DNA from: Chiloscyllium plagiosum
Taxonomy: Eukaryota
Direction of reading: 5' to 3'
NCBI RefSeq assembly: GCF_004010195.1
Contig: NC_057752.1
Location: forward strand, 6,212,044 to 6,276,043
DNA: 64,000 nt
Shown here piece by piece: positions 1 to 64,000 of the stretch (position 1 is its first letter; each line of letters starts with the position of its first letter). The notes beneath the pieces were generated by a model, which saw nothing but the letters and a program-made list of their open reading frames with translations, ran no database searches and had not been told where the DNA came from. The translations under genes were made by a program, and so were the position numbers.

Positions 1-292
1 GCACCAGAATGCAGTGTTCATGAGGTAAAAATGAAAGACAATGCGACTGTTAAGCCAGTAGAGACTGTTCCAGTTAATTGACCACTTCACCTTGTACTGA
101 ACATAACAGGTGAAATCCATTTATTTCTCAACAACGTACAAGGGCAGAATTACAAAAAAAACATATTCGATAAAAACTCACCAGCATAACCAAAAGGAAA
201 TGAAATAAACAAAAAATAAATTGGAATGTCAATAAGTAATTTATTGACTGAGCAAATACAAATCACCAAAGCCAAGGAATCGCCTCCTCACT

Positions 293-3140
293 TAGAATCA
301 CAGAATCATAGAGATGTACAGCACGGAAATAGACCCTTCGGTCCAACATGTCCATGCCCGACCAAACACCCTAAATAAATCTAGTCCCATTTGCCAGCTT
401 TTGGTCCATATCCCTCTAAACCCTCCCTATTCATATATCTATCCAGATGCCTTCTAAATGTTGCAAATGTACCAGCCTCCACCACTTCCTCTGGCAGCTC
501 ATTCCATACATGCACCACCCTCTGTGTGAAAATGTTGCCCCTTATGTCCCTCTTATATCTGTCCCCCTTCACCTAAACCTATGCCCTCTAGTTCTGGACT
601 CCTCCAACCCAAGGAAAAGACCTTGTCTATTTATCCTATCCTTGCTCCTCATGATTTTATAAAGCTCTATGAGGTCACCCCTCAGCCTCCAATGCTCCAG
701 GGAAAAAAGCCCCAGCCTATTCAACCTCTCCCTATAGCTCAAATCCTCCAACCCTGGCAATATCCTTGTAAATCTTTTCTGAACACTTTCAAGTTTCACA
801 ACATCCTTCTGATAGCAGGAAGACCAGAATAGCACACAGTATTTCAAAAGTGGCCTAACCATGTCTTGTACAGCCGCAACATGACCTCCCAACCTCTGTA
901 CTCAATGCACTGACCAATAAAGGAAAGCATACCAAACACCTTCTTCACTATCCTATCTACCTGCCACTCCATTTTCTTGGAACTAAGAATCTGCACTCCA
1001 AGGTCTCTTATTCAGCAACACTCCCCAGGACCTTACCATTAAGTGTATAAGTCCTGCCAGATTTGCCTTTCCAAAATGCAGCACCGCCCATTTATCTGAA
1101 TTAAACTCCATCTGCCACTCCTCGGCCCATTGATCGAGATCCCATTTTACGCTAAGGTAACCTTCTTCACCGTCCACTACACCTCCAATTTTGGTGTCAT
1201 CTGCAAACTTACTAACCATACCTCCTATGTTCACATCCAAACCATTTATATAAATGACGAAAAGCAGTGGACCCAGCACAGATCCTTGTGGCACACTGTT
1301 GGGTACAGGCCTCCTGTTTGAAAAACAACCCTCCACCACCACCCTCTGTCTTCTACCATCGAGCCAGTTGTGTGTCCAAATAACTAGATCTCCCTGTATT
1401 CCATGTGATCTAACGTTGCTAACCAGTCCAACATGAGGAACCTTGTTAAATGCCTCACTGAAGTGCAAAGAGATCATGCCCACTGCTCTGCTCTTATCAA
1501 TCCACTTTGTTACTTCTTCAAAAACCTCAACCAAGTTCGTGAGACACAATTTCCCATGCATAAAGCCATGCTGAGTATCCCTAATCAGTCCTTGACTTTC
1601 CAAATACATGTAAATCTTGTTTCTCGGGATTCCCTCCAACAACTTGCCCACCACCGATGTCAGGCTCATCGGTCTATAGTCCCTGTCTTGTCCTTACCAC
1701 CTTTCTTAAATAGTGGCACCACGTACACCAATCTCCACTCTTCCGACACCTCACCTGTGACTATCGATTATTCAAATATCTCATCAAGGGGCCCAGCAGT
1801 CACTTCTCTAGCTTCCCACAGAGTTCTAGGGTATACTTGATCAGGTCCTGGGGATTTATCCATTTTTTTGCATTATACACTGTCCAGCACCTCCTCCTCT
1901 GTAATATGGACATTGTGCAAGGTGTCACCATCTATTTCCCCATATTCTATATCTTCCATATCCTTTTCCACAGAAAACACTGATGTAAAATACTCGTTTA
2001 GTATCTCCCCCATCTCCTGCAGCTCCACACATAGGCGGCCTTGCTGATCTTTAAGGGGCCCTATTCTCTCCCTAGTTGCCCTTTTGACTGTAATGTATTT
2101 GTACAATTTCTGTGGATTCCCCCCTAACCCTATTTGCCAAAGCTATCTCATGTCCCCTTTTTGCCCTCCTGATTTCCCTCTTAAGTTCACTCCTACTGCC
2201 TTTATATTCTTCGAAGGATTCACTTGATCTCGGCTGTCTGTATGTGACACATGCCTCTTTCTTTTTCTTGACCAAAAGCTCAATTTCTCTAGTTATTCAG
2301 CATTCCCTACACCTACCAGCCTTGCCCTTCACCCTAACAGGTACATGCGATCTCTGGACTCTTGCTACCTCATTTCTGAAGGCTTCCCATTTTACAGCCG
2401 TTCCTTTATCTGAAACATCCGCCCCAATCAACTTTTGGAAGTTCTTGCGTTATATCATCAAAATTGGCCTTCCTTCAATTTGGAACTTTAACTAGTCTAT
2501 CCTTTTCCATCACTACAGTCTGTTCTGATATAATGTGATAGTTCCATTCCCATGCAATCCCGTGTTACAAGGAAATCGCAAAATAGCAGTATCATTTAAA
2601 GCATGGGGCTGAAATCACGTTATAGCCAATACAGGTAAGGAAAGTTCATTTTCTACAAATAACGGTCTAAATTCTTCAAATGTGTTATCGTCAATTTGCG
2701 TTGAAGGAACACGCATTATAGCAGAACCGACTGTATTTTAAAACTAACAGTATTATGGTCACTGGCCCCACAGTGCTCCCCCACTGACACCTCAGTCACT
2801 TGCCCTGCCTTATTTCCCAAGAGTAGGTCAAGTTTTGCACCTTCTCTAGTAGGTACATCCCCATACTGAATCAGAAAATTTTCTTGTACACACTTAGAAA
2901 ATTCCTCTCCATCCAAGCCCTTAACACTATGGCAGTCCCAGACAATATTTGGAAAGCTAAAATCCCCTACCATTACCACCCTATTATTCTTACAGATAAC
3001 TGAGATTCTCCTTACAAATTTGTTTCTCAATTTCCTGCTGACTGTTGGGGGGGTCTATAATATAATCCCAATAAGGTGATCATGCCTTTCTGTTTTCTCA
3101 GTTCCACCCAACTATGTTCCCTGAACATACTCCCAGTTTA
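293..3140 (-). mobile_element. CR1-clade LINE (HER1-like), ORF2 endonuclease + RT, decayed, interrupted by a MITE at 2516-2733
   Basis: ORF 983-1669 has RT motifs (VPQGSVLGPLLFVIYIN, KFADDTK); 2716-3030 has endonuclease-like GDFSFPNIVW and LDLLL; C-terminal RRLRGDLI-type and VWNELPEEVV motifs; (TATGATTC)n-type 3' tail at ~293-310. Confidence 0.95.
2516..2733. mobile_element. Tc1/mariner-type (pogo/Tigger-like) MITE
   Basis: Imperfect TIRs cagtctgttctgatataatgtg ... cgcattatagcagaaccgactg flanked by TA on both sides; removing it restores CR1 sequence catcacta|ttttaaaac. Confidence 0.85.
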
Positions 3141-3461
3141 AGGTGATTAGTTCCAGGGTACACTCCTCAATAATGATGGCAGATGGGGTTTGTCACAAGA
3201 AACTTGTCAATGTCTTCCTGTGTTTCCTGTTCCTTGATCAAAGTGATATCTGCTGGTGGATATTGTTCAAAAACGCTGCTCCATTTTGCAAAGACAGAAG
3301 GAAGGTAGGTTCAACAGGTTATCATGGTGTGGGGAAGTGAGGGGCAGCACGGATAATTTCGACCAGCCTGTGGATTTCCATCAGTTGGCAGATGTGTGGG
3401 CGAGTGATGTCTATGAGCAAAGGAAACTGAGGAGTGGTGCTGAGCAGATTGTTCACTTACT

Positions 3462-4045
3462 TAATTTAGATAAATGTATGGTGTTGCATTTTGGTAGGTC
3501 AAACCAGGGCAGGACTTACAATGGTAGGGCCCTGGGGAGTGTTACAGAACAGAGATCTATGGGGACATGTTCATAGCTCCTTGAAAGTGGAGTCACAGGT
3601 AGACAGGGTGGTGAAGGTTGTGAAGGCAGCTTTTGGCATGCTTGCTGGAGCTTAGGAGACTGAGAGGCAACATTCATAGAGGTCTACCAAATCATGAGAG
3701 ACATAGATAAGGTCAATGGCCAACAGCTTTTCCCCCTGGTAGGGAAGTCTAAAACTAGAGGGCATGGGTTTAAGGTGAGAGGGGAGAGGCACAAAAGGGT
3801 CCAGAGGGGCAATTTTTCACACAGAGGATGGTGAGGGTCTGGAACAAGCTGCCAGAGGTAGTGGTAGAGGCGAATACAATTTTGGCATTTAAGAAACATT
3901 TAGACAGGTACATGGATGAGATGGGTATGGAGAGATATGGACCAAACTCAGGCAAATGGAACAAGATTAATTGTGAAAAGTGGGCAGCATGGACAAGTTG
4001 GGCCGACGTGTCTGTTTCCATGCCGTAAACTTCTAAGACTCTATA
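3462..4045 (+). mobile_element. CR1 LINE 3' fragment
   Basis: DKCMVLHFGR and RVWNKLPEVVVEA motifs plus CR1 3' UTR. Confidence 0.9.
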
Positions 4046-5029
4046 ATGCACATTCTTGCATTCAGTTGGGTGTCGACAAGATGTGTGTTTGATTACCTTT
4101 GCCAGGTAGATCAACAAGTGAAACAAAACAACTTCAAGTTCTGAGACCAAACTTCACCGCTTCCCTCATGCTACATATAAGCTAAAGCATAAATGGTGTA
4201 TCATCCACAAGGCCAGGTAACACAGGATGCAGGGAACTGGACCAGGTTTTAGTTCCACTTCTTCCATTGAGGCCTTGAACAAGCAACTTCTGAGTTCTGA
4301 GGCACAAACACTCCAAATGGAGACAACAAATGACCCACTTGCTTCACACTATAACTATGGGGATTAAGGATGAGATATAGCTGGTATTCTTCCTCCTCTA
4401 TTCCCCATGTCCCAAGAGGAGATGAATTTGAGGGTACTTTTTTCTTCTCCTTTACGCCTAGAACTGAATCGCAAAAGCTGTTGACAGTTAAACTTTTAAC
4501 GAAGGTCACCTCCTGCTTTCAGTATCTGACTGCCAATACAGATGGCATGGAGAATGGAAACATTATGCTCACTGAGTAGGCAGCTGCTGTTTGGAGGCTT
4601 TTTTTAAGCCTTTGCTGATCTCTGAAGTGTGCTCTAGCTAAAAATGGGACGGTTACTGCAAGATTGAATGAGATGGCAGCTCACTATGTAAGTTAAAAAT
4701 TAGACTTCTGCTTCCTGAGTCAAAAAGGTTTAGCTCTGGAAAGAAAGCTGTTGAAGAAAAAATGCCTTGACTTTCAGAACACACTTGGACCAATGCAGTA
4801 AACATCGTTTGGTAACTTAAAATTCAAAGTTGGATTCAAGTCTGCCTCTATTGTTAGCTGGATCAAAGGAACATGGGCTAATTGGAAAATCGCCAGCTTA
4901 ATTCAACTGTCCCTCCGTTGTGTTCTACCCACAGAGCAGGCCCGAACTCAAGTCTCACACGAGTTTCTTGAGTCATTAGCAAGAGAAGATGTCCTGATTA
5001 TTTAACTATGGGACAAAATAACAAATGAT

Positions 5030-5400
5030 AACTTGCATTTATATAATACATTTTACATAGTAAGACATCCCAAGATGCTTCACAGCAGCACAAACAAAAA
5101 CTTGTCACTGTGCCACATAAGAAAATATTAAGAGAGGTAAAGGATGGAGGAATTATGAAGTAACTTAAAAGAGGAGAGAGAGAGGCAGAGAGGATAGGGA
5201 TGGAAGGCCTCAGCAGAAGACATGGCTGCCGACATGGAGCAATGGAAACTGGGAATGCACAAGAGTTCAGATTTCAAACATTGTAGAGATCTCAGAGGGT
5301 TTTAGGGCTGGTGGAGATTACAGAGGTAGGAAGGGGCCAAGGGGAGAGATTTACGACATTGTCAGATCAGGAGCCCATGTTGGGCAGAAAGTGGAGATCA
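5030..5400 (-). mobile_element. L2-like LINE 3' end (old)
   Basis: Reverse strand ends ...tatataaatgcaagtt; similar to copies at 9940-10470, 29255-29690 and 57560-58050. Confidence 0.65.
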
Positions 5401-5914
5401 TCCATGATCTGACCGAATGGAAGAGTAGGTTTGAGTGGTCAATTGGCCTATAAATGCTCCTATTTTTAATGTGGGTACAGCAGTACACTCAGGCACAGGT
5501 TGCATTCAAAAAAGCAAATTGAATGCTGAAACTAAAATAGGTCAAGGAAGTCATCGAACTGGTCAGTTCCCAATTTGAATACTGTGCCCAGTTTTTCTCA
5601 AATGTATTTATTTACAGGATGTGAGCATCACTTGTGGGGTCAGAATTTATTACCTTCGAGGCCCTTGAGAAGATGGTAATGAACCACTTTCTCTAACCGT
5701 TGCAGTGCTTTGGTGAACGTTGAGTCTGGCTTCAGCCGCCAATAAATTGTTGGCCACACAGACACGTGTTAGTTTTACTGGAGACTGCTGCTGATTACTC
5801 AAGGCGATTCCTCTCACCCAACAACTGTCGAAGTAAAACAGCCCACATTTCTCCAAATGACCAAAGTAATCAGATTCACCAGTGAACAAATTACAGTAAG
5901 GATCAGGTTAACTG

Positions 5915-6250
5915 GTTTGGTGGTAATGGTTTGCTGGCTGAGTGATCCAGAGGCCCAGGCTAATGCTCTGGGGTCATGAATTCAAATCCCATCATGGATT
6001 TGAATTTAGTTAATAAATCTGAAATTGAAAGCTAATCTCAGTCATAATGACTGAGAAATTACCATTGAATGATGTAAGAATCCATCTGGCTCACTGATGT
6101 CTATTAGAGAATGGAAATCTGATCCAGTCTACTTACATGTGGTAGAAGTGTAGTTGATTCGTAAGTGCCCTTTTACCAAGCACTCAGTTCACGGGCAGTT
6201 AGGGATAGACAAAAAATGCTGGCTTTGCCTATATCCCATCAGAGAATAAA
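5915..6250 (+). mobile_element. tRNA-derived SINE (third family; 3' tail shared with a CR1/L2-group LINE)
   Basis: Box A/B-like head (ttcaaatccc), body catctggctcactgatgtc..., tail gggcagttagggatagacaaaaaatgctgg; paralogues at 14608-14915, 24325-24620 and 62005-62500. Confidence 0.75.
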
Positions 6251-6338
6251 TGATGCACTTTCAGGTTACCATGCTGGACAAGCAGAGTAGTGTAGAGAGT
6301 GAGCTTTAACTGCTTCCCTTCCCTTTTGCTATAAAACA

Positions 6339-6653
6339 TGGCGATGGCTCAGTGGTTAGCACTGCTGCCTCACAGCACCAGGGTCCCAGGTTCAATTCTA
6401 GCCTCATGCGACTATCTGTGTGGAGTTTGCACATTCTCCTGTGTCTGCGTGGGTTTCCTCCAGGTGCTCTGGTTTCCTCCCACAGTCCAAAGATGTGCAG
6501 GTTAGGTGAATTGACTGTGCTAAATTACCCATAGTGTTAGGTGCATTAGTCAGAGGGAAATGGGTCTGGGTGGGTTACTCTTCGGAGCATCGGTGTGGAC
6601 TTGGTGGGCCGAAGGGCCTGTTTCCACACTGTAGAGAATCTAATCTAATCTAA
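6339..6653 (+). mobile_element. HE1-like V-SINE
   Basis: tRNA head tggctcagtggttagcactgctgcctcacag...ggttcaattc, V-domain tgtgtggagtttgcacattctcc...ggtttcctcccacagtccaaagatgtgcagg, CR1-like tail, (AATCT)n end. Confidence 0.92.
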
Positions 6654-7282
6654 AACTGCTGACAGCCTGAATCTTAGCCAACTCTTCAGGCCAAATCGAG
6701 TCTGTAGTCACAGGTGTTAACTGTGTCCCACTGCCATTAATAAAAAAAAGTAAAAGCGAAAAAAAATGCAGAGATAGAGAAAGTGCAAAGGGAGAGAGAC
6801 TGATTGTATTGTTCTTTGAAAGAGCCAGAAGAGACTCAATGGGTTGAATGGCCTCAGTCTCTGCTGAACTATTCGATGATTTCCAATCAGGAGCTTGCCA
6901 CACGGGATTCCTGCTGCTTGAGTTTGACAGCCTGATATACAGTAAGTACGAAGTGACAATGGCTGGATTCTGCCCCAAAACTGAGTTCATTTCTTTTCCT
7001 CAGAAAAACAAAGCAGCTTTTTAATAAAATGTCCCTCCTGGTTTGAATACATTACATGGAAATTTTGATTTCCCACAAAAAGTCACATTGACATCTCCAT
7101 CAGGGAATCCTTGGGGAGAATCGGTTTCTGAAAAAGGGTTTACGTGCCTCCTTTGAAACTAAAATACAGGCATTTAAAAAAAAAATTGACAAACCTTAAA
7201 TTAGGAGCCAAGACCAATTGTATCGGACACTGCCAAGTTTCACACTTACAGGTTGCAGCTGCGGCTCAGTGGGTTGTGGCTG

Positions 7283-7585
7283 TAGCTCAGTGGGGGCGGC
7301 ACGGTGACTCAGTGGTTAGCACTGCAGCCTCACAGTGCCAGGGATCTGGGTTCGATTCCAGCTTTGGGTGACTGTCTGTGTGGAGTTTGCACATTCTCCC
7401 AGTGTCTGTGTGGGTTTCCTCTGGGTGTTCTGGTTTCCTCCCATAAGCCAATGATGTGCAGGTTAGGTGGATTAGCCAAGGGAAATGTCAGGTTACAGGG
7501 TATGGGTCTGGGTGGAATGCTCTTCAGAGGGTCAGTATGGACTCCATAGGCCAAATGTAGGGATCCATACTGTAGGGATTCTATT
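7283..7585 (+). mobile_element. HE1-like V-SINE inserted into the head of an older tRNA-SINE
   Basis: Same head and V-domain as 6339-6653; flanked by gctcagtgg upstream and gaatcagaaagttgtggattcaagtccc downstream. Confidence 0.88.
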
Positions 7586-8334
7586 CTTGCCTTTGAATCA
7601 GAAAGTTGTGGATTCAAGTCCCTCTTCATCTAAACCTATCAGCATATCTTTCTATTCTTTTTCACTCCTGCACTCAACCAGCCTCTTTGCCTATTCAGAA
7701 CATCTGCGTAATATGTTCAAAATGTGGGTGTGATTAAATTATTTTTCCCCCCTGTGCTCCTCATGTCAGGCTATTACTAAGAAAATCTCTAAAGGAACCA
7801 ATTATAAACAGCCGAACTGAGTGGCCTGGTCATCTTGTTGGCTGTAACTGATAGAGCAGTGAGATTTCCCGAACCTTTTGTTAGTACAAGTTTCAGAGTC
7901 TCGTTCTGCGTACTGAAATCACTTTCCATGTGAAGAGAAAGACAAAGAGAACACAAAAACGCAGCAAACTAAAATGTAACTGAGCCCAAAGATAGAGATT
8001 GTTGTAACACCACTTGCTCGTCACTGCTCAGCTTGTGGATTTTAACTGTATTTATGTCTCTGTCATGAGCAGCACCTCATGTAACTGAGCTGCTCGTACC
8101 CCACTTGTCCAAGATGAATCAGTTTGAGGAGCATTGATTAGATGGCAAGTAGATGGTTTCTAATGCAGGCATATGTTTTCTTGGATACAGCAAGGGCCCT
8201 TTCTCGAACACTCATGTAACACGAGTAGGAACAATAACACAGGGATTAACAACCATTTCTGATAACACCTGGTCACAGAAGATAGGTCTTTTTTTTGGTC
8301 TTTTTTTGCCATCAGATGCAGCCAAAGTACTTAC

Positions 8335-8379
8335 CAGTTCCAGGCTCCGTGGAGCTGGAGGTACACAGATGCTCATTAC
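8335..8379 (-). CDS. Candidate 45-nt internal exon of an unidentified host gene (VMSICVPPAPRSLEL in phase 0, or xNEHLCTSSSTEPGT in phase 1)
   Basis: Minus strand reads tgcgttttttgtgtttttcag|GTAATGAGC...GGAACTG|gtaagtac: consensus acceptor and donor, length a multiple of 3, unique-sequence context. Confidence 0.6.
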
Positions 8380-9939
8380 CTGAAAAACACAAAAAACGCA
8401 AAGGTCCGATCATTTGGAAATCAATTAACAATAAGAATTAGCTGGACAACAAGCTCATCCTGCTTATTCCAACAATTCCACATATCATTTCATCCCAGAT
8501 ACTGAACATGAACAGAGCCATGGGAAATATCCCCACCCTAACCAGTTAGCAGTATGCGAGTGTTCTTGTGTAATTGACTCTGTCCTTGCAGTTAGTCCCT
8601 TACTGAGTCAGTACGGGAGTGTTCTTGGGAAGAAAATAAAACAGCTGAGTTTTGGGACACAAATTGAAAACATTACTTGCTGCTCATTTCCTTTCCTCTT
8701 CGCTGAAATATAGTCCCATGGGTGATGGGATCCCTTCCAGGATCTAACTCAACTCTGAGTGCAGGCAGTATGTAATGGCAGACCGCACTGCCCAGGCCAT
8801 ACCAGCCAAGCTTCACCCATCCTCACCCAATGTGAGCAGGAGCAGGAAGCCTGGCTCACCACTCCTCTTTAATCCATGACACCAATTGCAGTCATAAGAC
8901 CTGTCACAACAAAGTCCTGAATGGATTTGAAATTCGGATCAGAATTTTAAAATTGCAGCATCACTTAACCAGGAATCACTGTAGGTCAGTGAGCACAAGG
9001 GTAAATAGGGGAGTGGAATTTGTAGCAAAATTTTGGATGATGTCAAGTTTATGGAGGATAGAATGTGGGAGATCTGCCAGGAGTGCATTGGAATAGTCAG
9101 GCCGAGACATAAGAGAGGCATGAATAGGGGTTACAGTAGCAGATGAGCTCAGACAGGGATGATGTCGGGGAATATCAGGTGGTAAAAGATTACCTTTGTA
9201 AGGATGCGAGTATGAGATTGGAGCTCATTTCAGGGTCAAATGTGACGCCATTCAATCATAATTGCTACTGCATATGGTGGGCACACATGTGCTGATGCAA
9301 TTTCCCTGCCATACATGATAGGTGGTACAAATGGAAACAATTATGTTGTGGCAATAGACCAACACGTGAAATTGTTAACTGTTTGAACAGCAGACTGAAG
9401 CAGCCCTATGACCTGATCCTGCCTAAAATCATGGGAGATTTTAAACTGAAATATCCAGGGATTGACACATTATATGTCCTGGTTCTGCTGATTTCCATTC
9501 ATGTGGGCCCAGCCATTGCCACGGGATGAGTGGAAGTGACACGCCTGGTATTGACATTCCCTGGGAAAGCTCGACACATACAGGCCTTGGGTCTTTCTCC
9601 TTTCACCTGTACCTCTCCACTCTGCAATCCTTCCACCAAGGATCACCAGTATGGTGTGGAAAGTAAGGCCATGATGTCTGGGAACAAGGTTGAGAGATGT
9701 AGCCAGCAAGCCCACCAAAGAGCAAGCTGTTAGCCAAGAAACAACACCTTGGTGCCACCAAGCTTTTGGAGAGGACAAACAATCAATCACGACCCACAGC
9801 ATGTTACGTATGAAGGAAGCTGTCACTGCCTTCTTACAATTCCAAACATATTGGGGAGGGGGGGTGGGGGGAAGGTGGGGGGGAGGTGTCAAAAGGCTGA
9901 CTCCTGCTCCAAGGAAATACATCCATATGTAAAACAAAG

Positions 9940-10470
9940 TGTGACACCAGCACATAAGGAAACATTAGGTCGGATGCCCAAATGTTCAGTCAAAGACATC
10001 AGTTCTAAGGAGTATCTTAAAGGAGGAAAGTGAGGTAAAAAGAATGAGAGATTGAGGGAGGGAATTCTAGAGCCTGGGGTCTTGGCAACTGAAGGCATGG
10101 AGCAACTAAAATTGGGATGCTGAAGAGGCAAGAATCAGTGGAGTGCAGATATCTCAGAGGGTTATGGCTGGAGGAGATTCTAGACGTAGGGAGGAGCAAG
10201 CCATGGAGGTATTTGAAAACAAGGATGAAAAGTTTAAAATCAAGACATTGCATGACTGGAACCCAATGTGGGTCAGTCAGCATGAGGGAGATGGGGAATG
10301 GCATTAGGTGTGTCACTTGAGTCCAGCAGATATTTGGCTAGCCTCATGTGTATAGAGGGTAAAATGTGGAAGACCAGCCAAGAGTGCATTGTAATAGTTG
10401 AGTCTGGAAGTTTAAAAAAAGGCACAGACAAGGGTTTCAGCAATAAGCTGGATGGAGTGATATCACAGAG
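9940..10470 (-). mobile_element. L2-like LINE 3' fragment
   Basis: ORF 10017-10316 HWVPVMQCLDFKLFILVFKYLHGL is a typical L2 ORF2 C-terminus. Confidence 0.8.
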
Positions 10471-11129
10471 GTGGTGCAAATATACCACTAACTGACCTGG
10501 TACGGTCTGGGAATAAAACACCTGCTTGGAAATGACTGGGAGTGATGTTATTGTGGGGATGTTTAATGAAACTAGTTCAAATTCCTCTTCTGCTCGAAAG
10601 AGAGTAATAATTTAATGTGGGTTGATGCCTCTGCTAAAATAGCAACGAGACAACTTAATCTGAATGTTGTTTCTCACTGTAAAGGCAAATTGTTAAGAGT
10701 AGTGCGAGTTAGTCATTCTTTGCATTCAGAAAATTGGACATTTTGTTAACACACAATGTGCAGAAACAGGTCATTCAGCCCGACTATCCTGTGCCGGTGC
10801 TCATGTTCCACATAAGCTTCCACCCACATCACGTGAGCAAAACTCATCAGCAGGTCCTTCAATTCCTTACTTCCCAGATAATCACAGCCATGAATTTAGG
10901 TAAACCAGTGAAACAGTCAAAGGTTTCTGCATAGTCATTCAGGTGATACATGGGGTTAAACTTTGGAAAGAAACCTCTCTAAAAATGCTTATAAAGCTCG
11001 GTGGAATCACCTTAGGAAGAGGACCAGCAGAGTGCCATGGAGAGTCACTGGTGGCACAGAGTTTCTGGGTGGGAAGCAAAAGCATTGACCTCTGTTTAAA
11101 GACACCAGATGCAGAACTAAGCACCACAT

Positions 11130-11950
11130 CTGAATCACTACCCTGGCTTCAAACTATATCGCTGTTCCTTCAGTATTGCTGGGTCAAACTCCTGCAACAG
11201 CCTACCAACAGCATTGTGGATCAACCTGCACCAAATGGACTGCAGCAGTCCAAGAAGGCAGAGTGGTGCTGGAAAAGCACAGCAGGTCAGGCAGCATCCG
11301 AGGAGCAGGAAAACCGATGTTTCGGGCAAAAGCCCTTCATCAGGAATAGAGGCAGAGTGCCTGCAGGGTGGAGAGATAAATGAGAGGAGGGTGGGGGTGG
11401 GGAGAAAGTAGCATAGAGTACAATCGGTGAGTGGGGGTGGGGATGGAGGTGCACCCGCACCAATCAACCCCACCGTCCTGTGGCCCAACATTTCAACTCC
11501 CCCTCCCACTCAGCCAAGGACATGGAGGTCCTGGGCCTCCCAGCTTAGCACTGTCCTCATGACCTGTCCTACTTGGCAATCTCCCTTCCCACCTATCTGC
11601 TCCACCCTTCTCTCTGACATATCACCTCCATCCCTACCCCCATTCACCTATGGTACTCTATGCTACTTTCTCTCCACCCCCACCCTCCTCTCATTTATCT
11701 CTCCAGTCTGCCTCTATTCCTGAAGAAGGGCTTTTGCCCGAAACATCGATCTTCCTGCTCCTCGGATGCTGCCTGAACTGCTGTGCTTTTCCAGCAATAC
11801 TCTAATCTAGAATCTGGATTCCAGCATCTGCAGCCCTTGTTTTTTACCTAGTCCAAGAAGGCAGCCTACCACCATCTTCTCAAGGACAATTCGGAAAGGG
11901 CAAGAAAAGCTAACCCAGCCAATGGCATCCACATCTCCTGAATTCATTTT
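11130..11950 (+). mobile_element. CR1/L2-group LINE 3' end, interrupted by a Penelope foldback insertion
   Basis: gggtcaaactcctg...cagcagtccaagaaggcag|...|cctaccaccatcttctcaagg; paralogues at 13975-14370, 30230-30485 and 46385-46460. Confidence 0.75.
11262..11849. mobile_element. Penelope-like element fragment with inverted terminal repeats and 15-bp TSD
   Basis: 11261-11450 is the reverse complement of ~11623-11803; TSD agtccaagaaggcag at 11247-11261 and 11850-11864; hammerhead-type cores in both arms. Confidence 0.88.
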
Positions 11951-12329
11951 CAAAAATTAAGAGCAGGCCAACATTCAAATTAATTTGGCACTTTTACTCA
12001 AACCATTGATTCAGGCATGATGTACCTCAAATATTTTTCTTCTTTTGGGCTGTCAACACTTTGATTTAATTCAATAGCTGCTGAGAAGTTTGACAGAATA
12101 AACACTTGTGTTCTGTTTATAGAACTTTGTCCTTCTATCTACAGGGCTTTAATAAAATGGAAATTAAACACAGACAGAGAGCTCTTTCAGCTAATTGTGT
12201 TATGTCTGATTCTCTCCACCTCACTTGACTTTCATATCATCATTGAAAGAAGACCCTTAAAAACTCCTGTCCAGGTCACTTTTGTTACCTCCAGAGTTGA
12301 CGAATGCAATGTATAAAAACACATCTTCC

Positions 12330-12560
12330 ACCCTCCAAAAACGTCCATTCAAAACTCTGCTGCTGTATCCTAACTGATACAGATTCTTGTTCACCCAGGA
12401 CTGTGACCTAAAATTCCTAACTCTGTTTTCAAATCCTTCCATAGCCTCACTTCTCCCTATCTCTATAATCTCCCCTAGACCCATTTGCCTGCAGGGTATC
12501 TACGCTCCTCAAATTCTGGCCTCTTTAGCATCCCCAATTTTAATTGTTTCACCATTGGTG
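12330..12560 (+). mobile_element. L2-like LINE 3' fragment
   Basis: Similar to the reverse complement of 10017-10316 (ttttcaaatccttccatagcctc...). Confidence 0.7.
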
Positions 12561-13140
12561 GATAACAAGGCCTGGTGTGTAGGGGCTGGGATAAGGACAT
12601 GGGAGAAGGTGCCTCAAACCCTAAGATTGTTGAACTCGATATTGACCCCAGAAGGCTGTATAGTTCCCAAGTGGAAAATGAGGTGCTGTTCTTCCAGCTT
12701 GCACTGAGCCTTGCTGGAGTACTGCAGCAAGCCTGAGACAGAGATGTTGGCCAGGGAACAAGGTGGTGTGTTGAAGTGTCCTTACCCCAGCTCTCACACA
12801 CCAGGCCTTGTTATTACACAGCACCCATCATTAACCACTAATTGTCCATTGTTAGCTATTCATTCTCCTAGGCTGATCGTTATCCACTCCTTTGTCTGTC
12901 CAACGGTTCTTCTCTCTCTTTGGGCTCTATCTCTATCTATTACCTCAACCCCACCCCCAACCTATCTTCTGCATAAGAACAAACTTTTTCCTAGCTACTA
13001 TCAGTTCTGAGGAAGGGTCACTGAACCTGAAATGTTAACTCTGATTCCTCTCCACAAACGCTGCCAGACCTGCTGAGCCTTTGCAGCTATTTCTGTTCTT
13101 GTTGTTGATTTCCAGCGTCTGTAGTTCTTCCAATTTTACC
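12561..13140. mobile_element. Penelope-like fragment with internal inversion and degenerate hammerhead
   Basis: 12562-12599 is the reverse complement of 12776-12814; GIY-YIG C-terminal sequence on the minus strand; ctgaggaagggtcactgaacctgaaatgtt at ~13007-13036. Confidence 0.8.
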
Positions 13141-13974
13141 AAGATTATTGGGAGTAGGTGGCAATGTGGAATGAAAAAGAGGCCAGGGTCAGATCAGCCA
13201 TGATCATATTGAATGACAGAGCACATTTTCGGGGGGGGGCGCAGTTCGCCTGCTCCTACTCCTATGTTTGTTTGTGTGTTTGTCCCTTCACTCTTGTGAC
13301 ACCCCCAAACATTGTACTTCATTTAATTTTGTCCTGTGAGTTGTACCGAATATGTTTCCTGGAAACACAAACCCCTCCAAAAACTAACAGTGAAATTAAT
13401 TACGGTACATTTGTAAATTACAGGGACCTTCATTTCCAGGCCTCGAAACTTTACTTTTTATGTGAAATAAGAACTTCTCCAGGGGAAGGAATGAAAATCA
13501 ATATTCCAGATTGAAATCATCAATTGCAGTTTGAGTTTGTTACCAGGCACAGAGATGCATATCTGTGATTTATAAAGCAGCAATTTCACTCAAGCTATGT
13601 CATGACAGCTGAACTCAAGAGAAACCAGGGAGTAATTAGTGCCTAAACTCATTCCAGCTCATTGTAATCCTCAATAATATATTAAGTAAATGGTTCAAGA
13701 TTTTCTCCCCCAAGCAAAAAAAAATCCCTGAACCTTTTTTAATTCACTTATCAGTGGATGGTTTGGTAATAGGGTCATAAATATGCTCGTGACAAAACAG
13801 CTGAAAGGTTTATTTTGTTTTCTGTTTTACATTTGTTCCCAGTACTGCTGCTGCTAATCTCAACTGTCACTCACACTGACTTTCACCATGCAGGGTGACT
13901 TGAAGTTTATTGAACAATCATTACACAGTCATTAACTGCAAATTTCCATCTCTGCTGCATATTATTTTTTAAAA

Positions 13975-14370
13975 TTCGTTTATGGGATGTGGGCATCACT
14001 GGCTTGGCCAGTATTTATTTCCCATCCTTAACTGCCGTGGAGAAGGTGGTGGTGAGCTGCCTTCTTGAAGCACCACAGTCCATCCTGTATAAGGACACCT
14101 ACAATGCTACTGGGGAGGAAGTTCCAGGGTTTTGACCCAGTGAATGTGATAGAATGACAAATATATTTCCTGGTTAGGATAGTGTATGGCTTGGAGGGGA
14201 TAGTGGTAGTATTACCATATGTTTGCTTCTTTTGTCTTCTTAGTTGGCAGAGGTCGCTGGTTTGGCAGGTGGTGTTGAAGGACCCTGGTACCTTGGTACA
14301 TTGCTGTAGTGCATCTTGTATGTAGTATACACTGCTATCACTGTACACCAATGGTGGAGGGACAGAATAT
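13975..14370 (-). mobile_element. CR1/L2-group LINE 3' end
   Basis: ORF 14028-14351 ends TGSKPWNFLPSSIVG...FKKAAHHHLL, a WNxLP..FK-type ORF2 C-terminus. Confidence 0.8.
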
Positions 14371-14549
14371 TTACGGTTAAAGTGCTTTAGTTCTTACAGA
14401 ATAAAAGTACTTTAGGAGCAGCAGCAAGAATTCTCTCATCTTGATGGAGTTTCCACATCACACTGTAAACCATGAGACCAGTAGCTCTTATAACAGATAT
14501 CAATAGCTGGACCTTCACTGAGTAATAAACAATAGTTCCTGGATGCTGC

Positions 14550-15092
14550 AGGGACAGCACGGTGGCTAAGTGGTTAGCACTGCTGCCTCACCTGATTCCA
14601 GCCTCAGAGGAGGGGTGATGCCTCGTGGTATTATTGCTGAACTGTTAATCCAGAGACCCAGGCAAGGTTTTGGGGACTTGGGTTTGAATCGTGACACAGT
14701 AGATGGTGGAATTTACATTCAGTATCTGGAATTCAGAGTCCAATGATGACCACGAATGCATTGTTGATTGTTGGAGAAATCCATCTAGTTCACTAATGTC
14801 CTTTAGGGAAGGAAATCCGCCATCTTTACCTGGTCTGGCCTACATGGGACTCCAGACCCACAGCAATGTGGCTGACTCTTAGCTGCCCTCATGGCAACAA
14901 GGGATAGTAATAAATGATGTCTGTTTGGAGTTTGCACATTCTCCCAGTCTCTGTGTGGGTTTCCTCCCACAGTCCAAGGATGTGCAGGTTAGGTGGATTA
15001 GCCATGGGAAATGATAAGGGGTGTCTGGGTGGGATGAGCTTTGGAGGGACTTAATGGGCTGAATGGCCTGCTTCCACACTGTAGGGAATCTA
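14550..15092 (+). mobile_element. HE1-like SINE split by a second tRNA-SINE (14608-14915)
   Basis: HE1 head at 14550-14607, third-family SINE body, then the HE1 V-domain resumes at ~14918 (tgtctgtttggagtttgcacattctcc). Confidence 0.82.
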
Positions 15093-15202
15093 TACATTTG
15101 AAAACCCACACTTTAAGCTTTAGTGCAATGATTCACCTGTAACATCCAATCCTTTAGCCCCATTGCAAGTGCTTTGTCTCTCTATTTTACTGGTCCTACC
15201 TC

Positions 15203-16880
15203 ATAGAGTCATAGAGATGTACAGCACAGCAACAGACCCTTCGGTCCAACTCATCCATGCCGACCAGATATCCCAACCTAATCTAGTCCCATTTGCCAGC
15301 ACCTGGCCCAAATCCCTCTAAACCCTTCCTATTCATATACCCATCCAGATGCCTTCTGAATGTTGTAAGTGTACCAGCCTGCACCACTTCCTCTGGCAGC
15401 TCATTCCATACATGTATCACCCTCTGGGTGAAAAAGTTGCTCCTAGGTCCCTTTTAAATCTTTCTCCTCTCACCCTAAACCTATGCCCTCTAGTTCTGGA
15501 CTCTCCCACTCCAGGGAAAAGACCTTGTCTATTTATCCTATCCATGCCCCTCATGATTTTATTATCCTCTATAAGGTCACCCCTCAGCCTCCAATGCTCC
15601 AGTGAAATCAGCCCCACCCTATTCAGCTTCTCCCTATAGTTCAAACCCTCCAGCCCTGGCAACATCTTTGTAAATCTTTTCTCAACCCTTTCAAGATTCA
15701 CAACATCTTTCCTACAGCAGGGAGACCAGAATTGCACACAATATTCCAAAAGTGGCCTAACCAATGTCCTGTACAACCACAACATGACCTCCCAACTCCC
15801 ATGCTCAGTGCTCTGACTAATAAAGGAAAGCATAAAAAAACGTCCTCACTATCCCATCTACCTGCAACTCCACTTTCAAAGAACTATGAACCTGCACTCC
15901 AAGGTCTCTTCATTCAGCAACACTCCCCAGGACCTTACCATTCAGTGTGTAAGTCCTGCCCGGATTTGCCTTTCCTGACATTTATCTAAATTAAACTCCG
16001 AGTCTCCCATGAGGAACCTTGTCGAACGTCTTACTGAAGTCCATTTAGATCATGTCCACTGCTGCGCCCTCATCAATCCTCTTTGTTCATTCATCAAAAA
16101 ACTCAATCTAGTTGGTGAGACATGATTTCCTACACACAAAGTCATGTTAACTATCCCTAATCAATCCTTGCCTTTCCAATTCCTCACTATCCTATCTACC
16201 TGTGACTCCACTTTCAAGGAGCTATGAACCTGCACTCCAAGGTCTCATTGTTCAGCAACACTCCCTAGGACCTTACCATTAAGTGTATAAGTCCTGCTAA
16301 GATTTGCTTTCCCAAGATGTAGCACCTCGCATTTATCTGAATTAAACTCCATCTGCCACTTCTCAGCCCATTGGCCTATCTGGTCAAGATCCTGTTGTAA
16401 TCTGAGGTAACCATCATCGCTGTCCACTACACCTCCAATTTTGGTGTCATCTGCAAACTTACTAACTCTACCTCTTATGCTCGCATCCAAATCATTTATG
16501 CAAATGACAAAAAGTAGAGGACCCAGCACCAAAGAGACCTACAGGGCAACTTTTTCACACAGAGGGTGGTACGTGTATGGAATGAGCTGCCAGAGGAAGT
16601 GGTGGAGGCTGGTACAATTGCAACATTTAAGAGACATTTGGATGGGTATATGAATAGGAAGGGTTTGGAGAGATATGGGCCGGGTGCTGGCAGGTGGGAC
16701 TAGATTGGGTTGGGATATCTGGTCGGCATGGACAGGTTGGACCGAAGGGTCTGTTTCCATGCTGTACATCTCTATGACTCGAAATACATGTAAACCCTGT
16801 CCCTCAGGATCCCCTCCAATAACCTGCCCACCACCAATGTCAGGCTCACTGGTTTATAGTTGCCTGGCCTTTCCTTACCT
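15203..16880 (-). mobile_element. CR1 LINE (15203-16178, resuming 16782-16880) with a nested 5'-inverted CR1 (16180-16780)
   Basis: ORF 15417-15833 RPLLEYCVQFWSP; ORF 16245-16532 KFADDTK on minus strand; 16531-16780 is a plus-strand 3' UTR with tatgactc tail. Confidence 0.9.
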
Positions 16881-17614
16881 TACCCGTCAGCTCTTAATAT
16901 AATCTAGTCAATTCTCTAACCTCTTTTCATCCTCTGCATTCTCACTGAAGGTTGTTTACCCACAGAGTGGTGAGGGTATGGTACTGTTCCACAGTCTGTG
17001 GTTATGGTCAATAGTATGGATTAATTTAAAAGGAATCTAGGTAAATACATTATAAAGAAAGGAATTGGATATGGCAGTAGCGTGCAATGTCTTGTGATTC
17101 TTGGGAGTTTGATATAATCACGCATTTAAACTCAAATGCTGGAGTTTCATCGATACCCAGACTGTAGTGCAGTAGTAAATAATGTGGCACTCTGGATATT
17201 TATGTTTACATATACGCAAGAACATACAGTTCCTCAATCACATTGGAATTAAAGAAGAATACAACAGGCTGAAGTGGGAGGGCCCTGTGCAGCACAGACA
17301 TCAGCAGGAACCTGAAACAACGGATATCCTCAGCCCACTCTCCCTCAGCCTTTTCATGTTCCTGAACCAGCAGAGTGTTGACAGCCCAAACTTGTCACCA
17401 CCTCATCATCACACGATACTCTGCCATCCTTTCTATTCCCTTTAACCTTGTCGTGTTGCATAGTGTGAGATCAGGGCACCTTCCTAAGCCTCTCAGGTTA
17501 AAAATAATACTGACTAGAAAGTATAGTCATTTTAATACTGGGCTCCTGATATTTAATAAAACTAAGATGTTGAGAAAGCCGGAAATCTTAAATAAAAACA
17601 GAAAATGATGGAAA

Positions 17615-17923
17615 TAGATTCCCTACAGTGTGCAAGCAGACCATGAGGCCCCTCAAGTCCACACCGCCCCTCCGAAGAATATCCCACCCAGACCCACTTC
17701 CCAAGGTTGGTCCACCTAACCTGCACATCCTTGGACACTACGGTCAATTTAGCACAGCCAATCTAAATAATCTGCACATTTTTGGGCTTTGGGAGGAAAC
17801 CACAGCACCCAGACACATAGAGAACATGCAGACTCCACACAAGACAGTCCCCCAAGGACGAAAGTGAACCCAGGTCCCTGGCACTATAAGGCAGCAATGC
17901 TAACCATTGAGCCACCATGCTGT
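17615..17923 (-). mobile_element. HE1-like V-SINE inserted in a Penelope terminal fragment
   Basis: Reverse-complement HE1 head and V-domain; flanks are aaataaaaacagaaaatgatggaaata and tactcagctggtcaggcagcatc. Confidence 0.85.
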
Positions 17924-18099
17924 CTACTCAGCTGGTCAGGCAGCATCAAGTCAAAATGTTAACTGTTCCTCACTGACCTAGTGAACCTTACTTCAATGTG
18001 AATGCAGTTGGTAGCCCCAAAATATGTGAAATGTTCTCGATTAATTCTTTCCAAATTTGACAGGCGTACAGTGTGTGCCCATGGTGGGATGGGGGTTGA

Positions 18100-18765
18100 G
18101 AAGGGAGCACTCTCACCTCTGAGTCAGAGGTTCTGGGTTCAATTCTCATTCCACACTGATGCTCTGTGGTAGCGCTGCACTAGCAGAGTTGCCATCTTTC
18201 AGGTGAGATGCTAAACTGAGGCCCCATCTGCCTGCTTCAGCAGATGTAAGAGATGTTATGATGTTATTTTAGAGGTTCACCAGGGAATTCTTCCTGGTGT
18301 CCTCACTGGTGTCCTCACCAATGTTTATCCCTCAATCAACGTGCTTGACAAAATATCTAGTCATTGTCACATTGCTGTTTGTCAGTGTTTGCTGTGCATA
18401 AACTGACTGCTGCTTTTCCTACATTACAATAGGGACCACACTTCAAAAAGTACTTCGAGAAAGGGAAAATACTATGGATGCTGGAGATCGGAAACAAACA
18501 CAGAAAATGCTGCAGAAGCTCATCAGGTCTGGCAGTATTTATGGAGAGAGAAACAGAGATAACATTTCAAGTTTGTTATGACTGTTCTTTGGAACGCAGT
18601 CATATCGGACTTAAAACATTAACTCTGCTTTTCTCTCTCCACAGGTGCTGGCATACCTGCTGAGTTTCTCCAGCATTTTCTGTGTTTGTTTCAAAAGTAC
18701 TTAGTTTGCTACAAAGTATATCTGTATGTTCTGAGGTTCTGAAACACTACAGAAATGCACCTTTC
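18100..18765 (+). mobile_element. SacSINE1-like DeuSINE, tail interrupted by a Penelope foldback (18456-18689)
   Basis: Deu-domain-like catctttcaggtgagatgctaaactgaggcccc...gtaagagat...ggtgtcct; duplicated ttcaaaa(a)gtactt around the insert. Confidence 0.8.
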
Positions 18766-19139
18766 TCAATGAAGAGCATCCAAACTAGATGGTACTCTAA
18801 CTCTGATCTCTGCTCTAAGATGATAACTAAGTTGCTGTTTTTATGACTACATGTGTCAGAACAGTGCACTGTCTAATACACTTGAAATGGCTACAATGGA
18901 AGACATGACTGACCACCTCAAGCAAACCCAGAGGTTACAGGCTGCAAATTAGCTCCTTGAATGGAGATTTTTACAATTAGCAGCATTTCCGTTTCACACT
19001 CCATGTTTCAGGTACTACATCACTTCAATTCCTCCCTGGCTAATGCACCAATTAGAGAGATGTTTCAATCAATCTAGGGCTCTGCCTCAGCTGCAGCAAT
19101 GTTCAGGGGACACTGTCCATCAGGATGGATGTGAAGGGG

Positions 19140-19590
19140 AGGGTACAGATAAGATTTATGAAAATGGTTCCAGCAGTGAGAGGTTTCAGGTACATAGATA
19201 GATTTGAGAAGTTGGGATTGTTCCCCTGGAGACCAGAAAGGACTTGATAGAGATGTTCAAAGTCATGAGAGGTCTGGACAGAGTAGATAGGAAGAAACTG
19301 ATCCTAACAGTAGAAGGATTGAGAACCAGAGGACAGTGATTTAAGATGAGAGGCACAAGAACCAAAGGCAACTTGAAGAAAAACTTCTTGCTTCACACAG
19401 TGACCGATTTGGATCTGGACTGCAATGCCTGAGAGTGTGGTGGAGGCAGATTCAATCGTGGATTTCAAAAGAGAATTGGATCATTACTTGGAGAGAAAAA
19501 GATTTCGGGCTCTGGGGAAAAGGTGGGAGAATGAACGATGTGAGTTGCAAGAGCCATCATGGGCTGACTGGCCTTCTTCTGTGCTGTAGT
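19140..19590 (+). mobile_element. Older CR1 subfamily 3' end
   Basis: gagaagttgggattgttcccctggag...ttgatagagatgttcaaagtcatgag...gtggtggaggcagattcaat. Confidence 0.75.
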
Positions 19591-19920
19591 TACCATTGAG
19601 TATAATATATGATACTCCCAGTTGTGGGAGTGTCAGAGCTGAAGTTATATTAGACTAGTTTCCAAGCCTGGCTCTGCCTTTGATTTTCTCCACACAGGAT
19701 AGCTGGTGCCTAATCTACCCCATATTCTTTACATTAGAGATCCAAACAATGTCCAAGTTCCCAAAATTGAGTTTATCATTGACTAGCTCATTGACCATTT
19801 TCATTGTTTCAAAGACCAAATTTTGTCCTTTGATTAACAGTTACCATGGCTTCATTCATATAATCAACTGCTCACCGACACCTACAGACATTTGCTTGAG
19901 CACCATTTTCTCATGTTTCA

Positions 19921-20212
19921 TAGAATCATAGAATCCCTATAGTGTGGAAACAGGCCATTTGGCCCAACAAGTCCACACCAACCCTCCGAAGAGTAACCCA
20001 CCCAGACCCACTCCCCTCCCCTATTGCTGTAGATTTACCCCTTACTAATGCACCTACACCTGCACATCCCTGAACACAATGGGCAATTTAGTAGAGCTAA
20101 TTCACTTAACCTGCACATCTTTGGATTGTGGGAGGAAGCTGGTGCACCCGGAGGATGCTCATGCACACAGACAGTCACCCGAGGCTGGACCCAGGTCCCT
20201 GGTGCTGTGACT
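19921..20212 (-). mobile_element. HE1-like V-SINE
   Basis: Reverse complement of the HE1 tail and V-domain. Confidence 0.85.
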
Positions 20213-20867
20213 TGGTTTCTTGACTTGAGTTGGCTTTAACTGTGAGACAAATACGAATAGCCAGTGTACAGGACTGTGCTGTGCACTGAGCCTCATTGAT
20301 GAAAGTAGCTATATTCAGCAAAGGTATTATGCTCTTCTCTATTACTCTCCCATGGAGCCTAATGCTTTCAGGTCACATTTGACTTCACTTAGGAGATATT
20401 CCCTATACTCAGCACCACCCTGAAATATTCGTTCACCTTGAGGTTTCCACAATTTATTGCTTTGGAGTGGCCAACTTGAGAACAAAAGTCCAGTCGTGGG
20501 GAAACTCTGTCCCTTTAAGCGACCAGCATTGTGAAACAAACTGCAGTGATGAACCGTCACCCGGAATTTAACCTGTGCCACTAACATGAAACAACAAGCG
20601 TGAAGGAGAATTTTATGTTGCTGGCCTCATTGTTGCTTTGTATCAAATAGTCCCTTCCTAGGTGGCATTCCTTCTTGTGTCTCTTATCATAAAGCCTATC
20701 TTATGGCTCTTTTACTTGAACAGTAGGGGACTCATTACGAGGAGCAAAGTTTTTGACAATCCAAAGTAAACTGCTCAGATGGAAGAACAATCGGATCACC
20801 AGACAGTAGGTAACCCCTCGTAAGTACTTTTCCCCACCAGCCCCGAAACTCCCCTACATGAGTGACT

Positions 20868-21488
20868 ACATTATGGCTTTAAGAGATGTATTTTGTCCTG
20901 TAGTTCTTTTTATGAAGAAAGATTGAGACAGAGGTATAGAGTGGTCTGCTCAAAGCCAATAAGGTATACAGCTTGTGAGGCCTTGGGTTTTTTAAAAAAT
21001 TGGAACAATAGAAGCAGCCTGAACGGGTGGGGTCAAGCTCCCACAGACCCAGGATTTTAGTTTAGCTTTCAGTAACTATTGGGGTTGTGAAAGTTGCGAC
21101 ATCTCAAATCTGGAGTTCTCTCTCTCTGAGTTTTCTCTTGATATTCTTTCCTCCTGGACTGGAGAATTGCCTGTGAGACAATCTATTTTACTGAATTTAT
21201 CTTTGCCAAGGGAATGTTTAGGGGATGTTAGTATCTTGCAATAGTTGCTGTTTAGTAGTTAAATAATCTCTTATTCTGTTAAAAATTCCAATAGTTAAGT
21301 TATTCCAATTCTTCTTTCTTTTGTGGAATTTTAACTTTAGGGCAAGAATAAAGTGTGTTTTGCTTCAAGTCTGGTAGTCTGACTGACTGGAACACAACGC
21401 CTTACATTTGCTTTTTAAAATAAGAAAAGGTGAGGGTCGAGGCTATCTCCTTGATGTGTCTGGGTGGGGTTTGGTCTGGTCCATAACA
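20868..21488 (+). mobile_element. Probable solo LTR
   Basis: Begins (ca)ttatgg, ends ggtccataaCA (short inverted termini), contains aataaa; related 3' end at 30485-30685. Confidence 0.6.
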
Positions 21489-22104
21489 TAGGTTGAGAGG
21501 CTGCTGATTCTAACTGCACAGTCTCAATGATTCCACCGGTTTTGTCTCTGTACAAATGAAGCTGTGACCTTCTAACATGGGCACTGACTCTTCTCAGGCA
21601 ATCTCAGTAAGGCCTGGCTATTCTGAAGGTGTTTTCTAACAGCCAAGGGACCCTGCTGCGCCCAACCATGTGTCAGAGAACTGGTTGAAATTGAACCAAA
21701 TGTGAGAATCAAGGTGTCCGTCAAGGTTAGGCCACTGAAACTGCAACCGTCGAAAGCAGAAGCACTTCCTCCTCTACTGCTGGGGTCAGCTGACCTGAAG
21801 TCACAGAATCTTACACCAAAAGATGAGGCCATTCAGTCCGCCAGTCCTTAGCTGGCTCTTTGAAATGGCTGTCAAATTTATTCCCACACCCCACTTTTTT
21901 TTCTCCTGTAATGCTGCAGATTCAAACTCTTTGAGAGTATGTCAGAAAATGCAGCTGCAGATTTCTCCATCAAACATCCCATTGACAGTGAATGTAAAGA
22001 ACGATCAGTTAATCTGTAGCAGTGACTCCGGATCAGAGAGGAAGGTTGACCAAGACAAGCAATTTTCTTCGAATGTGTTTCCTGATTTGAAAAGCTGGAA
22101 ACTA

Positions 22105-22435
22105 CAGTTAGCTTGTGGTTCTGTGGGCAGCATTCTCCCCACCCCTTCCGCTAGGTTACACAGTTCCAGATCCTGTCCTTCTCTAGAGGTTTGAGCATAA
22201 AACTCAACACTATCACTACAGTGTGATACTGAGGATCTGCTTCACTGTCAGAGCGGATGTCCTTTGGATGAGATATTAAACCAAGGCCCAGTCTGCCATT
22301 TCAGATGGATGTCAAAGATCCACAGTATGATTTAAAGAACAGGAGGGAAGTTCTCCCAGAGCCCTGCCAATATTTACCCCTCAATCATCATCACAAGAAG
22401 CAGATAGTTTGGGACTTCTTCATATTGGCTGTGAC
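22105..22435 (+). mobile_element. SacSINE1-like DeuSINE (truncated)
   Basis: ctttggatgagatattaaaccaaggcccag...gatgtcaaagatcc. Confidence 0.72.
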
Positions 22436-22559
22436 ATTTTCTATATTAATCAGAAGGCGGCTATTTGATCCATCACATCTCCGCAAGCTCACTGATCAGT
22501 TTGACTTCATACCAATCTCTGGGCTTTTCCCCATAATCCTGCCTAATGGATGATTGTTT

Positions 22560-24230
22560 AAATAGGAACAACACCCTCTGAATGCCTCAATTGAACCTGT
22601 CTCCATCATACTTACAAGCAGAGTATTCTAGACCCAAACTACTCGCTGTATAAAAAAAGTTCTTTACCAAAACACTATCCATGTTCTTCACACCGAAGTT
22701 TATCACTTCACAATTCTCTGCACTGAACTTTATCTGCCACTATCTCTACCAGTTTGTCAATGTCCTTTTGAACTCCTATACTGCCCTTCTCACAATTTAC
22801 AGTTTTCCCAAGTTGTGTGTCAGCCACAAACTTTGAAACTGTCCTCTGCATACCAAGATCTAGATCATTTATATGTATCTGGAAAAGCAAGTGTCTAATA
22901 CTGACCCTGGGGAACTCTACTAATAAGCTTCCCCTCACCTGAAAAATATCCATGAATCATTATGCTCAGTTTCCCATCCTGAGCTATGTTCCCTATCCCT
23001 TATATTCCATGACCTATAACTTTCCTCACAAACCTGTTGCACTGTATCAAGTGCTTTTCAGGAGTCTATGTACACCACATCAATGGCCTTGCCCTCATTA
23101 ACCATCTCTGTACCCTGTTTTACAAAAAAAACTCCAGTTAGTTAATTAGACACAATTTTCTCTAACAATTTCATGTTGATCTTCGAATCGATCCACACTT
23201 TTCCATGTCACTCTTAATCAATACCAAATAATTGATTCTGGAAGCTTTCTATCACTGACATTAAACCAACGGATCTGAAATCTCTGGGCTCATTGTTATC
23301 ACCTTTCTTGAACAAGAGCATAAAATTTACAATTCTCCAGTCCTCCACTATCACCCAACTCCAGGGAAGATTGAAAGATTGTCAGTGCCTCTGGAATTTC
23401 CACACTTGTTTTTTTCTACATCCTTGGATGCATTTCATCCTGACCTGGTGCCTTATCATCTTTAAATATTGACATCTTATTAAATACCTCCTCCTTATCA
23501 ATTTTAAGCCCTATACCTGTCATAAGCACATTTTTCTTTTTCAGATTTATTTCTATCTCTCGATTTGATTGACTTACCCTGCCCTTTTGAGGGGAATATA
23601 TCATCGACTGTGCCCAAACCATTTCTCTGATGGTTTATTATTCTACAGCTGTTTTTGATGTCAGTCTTTGCTTTCGGTTCATCTGGCCAAGCTTTGTTCA
23701 TGCTCCACTGAAGGTGGCTCTCTGCCAGCTGATTATTCTTACACTGGATTGATCAGGACCATCTCCCCAATCCTACCTATGTCATTAGTATCAATGTGGA
23801 CCATGACCGCTGGCTGTTCAGTCTCCTCCAGAAAACATTCCTGCAACCATTTTGTGACAACTTTGAGCCAAGCATCAAGGAGACAACACACCAGAGAGTC
23901 AAGTCAACAGCTGCAAAAACACCTGTGTGTTCCCTTAAGTAAAGAATCCTCCCCATCGGTACTGCCCTTTTGCTCTTCTCCCCTTCCTGTATAGCTGAGC
24001 CACCACTTGTGGCACTCCTCCGACTATCCATCACCCATATTCAGAACAGAAACCCAGTTAGTGAGCCGGACCTCTGGAGACTCCTGCACTGCCTGTCTGT
24101 TTCTCCTGGACTGTCTGACGGCCACTTGTTCCTTATCTGCTTGTGTCTAACTTACAATGTGACCACCTCTCTAAATGTGCTATCCATGCAGTTCTCTGCC
24201 TCAGGGATGCACCACCATGACTTCAGTTGC
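22560..24230 (-). mobile_element. Old CR1 LINE with ORF2 RT remnants and ORF1 esterase remnant
   Basis: SKFVADTQLG (22708-22953) and KAPGQDEMHPR (23416-23622); ~23740-23950 translates on the minus strand to GDS...VCCL...QPAVMVHIDTNDIGR, an SGNH-esterase-like CR1 ORF1. Confidence 0.8.
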
Positions 24231-24324
24231 TGCACAATAGGAACTACACTTCAAAAGTACTCCATTGGCTGTAAAGCACCTTGAGACAATGTCAAAGGTG
24301 GTATAGAAATGTAGTCTTTTTCTC

Positions 24325-24620
24325 ATTCACAGAATGTGCACGTCGCTGGGTCAGCATTTATTACCCATCCCTAATTGCTCAGAGGGTAGTTTAAGAGTCA
24401 ACCACATTGCTGTAGGTCTGGAGTCACATTGGCTATACCAGGTAGGACTGGTAGATTTCCTTCCCTAAAGGATGTTAATGAACCAGATGGGCTTTTCGGA
24501 CAATTGACAATGGTCTCATGGTCACCATTCAAATGGTGAGTAAGGGTTAAAACGATAGAAGTAGCCTGGTATTCTGGTTACTAGTTCAGTGACAGTACCA
24601 CTAACTACACCATCACCTCC
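24325..24620 (-). mobile_element. tRNA-derived SINE (third family)
   Basis: Reverse complement of the 14608-14915 type. Confidence 0.75.
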
Positions 24621-25284
24621 CCTTTAACATTTAACATAAGACATTCCTTTTTCTGCTGTTTTAACTGTGCCAACTGTCAGTGTATTTTATCCTTATTGTA
24701 CTTGAAGTTTCGTCTGTGAGGCCAGAAGACGATTGGCTTCTCACGGGACGAATAAACAATCTATGGCTTTCACATTTCTTGATTTACTTTATCATTTGAG
24801 TTGTTTTCAACCTTTTCCAGGAGCCTTGTAGTGGGCTTCAGACCCTCATCAAAAGTCTTTCTGAGAAAGACTGGCTTGCTCAACGACTCATCGTCAAAAC
24901 AACCCCGATTGAGGTGTTTTTGACACATTGCTTGAGAGCATGATATCTGACAAAAAAAAACACCAGTGATTGAACAAAGTCAAAATAACAGATGGTGAGG
25001 GATTAATTGCAGAAATGCATGTGGGCTTTTGCTGCTTTTGGGCAAGTGTATGCATGCCAAGACCAGTAAAGGGTCCGCTGAACGTGTGTAATCAATCTTT
25101 GACTGTCGGTTAATCTGCTTAATACGTGCAAGGCATGATTTCTTCTTGCTTTGCGGTGATGGCAAACAGCGACAGCTAAGGGGTTAGAGAAAGAAATGTT
25201 TAAAAACTGCAGATGCTGAAATTCAAAGTAGCCAAACAAGAGGCTGAAAGAACACAGCAAGCCAGCAGCATCAGGAGGTGGAGA

Positions 25285-25318
25285 AGTCAACGTTTCAGGT
25301 ATAACCCTTCTTCAGAAC
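25285..25318 (-). ncRNA. Minimal type I hammerhead ribozyme motif (Penelope pLTR)
   Basis: Reverse complement reads gtt-CTGAAGA-a-gggt tat acct-GAAAC-GTT-gact. Confidence 0.6.
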
Positions 25319-25877
25319 GAGATGAAGGGGTATGGGGAGGTACATATAAAGGTGTGGGAGGGGGTGGTCAGGAGTGGGGGGGGAAGGAGTGGGGAGAGTA
25401 GCACAATGGTGAGGTAGTGATAGGTGAACACAAGTAATGGGTATGACCTGGTTGGTCAATGGGAGGGATGAATCCAGTTGGTAGCTGTAAGGAAGGGTCG
25501 ATAAATGGAATGGAAGGGAGGAGGCGGGGTTGGAAAGAGAGCCAGGGGATGGGTGGGAAGGTTATTTGAAATTTGAGAACTCTATGTTAAGTCCTCCAGG
25601 CTGTAGGCTGCCCAGGTGGAAGGTGAGGTGTTGTTCCTCCAATTTGGGGTCTGATTCATTGCGGCAATGGAGGAGGCTGAGGATGGACATGTTGAAGGGG
25701 AAGTGGGAGGGGGAATTGAAATGAGTGGTGACTAGGAGGTCAGGCTGACCATTTTGGGCCTGGCAAAGATACTCAGTGAAATGGACACCTTGTCTACGTT
25801 TGGTCTCCCCGATGTAGAGAAGACCACATCAGGAGCACTGGAAGCAGTAGATTAGGTTGGAGGAGATGCAGGTGAAC

Positions 25878-26515
25878 TTTGGTATGCTTTCCTTTATTAG
25901 TCAGAGTATTGAGTACAGGAGTTGGGAGGTCATGTTGCTGCTGTACACGACATTGGTTAGACCACTTGTTGGAATATTGCGTGCAATTCTGGTCTCCTTC
26001 CTATTGGAAAGATGTTGTGAAACTTGAAAGAGTTCAGAAAAGACTTACAAGGATGTTGCCAGGGTTGGAGGATTTGAGCTATAGCGAGAGGCTGAACAGG
26101 CTGGGGCTGTTTTCCCTGGAGCATCGGAGGCTGAGGGGTGACCTTATAGAGGTTTATAAAATCATGAGGGGGCATGGATAGGATAAATAGACAAAGTATT
26201 TTCCCTGGGGTGGGAGAGTCCAGAACTAGAGGGCATAGGTTTAGGGTGAGAGGGGAAAGATACAAAGGAGACTTAAGGGGTGGCTTTTTCACACAGAGGA
26301 TGGTACGTGTATGGAATGAGCTGCCAGAGGAAGTGGTGGAGGCTGGTACAATTACAACATTTAAAAGGCATTTGGATGGGTATATGAATAGGAAGGGTTT
26401 GGAGGGATATGGGCCGGGTGCTGGCAGGTGGGACTGGATTGGTTTGGGATATCTGGTCGGCATGGACAGGTTAGACTGAAGGGTCTGTATCCGTGCTGTA
26501 ATCTCTATGACTTTA
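25878..26515 (+). mobile_element. CR1 LINE 3' fragment (young)
   Basis: LEYCVQFWSP...RRLRGDLIEVYKIMRG, 3' UTR and tctatgact tail. Confidence 0.95.
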
Positions 26516-26926
26516 TGTTGAAAGGGAGTGTGGCATGAACCAAAGAGTGGCAAAGGCAACAGTCCTTGCGGACAGCAAAAAGGAGTAGGGAGGGGAAGAT
26601 GTTCTGGGTAGTGGGGTCTAGTTGGAGTGGGCGGCAGTGCTTGAAGATGATACGTTGGATGCGGAGGCTGATGGGGTGGAAAGTGAGGACAAATGGGACC
26701 CTATCTTTATTTTGTTTGGTGGGGGGTTGGGGGGAATATATAGCAGTGCAGCGGGGAATGGAGAAGGTGCGGTGGAGGGCTGTCAGGATGATAGAGAGGG
26801 GTACCAACCAGGTCGTACCCAGTACCTATGTTCACCTATCATTATCTCACCATTCTGCTACTCTCCCCACTCTACTCCCCACTCCCCATCCCTCTCTTTA
26901 TCTATAGTTCTCCTTACCCCACATCT

Positions 26927-26961
26927 AGTCCTGAAGAAGGGTTATACCCGAAACGTCGACT
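26927..26961 (+). ncRNA. Minimal type I hammerhead ribozyme, intact core
   Basis: agtc-CTGAAGA-a-gggt tat accc-GAAAC-GTC-gact: stem I agtc/gact, stem II gggt/accc, palindromic ACGT stem III, GUC site. Confidence 0.78.
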
Positions 26962-27579
26962 TCCCCACCTTCTGATGCTGCCTGGCTTTGTGTGTTCTTC
27001 CAGCCTCCTGTTTGTCTACAAGGGGTTAGAGAAGCCTGCGCTGTAAGAGGAGACGTGCTCGGTGAAACAACGAGGAAGCAGAGGATATCAATGAGTGTGG
27101 AAGTAGGGACAAAATAACCAAAATAAACTTAAATCAGCCATTTTGAAGCAGTGTTTCTGAAGTTGCATGTGTGCACTTTTTGGAGAGGTCAGCTTTCCTT
27201 TTTTTAGGTAGGACATAGTGGGAGCATGGCAGTAATCGTAAGCACTTTCTTTTTCATCTGCCTACAGGAACCATCCCTCCAAGTGCCATTTGGGGTTCCG
27301 TATGCATCGGATTTTCCAACTTGCCTCCAAGAGCTGGGTGAGTGGGCTGTGGCCCACACACAGAAACTGCACACTCAAGTAAGTCATGTGGATTTCCTCA
27401 GTGGCTCAGTTTGGAGACACAGGTTTCTGACGACAGTCAACCCAGCTTGTTGCTGTTAAGTCCTGGATTGAGATATGAACCAACAGTCTTCAGACTCAGA
27501 GGCAAGAGCACTTTCCACTGAGCCAGGAATCTGTAAGCTACTTTGTGAAGTCAATTCAATTAACTCTTCGTAATAATAA

Positions 27580-27715
27580 AAGCAAAACACCAAAAATGCC
27601 AGAAATCTGAAATAAACGGAAAATGCTGGAAAAACTTAGCAGGTCTGGCAGCAACTGTGGAGACAGAACAGAGTTAAGGCTTCAAAGTTCAATATGATTC
27701 TTCTTTGGAACTGAA
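27580..27715 (-). mobile_element. Penelope terminal fragment
   Basis: aaatgctggaaaaacttagcaggtctggcagca matches the other pLTR ends in the window. Confidence 0.65.
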
Positions 27716-28035
27716 ACTAATTGTTCACGTTGTCAAATAGTGTATTATTTTGTCAATAATGGATATTTTTTATAATCTCCTTCATCTTGCTGACAAAGTC
27801 TGGCCACAAACCTTTTTGAAAACTGCTGTTTTAAGCAGATTTGCCTTGCCCTAACCCCAGCTTTGCCTGGTGGCTGCTTGCACCTGAATCATTACTTCAG
27901 AAACCATCCTTAGCTGCTGGTTATCTGTGCATGATATGGCACATCTTTTACATCTCTTCCCTTCGACTCACCCTTCTTTTCTTCTCAGCTTGGTTGGAAT
28001 TCTCATCATCCAATCAGTTTGTTATTTAACATCGT

Positions 28036-28772
28036 ATTCAAGAAGAACGGATACTCAAATAATACAGTGCGTAGATTCCTCAAGAACAAACCACGACAAG
28101 CAGACCAAACACAGCCAGAAACCCTAACCACCTTACCATACACCAAAGAAGTTTCAGAAATGACAGCCAGACTACTAAGACCCCTCGGAATCCTAGTAGC
28201 ACACAAACCCACCAACACTCTCAAAAACTAACAAACTTAAAAGACCCAGTACAACCCATGGACAAAACCAACGTCATCTACAAAATTCCATGCACGGACT
28301 GCCACAAACACTACGTAGGACAAACAGGAAGAAAGTTAACCACCAGGATACACGAACACCAGCTAGCCACAAAAAGACACAACCCTCTCTCCCTCGTAGC
28401 CCTACATACAGATGAAAAAAAACACCATTTCAACTGGGACAACACATCTATCCTGGGACAGGCTATGCAAAGACATGCCAGAGAATTCCTAGAGGCCTGG
28501 CACTCCAACTACAACGCTATAAACAAACACATAGATCTCGATACCATCTATCAACCCCTCAGAAAATGAACAGGAAATGACATCACCACAAACCCCAGGA
28601 ACCCCATCCAGGAGAAAGATATAAATAGAAAGCAGGAGACAACCGCTTCGCTTCACTTGGAGGTCGCCACTGATGATGTTACCGAGCCAGGTAATGAAAC
28701 ATCTGGATATCAAACCTGCAGCTCAGCGAGCAAACCTACACCCTAAACCTCAACCTGAGCTACAAACCTTGC
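28036..28772 (+). mobile_element. Penelope-like element, 5'-truncated, GIY-YIG endonuclease remnant, 10-bp TSD
   Basis: ORF 28258-28569 NVIYKIPCTDCHKHYVGQTGRKLTTRIHEH; TSD ttaacatcgt at 28026-28035 and 28773-28782. Confidence 0.92.
28667..28706 (+). ncRNA. Minimal hammerhead motif (second PLE family), CpG-decayed
   Basis: cca-CTGATGA-t-gttacc gagcca ggtaat-GAAAC-ATC-tgg. Confidence 0.6.
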
Positions 28773-29254
28773 TTAACATCGTTGCCAGAGAAAATAATGA
28801 GGAGATTTGAATCCTGCCAGCAGAAAACCACTCAGTGCCCAATGACGTGACTACAGTTTAGGACAACCTGCTAAGTAATGAGACTGCCTGTCTGTGACTC
28901 CAACCCCTGGTGTTGTTTACATAAGCTCACCAGCAGGCAGCTTTTGCCCAGAGTGACCAATATAGGCTGATATAGGCACACGTTGGGAATGATAATTGCT
29001 GTGCTGGCCTGTGGTTGCTGTCAAAGAGATTTCAGGCCTAGGTGACTTCAAGTCACAGTACTCATTCCATGCTTGGACTCAGGAGTAATCCGGCATGATG
29101 TTTGGACTCATACAGCAAGAGCAGAATTTGTAACTCAACCTCGTACATCTCCTTAATGTAAGTCAACGTCTGAACACCCTTGGAATATATAACAGTCATA
29201 CAGAGATGGCCGACTTACAGTACTACTGGATCTCCCAAGACAGTGTTCACAAAT

Positions 29255-29690
29255 AACAACAACTTATATTTACATAGCATCTTTAACATGAAGAAATGTC
29301 CCGAACCAGTTCGCAGGAGCATTATAAAACACAGTCTGATACACAACAGGCGACTTAAAGGCCTGGTCAAACAAGTTTAAGGATTGTTTTAAAGGAACAG
29401 AGAGAGGGAAATAGGCAGAGGGGTATCGAGAGGGAATTCCAGAGCTTCGGTCCAAAGCAGCTGAAGGAGCAGCCGCCAACTGTACAGCAGTTAAAGTTGG
29501 GAATGCATGACAGGCCAGAATTAGAAGTGCGCAGATATCTCAGAGGGTTGTGGGGCTGGAGGAATTGAGAGATGGTCGAGGCCATGAAGGGATTTGGAAA
29601 CAAGGATGAGAATTTTAAAGTCAAAATGTTGCTTGACTGGGATCCAAAATAGACTACGAGCACAGGGGTGATGGGAAGTATATTCAATAC
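29255..29690 (-). mobile_element. L2-like LINE 3' end
   Basis: ORF 29367-29732 ...GGCSFSCFGPKLWNSL...SFKTILK. Confidence 0.8.
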
Positions 29691-30229
29691 AGAGGGCAGG
29701 CAGTGACTTGGGACAGGCAGTGCTGAGGTCAAGTTGTCCTCTCTAGGGACAAAGGGACAGGATGAAAGAGCAGTGGCTCATTTTACGATGCTACAAAGTG
29801 CTATAGAATGCAAGTTGATCCTGTTCACCCAGCACATACTCAGTGGACTGCTGTGTTAACTGCATGCTTGTTATCACATGCTCAATTATTCACCAAGTTG
29901 TTCACATTCAACCGAATTACCCACGGGAGCTGGAATGGGCAGAATTTCCAAAAAACTTTGGAGATTTTTTGAACAAGAAGTTCATTTAAAATCCATACTG
30001 TAGAAAAACATGAGGATTCCTGAGTTTCTGCCAATTTCCATTATGCAAAAGGAGGGCCAGATCAGTGTCACACAGCACAATACATGCCTTGCTCATGCAT
30101 TCCCTTGCATCTCATTCTTCTCTCAGCCCCACACCCACCCTATTCACACACTCCAGAAGCTTGACAGTATCCAGACCATATTCAACATACACTCCTTTGG
30201 TCACTGTAGCAACAGTATATACCAGCCAC

Positions 30230-30485
30230 AGGACACACAGGAGCAACTTACCGAGGCTCCTCAGACATCACCTTCCAAATCCATGATCTCTACCACCTAG
30301 AAGGACAAAGGCCACAGATACATGGGAACACCACCAAGCTCCCCCTCCAAGCCTCACACCATCTTTATTTGAAAATACATTACCATTCCTTCAGTATCAC
30401 TGTGTCAAAATACTGGAACTCTTTCCCTAAAGGCATTTGTGAGCATACCTACACCAAATTGACTGGAGTGGATCAAGAAGGTAGT
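30230..30485 (+). mobile_element. CR1/L2-group LINE 3' fragment
   Basis: SFSITVSKYWNSFP; paralogue of 13975-14370. Confidence 0.7.
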
Positions 30486-30685
30486 TATTCGGTATTCTGT
30501 TCTCTTTTGTTTGTGTTTCATCCAGCAATCTTGGAAATAAATTCAGTTTTGTTTAAAATTAAGTGGTTTGACCAGCTGCATCCCTCCTGAAATATCTGCG
30601 TTACACCTACGTAAAATAACTAGCAAAGCTGGGTCTGGGCTATTTTCTTGAAATGTTTTGAGGGGATCTGGCCTGGTCCATAACA
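30485..30685 (+). mobile_element. LTR 3' fragment related to 20868-21488
   Basis: Ends tggcctggtccataaca. Confidence 0.55.
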
Positions 30686-31479
30686 CAGCCAAACCCATGA
30701 AAGACTAAAAGACCACCCTTCCCCTAACTTAGTTACACCTGCTCACTCTCTTCCCCATTAATAGATGTGCACCATACCTGTTTGCACTTTGACATAACAA
30801 CACAGCATTTTAATTTCTATTAATATTTTTCAGGGAAATTTTCTGTGAACGAAAACTGAGAAACATCAGGTCCAAGAAATGACATTTTCTTACAGCATGT
30901 GCATCAAGTACTGCAAGGGCAGGTTCAGTACAGATAGCAAATCACCTTCCATTTTATCAAAAAAAAGAACATCTTGAACTTTTACGCTTTACACACCAGC
31001 GATCCTTCAATCCTCACTGTGTAATATTGCCAATTTGATGTCAGTTTTATCACATATTGCTGTGTCGTGGGCACTCATCCAGATGGAACTGAATCCTGGC
31101 CATCAATGAAAAGAGAAGACTTCCAACCTATGAGACTCAGCAAGATTTGATATAAATCTAGGTAGCCAAAGTGAAAGAACAGTGTAAATCACTTCTGTGT
31201 TTACCAGTCGCTTTCTCCTAATCCCTCATCCCGGAGCTTTAATGAAGCATTCCATTCAACAAATTAAACTCCTGATTTATTCCCGTTTAAGTTGTCTCTG
31301 TGGTGCTGCACACTGACAGACAAATTCTGGGTAGTTTGATCCATTATCGCTGCAGTCAAATTTAAGGCACATCATTCAATTACTGAAACATTTTTCTCAA
31401 TATATTGTAATATGACTGGCACAATAAAGTTTGGGACCAAACTAAGTTTTGTAATGAACCGAAACATAGAAGTGCACCT

Positions 31480-31985
31480 TGTAGCAGTTAAGCAGCAGCT
31501 ACACAGAGCCCTGTTAGAACACACTTGGAGTCACTGTGGGCAATTCTAGGCACCACACCTTAGGTAGAACATATCAACCTTGGAGGGAGTGCAGTGTAGA
31601 TTTTCCAGGATGATATCTGGACTCCGGAGGTTACATTACAAGGATAGATTACCCAAGCTGGGTTTTATTTCCTGGAATTTAGAAGGTTAAAGAATGATTT
31701 GATTGGTGTTTCCAAGTTAAGTCATGAGACGTTTGGACACAGATTTCAGGTAATTGGCAAAAGAAGCAATGAGGAGAAGCCTTTTCACACAGGGATTGGT
31801 TAAAATCTGGAAGGCACTGCCTGACAGTGTGGTGGAGGCAGATTCAATCAACACATTCAAGTGAGAATTGGATCATTTGAAAAGGAAGAAAGTGCAGAGT
31901 TACAGGGAAAAGGTGGGGAAATGGTAATAATGGAGAGTGTTGTCAGAAACACAATGGCCTGAAGGGCCTCCTTCTGTGATTCTGG
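31480..31985 (+). mobile_element. Older CR1 3' fragment
   Basis: Degenerate RPHLEY..QFWAP and WNALP-type sequence plus CR1 3' UTR. Confidence 0.7.
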
Positions 31986-33096
31986 GGAATCGATCGGTTC
32001 GATGGAGAGAAACTATTTCTGCTGGTGAAGGAGAGGACCGGGTGGAGGCACAGTTTAAAAATTAACGCCAGACCTTTCAGAAATGAAATTTGGAAAACAC
32101 TTCATGTAAAGAATGAAGGGATTTTTACCCATTTAACACCCCCACTCACCCATCCCAATCCCACCCAACTGGCCATGTTCAAATTCTCCCCATGACATCT
32201 ATCCTGTTTTATTAAGTACATGGTTCTAACTTTTACACATTGTTCTGCTATTCAATTTCTCATGTACAGGTAACTGGTTCGATATCTCTTTTGCTTGTAT
32301 TTGTCGAGGTTTTTCAAGAGTTATTGAATGTTCATTTGTACCATCTGAAGCTCAGTTTAAAAGAAAAGGTATTATATATGGTTTTAATCTGGCCTTGTGT
32401 CTTTTTCATGTGCAAGAACAAAACCTCTCTGCACAACATGCTGCAGAGCTAAAGGACTACAATAAATTACAACACTTATTTCATCAATTTATGATCTCTG
32501 CTGGCTGCAAAACATCTCGTCAGTGGCTCTACAGCTCCAAAGGAAAGACCCAGAGCTTAAAAACCATTTGTCAGCCCAAAAGAAACAACATTGTGGTTTG
32601 CTGCAAGATTACAGTGGAAATTCACTTGCAATGAACTCTTCAATGTTGGGAAACTTGTTTTGGAGTGAAAAATGCTTGGGCTTCAATCCAATTGCCATGG
32701 GAAAGTACAGTTACCCACTTAAGAGTAAAAATCTATATTTCCATTGTTTTCTGACAAAGAACAGTGAACCTTTGGAACACTTGATGGAACACAGCAAAGT
32801 ATTTCATCTGGGAAGGAGAAAGCAGAAATAGTGCACATGGTTCCATCTCTTTCACAGGGCTTGCCCTGCCAACTGTGAGGCTGCACCAACAACAATATTG
32901 TGTACAGCTTGCAAAACTATCAAAACACTCACCAACACAGAGATATCAAGCCGACAGCACAGAAACAAGTCATTCAGCCTGAGAGTCTTTGTTGGTGTTT
33001 GAAGACCACATGAGCCTTCTTCCACCCAACTTTATCCAACTCCATCAACATATCCCTCCTATTCCTTTCTCTCCTATGTGTTTGTCTAGCTTATGG

Positions 33097-33510
33097 ATTG
33101 TGGCTCAGTTGTTTAGCACTCTCACTCCGAGGCCACAAGGTTCTGGGTTCAAATCCCACTCAAAATTCCAATACTGAGGGAGTGCTGCACTGTTGCAGGT
33201 GCTGTCAGTCAGATGAGATGTTAAACTATGACCCCATCTGCCTCCCTGATGGATATAACAAATCCCACACCACTACTTGTCAGACGGTTTTCCCTGATGT
33301 CTGGGCCAAATTTTATCCCTCAAACATCACAAAATCAGATTGTCTGGTCATTATTCCATTACTGTTTGCGAGAAGTTGCTGCGTGCATACTGGCTGCCAT
33401 GTTTCCAACATCACAACAGTGCCGACTCTTCAGAAGTTATTTTCTCGGCTGAAGCACTTTGAGACCCTCAGTAGTTGTGAAAAGCGCTATATAAATACAA
33501 TTCTTTTTCT
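33097..33510 (+). mobile_element. SacSINE1-like DeuSINE, near full length
   Basis: tRNA head gtggctcagttgtttagcactctc...ggttcaaatccc, Deu-domain, L2-type tail gcgctatataaataca. Confidence 0.85.
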
Positions 33511-33519
33511 TACCCTCAT

Positions 33520-34270
33520 TTAAATACATCTATACTATTAATCACAACATCCCCATGTGGTAGTGCGTTCCTGACTCTGAACACTCCTTGAGTAAAGTAG
33601 TTTCTCTTGAATGCTTTATTGAATTTATTAGTGGCTATCTTATACATATGGCCCTTAGTTCTGGTTGCTGTCTTATCTACATTCATATCCGCTTGGACCC
33701 TGCATCAAGTCCTCCTTTGCCCTTCATTTGCTAGTGGAAAGAGTCCTAGTCTGTTCAGCCTTTTTGATGGGTATCGCCTCTCAGTTCTGTTATTATTCTT
33801 GTGAATCAATTTTGCACTTCGTCCAATTTCTCTATATTCTTTTTATTAGCTGGCAATCAGAACTATGCACAGTAATCCAAGACTGGTTGAACCAAAGTTT
33901 GATACAAGTTTAACTTGGTGCTCTGAATTTTAATTTGATTTCTTTAGAAATCAGCAGTGTTTAATTTGCTTTTTACAGCCATTGAAACCTGCAGTGATTT
34001 GTGTATCTAAAGATCCCTCCCCTCCTCTCCCAGAGGCTTATTGTCCAAAACAGTGTGTAGTCTCCTCACTCTTCCTTCCAAAACACCTCACGCTGGTCAA
34101 TATTGAAGTTAAATGACTTTTCTGCACTTATTCTGCAAGCTTATTATTGATTTATATTTTGTATCTTGCCTTCTTCTGGATCAACTATACCTCCCTGTTT
34201 GGTGTCACCCGCAACTCTTGAAATCATACATCAATTCCTGAGTTCAAATCAGTCATGTCAATGTTGAATG
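33520..34270 (-). mobile_element. Very old CR1 fragment
   Basis: tttggtgtcacccgcaaact (reverse complement of a FADDTK-like motif); cagaactatgcacagtaatcca (LEYCVQFW-like). Confidence 0.6.
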
Positions 34271-34389
34271 ATAACATCTCAGAGCTCTATATGAAAAATA
34301 TCAAAAAGTTGATCCATCAAACCAACTACAAGAATCCAAAAAACCTTTATCCAACCAGTAAGATACCAAAATGATACATGTTCTCCAAA

Positions 34390-35100
34390 CCTATACACTT
34401 AATGGTAAGGTTCTGGGGAAAGTTGCTGAGCAAAGAGACCTTGGAGTGCAGGTTCATAGTTCCTTGAAAGTGGAGTCGCAGGTAGATAGGATAGTGAAGA
34501 AGATGTTTGGTATGCTTTATTGGTCAGAGTATTGAGTATAGGAGTTGGGAGGTCATGTTGTGGCTGTACAGGATATTGGTTAGGCCAGTTTTGGAATACT
34601 GCATGCAATTCTGGTCTCCTTCCTATCGGAAGGATGCTGTGAAATTTGAAAGGGTTCAGAAAAGATTTACAAGGATGTTGCCAGGGTTGGAGGATTTGAG
34701 CTATAGGGAGAGGTTGAATAGGCTCGGGCTGTTTTCCCTGGATCGTCGGAGGCTGAGGGGCGACCTTATAGAGGTTTATAAAATCATGAGGGGCATGGAT
34801 AGGATAAATAGACAAAGGTTTAGGGTGAGAGGGGAAAGATAAAAAAGAGACCTCAGGGGCAACATTTTCACACAGAGGATGGTGCGTGTGTGGAATGAGC
34901 TGCCAGAGGAAGTGGTGGAGGCTGGTACAATTACAACATTTAAAAGGCATCTGGATGGGTATATGAATAGGAAGTTTTAGAGGGATATGGGCCAAGTGCT
35001 GGCAAATGGGACTAGATCAGGTTAGGGTATTTGGTCGGCATGGACGAGTTGGACTGAAGGGTCTGCTTCCGTGCTGTACATCTCTCTGACTCTATGTCTC
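34390..35100 (+). mobile_element. CR1 LINE 3' fragment (young)
   Basis: ORF 34507-34842 and the 3' UTR. Confidence 0.95.
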
Positions 35101-35316
35101 TAAATGTACTTTTTTTGTCAAGTACCTGTTTCTTTTTGGCAAATATATACTCAAATCTTCTCAAAGGCATTGAAGAGTGCAGGCAATTTATCAATGCAAC
35201 GACACCACTGAAGAAGTAGCCAGCTGTAAAGCTGAATTCTTTCATTCCTGGTAGATTAGTACCTTTGCTGATCGTACTCCCTTATCTGACAGTTTATTTC
35301 AAAAGCCAGGAAAAGA

Positions 35317-35372
35317 AATTCTAAATTAAATTTGCATTACAAGTAATTCTAAATTAAATTTGCATTACAAGT
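35317..35372 (+). repeat. Perfect 28-bp tandem duplication
   Basis: aattctaaattaaatttgcattacaagt x2. Confidence 0.95.
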
Positions 35373-36082
35373 ATTGTTGGCAACAAGACAATTTTATATC
35401 AACTGATGTTTGTTCAGTCAGTTATTGGGGCTGGACACATGACTTTTCTTCAGGTAATGTGTCCAATGCACTAAAAGAAAGAAAGTTCCGCATATCAGCA
35501 CAGTACTTGTGAATTGAAATGTATTACATGGCCAAATAGACATCTGAGAGTGATTACAAGGCTGTAATCAAATCATGGGGGTTCAGATGATATCATAAGC
35601 CACAGCAGTGAGGATCCTGCAGTTTATAACTAACATTTGACACAGGAGGCAGAATCACAGCCATGAAATCATTTCCAATTTTGCTCATGTTTTACAACAT
35701 GGAATTTACGGAGACAGTTTTATTCCACATGAGGAGCCTCCATCTCTCCAAGCAGGTGTCATAGTGCTTTCAGCCAGCACTGGCTGTTGTTGAGATCCAC
35801 ACCAAGGAATCCTTTCCTGATTGAAATGTTTTACACAGCAGCAACTGCCATCAATAGTACAAGTACAGGTGAAAACGATCAAGAGTGGTACTGGCAGCTA
35901 TTTCATTTTATTAAAAGGTTGAGCTGAATGCAATTGCAGAGCTAACAACTTGCAGGAAGCGACCATAAGGTGAGTCAGCCTGTGCAGCCCCACACTCTGC
36001 CTAGTAGATCCAAATTGCTACCTGGGCAGTAAAGTATCAGAGAATGCCAGCCAACTATAGCACTCAGCCACTATTTAGAATC

Positions 36083-36240
36083 TGGATTAGAGTGGTGCTG
36101 GAAAAGCACAGCAGGTCAGGCAGCATCTGAGGAGCAGGAAAATCAACGTTTTGGGCAAAAGCCATTCATCAGGAATAGAGGAAGGGTGCCTGCAGAGTGG
36201 AGATAAATAAGTTTCCAGCATCTGCAGTCCTTGTCTTTAC
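36083..36240. mobile_element. Short Penelope pLTR insertion with inverted tip
   Basis: Minus-strand pLTR with hammerhead core (rc ctgatgaatggcttttgcccaaaacgttg) followed by the plus-strand tip ttccagcatctgcagtcc; imperfect flanking repeat ccactatttagaatc / ccgctatttcgaatc. Confidence 0.75.
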
Positions 36241-36250
36241 CCGCTATTTC

Positions 36251-36800
36251 GAATCATAGAGTCATAAAGCATGGAAACAGAACCTTCAGTCCAACTAGTC
36301 CATGCTGAACATAATCCCAAACTAAACTAGTCCCACCTGCTTGCTCCTGGCCCATATCACTCCGAACCTTTCCTATTCATGTACTTGTCTTAGTGTCTTT
36401 TAAAAGGTGTAACTTTGCCTGCATCCACCACTTCATCAGGAAATTCATTCCACATGTGAACAACCCTCTGTGCAAAACATTTGCCCCTCATGTCTTTTTA
36501 AAATTTCTCTCTTCTCCACCTTCAAAATATGACCCCTCGTCTTGAAATCCTCATCCTAAAGAACAGACACCTACCATTAACCCTGTCTATACCCCTCATG
36601 ATTTTATAAACCTCTATACGGTCACCTCTCAACCTCTTACGCTCCAGTGAAAAATGTTCCAGCCTACCCAGCCTTTCTTTATAACTCAAACCTTCCATGC
36701 CTGGCAACATCCTTTTAAGTCTTTTCAGAACCCTCTCTAGCTTAATAATATCCTTTCTATAATAGGGCAACCAGAACCGGACATGGTACTCCAGATATTT
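36251..36800 (-). mobile_element. CR1 LINE 3' fragment
   Basis: ORF 36522-36806 LEYHVRFWLPYYRKDIIKLERV. Confidence 0.9.
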
Positions 36801-38415
36801 GTCCATTTAAATTAATATTGGAAAGTCTCCATAGAGAACAAGAGAGCCACTGGATCAGGTCACTACTCGTACAGGCAATGAAAATCTACCCCAGTAAGTT
36901 TTGCACAACACTATCAATGTGCATCGTGAAATAATGTTACCTTATCAGTGTGCGCCATAAAGCTTCTTACAGTTTAATAAATACATGCAACATGAAACTA
37001 ACTTAACACAAACTCTAAAGATTCCCACTCTTTGGTATTATTTGTAAACAATCCCCATCCTCAGCTATGGAATATTCGAAAAGGAATAATGTGGCAAAAA
37101 TATGCAACAGAATAAGACAGTGAATGGCTCTGAAAGATGGATCCCCCTTTGAGTATTATGGACAAGCTGCATAAATCCCTACTGAGTTTGTTGCTTGAGA
37201 ATTTAAAGGACACCTTTGGATATAAATCTCAAGACTCCCTTTGCCTTTACGGAAAATAATATAGAAGTTTTGAATTTACCTTACATCATAGACATCCAGA
37301 GCACACTTTAAAATCAGACATGAATAGGAGGCCAGATTTAGACTGTAGTAGAAGGTGGGAGGTTGATTGCGCTTTTAGCTTCTTGTGGCAAGTTGTTATT
37401 CCCATTCAAGCTGAACTCAAATCCCGAGTGTAGCTTCTCCTGCTATGTAACAGCTGAAGTTCGTGTGACGTCTGCTCTATAATCTTCCCATCTAACCATA
37501 TTTCCCTCAACATTTTCCCATTGAATACTCAAGATTTTCTGTGTTGCACTTCAGTGGAGGAAAAGACGTTCCCTCCACCCTACTGGCGTCTGTCCAGTCA
37601 CTTTGACATATCTGCAGCGATTGAACATCTGTTGACCATTCTGAGACGAAGGGGGAGGGAAGGCTAACCCTCTGAACACTCACAGCAAATTCTTCATCAC
37701 AAACCATTCCAAATCCAAAACATTGCAAAATGTCAATGAAAAAATGCCAAGGATGCTGTGCTTCTGTTAGGGATCAAGTTCATCTCGAACAGGTACCAAA
37801 ATGAGTGGGAAAGGCATGGCCATCCTCTCCTGATTTGCAATTCCACTGTTGTCAAAAGAACTGAATGTCATACAGGAAGGATAATGAGTGGCCCAAGAAA
37901 ATCTGACCATTTAGCATCCTATCCAAGATGAACTTTGACATACCTCCTCCACATAGTCCTCTCAAGTTTTCTGCAGATACCTTTGGATTCTGGGTATCAG
38001 CAGGAGTGGACAAGGAGTAACTTACCCACTTAGATACTCAGTCCTTTGGTAACTAACCTGTAACCACTGTTCATAAATCATTAAGTACTGCCCTTTTTTT
38101 GAAATAAAGGATCAAATCTCATCGAGAAGGTGCAAAAAAAAGATGATAAGGGATGTGGAAATGTAATGTTTAGCAATCCCGAGTTTGGATCGAACATTGG
38201 AGGAGAAATGGAAACTTCAACTGGACTTCACATAAATAGTTTTTAATGACAGCAATACCCTATCTTATCAAACATTTAACTGACCTCACAATTTCTTCTG
38301 GCTCCAGTCGTAGTGTCGTCTCTATTTATGAAGAGCTTGCACTTGGAGCCCTCAGTGGGGGTAACTTTCTCCTATTATCATCTGCAGCTAATTTGCTGAA
38401 GTGTATTGGCTACTT

Positions 38416-38756
38416 AGAATCATAGCACCACTACAGTGTAGAAGTGGGCCATTTGACCCACAAGGTTCACTCCAGCCCTCTGAAGAGCAGACCACCCAGA
38501 CGCACCCCCTACTCTATTCCTGTATTTCCAATGGCCAACCCACCCCACATAACCTGCACATCCCTGGATACTAAGGGCAATTTAGCATCTGCAATCCACC
38601 TAACCTGCACATCTTTGGACTGTGGAAGGAATTCGGAGCACCCAGAGGAAACCCACACAGACACGGGGAGAATGTGGAAACTCCACACAGGCAGTCGCCT
38701 GAGGCTGGAATCGAACTGGGTCCCTGGCACTGTGATGCAGCAGTGCTGACCACCGA
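38416..38756 (-). mobile_element. HE1-like V-SINE
   Basis: Reverse complement of the full HE1 structure. Confidence 0.9.
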
Positions 38757-40494
38757 GCTTTGATCCTACTGACTGCAATGGTGTGAAACCAGGTGGATTC
38801 TACAAAATCAGTGGCAACTTTGTTCACTTGGGTATGTTTACTTGATATAAGATTGTCAGATATCCAAGGGTTTTCTGGATGGCCAGGTAGACGAAGCCAG
38901 ACAGCCAATAGGATACTCCACGCTCTTCCTCAGGAAGTTTGCTTGCAAGCTAGGAAGGGCCTAAACATCTATTCTCGCTGGGTGACAGAGGAAAATATGG
39001 ACATCACGTTCGAGGGCCACAGTGGCTTGGCAACAGACATTAAACACAGAAAACACAACCTAGAGCCACACCTGATAATCACTTCATGTGTCACACTTCA
39101 GGCAGAACCTGCCTCTCACAGATTGGTCCCTTCAAAGTACACTGTATGAAGCTGCTGCATCTCCAATGGATTTGATCTGCTGCATGTCCATCATCGCACA
39201 CAGATGGAAGGATGTGGATGATTTACAAGTGGCAGTTCAGTACCCAGGCAGTGAAGGCTGAAAGATTCGCCACCATTATAAATAACAAGAGTGCTAAAGG
39301 TTAAACCTTGGGCCTCCACATTTGAAACTTCTTTCCCATTTCATGAAAGAAAAAAAAAATAAAAATCGAGGTACAGCCTAGCCACTGCCTGTTTCATGCT
39401 CTCTACCTTCAATCTGTCAGTTCCACGCAAAGCCATTAACTTTCAGTGGGAGATTCTCAAGTCCTTTATGAAAGTCTAAATGAAATTTGTTTTGTCCAAA
39501 ATTAAATGACTCATTCAAAAAAAACTTGTTATCCATTAGGATCCATAGTTTTGACTGCTTAAAAAAAAGTAAGACGGAGTCATGTTCATTTTCAATTTAT
39601 TGATGGCTTTCCAGTGTAATCCCAGGACACATGATTTGAATCCATGTTGTATAACGCAACCGACACAGAAATGGGAAAAATACTGAACTTAGCCGGATGC
39701 ACCTGGAATTATGGCGCTTCAACTCTTTCCAAGCGATGACCATGTCACTAAATTGATGTCAAAAAAACTCTGGAAGTTCACTGATGCACCTGTGCTAGAG
39801 TGCAGCATCTGTATAAGACAGAAAATCTCATTTCAACAGGAGTGGATAGTGTTGCCTGGCACGCAGTCAAAAGGAATTGGATGCACATGCTCGCATCTGC
39901 TTCTTGACAAACAATGCTTTGACACAAAGCACTACTTTAAGTTGTACAACATGAGGACTTAAACCTCGATCGCAACAGAGTTTCTCTGAGCTCTGAACTA
40001 ACATGAACGATCACAATCCACAGGGCACGAGCAAGATGCAAGCCAGAAAGCTTTGGAGATCTGGAAACAACAACAACTTGTGTTTATCAAGCACTTTAAC
40101 ATACTACAAGATACTTCCCAGAATCATTACGGAACAATAACTGACACCGAGCCATAGAAGGAGATTTTCGGAGAGATTACCAAAAGCTTGGAATGGCTGC
40201 AGCACAGGAAAACATCATTCAGCCCGTCATGGAATGACAACTCTCTGCAAGAGCGACTCATCTAGTGCCATTCTCTTGGCTTTCCTTGCAGCCCTGCAAT
40301 TTTTTTTTCTCTTCACATGATGTTCCAATTCCCTTTTGAAAGCCACAATTGAATCAGCCCCCAGTGTACACTCAAGAAGTTTATTCTAGATGCCAACCAT
40401 TCACTGTGTAAAAATGATTTTCTTTATTTACAGAATGTGCTAAAGGAAGGAGCAGTCCATCAGACTGGGATGAATTTTAACCCAGGATCCAGCA

Positions 40495-40598
40495 ACTATC
40501 ACAAATAAAAACAGAAATTCTGGAGAAACTCAGCAGATCTGACAGATCTGTGGATAGAAAGCAGAGTGAACATTTCAAGTCCAATTACCCTTCTTCAG
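40495..40598 (-). mobile_element. Penelope terminal fragment with degenerate hammerhead
   Basis: Reverse complement ctgaagaagggtaattggacttgaaatgttcac. Confidence 0.65.
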
Positions 40599-41549
40599 GT
40601 GGGCAGCACCAATTGTACCAAATGTGACGCCCGACGGGTCGGTTCGCCTTTGTGGGGATTTTAAACAAATGGTAAACCACTTCTCACAGCTGGATAAATA
40701 CCCAATTTCTCGCATAAAGGATTTATATGCAAAGCTGGCAGGGGGCTGTCTTTCACGAAGCTGGACATAAGCCATGCAATTGTGGTGAGATGAGGATTCC
40801 CAGGAATATGCTACACAATTAATGCCCAGAAGGGGTTGTACCAATATAAAAGATTGCCATTTGCGGTATGGTCCCCCTGTGCAATTTTCCAGCGGACCAT
40901 GGGGAACATTTTACAAGGTCTTTCCAGGTCTCCATTTATCTAGATGATGTGCTAATAACAGGGAAGACCAATAAGGAGCACTTAGAGAACTCGGATATAG
41001 TTCTTAGATGCAGAGACCACCCCTTATGCAAATACAGGGTTAGAGTTGTTAATGGAGTGAGGACTCTGCACCAGGTTAAAGCTGATCTTCTCAAATCTAG
41101 GGGGAGGGCGGGTGTATTGAACCAGCATCAGGGACACCAATGTCGGCTACAAGACTGCTTTAAGTGAGAGAGGCAGATTACTTCAGAGGATGACGTTTGG
41201 TGTAGGAACCACGGGAATGGTCCGGCATGAGTCAGAGGCATGGTCGAAGCGAGGTCAGCTCCAGTGGTGTATAAAGTTTGAGGAGGTGCATGGTCCTGAA
41301 CAAGCACATGGACCATATGAAAGCTGCAAAATCACAAATGGGGAGGGAGCAAAATGTGCTCGGCTCCTTGACAGGCTTTCTGATTCTTCCGGAACCCATG
41401 GGTTCTCCCTCTCCATCAAACACTGAAAGAGACCTCAGAATCTGAACTGGACACAGTGAATGCTGCAGCATCGACAATGTTACCACCTGAGGGGGAAAAT
41501 GAATTCCTTCGGAAACAATCGGGGTGCAAGATGCAGGCTACTGTGGGTT

Positions 41550-41846
41550 AGACCCCACCCATGTCAGAGGCAGAGTCAAAGGAACCTAACCTGGTGCGTT
41601 TTCACCAGGAGGAGGTACAAGGAAAAGAAGCAGCCTATGTAGGGAGTGATTGTAACGAGGTCAGTCAGGTAGACCTCATATAATATGAGCTCCCTGATTG
41701 GGGCTGATAATCTGATCCAATCAGGAAGCCCTGGCTGACTGATACACACAGGAGGTGTGTGTGTGTGTGTCATCCTTGTACCTCCTCCTGGTGAAAACGC
41801 ACCAGGTTAGGTTCCTTTGACTCTGCCTCTGACATGGGTGGGGTCT
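41550..41846. repeat. Perfect 74-bp inverted repeat (41550-41623 / 41773-41846)
   Basis: Direct comparison of the two arms shows no mismatch. Confidence 0.95.
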
Positions 41847-41849
41847 GTG

Positions 41850-42420
41850 AGAGGACCTGCCGCAGCTCGGCCCAGAGGACGCCTGAAGGCTCAATGCTCC
41901 CTTCACCTTAGAGGAGCTGACCGGCACCCTCGACCGGTTCTCGAGGGGCAAGTCCCCGGGGCTGGACGGGCTGACTCTGGAGTTCAGGGCGTTCTGGGAC
42001 GTCCTGGGGAGCGACTACGCACAGATCCTGGGGGAAGTGTCTAAATGCTGGAGAGCTGCCCCTTTCTTGGTGCAGGGCGGTCATCGTCCTGCTACCAAAG
42101 AAAGGGGACCTTCATTCTTTGAAGAACTGGCATCTGGTCTCCCTCCTCAGCACGGATTACAAAATCTTCGCCAGGGTGTTGTCTTCTCACCTGGCTTCTG
42201 TGCTGGCCCACATGATTCACCCGGACCAGTCCTACACGGTCCCGGGCCGGAAGATACACGACAACATCCACCTGGTCTGGGACCTGATCCATTTCTGTCG
42301 ACGGGCTGGTCTGCCGAGCGCCTTCTTGTCTCTCGACCAGGAGAAGGCGTTCGACAGGATTGATCACGAGTACCTGCTCGGGACTCTGCGGGCATTCGGG
42401 TTCGGGACGCTGTTTGTCGC
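41850..42420 (+). mobile_element. Tx1-clade non-LTR retrotransposon RT fragment
   Basis: KNWHLVSLLSTDYKIFARVL...IHPDQSYTVPGRKIHDNI...FLSLDQEKAFDRIDHEYL. Confidence 0.9.
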
Positions 42421-43155
42421 CCTGATGCCAGTCGCCCTGAGAGCCAGATGGTGGATATGCCGTTCTGAGCGCTGTCGCCCCGAGGAGGGGTAATCGGAAT
42501 GGGATGTCCTAGAGGTGGTTGAAAGGTGTCGGAGCAGCCGAGAGCCAGAAGGTGCGTGGGGCAGGCTGAGATCCGGAAGGCTTGTGGGCTACCTTGCACG
42601 CTGTCGTCCCTGGCGAAGGGGACGGGCTGTCCGGAAGGTGTGTCAGGATAGCCCACTAGCCGGACTGCGCATCGGGGTGGGTGAGAGCCCAATGGTATGT
42701 AGGGGCAGACCGAGAGCCGGAAGGCAGGTAGCCGTCCTCAGCGTATCACCACGGGCAGGTACCAGGGTGGGCTGACCCAGAGGTGGTCGAAAGGTGTCAG
42801 GGTGGACCGAGAACTGGAAGGGGCATGGGATGGACCGAGAGCCGGAAGGGGCGTAGGGGTGGGCTGCCTTAGAGTGGCTGGAAGGTGGGAGGGATGGGAG
42901 GCTTGCTGGGTCTGTATTGTCTGCACTTTCCTATGTAACAGGATTGTGTCTCATGTACAAATGTCATTGATGTCTTTTCATATTCAAAACTGGGACTTGG
43001 GGGTTTGTCCTCCTTTCCCTGTAAACTGGTTGAACGGTCGGGTTTGGGGCCTGGCTTTGCTGCTCCTCTCTTGTAAAATTGCTGTTGTATACAGCTGTAA
43101 ATGTTAACTGTTTTTCTGTAAACTCTCTTGTAATTGTTTAAAACAATAAAAAAAG
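42415..43155 (+). repeat. Block A: GC-rich putative Tx1 3' UTR ending AATAAA/A-tract; paralogue at 45440-46233
   Basis: Alignable by eye to 45440-46233; recurrent gagagccggaagg motif. Confidence 0.75.
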
Positions 43156-43661
43156 AGGAAACCTGATTCCTGAACTGGCTGAATTATTTAGTCAGTTTGT
43201 TAACTGGTATTCCCTTTTATTGAGGACTGACTTCTAAACTGGCTGATTTAAACAGTCAATGTGCGACAGGTGTAATTCAGCCTTCATTAGGAAACTGTTG
43301 TTTCCCTGGCTGGTTACAGCCTGTATGTTACTCTCTTCTCAGTCCTTTTCTCAAAGTAAAAAAAACATGTTGATTTGGTGGCAGGGTTTAGCCCTTGCAC
43401 TCTACTTTTTTGTTTTTTGAATGTGGTTTCACTTTTTGGTGTTTGGACTGAGCCCTTGTGAGAAAATACATCTTTCCAGATGAGCTGTTCCTGTGGGTAG
43501 GCCTGGTCCTTTGTGGGTGACTAGGCCTCTGTAAAGACTGAACACCTGTGTGTGCTGGGAGATGAGCAATTGTTGCATCCTGGAGTGGACCAAACCCCTG
43601 CAAGTTAACTGCAGCCTCACAATGTATTGTGTTCCTTTTGAGTGGGCCTAGTTGTCTCTGG
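43155..43661 (+). repeat. Block B: hairpin-rich segment; paralogue at 44580-45070
   Basis: aactggctgaa...gttaactggtattcc...ctctgtaaagactgaacacctgtgtgtgctggga shared between the two copies. Confidence 0.85.
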
Positions 43662-43814
43662 ATGTGTTGCTGGAAAAGCACAGCAGGTCAGGCAGCATCC
43701 AAGGAGCAGAATCGACGTTTCGAGCATGAGCCCTTCTTCGGGCTCGTGCCCGAAATGTCGATTCTCCTGCTCCTTGGATGCTGCCTGACCTGCTGCGCTT
43801 TTCCAGCAACACAT
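43662..43814. mobile_element. 153-bp near-perfect palindrome made of two head-to-head Penelope pLTR ends
   Basis: atgtgttgctggaaaagcacagcagg...gagccc ttcttc gggctc...cctgctgcgcttttccagcaacacat. Confidence 0.9.
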
Positions 43815-43820
43815 TTTCAG

Positions 43821-44590
43821 CTCTTGTCAGTATGAGGTAACCAGGAGCTGGAGGGTCGATGACTACCCAGGGGAAAGCATGCTTGGGGGGGGCTCTGTTA
43901 GTACGCTGGGGGCTAGGCAGTATAACAGCATACTCCATAGGAAAGCTGGTCAGGGGAGAGGCTGCCAATACGTGAGCTGGCTGGGGGCCGGAGGGTCGAT
44001 GACCGGCCTGGAGGAAATCAGGCCAGGAGGAGCCTGTCAGTATGTGGGGCGGATGGGGCCAAGCAACTGATACCATCCTCGCAGGAAAGCTGGTTTAGAG
44101 CAGGCTGGTCAGTACGTAGGAAGGCTGAGCTAGGCAGCTGACAGCAGCCCGTAAGAAGGCCAACCACAGGAGGACCGGTCGGTACGCAGGGAGAGTGGGA
44201 GCTGGACAGCCAATAGTTGGTCCATAGGAATGCTGGCCGGGAGGAAGTGTCAGTCAGTACACGGGGAGGCCAGGTGCTGAAAGGCAGGCAGCCTAATTTT
44301 AGGAAGGCAGGTTGGGAGTGGTTGGTTAGTATGCGGGGTGACTGGGAGACAGTGGCCGACCGCTGTGTAGGAGGAAAGCAGCTTGGGAATGTTAGTCAGT
44401 ATGCAGGGTGGGTGGAGACCAGAAGGCCAACAACCAGCTCGTAGGAAAGCAGCCCGGGTAGTCCGGTCAGTACACTGGGTGACTGGGAGCTGGGTGGTCG
44501 ATTACCAGTCTGGAGGAAAGCAGGCCTGGGGAGGGTCAGTCAGTACGCAGGGCGGGTGGAGACCGGAAGGCCAACTTGTAGGGGAAAACA
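43821..44590 (+). repeat. Cryptic tandem array, 11 units of ~71 bp
   Basis: GTCAGTAYR-like motif at about 43826, 43897, 43964, 44036, 44108, 44178, 44253, 44325, 44395, 44466 and 44539, with an AGGAAAGC-like motif in each unit. Confidence 0.85.
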
Positions 44591-46559
44591 AATTCCAAAA
44601 CTGGCTGAACTATATAGCCAGTTTTGTTAACTGGTATTCCTTTTTATTGAGGACTGATTTCTAAACTGCCTGATCTACACAGTGTGTTATTATTAGGGAA
44701 CTATTGTTTCACTGGCTGGTGACAGCCTGTGTGTTACTCTTTTCTTTTACTTTGAGAAAAGGACAATACTGATTTTTGTGGTAGGGCTTAGCCCTTACAA
44801 AAAAAAAGCAAACTAGAGTGTATGTATTTTCACTTTTTTGGTGTCTGGGCTGAGCCCCTGTGAGAAAATGCACCTTTCCAGATGGACTGTTCCTCTGTGG
44901 GTAGGCCTAGCCCTCTTTGGGGAGACCAGGCCTCTGTAAAGACTGAACACCTGTGTGTGCTGGGAGGTGAGCATTTGCTGCCTGTTGGAGTGAACCATCC
45001 CCTGTGAGTTAACTGCACCTTTTTACAATGTACTGTGTTCCTGTGAATTGGCCTGGTTCTCTGTGGATAAACCAGGCCTCTATGGAGACTGAACATCTGT
45101 GTGTGTGCTGTGGGGTGTGTTTGCTGCCTTCAGGAGTGGACTCTGCATACTGGGGTGGGTACTGCCTTTGCTTGTGGACTCTAACAATGCATTCTGTAAA
45201 CTGGAGTGAACCCTGTTCCTGGAAATGGATTCTGCATTCTGAAGAGAACTGTTTATGGTAATGGACTCTGTGTACCAGAAAGGACTCTATTTGTTGGTAA
45301 TTGACTCTGTCTTGTTGCGTGTTGGGTTTATCACCTGCACTGTCTTATGTCCCTGGATCTAGCAGACCTTACTGTGAGTTGGGAGGCTCAGAGGTCATCC
45401 GGAGAGCTGGAAGATGGGTAGGTACCCCTGAAGGCCAGGAGGTGGGTCGGTTGCCCTGATGCCAGTTGTCTAAGAGTCAGAAAGTAGTTAGGCTGTTCTG
45501 AGCGCTTTCGACATGAGAAGGGGTATTCGGGACAGGCTGTCCTAGAGGTAGTCAGAAGGTGTCGGAGCGGCCAAGATCCAGAAGGTGCATAGGGGCAGAC
45601 CAAGATCCGGAAGGCTTGTGGGCTGTCCTGCGCGCTGTCATCCCAGGGAAGGGGACGGGCCATCCTAGAGGTGGCCGGAAAGTGTCCGGGCAGTCCACAG
45701 GCCAAATGGCGCATCGGGTGGGCGAGAGCCAGATGGTATGTAAAGGCAAACCAAGAGCCAGAAGGTGGTTAGGCCATCCTTAGCGCTGTCACCCTGGGTA
45801 GATACTGAGGAGGCCTGAAGGCACGAGAGGGTGGTTAGGGAAGCTGTAAGGTGGGTAGGCCATCCTGATTGCTATCGTCCTGAGGGGGTTTGGGGAAACA
45901 GGACTGGCTGTCCTAGAGGTGGCCAGAAGGGGTGTAGGGGCGGGGTGCTTTTAAGTGGCCGGAAGGTAGGAGGGGCAGGTGGTTTGCTGGGTTGCCAGGG
46001 GCGTTTGTGGTACGTGCAGTTTTATTGTTCGGTTTATTGGACTGTCTGTGATTGCATTTACTGTTTCCTTTTTGAGATGACAAGGTGGGGTTCGAGGTTC
46101 GTCCTAGTTTCCCTGTGAACTGGTTGTACGGTGGGGTTTGGGGTCTGGTTTTGCCCCATTCCCCTGTAAATTGCTGTTTCTTGTTCCTTTGTTACCTGTT
46201 TGTAATTTGTTCTGATTAATAAAATTTAAGAAAACAGGAGTGTCAAACTTCTTGTTCACTCTGGGAGCTGGCTCTGAAGTATCTGGTTCAGTGTCAATGA
46301 CTCCCCATGTGTAAATAAAGGGGGACTTGGTAACGGGACACTGGCCTCCTGTGGATTATTTCATTTTCCTAACAGTGAGGGCTCATTACCACCTTCTCCA
46401 GGACAATTACGGATGAGGAATAAATGCTGACCTCACCAGTGACACTCATGTCCCATTAAAAGGTTTTTTTAACCTTGGACTGGGAGCAACTCACCCTGCA
46501 AAGTGGCACTCCCAGTACCTCATAAGCATTTGTAATTGTACACAAACCCAATGACTTCT

Positions 46560-47537
46560 ACAGTTGCCTGGACTTTACATCCTCACATCCTGCTTCCTGT
46601 AAAGATTCTATTCCACTCTCACTGTTCCTTCATCTGTCGCATCTGTTCTGATCGTGGCAACTTCAACAAGGGGGCTTCTGAAATATCCACCTTCTTCCTC
46701 AACTGAGGATTCCCCAGCAACTGGGTCCAGCCCATCTCTAACAATTCAGCCCTCATCCCCTATCTTCCTCCCCTCAACAGTGACCCACCATCCCATCAGC
46801 ATCCACAACCAGAGGATCATTAGCCGCCACCTCCAGTGGGATGTCCCCATCAGACACCTATTCTCCTCCCCTCCCTTGTCAGCTTTTGGCAAGGACTGTT
46901 CCCTCAGGGACACCCGGTCCACTCCTCCTTCGCCACCAATCCCTTGCCCCCCCACAGCATCTTCCCCTGCAACCACAGAAGGAATAACACCTGCTCACTT
47001 ACTTCCTCCAACCTCACTACCGAAGGCCCCAGACGCACCTTGCAGGTGAAGCAGCACTTTACCTGCACTCGCCTCAATCTAGTCAACTGCATTCGCTGCT
47101 CACGACGTGGTCTCCTCTATACTGGGGAGGCAAAATGCAGACTGGTCTACTGCTTTGCAGAACACCTATATTCTGTCCGCAAAAATGACCCAGAGTTTCT
47201 AGTTGCCTGTTACTTCAACACACCCCACCTTGTTTCCTGGCAAACAGCTCCGTCTTGGGCTTGCTGCAATGCTATAATGCAGCTCAGTGCAAACTGGAAG
47301 AACAGCACCTCATTTTCTGTTTGCAGATCCTGCAACCTTCTGGACTCAATATAGAGTTCAATAATTTTTAGGGTCTAAGCACTTTCTCCCATTCCTTACC
47401 GCGATCCCCACACTCCAGGCCTTGTCCTCACGTGGACTACTATCACAAATAACCCATTGTCAGCCATCAATGGTCACCATTAGCAGTTATTCATTCTCCC
47501 AAACTGACCTTTATCCACTCCTTTGTCTGCCCAACTG
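46560..47537 (+). mobile_element. Penelope-like element (RT C-terminus + GIY-YIG); 3' tip displaced to 53050-53140 by an L1 insertion
   Basis: ORF 46836-47354 FTCTRLNLVNCIRCSRRGLLYTGEAKCRL..FAEHL. Confidence 0.88.
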
Positions 47538-50500
47538 GAAACCAAGATGGCGGCGATCTGAAAGGTCTGCTTTGCTGAGCTCTGCATCTCAGCTCAAGCA
47601 AAGTGGTACTTTAACCCTCCCCACTTTGGCCATTTTGGTAAAATTCGACATTAAAACAGTTTTAGAACCTTTATTAATCCTGTTTTTGTCTAGTGGAGAT
47701 GACAAAACATCAAAAAGGTTCGACTAAGTCCCAACATGTAGGACACCCACCAGAGATAGTGAACATGCCCGTGGTCGCAACCCCCTTTGCTAGTTCGTCG
47801 GACCCAATTATTTCCCAGGCCTTGGTTGCAGAGTTTGCGAAGCTGCAGGAAATGATTGAGACTTCGATCAAAGAGAAAATCTGCAGTAGGTAGGACCCGA
47901 TCTCCGCCGTGCTTCAGAAACATGAGCAGCAGCTTGAAGACCTCAAAGAGAATGGAGGAGGTTGAATGCTGGACTGCAACATCAGAGACTGCGATTGATT
48001 CCTCGAAGGTCCATACCTTAATGAAGCAAGTCGATGACCTCAAAAATAGAGGTAGGAGGAAGAATGTCCATATCGTCGGGCTGTCAGGAGCAGAAGGCAG
48101 TCAGCCAGCGTTTTTGAGAGCTGGCTGCTGCAATGCCTTCGCTTAGAGGCTGAAGCAGGCTGGGTGAAGATTGAGTGAGCTCACCAGGTCACAGTGTGCA
48201 AATCTGGTTCGGACCAGTGCCCTCGTTCAGTCCTAGTGCAATTCCATAGTTACGGGGACAAGCAAAGAGTTATGGAAGCCTCCAGAATTCAGGGGAGGGA
48301 TCCACAGGCTTCATTTTACCTACAATGGGTCTACACGCTCATTTGGCTCCTCAGAAAGCAAAAAAACTTTCTGGACAATTTAAACTAGGTTGGATGGTTT
48401 GATACATGGACAATTCCTTTTAGTGTTGTTGGATTTTTTTTCTGCTATTAATCAGCGTTAATGTATAGTTGGGGATGGGTAGAGTACTTACTTTTATCTT
48501 CTTTGTTAATGTTGCTATTTTCTTTCTTTTGAGTCTGGGGTGCCGATCAAGCTGGAAGGGATGATGGTGATTGTGGGATGTGTAAGTGCTCCCTGTTGCC
48601 AGGGGGTAAATTCCCTCATTGAGTGCCTTTGGTGCTTTGTATTTTGTTTGGTTGTTTGTGTATATAGTTCTCTAAAATTTTGGAAATTTGTTAGTTGTAG
48701 TAGTTTTAGTTTGTGTAGTTTTCAGGCTGAGTCATTTCTCGTTGATGCTCAGCAATCTGTAAGTCGAGTTCTTCCTCTCGGGAGTTCCGATATCATTGCA
48801 CAGGGTTATGGCTAATAGTGTGCTTAAATCACGTACCTGGAATATTAAGGGGAGCTGTTCGCCAGCTAAGAGGAAAAAGATACTTTCTAGTCTTAAAAAG
48901 GAGAGGGTGAACATTGCCCTATTAAAAGAGACTCCATCGTAGCCCACCCATCCTCACAACTTTCGGATTGATACAATTCAGAGTAAAATCTCTGAAATGC
49001 AGCATTGATCTTTTTAGAATTGCAAGTAAGAGTCCCACTCCCTTTCCTGATTGAGGTAATGAATTGGGGGAACTCTCTCTTTTTCCTGGTGATAAGGAAC
49101 ATTTGAAATTGCAGCAGGGTGAGTTTGATCAGGTATATTTCTCAGCTTTTAATACTAGGAGTAGGGGAGTGGCCATACTTCTTAGACAGAATCTCCCAAG
49201 CATGGGCGGTTCGTAATCCTTAAAAGCCTTGATACACGGAGAAGAGTATGGTATTTTTAATGTTTGTTGTCCTCCGGCGCACCCCCTTAAATTCCTGGTA
49301 GATGCATTTTCCAAACGGAGTACCCTTGCGTCGCGGCACATTATTATCGGGGGAGATTTTAATTGTCTATGGATCCCATGGTGGACAGAATGCCCAAAGG
49401 TCCCCCAATACTCCCTTTGCAATCTAAGCAACTAGTGGACTTGTGTGGAATTAGGACTGGTTGTCGGAGGCAGCTCCACCCCCATGGGTAGGGACTTTAC
49501 ATTCTTCTCTAATCTGCACAAGTGTCATTCTAGAATTGATCTCTACTTAACCCCAACCCTCCAACATTCTTGGATTCGGTGGCGTCCTGCCCAATTGAGA
49601 ATATTACCATTTCTGATCATGCAGCAGTATACTTAGTGCTTAAGATAAAGGGCAATATAACAGGTTTGTGGCACTAGCGAATGGATCCCTTTATTCTTAA
49701 GGACAGTAAGTTCATTTGAATATTTCTCTAATGCATTTAAAACTTTCTTAGCCATTAATTCAGATACAGCCATTAACCCGTCTATTGTCTGCTAAGGCTT
49801 ATGCTAGGGGGATAATTATTTCTTACTCTGCCAGTTGGAAACAAAGGGAGGGAGAGCAGCAATGCTTGCTGAACGCAGCTGAAAAGGCATATTTTGATAG
49901 ACCATTGGTGGCTAAGCTGCAGTGGGTCACAGCACTTTGGTCTACTTTTGAATTCCAGGCTCTCTCAGACAACAAGGAAGGAACTCGTTTTTGCAAAACA
50001 AAGGTTGTTTCAAGCATGGTGATAAGCCAGGCAGGTATCTTGCCAGGAATAAGAGCATTCCCCCAATTCATTACCTCAATCAGGAAAGCGAGTGGGACTC
50101 TTACTTGCAATTCTAAAAAGATCAATGCTGCATTTCAGAGATTTTACTCTGAATTGTATCAATCCGAAAGTTGTGAGGATGGGTGGGCTATGATGGAGTC
50201 TCTTTTAAAGAGCCTGGATCTTCCAGATGTAACCTCTGAGCAGGCATCTTTCCTTGACACTCCTTCAACAGTGAGGGAGGTACAGGAGGCTGTGAAGCAG
50301 CTTCAAAGCAGAAAGGTGTCATTTACAAAATACTTTGCAAGAACTGTGGCAAACACTACATTGGACAAACAAGCAGAAAGCTAGCCACCATGAACATCAA
50401 CTAGCCACAAAAATACATGACCCACTATCACTAGTATCTTTACATACAGATGAGGAAGGACACCACTTTGACTGGGACAACACTTCCATCCTAGGACAAG

Positions 50501-53049
50501 CCACACAGACACACACATGAGAATTCCTAGAAGCATGGCATTCCAACTGGAAATCTATCAACAAACACATTGACTTGGATCACATTTACCACCCCTGAGA
50601 AAAAGAACAGGAAATGACATCACCAAAGGAAATTACATCACAATCTAAACACACAAGTAAAAAGTGGGCCATACCACCAGTGCTTCACCGGAGGCTCACT
50701 GATGATGTTACCTAGTATGTCATAGAGTCACAGTCATAGAGATGTACAGCATGGAAACAGACCCATCCATGCTGACCAGATATCCCAACCTAATCTAGTC
50801 CCATTTGCCAGCACTTGGCCCATATCTCTCATACTCTCCCACCCCAGGGAAAATACTTTGTCTACTTATCCTATCCATGCCCCTCAAGATTTTATAAACA
50901 TCTATGAGGTCACCCCTCAGCCTTCGACGCTCCAGGGAAAACAGCCCCAGCCCACCCAACCATCCCCTCCAACCCTGACAACATCCCCGAAAATCTCCTC
51001 TGAACCATCGCTACCCTCACAACATCCTTCTGATAGGAAGGAGACCAAAACTGCGCACAACCCTCCAAAAGTGGCCCAACCAATGTCCTGCACAGCCGCA
51101 ACAGGTGATGAAACATCTGAAAACAAACCTTCCAGCTCAGTGAGCAAACATACATCCAATGTATTAATTCATTTGGCGCCTTTTCAGGCTATAAGATTAA
51201 TTTTTCTAAATCGGAGGCCATGCCTATGGGAGTCTTGGGATACCCAACGCCAAGGGTGAATCACAATTTCCCTTTAAATGGTCACGGGGAGGGGGTTTCT
51301 TTACTTCGGTGTTTTTGTTACTCTTTGGTCAGTTATTTAAGGCTAATTTTGTTCATTTGTTTGACAGAATTAAGCAAGACCTTTGAAGATGGGAGTCATT
51401 TCCAATATCTTAGGCCAAGTCACCCTTACTAAAATGAATATCCTTCCTCATTTGTTATACCCTATGTGAATGCTTCCTTTGATCTGTCCTGGGCAAATAT
51501 TCCGGAGACTTAATGGCTGGTTTAGCTCTTTTATCTGGCATCACAGGCGGCCCCTTATCAAGCTAGTCAAATTGCAACTGCCCCATAGACTGAGGGGAGT
51601 GGATCTCCCGGACGTTAAAAGATACCAACTAAGCTCCCTTTTATTTTTTGAGTGACTGGGTCTGTGAGGACCTGGTGTCAAGATGGTTAGATATTGAGGC
51701 TTCTCAGGTAAAATGCCCCTTTATAAGCCTGCTGTTCTTAGACAAAATGAGGACAGTTATGGAATTTGTCATAATCTAAGAATCATTAATACCGTTAAAG
51801 TATGGAGAACAATGCAGCAGAGCGAGGGCAATCTATCCAAAACCTCTTTTCTCACCCCTATAATTGGTATGCCGAGTTTTAAGCTGGCGATGATGGATCC
51901 TGGGTTTAAACTCTGGCAGCTAGAGGTGTTTCCTGTTTGGGTGACTTATTTGAGGGGGAAACAATGATGTCCTTTGATCAAATGACTCGTAAGTATGGAT
52001 TATCTTGTGGAGACCTTTTTCGTTTTTTCCAGATTAGAGATTTTACTCAAAAAGGAACTACGCTTTTAACCAACTCTTACAGATCCGATATCAAGAAGAG
52101 GGTGCTTTATGCTAAAAGCACTCTCTCCGTTAGTACTCGTTATCATCTGTTGTGGGGTGGCCCCTTGGATGAGATTGAGCAGCTTTGTGAGATCTGGGAG
52201 AGAGAGTTGGGGGTTGAGATCTCCTCTGAGACATGGGAGGATGTTTGAGAGAAAGAAAGATTTTGATCTGTAATAGGACCCATGTCATGCAGTTGAAGAT
52301 TCTTCATAGGGTCTATCTGACCCCAGATCGCCCCTCAATTTATGGAGGGAGTATCCTCAGCATGTCCTAAGTGTAAAATAAGTACGAGTACTCTCACTCA
52401 TTGCTTGTGGTCCTGCCACAGGCTTTGCACATACTGGAGTGCTGTGGTGGGAGTAACAGAGAGGGTCTTGAGGACCAATGTTAAGATGGACCCGGTCTCT
52501 CTTCTGGGCAGGCCCAGTTTACCACCTTTAGATGCTCATGGGGGAAAATAAGTTTGAATATCCCTACTTTCTGTGCGAGGAAAAACATTCTGATATGTTG
52601 GGTGTCTGAGAACCCTCCAGGTCTGTCAGGTTGGCGTAAGCGAATCATGGAGCATATCCCTCTGGATTTTCTCACAAATAAGGTGCACCAAAACCTGAAA
52701 TTTTTTAGAAGACATGGCAGCCCTTTTTGGATTACCTGGATGCAGACTTGTCTGCCACTCGAATTAGGATTTTTGTATAGTCATGATGATTTGATTTAGT
52801 GAATCTGGTAGCCTGAGAGGAAGAATTTTGAATAAATGAGTGTATAATATTTAAAGCTCTTGAAGGTCGAGTGCTATTGTTTTATTACGTTGAGCTGTTT
52901 GATTTATTTATTATTCCTATTTGTTTATTTTGTTCTGTATGTATATGCACATGAGTACATTTGTGTTGTTTTTTTTCTCTTTCTTAAGTAGTGTTGATTT
53001 ATTGTAATTTTAGAAAAAATCTTTTCCAATAAAAAGTGAGAAAAAAAAA
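47538..53049 (+). mobile_element. L1-clade LINE, near full length but decayed: ORF1, APE endonuclease, RT core missing, CCHC tail, poly(A)
   Basis: ORF1 DDLKNRGRRKNVHIVGL; ORF2 start at 48808 (..TWNIKG..RKKILSSLKKERVNIALL.ET), IIGGDFNC, SRIDLYL; FSGYKINFSKSE at ~51180; CPKC...HCLWSC; aataaa plus A-tail. Confidence 0.92.
50316..51158 (+). mobile_element. Penelope GIY-YIG fragment nested in L1, itself split by a minus-strand CR1 fragment (50720-51102)
   Basis: VIYKILCKNCGKHYIGQT...HEHQLATK; paralogue of 28258-28770. Confidence 0.88.
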
Positions 53050-54689
53050 TTACTTTCTCTCCAGAGAAGCTGCCAGACTTGCTGAGTGTTTTCCAGTAAT
53101 TTCTGATTTTGTTTGTGATATCCAGCATCTGCAGTCTCGTGGAAAATATCACTAGGCCATAGTCTCTCCTTGAAATGTCCTACTGAAACAGCAAACAGGT
53201 TCTTCCTCTGTACAGGAGACACAGGTCAGATGTTACAACTTTCCACTGTGCTATGAGGAACTAAGATTACAGCAGCTGCATTTGTAGACCATTCTCAATA
53301 TAAGTGCCTCAGTCCACTGCCATACCCTCCAAAAATCTGAGATTTTAGTCAACCCATCATGGCACTGTACCTGTCATTGTATTTTTTTCAAATGCAAAAT
53401 AAAACTTCCCTGGAAATTGGAAATAACCCTAAAATATGGATTGTATCACTGTGTGGATGTTTATTCCTGCGTTAGTTTGTAGGTTCCTTTTTAAACTCTA
53501 TCAATATTCACACATCTCCCTGATATACGCAAGTACATATACACTATGAAATACTAATGCCTCCTTTTGACTGTGGGTGCCAAATGGCTTCTCTTTGTGG
53601 GAGTATTGAAAAATTTGGAGAATTGTGACATGACCTGTACTTATTTTTAACCTAATGGCAGGAATAGAATCAGAAGTTTGTGATGGAACTGTACTCCCAT
53701 ATAAACACTACGCTAGTGTAAGATTCTGCCCAAATAGTAAGGCAGTGGCAAGCAGCCAGTATTGTTATATTGTTAGCAGTTGATTTAGGAGTTATTTACA
53801 GGTCTGTAGTTCTGGAACTGGTGAGCCATGGAAAGAATTATAAAGTGCTTATTCCATGCTTGAAGAGCAAGGGGTGGAGATGCTAAGAGCAATCAAGTTG
53901 TTTTTTTTAATTTCCCCTCAAGTACCGTGATCAAACAATTCTCCACATCACTATCCTGCTACACAATTTTAAAATTCTCATCCTTGTTTTCAAATTTCTC
54001 CTTTTCCCCTTTTTATCTCTGTAATCTCCAGCCCCATTACACTCCAATTCTGGCCTCCACTAGCATTCAGCTGCATGGACCCCAAAGCTCTGGAATTGCT
54101 TCCTTTAACCTCTCCAACTATTTAAAACCTGCTCTTTTGGTTTCCTGTCCTAGAATCTCCCTATGTAGCTTGGTTTCATAATTTATTTGGTAATGTTATT
54201 GTGACGCGCCTTCAGCAGTTTACTGTTTTAAGTATGCTACATAAATGCAAGTTGGAAGTTGTTGCTGTTATATTAGTGATTCCAGTTCTGACCATAAGAT
54301 GGCAGCTTCAGGCCTGCTGCAACTTGGAAATTTGTGAAACGTGAATAGCAGCAGGGTGCACCCTTTCCAAAATGCCAGAAAGTGTTGTCAACATTGCAGT
54401 AAATCACAAGGGCTGGGAATATAAAAGTAACTTATCCAACAAAGAATATGTCTCCACTGGGCTCCCAACTTTTTAACACTTTTAATTCCCTTGCCTGACA
54501 AGAATTTATTTACCTCCACCTTGAAAATATTCAATAATCCCCACCACCTTCTCAGACAGAGTTCCAAAGTTTCACAATCTTCTGAGAGGAAAGAAATGTC
54601 TTCACCTCTGTCCTAAGAGCGCAGCCCTTAACTTCTAAACAGTGCCTCCTAGTTCTGGACTCACCCACAACAGGAAACCACAATCACCT

Positions 54690-56650
54690 TGTCAAGACAT
54701 GATTTGGAGATGCTGGTGTTGGACAGGGGTGGACAAAGTTTAAAAATCCCACAACACCAGGTTATAATCCAACAGGTTTATTTGGAAGCACTAGCCTTCA
54801 AGGTGCTGCCTCTTCAGGTGGTTGTGGAACATAACCATACGACACAGCACTTACAGCAAAAGGGTCACAGTGTCATGGAGTTGTAATGATATATTAAACA
54901 ACCAAGTTATAGTTCTTAAACAAATTTTGATTGTCTTTCATCTTTATTTGTATCATCGATAACACAGGTGAGGTGCCGGAACACTGGAGGTTGGCAAACG
55001 TGGTGCCACTGTTTAAGAAGGGCGGTAAAGACAAGCCAGGGAACTATAGACCGGTGAGCCTTACCTCGGTGGTGGGCAAGTTGTTGGAGGGAATCCTGAG
55101 GGACAGGATGTACACGATTTGGAAAGGCAAGGACTGATTCGGGATAGTCAACGTGGCTTTGTGCGTGGGAAATCATGTCTCACAAACTTGATTGAGTTTT
55201 TTGATGAAGTAACAAAGAAGATTGAGGGCAGAGCAGTAGAGGTGATCTATATGGACTTCAGTAAGGCGTTCGACAAGGTTCCCCATGGGAGACTGATTAG
55301 CAAGGTTAGATCTCATGGAATACAGGGAGAACTAGCCATTTGGATACAGAACTGGCTCAAAGGTAGAAGACCTTTGGTAGTGGAGGGTTGTTTTTCAGAC
55401 TGGAGGCCTGAGACCAGTGGAGTGCCACAAGGGTCGGTGCTGAGTCCTCTACCTTTTGTCATTTCATAAATGATTTGGATGCAAGCATAAGAGATATAGT
55501 TAGTAAGTTTGCAGATGACACCAAAATTGGAGGTGTAGTGGACAGTGAAGAGGGTTACCTCAGATTACAACAGGATCTGGACCAGATGGGCCAATGGGCT
55601 GAGAAGTGGCAGATGGAGTTTAATTCAGATAAATGCGAGGTGCTGCATTTTGGGAAAGCAANNNTGGTCAGAGTATTGAGTACAGGAGTTGGGAGGTCAT
55701 GTTGCGGCTGTACAGGACATTGGTTAGGCCACTGTTGGAATATTCCATGCAATTCTGGTCTCCTTCCTATCGGAAAAATGTTGTGAAACTTGAAAGGGTT
55801 CAGAAAAGATTTACAAGGATGTTGTCAGGGTTGGAGGATTTGAGCTACAGGGAGAGGCTGAACAGGCTGGGGCTGTTTTCCCTGGAGCGTTGGAGGCTGA
55901 GGGGTGACCTTATAGAGGTTTACAAAATTATGAGGCATGGATAGGATAAATAGGCAAAGTCTTTTCCCTGGGGTCTGGGAGTCCAGAACTAGAGGGCAGA
56001 GGTTTAGGGTGAGAGGGGAAAGATATAAAAGAGACCTATGGGGCAACCTTTTCACGCAGAGGGTGGTACGTGTATGGAATGAGCTGCCAGAAGAAGTGGT
56101 GGAGGCTGGTACAATTGCAACATTTAAGAGGTACTTGGATGGGTATATGAATAGGAAGGGTTTGGAGGGATATGGGCCGAGTGCTGGCAGGTGGGACTAG
56201 ATTGGGTTGGGATATCTGGTTGGCATAGACAGGTTGGACCAAAGGGTCTGTTTCCATGCTGTACATCTCTATGGTGGTTTAGGTTCTTTAATATGTGAAT
56301 CCCAGAATTACATTCTCAAGGTGGCGTCAGCTTATCTAATCATAGGTGTCATCTCGGCTCAGACAACGCATTAAATGTGTGAAGGTAAAGTCTGTACCAA
56401 TGTTGAGTCAATTCTATTTCTAAAGTGGGGCTTACAGAATCTTACGTAGATTTACACAGTTTTTGAGCAAAATGAAATGTAATTCTGCAAATACAAATTC
56501 ACCCCATAAACTTGTGTGTGCGTGTGTAAGCTTGGTCAAGTATGAGTATGATGGGGTATAAGCCTGAGAGGGTGCGTGTGGGGGGCGCATGTGTGTGTGT
56601 GTATGAAACAGGGTATGCGTGAGTGTGCAAGTATGTAGGAGTGTGTCACC
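54690..56650 (-). mobile_element. Probable Penelope-like element of another family, interrupted by CR1
   Basis: Reverse complement cacctgaagaggcagcaccttgaaggctagtgcttccaaataaacc (degenerate hammerhead-type end); resumes after 56275, with a GT-rich tract at 56510-56650. Confidence 0.55.
54960..56275 (+). mobile_element. CR1 LINE RT + 3' UTR (young), with an assembly gap (nnn) at 55662-55664
   Basis: PGNYRPVSLTSVVGKLLE, YMDFSKAFDKVPH, GVPQGSVL, KFADDTK. Confidence 0.95.
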
Positions 56651-57559
56651 ACAGTACAGTTTCTCACTGGACCAACAGTCTGGTCAGTTCTGATGTATTA
56701 AAAAAAGTTAGCTCATGTTCAAAACTGAATTATCTCCAAAGAAAAATTCTGAGAGAAGCTGGGAATGGGGGTGAATTAAATTATGGGTTTTGAGCTTTTA
56801 TAGGTTTTTTTATTAACGTTCATTCATCCACTGGGATGGGAGGCATATGAATCCAAGAACGTTACTTCTTCCCAGTATTCTGCAGCCTTTCTGTTCATCC
56901 AGCTTTATTTAGTTCACATTCCCCTTGAAGACATTCCTTTCCAGAATTCTCCAGAGTGGATTCCTGAAGCAGGGCCAATGAGAGATTTATGGAAAGGGAG
57001 GGAGAGGGCGTTCAGAATGAGCCATTGGTCTTTGCCCTGAAAACTTGCAGGAAACAGTGAATGTGTGCAATCTGCACACAATTCTCAATGTGTACCATAC
57101 ACAGTACTTGAAGCATGGTCTAACCAAGATTTAATGCAAATTTTGCATAATATCCCTACTTATACCTCGCCAAATAAATCTTAGAGCTTGTTTTACTTTC
57201 TTATGACCTTGGTAACATAGAAAATAGGCAGAGGTGCTACATTCAGTCCTACAGTACCATTCAACAGTATCCCACTTCTGCTTTCCTCTCCATATAAGGT
57301 ACAGGCACCACTGGGATACAAACCCAAGATATCCTGTTTACTGTGCAGCTATTTTAATCAACTAAGCCACAGCACCATCACCCCTACAACACAACTGGTC
57401 ATATTAACTCTCCTTGGGCTCCAGGATTTCTTCAAAAGTTCCCATCCCATATATTTGGCTCTAGGCAGAGTCCAGGTGCTTTCATCTGTGCCTTTTGTTA
57501 GTTACCTCTAGATTTGATCATTCCAACACACCCCCCACATTTACCCTCTGGAATCTTGA

Positions 57560-58050
57560 GGTAATCCAAAATTCAGCTGCCTGTGTTGTAACTCACAGTA
57601 AGTCCTGTTCACCTATCAACCCTGTGCTCACTGGTCTACCTGGGCTCCCAGTCAAATAATGTCTTCATTTTAAAATTCTCATCCTTGTTTCCAAATCCCT
57701 CCATGATCCCTCACCCTCTCCCTCTTTCCATAATAGCCTTCAGATCTGCAACCTTCCGAGATAGCGGTGTTCCTCGAATTCCAGCTTCTTGTGCATTCCT
57801 AATAATAATCATTCCACCACTGATGGCTGCAGCTTCAATTACCTGAGACCCAAGATCTGGAATTCCCTCCTTATACCTCTCTGCCTCTCTCTAGCTCCCT
57901 TTACTTCTTTCAGACACTTCTTAAAACTAATCTCTTGGGTTAGAGGACCAAATATCTCCTTAAAAAGCTCAATGTCATGTTTTATTTTATAATGCTTTTC
58001 TGGAATGTTTTAGGACATTGCATTATGCTAAAGCTACTACATAAAGTATT
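57560..58050 (+). mobile_element. L2-like LINE 3' end
   Basis: SPVHLSTLCS/WLPV..FKILILV-like sequence; DGCSFNYLRPKIWNSL. Confidence 0.75.
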
Positions 58051-58274
58051 CTTGATAAAGATCACTCCCTTCAGAAGGTGGAACAATGTATCCCGGAACA
58101 TGGCACGCATTGTCAGTGTGAAGTATGCTCAGCAAGGTGGTGAAAATGATCAGCTCTCCTCTGGTTGGCTGAGTGGACCTGACAGTAGTCACAGTGAGCC
58201 CAACTTTAACCCAATTTCAACTTATTCACTTACGTGAGTTAAAAACAGGCCTAAATGTGACCAAACCTCACTTT

Positions 58275-58765
58275 TAAGACTATAAGACATAGGAGCAGAA
58301 ACTAGGCTATTCAGCCTATTGAACCTGCTCTGCCATTCAATCATGGCTGATAAGTTTCTCAATCCCATTCTCCTGCTTTCTCCACTTAACCCTTGATCCC
58401 CTTGATACTCAAAGACCTATCTACCTCAGTCTTAAATATACGCAATGACCGGGTCTCCACAGCCTTCTGTGGCAATGAATTCCATAGATTTGCCACTCTC
58501 TGGCTGAAGAAGTTTCTCCTTATCTCCGTTCTAAAAGGTTTTCCCCTTTACTCTAAGGCTATGCCCTCAGGTCCTAGTCTTTCCCACCAATGGAAACACC
58601 TTCCTAACATTTACTCTGTCCAGGCCGTTCAGTATTCAGTATGTTTCAATTAGATCCCCCCTCATCCCTGCTAGACTCCAAGTATAGACCCAGAGTCCTC
58701 AAACGTTCCTCATATGTTAAGCCTCTCATTCCTGGGACAGTTCTCGTGAACCTCCTCTGAACACA
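58275..58765 (-). mobile_element. CR1 subfamily 3' fragment
   Basis: VQRRFTRTVPGMRGLTYEERLRTLGLY. Confidence 0.85.
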
Positions 58766-59194
58766 CTTTCTGAATGTATTTGTTATGGGGAGTGAAAGTA
58801 ATGTGAAAGGGTGAATATTAAACTGTTGCTCCATAATTTCTGCATTCAATAAACAGTATATTTATTGCCGTCTTTGTCAATACTTTTTCTTTTTATGCTC
58901 ACCATCTCCAGACAACCTGGTCTCTTTACAGGAGGAGGATACAGGGGATTCTATGAGCAGTGAAGATGCTACAATCTGTTTGACTGATCCCCAAAAATAA
59001 ATCCCTCCACTTAACCATGTTCTGTCATCGATAACTGTCCCTCGATTTGAGAATGAATTCTACTCAGGATCACAAGTTTCAGCTGTGAATCTTCATGTGA
59101 CCAAGCTTGCTAATTCACAACCTGCAGGTCTTTGGGCACATGTGACAGGTCATCCCACACGATAGTGGGATCCAGATTGCAGGGTTTGCTTCTG

Positions 59195-59292
59195 TCTCAT
59201 AGAATCATAGAAACCCTACTGTGTGGAAGCAGACCATTCGGCCCATCGAGCCAACACTGACCCTCCAAAGAGCATTCCACCCAGACCCACCT
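59195..59292 (-). mobile_element. HE1-like SINE 3' fragment
   Basis: tcatagaatcatagaaaccctactgtgtggaagcagaccattcggcc. Confidence 0.7.
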
Positions 59293-59744
59293 TTACCACG
59301 GCCAATCCATTAACATAAACTCACACTCAAAGTGTGGTGCAACTTGACAAAATCTTTCCTTCAACATAATCCAAATGTATACGGGAAGTGGAATATTGAT
59401 TGATTGGGTTTGTGTTGATGTGAGTTTTGCTTTTGCAACTTTCAAAGATTGGCCATGTATCTCGAGAACAGTAGGCAAATTTGGTACATGAAAGGTAGCA
59501 AACACTGCAGTCATCTGTGTACTACAACTTCATCATGGCCTCCTCACATTTGTTAACAGTACAAAAGCCTCATCATGATGCTCAGGCCCATACAGAGCAG
59601 CAGCTATCTGAAGTGGCAACAACATCTGAGTGGGAGTTGGCTTGGGAACAGAAACCCAAAGAGTCCCTGTTCTTTGGAGGCCATTCAGCTTGGAAACCTG
59701 TCTGTCATTGATTTGGATCATGGATGATCAGTGTGCTAGTGCTA

Positions 59745-60110
59745 ACTGTGGCTCAGTGGGTCGCGCTCTTTATCACAAGGTTCCAGTCTCACTCCATATC
59801 TTTAGTACAAAAATTAGTGTTAACATTCGAGTGCTGCATTGGTGGAGGTGTAATCTTTCAGATGAAACATTAAACCCTATCTACCCTCCCAAGTGGATGT
59901 AAAAAATCCCAAGGTACTATTCCAAAGAAAAGCAGGAGAGCTTTCACCTGTGATCTCGTCATGATCGCATTGCTGATCACGCAAACTTGCTGTGCACAAA
60001 TTAACTGCTGTATTTCCCTCTAACACTGATTACACTTCAATAAGTACTTAATTGGTTGTGAAGCGCTTAGGTCATCCTGGGATTTGATCGGTGCTGTATA
60101 AATGTAAGAT
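59745..60110 (+). mobile_element. SacSINE1-like DeuSINE
   Basis: Head tgtggctcagtggg, Deu-domain ctttcagatgaaacattaaacc, tail gtgctgtataaatgtaag. Confidence 0.78.
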
Positions 60111-60429
60111 TTTACAAATTCCACTTGATTGGTTTCATCATCTTAATGTCCTTACCTAATAAACATCTGTCAATCCCAGTTTTGAAATGGCTAGTTGGCT
60201 CCCACTGTCTCAACAACTTTTTTTTTCTGGGGAGGGAGATCCAGATTTCCGCTACCACTTCATGTCTTCAATGAGATTGATGGAAAGTCAAGCGGGGATA
60301 GGATTGGCCTGAAAAACCCAGGAAGAATAGTGTCTGAGTGAATGAGGAAGCAAACCCCATGTCAGAATGCTGCAAAGGCGACGCCAACTACCTGAGACTT
60401 TAGACTGTCAAGGGAAATGAAAGTCAAAA

Positions 60430-60840
60430 GACCTGCAATTATACAGTACTTTTCACAGCCATCGGATGGCTCAAAGATAGTTACAGGCAATTAAATACCT
60501 TTGAGGTGTAGTTGCTGTTATCATGTAGGAAATATAGGAGATAAATGTGCTCTGCAAGCTCCCACAATGTCATGATGACCAGATATTTTTGTGATGTGAG
60601 GGATAAATATTGACCACGACATCAGGGAGAATTCCCTTGCTTTTCTTCAAAATTACGTAATGGGATCTTTAATGTTCACTTGAGTGGCCATATGTAGCCT
60701 TGGTTTAATGCCTCACCTAAAAGATAACATCTCTGACAGTGCCACATTCCCTCGGTATTTGACTGTTGTACTCTGGAGTGGGACCTGAACCCAAAATATT
60801 GAGAACCTAGAGGCAAGATTGTTACTGAACTGAGCTGACA
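60430..60840 (-). mobile_element. SacSINE1-like DeuSINE
   Basis: Reverse complement of the Deu-domain and tRNA head. Confidence 0.75.
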
Positions 60841-61554
60841 TCGGTAAAGTAAAGTGATCCAGCTAATGTGGCTCATGAAGAAATCCAGGAGAATGACATG
60901 TTTACATGCACAAATGTACAAGATGTTGTTCAGGGCAGCAATGCTTCGGCAGAACAGACTTATCTGATGTTTTTCATAATGAATCCTCTAAGGCATTCAG
61001 CTATGTCAAATTTTCTGATACTTAATCTTACTTGTTGCTCAACTCTATTTATATAGCCAATTACTTCCACCCCTATCTGTTTATTGACTGGTGCTTTATG
61101 CAAATACTCTGAGGTCCTTAAAAGGGGGTGCAATGGCAATTAAATCTGTTAGCTAATTAACAACAGTTTTGATCAGGGCAGATTGGAAAAGGGTGTACCT
61201 GATGAGATTCTGGAGGAATGAACAATTCAAGTTTCCAATCTACCATTGATTGGAGATTAAATACAAATGTCAGGGTACAAACCATCCGTTATGGTTGCTA
61301 AAACATGGATTTTCATGTGCAGAATCTGCTAAATGTCCTGTTAGTTCCGCAGTGATATCAAGTTTACTGAATGGGGACATTTGATTGACAATGTGAGAAT
61401 TCTCATAAAATGGATCAAATTTTCAGGTGTGCAAGTTGGGTGACCCAGTTTGTTTTTTGTATTGCAGTTCTTTGTCAATCAAGCCAACAGGCAACCTCAT
61501 TGGCAGCAGAAACTATCAGGGAGACAAGTCACAATTTGAACTCACAATGGGCAA

Positions 61555-61975
61555 AAGGTTTATATTTCTATAGCATTCTTCAATATCAGCACATTTCAAA
61601 ATGATTCACAGCCAGTGAACCACTTTTTGAATGTCGTTACTGTTGTAATATTGGAAATAGCAGCTGATTTGTACACATCAAACTCCCACGAACTCTAACA
61701 ACCAGAGAATCTCGTTTTTGTGATGTGGAATGAGGAATCAATACTGGGCAGGGAACTGCTCTTCTTCAAAACAGTGCAATGCATCCACCCAGCTGGGTAG
61801 TCAGGACCATGGTTTAACATCTCATCTAAAAGACAACATTTCTGACAGTACAGTACTCCCTCAGCATTGCACTGGAGCATCACCATTGAATTTTATGCTA
61901 AGGTCCTGGAATGGGACCTGAACCTGGAATCTGTTGACTCAAAGACAGGTATGCTGCCAAGTGATACACAGCTGA
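61555..61975 (-). mobile_element. SacSINE1-like DeuSINE
   Basis: ggtttaacatctcatctaaaagacaac is the reverse complement of the Deu-domain. Confidence 0.75.
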
Positions 61976-62004
61976 CGGAGCTGAAGAAGATTTTAAAAAA
62001 AAAA

Positions 62005-62505
62005 TTCACACAGGGGATGAGGGCATCACTGACTGGGCCAGCATTTATTGCCCATCCCAGAGGGTAGTTACGAGTCAACCACATTGCCGTGGGTCTGGAG
62101 TCACATGTAGGCCAGGCTGGTACAATTGCAACATTTAAAAGGCATTTGGATGGGTACATGAATAGGAAGGGTTTGGAGGGATATAGGCCGGGTGCTGGCA
62201 GGTGGGACCAGATTGGGTTGGGATATCTGGTCGGCATGGACGGGTTGGACCGAAGGGTCTGTTTCCATGCTGTACGTCTCTGACTCTGACTCTGACCAGA
62301 TAAGGATGGAGTTTCCTTCCCGAAAGGATATTAGTGAACCAGATGGGTTTTTCCTGACCACTGACATCATTAGACTCTTATTTGAAGATTTGTATTAAAT
62401 TTAAATTCCACCATCTGCCATGGCAGGATTTATACCCAAATCCCCAGACCATTACCTAGGTCTCCGGAATTAGAGTCTAGCAATAATACCACTGGGCCAT
62501 CACCT
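62005..62505 (-). mobile_element. Third-family tRNA-SINE interrupted by a CR1 3' end (+ strand, ~62116-62294)
   Basis: SINE sequence cacatgtaggccag|...|accagataaggatgg is split by a CR1 3' UTR ending (TCTGAC)n. Confidence 0.85.
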
Positions 62506-63894
62506 CTCTTACAGGTGATTTGTTCCTCCCTCTCCTACTAGCCTTCTTCCCCAGGACAGGATATACTGTTCCCCCTCACCCAGATGCCTCACAAGAAATT
62601 CAATCTTAGCCTCTGTGGCCCAATACTATTTGTCAACCTGGGGAGGCTAGAGTTCAAACAATGACTGGATCCAAATGAGATCACCTGGTATTTCATTATG
62701 AATTAGGCTTTATAGCCTTGGGATTTGTCTCTGTGTGAAACTTGATGTGATCACTCTGATTGAATAAATAGAGAAAAAATATTTCTGTTGGCTGGGGAAT
62801 CTAACAGTAGGGAAAACCATTTGTATGTGCAAAGTGTGATATAGGTTTAAAGCTTCCTTCTACCATTTCTCCCGCAAGAAAAATGCTGGGGTTTGTATTC
62901 CACACAAGTCTTCTCCCAGCTTGTCTTTTCCAATTTGATCATCGTAACCCACCATCCCTTATTCTCCTATTTGTTGTCTAACGTCGCTTTAAATAGGTCC
63001 TTACCATTTACCTCAACCACTCCTTGTGATAACAAGTTCCACATTCTCAGCAGTTTCTTGGTCATTTGTGAGAATAATGCATTGATGTTAACTATAAGTT
63101 AAATGAAGGTAATGTTTGTGTGTTCACGCAGTCAGAGCCATCTTTAATCATCAAATTATCCAGCAATGTTCATTTGACTTATTCAAAACAAACCTTATTC
63201 CAAGATCACTTGAGAAGAAGCAAACTCAACATTCAAGGCAAAGTGTGATTCAGGAAGATCACTCCTTTGGTGCTGAGATACACATCTTCTCTTCATCTAT
63301 TATGCTACAGATTTAAAAGGTATATTCCTTGGATACAGCTTGCAATATTGTGCCCAAGTTCTGCTGTGGCTGCAGTAGCACAGTTAAATAAAGTTTAATG
63401 TGCTTAGGCAATCAGCTGCGAGTGCCTACAGACCTCTGCAATGATTCAGACAAACGAGAGGCAACCAAGAGAGAGATTGAGCCAGATTAGGCAGGAAAAG
63501 GGAATTCTAAATGGACAACAGGGTGAGATCCTTGCATTGATAGTTTGACTAACAATTAATAGTAAAGAGGAAATGATGTACAGCTCCGTAATTGATCAAA
63601 GACAGACAAGAACGAAGAAAGCAGAAATACTAGACACCTCAGACACTGCATTGATCTTTCCAACAGCCCTCCAGCACTGCAAACAAATTGGAAGTAAATA
63701 ATAATGGATGTACTTGCCCTAATTCTCAAATAAACAATATGTTAACTCGATAATGAAAGGTCAGAACTAAAAGATTGTATACATGTGTTTTTCTCAATTT
63801 CCTAAATCATCATAGAATTTATTTGTTTTTATTATTTATTCACAATTTAAGGTTTTTTAAAAGAATGAACACTAGGCATTGTAATTATATGTCA

Positions 63895-63986
63895 AAGAGA
63901 GTGGGGTTGGAAAAACACAGCTGGTCAGGCAGCATCTGAGGAGCAGGAGAATCGACATTTCAAGCATAAGCTCTTCATCAGGAATG
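63895..63986 (-). mobile_element. Penelope pLTR end with hammerhead-type core
   Basis: Reverse complement ttcctgatgaagagcttatgcttgaaatgtcgatt. Confidence 0.75.
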
Positions 63987-64000
63987 AGCAAATGGCCCAA

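Follow-up and report, generated by a model that had tools for sequence, protein, structure and literature searches.

A degenerate tandem array in the tail of a Tx1-type LINE insertion as a possible row of bulged-G RNA hairpins

The window (the whole stretch of DNA analysed, 64 kb in length) contains a degenerate tandem array which is real and has probably been under selection. The two conserved words of its units are likely to be the two strands of a single sarcin-ricin (bulged-G, loop E) internal loop in the sense RNA, with GAA opposite AGUA. We read the array as a selected row of ten predicted bulged-G hairpins which would dock a protein on the RNA of the element that carries it; we put the probability of this reading at roughly 0.55.

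The array occupies the following position:

43826 to 44579, + strand: degenerate tandem array of 10 full units and a 5'-cut first unit, period 67-75 nt

The first word, GTCAGTAY-like, is present in 11 copies between 43826 and 44546 at intervals of 67-75 nt, exactly as the initial annotation had described it. The copies start at 43826, 43897, 43964, 44036, 44108, 44178, 44253, 44325, 44395, 44466 and 44539; successive spacings are 71, 67, 72, 72, 70, 75, 72, 70, 71 and 73 nt. The second word, AGGAAAGC-like, lies 23-27 nt 5' of copies 2-11 (start to start). A distance of about 20-25 nt had been proposed for it, and the word is found before all ten copies. The remainder of each unit was described as strongly diverged; pairwise identity of the units is 48-73% against 47±4% in shuffled units (divergence about 40%). 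Autocorrelation within the array is highest at lag 71; Tandem Repeats Finder detects only the last 2.5 units. When a profile of the unit is compared with the window, there are 10 strong matches and 1 weak match in the array and none elsewhere below E 0.6.

Conservation of the words exceeds decay, within the limits of the simulated models. The best two 8-letter words have mean matches of 0.925 and 0.90 across the units, and none of 440 simulations of arrays that decay to an equal mean identity reaches both values. The simulated histories were star-like or branching, with CpG decay switched on or off; rates were uniform apart from CpG, and gene conversion was left out. This comparison is alignment-free since MAFFT misaligned the second word. 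The array could be an ordinary G-rich minisatellite of a LINE tail in unselected decay, with chance or uneven mutation behind the kept words and a palindromic ancestor as the source of the pairing. The absence of unit-specific covariation, the unremarkable local folding energy, the degenerate internal repeats that also make up the adjoining blocks A and B, and CpG decay as an explanation of the C/T at the end of the first word are all in its favour. However, conservation no better than that of a neutral minisatellite is not what the 440 simulations give, and decay from a complementary ancestor does not reproduce the asymmetry of the stems described below; we attach only a small probability to this explanation.

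The letters that do not vary in the ten-unit alignment include GAA of the second word and UA of AGUA in the first word, and only 2 of 70 cells are changed at the seven core letters. Judged by sequence, the upper tHS A.G pair of the sarcin-ricin motif can form in 10/10 units, as can the tWH U.A pair. The bulged G is present in 9/10 units, with A in the other one; the tHH A.A pair is present in 9/10, and related copies have A in the tenth. A in place of the bulged G is given as a rare but known variant in the relevant passages of PMC8450098. The lower tSH pair is of a listed type in seven units (C.A in 6, U.A in 1) and is C.G, C.U or U.G in the other 3; this pair is the variable position of the motif in the same passages of PMC8450098. 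The pairs flanking the core are present in 9/10 units on each side. The ten predicted hairpins are:

43866 to 43910, + strand: predicted bulged-G hairpin 1, canonical core
43934 to 43977, + strand: predicted hairpin 2, bulged A replaces G; the letter of relatives at 43963 restores a stem pair
44007 to 44049, + strand: predicted hairpin 3, canonical core
44078 to 44121, + strand: predicted hairpin 4, canonical core
44148 to 44191, + strand: predicted hairpin 5, G.A replaces A.A and the closing pair is broken; relatives have A at 44181
44221 to 44266, + strand: predicted hairpin 6, canonical core
44296 to 44338, + strand: predicted hairpin 7, canonical core; relatives have A at 44306
44367 to 44408, + strand: predicted hairpin 8, canonical core, weak stems
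44438 to 44479, + strand: predicted hairpin 9, canonical core
44509 to 44552, + strand: predicted hairpin 10, canonical core

A strict descriptor of the motif matches 7/10 units and 1 other site on both strands of the 64-kb window. A loose hairpin of this type occurs in 1.4-2.6% of random 72-nt stretches; in the array, the core is also the best-kept part. The sarcin-ricin reading is post hoc: the conserved letters were seen first, and about ten RNA types were tried by eye, among them tRNA, 5S, U2, the branch point and three ribozymes.

The register of the stems is dictated by the motif and not chosen, so the flanking cells can be tested. In this register 85/120 flanking cells pair (70.8%), a count that overstates the evidence since the units share ancestry; when the cells are slid by 1-3 columns, 37.5-48.3% pair. 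The register ranks first of 34 for the lower stem and second of 34 for the upper stem. A rival register, which is shifted by four and runs the upper arm straight onto GTCAGT, pairs 48/60 cells against 45/60; it would dissolve the sarcin-ricin loop and offers no reason for the invariant U or for the A that faces A. When AGUA is paired with the GAA of the next unit, 82/120 cells pair against 85/120 within the unit. When units are folded singly by energy, both stems form in about 6/10, and units 7 and 8 are weak. Compensatory covariation in the flanking helices was not found among the ten units.

Substitutions in the stems differ from those elsewhere. G>A changes make up 12/99 in stem columns and 38/167 in the rest of the unit (p 0.035; column permutation p 0.031), while C>T changes in stem columns (23/77) exceed stem G>A (p 0.004); outside the stems, C>T and G>A are in balance. 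C>T leaves a G-U pair on + RNA and G>A breaks the pair; this bias therefore points to the + strand. Neutral runs from the same complementary ancestor (n=1000) give the G>A deficit in 1.0-1.6% and the C>T asymmetry in 0-0.5%. All 12 pairs of the register are counted here; hand-picked stem columns gave p 0.002 and are less fair. In two half-sets of five units, the G>A deficit falls short of significance (p 0.61 and 0.085).

The bias towards the + strand bears on the possibility that the antisense strand is the working one. In that case, each unit would offer a TACTRAC branch-point word, a pyrimidine tract and often an AG, and the array would be a row of splice-factor sites like the MIAT lncRNA, the repeats of which reportedly bind SF1 and QKI. 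TACTRAC occurs 9 times on the minus strand of the array where 0.1 is expected, the distance from branch word to AG is about 27-35 nt, and Rfam gives a weak minus-strand match to MIAT exon 5 (RF01876; E 3.1, 12.9 bits where the cut-off is 75). However, a pyrimidine tract would tolerate transitions, and the three GAA columns show 0 in 30 cells; both invariant letters of the first word are outside the branch-point core, for which a consensus was assumed in this comparison. The position of AG wanders, and several units have an AG between branch word and tract. Together with the direction of the wobble bias, this makes an antisense function rather improbable.

The words may also be transcription-factor sites in DNA, which would make the array a repeated enhancer boosting the LTR promoter that the element inserts into. 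GGAA, which we take to be an ETS/IRF-type site (and TGAC a half-site), occurs 13 times in the array against 4.9 expected and 7 times in block B1 against 3.1; the LTR-like flank holds the similar words GGTCAGTCAGG and CAGGAAGC, and the variable spacing suits DNA sites. An enhancer predicts neither complementary flanks in one register nor a strand-specific G-U bias, and is improbable.

The four stems quoted in the initial annotation are present at their positions. Their sequence was said to be specific to each unit; halves swapped between units pair equally well (p 0.69-0.87), which contradicts this. A covariation check had been proposed as well, and its score is reached by 447 of 500 column shuffles, so covariation does not rise above shuffles. 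The ten GAA..AGTA segments fold no better than their shuffles (z -0.9 to +1.5). The entire array on the + strand has a folding z of -2.5 (40 shuffles), and 120-nt windows within it range from -1.0 to +0.7. RNAalifold gives one weak 4-pair hairpin with an unfavourable covariation term, and the bulged-G hairpin is not predicted. For this weak hairpin, which surrounds a YRAY word, the half-swap test did not find unit specificity either (p 0.22). Of the earlier proposal of a repeated + strand RNA module in a Tx1-type insertion, the selected module is supported and the covarying stems of individual units are not.

A small self-cleaving ribozyme of unknown type, repeated in tandem, had been suggested too. 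Processing could serve stacked, co-transcribed insertions, and GAA/AGUA in the order of the array resembles what we take to be loop B of the hairpin ribozyme. Against this, no ribozyme is matched in Rfam up to E 10, inspection by eye finds neither a conserved loop A nor the catalytic A of loop B, and cleavage between ORF2 and the tail would split the coding part from the template end. By eye, the array also lacks the cores that we assume for hammerhead, HDV-type and hairpin ribozymes. A ribozyme is extremely improbable. Rfam searches with 8 kb and with 776 nt (E up to 10) return only chance-level matches; for tRNA identity, ARAGORN finds 0 genes and there is no RF00005 match. A scan for bacterial promoters and terminators is at chance level.

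The initial annotation is probably correct that the repeat is non-coding, but its argument from the period is incomplete: the distance from the first to the second word is a multiple of 3 in 8/10 units. This would be explained if the minus strand carried the remains of a 24-codon protein repeat (A-F-L ... V-L-T). The minus frame has 0 stops and a pN/pS of 0.60 in 5 gap-free units, and the array has a weak period-3 signal (p 0.02-0.03). However, the frame is broken in 7/10 distances from the second to the first word, and a relative 83% alike has the same 70 and 75 spacings without gaps. Third positions in both words include invariant ones, a 125-residue minus frame matches 0 proteins among 1.84 billion, and a codon signal is absent from the block pairs A1/A2 and B1/B2 (p 0.39 and 0.98). 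Such a repeat is very improbable.

Descent of the unit from the 3' part of 5S rRNA (SINE3-like), followed by tandem multiplication, is compatible with the bulged-G reading. In vertebrate-type 5S genes, GGAAG lies 24 nt before GTTAGTAC, which is the spacing of the array. The 5S comparison loci were confirmed with RF00001 in 9/10 tested. The upstream flank resembles that of 4 vertebrate-type copies (p 0.006-0.015), summed local scores against 5S reach z 2.0-3.6, and the unit model gives weak matches (7-9 bits) in 5S loci on the GGAAG-GTTAGTAC stretch. The downstream flank is not significant (p 0.14-0.39), however. Among 1818 natural blocks, 0.9-17% attain the score of 5S; for the four vertebrate-type copies the share is 1-7%. 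Once the 8-mer is masked, p 0.05 is reached by only 1/10 5S copies; the array has no RF00001 match, and GAA in 5S pairs with a partner on its downstream side, which the array has not conserved there. We give 5S descent a slight probability.

Pattern scans were also made in other data. Ten loci were found in metagenomes, none alike to the 64-kb window by BLAST. Three of them (L001:2775-3083, L009 and L010) are a bacterial 15-nt repeat and were rejected as chance pattern matches; this repeat can encode a pentapeptide-like repeat. Many prokaryote genome bins (L013-L024, L025, L027, L069 and others) hold tandem arrays of animal-type 5S rRNA, which is host contamination. The viral scan gave 1 locus with a single weak match, and 0 viral matches to the 5S word.

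The distance from the array to the tail of its element, which lies downstream, is 1.6-2.4 kb. Both are part of a 4.5-kb insertion (about 41750 to 46231) within an LTR-like repeat; ACAGGAG is present at both ends of the insertion. The parts of the insertion are:

41851 to 42421, + strand: frameshifted Tx1-clade RT fragment (Pfam RVT_1 E 7e-16, tblastn span)
42416 to 43153, + strand: tail block B1, fused to the RT fragment; ends in AATAAA and an A run
43154 to 43663, + strand: block A1, AT-rich, nearly CpG-free, 76% alike to A2
43662 to 43823, unstranded: fold-back piece of a very abundant repeat, truncates the 5' end of the array
44580 to 45141, + strand: block A2, begins where an 11th AGGAAA-like word would be
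45142 to 45449, + strand: linker with repeated GGACTC words; relatives join the linker to block B
45450 to 46231, + strand: tail block B2, first 370 nt 76% alike to B1; AATAAA and A-rich tail
46232 to 46240, + strand: target word AAACAGGAG; ACAGGAG also at 41748, the other end of the insertion

The RT fragment has 67% identity to the Xenopus Tx1 (Tx1L) 149 kDa protein. It links a Tx1-type RT to the tail family, since it is fused to B1 and B2 is 76% alike to B1; with the poly(A)-type end, this bears out the placement of the array in a Tx1-associated insertion. Neither an A-rich end nor a target word separates the array from B2, so the array, A2, linker and B2 have most simply moved as a single + strand RNA. 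A comparison of 120 Tx1-like proteins with 42430 to 46240 gave no match. The fold-back piece contains inverted repeats I2 and I3, has 6 further matches in the 64-kb window and leaves loose ends at 43821-43824.

Several features of the neighbouring DNA are recorded here in their own right. The 5' junction of the insertion has a perfect 74-nt inverted copy of flanking DNA (41550-41623 / 41773-41846). The LTR-like flank at 41655-41745 carries a dyad, GTCAGTCAGG ... CCTGGCTGAC, with words common to block A and the array. At the 5' end of A1 (43145-43162), an AGGA word matches the target word and the second word of the array; the junction may have used this microhomology. A 24-nt stretch is inverted between A1 (43342-43365) and A2 (44741-44764) with 96% complementarity, a micro-inversion between family members.

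Composition differs between the blocks. The CpG ratio is 0-0.07 in A1, A2 and the linker (43154-43661, 44580-45400) and 0.42-0.69 in the array, B blocks and RT. Block A has short strong hairpins (z -3 to -4). The B blocks (42431-42920, 45401-46000) consist of degenerate repeats with lag 28, rich in GAAGGT-type words; these resemble + strand 5' splice sites (17 against 7.6 expected in B1, 18 against 10.4 in B2). In the linker, 45142-45330 holds six GGACTC-like words (GGACT 3 against 0.9 expected), and enrichment of m6A words (DRACH) in block A and linker is weak (p 0.04-0.29, uncorrected). In the two copies each of A1/A2 and B1/B2, stem selection was not found; substitution rates are alike at paired and unpaired positions.

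Related copies were sought by comparing 43790-46260 with four public sequencing runs at 80% likeness. The array is multi-copy in three related species, and the runs point to tens of copies or more. Three organisms have the same locus, differing at 12 of 733 nt, 39 of 644 and 37 of 488, and the contig with 39 differences spans the junction with the fold-back piece; the insertion is therefore old. Other copies are seen as well: at array positions, a single alternative letter recurs in as many as 35-40 contigs. Two related contigs are 82-83% alike and extend in register over four units, one of them gap-free, so the differences between units were already present in active elements. Among the 40 of 517 difference rows listed, 9 differences of relatives fall in the array and none breaks a predicted pair; within the same 40 rows, relatives restore letters of the motif at 44181 and 44306 and restore or strengthen predicted pairs at 43963, 44217 and 44297.

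Depth is uneven along the element. In one run, summed depth, which is no copy number, is 40-1308 in the array and 950-9300 in A2; it climbs several-fold at 44600. This step fits reverse transcription that often stopped at the edge of the array, where A1 begins. None of the contigs listed bridges array and A2 in another copy. Given this and the depth step at 44600, the link of array and Tx1 across the family is inferred from this locus. Single-cell poly(A) libraries mostly capture 3' ends; in one such RNA run (2 in 100 reads), depth is 0-0.9 in the array, up to 12 in A2 and 5-7 near the end of B2.

According to the bulged-G reading, a Tx1-type LINE would carry the ten diverged repeats in its non-coding 3' region. 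Each unit would fold from a lower stem, in which YYY faces GGG, through a G-Y pair and the internal loop of GAA and AGUA to a short upper stem that begins with GC paired to GU and is capped by a G-rich loop. A single ancestral hairpin may have been multiplied in tandem; through many rounds of retrotransposition of master elements, the copies would then have lost their identity except for the loop core and the ability of the stems to pair. The array would act as a multivalent platform on which an RNA-binding protein needed by the RNA of the element could dock. A host factor akin to TFIIIA or to ribosomal protein L5 is a candidate partner, which might stabilise or export the long unspliced RNA.

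Such a host factor would be the most likely partner by analogy with 5S rRNA and viroid loop E, with the ORF1 or ORF2 protein of the element itself ranked lower; it is the first guess because sarcin-ricin loops are protein-recognition points and a viroid loop of this type binds RPL5. The fuller proposal, in which a vertebrate LINE has evolved an array of rRNA mimics, possibly from a captured piece of 5S rRNA, that recruits a TFIIIA/L5-type factor in the manner of a viroid, is unlikely as a whole.

Stabilisation, export and packaging of RNA are poorly known in LINEs besides L1 and R2. A tenfold repeat of one 3D motif would give an exact handle, with seven letters per unit that can be mutated. 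If the bulged-G reading is true, degenerate tandem blocks in LINE tails, which are usually masked as junk, can be selected RNA modules, and their signal can lie in non-Watson-Crick pairs, which folding and covariation programs miss. The sarcin-ricin motif, the targeting habit of Tx1 and single 3' stem-loops of LINEs are already known; the tandem array may be new. In the part of the literature that we covered, no report of a bulged-G/loop E array in a retrotransposon was found.

The closest known structure is the sarcin-ricin motif of rRNA. Passages of PMC8450098 describe the upper tHS A.G, tWH U.A, bulged G and tHH A.A that the predicted hairpins share, as well as the variable lower tSH pair and flanking pairs in which G-U or C.A is allowed. 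The instances in these passages are single within a large RNA, whereas the array has ten predicted copies head to tail with the GAA strand first. The loop E/SRD of potato spindle tuber viroid is a second parallel: in passages of PMC6633198, a parasitic RNA has a sarcin-ricin-type loop that binds host RPL5, and TFIIIA-7ZF is needed for its replication. In the viroid, a circular plant RNA carries a single such loop, whereas the prediction here is of a tandem array in an animal LINE.

Repeated words and tandem blocks in other RNAs are more distant parallels. The VNTR of SVA is a G-rich variable tandem block in a LINE-mobilised RNA. The array has the same G-rich tandem design, but its units are far more diverged and contain two protected words. 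MIAT repeats (RF01876) have branch-point-like words in common with the minus strand of the array, and the match is far below the family cut-off.

Among mobile elements, target-specific members of the Tx1 clade (Xenopus Tx1L, and crocodilian Tx1-8_Crp and Tx1-4_AMi in LTR elements) appear in passages of PMC4494074; here too, the insertion is stacked in an LTR-like repeat. The passages of PMC4494074 on Tx1 elements describe no structured tail repeat array, and the word 'UTR' is absent from the paper; SVA is named as a composite retroposon in that source. The 3' stem-loops of stringent-type LINEs and SINEs, as presented in passages of PMC3747384, likewise combine conserved loop letters with variable stem letters. 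These stem-loops are single and located at the extreme 3' end, whereas the array is tenfold and stands well upstream of the tail.
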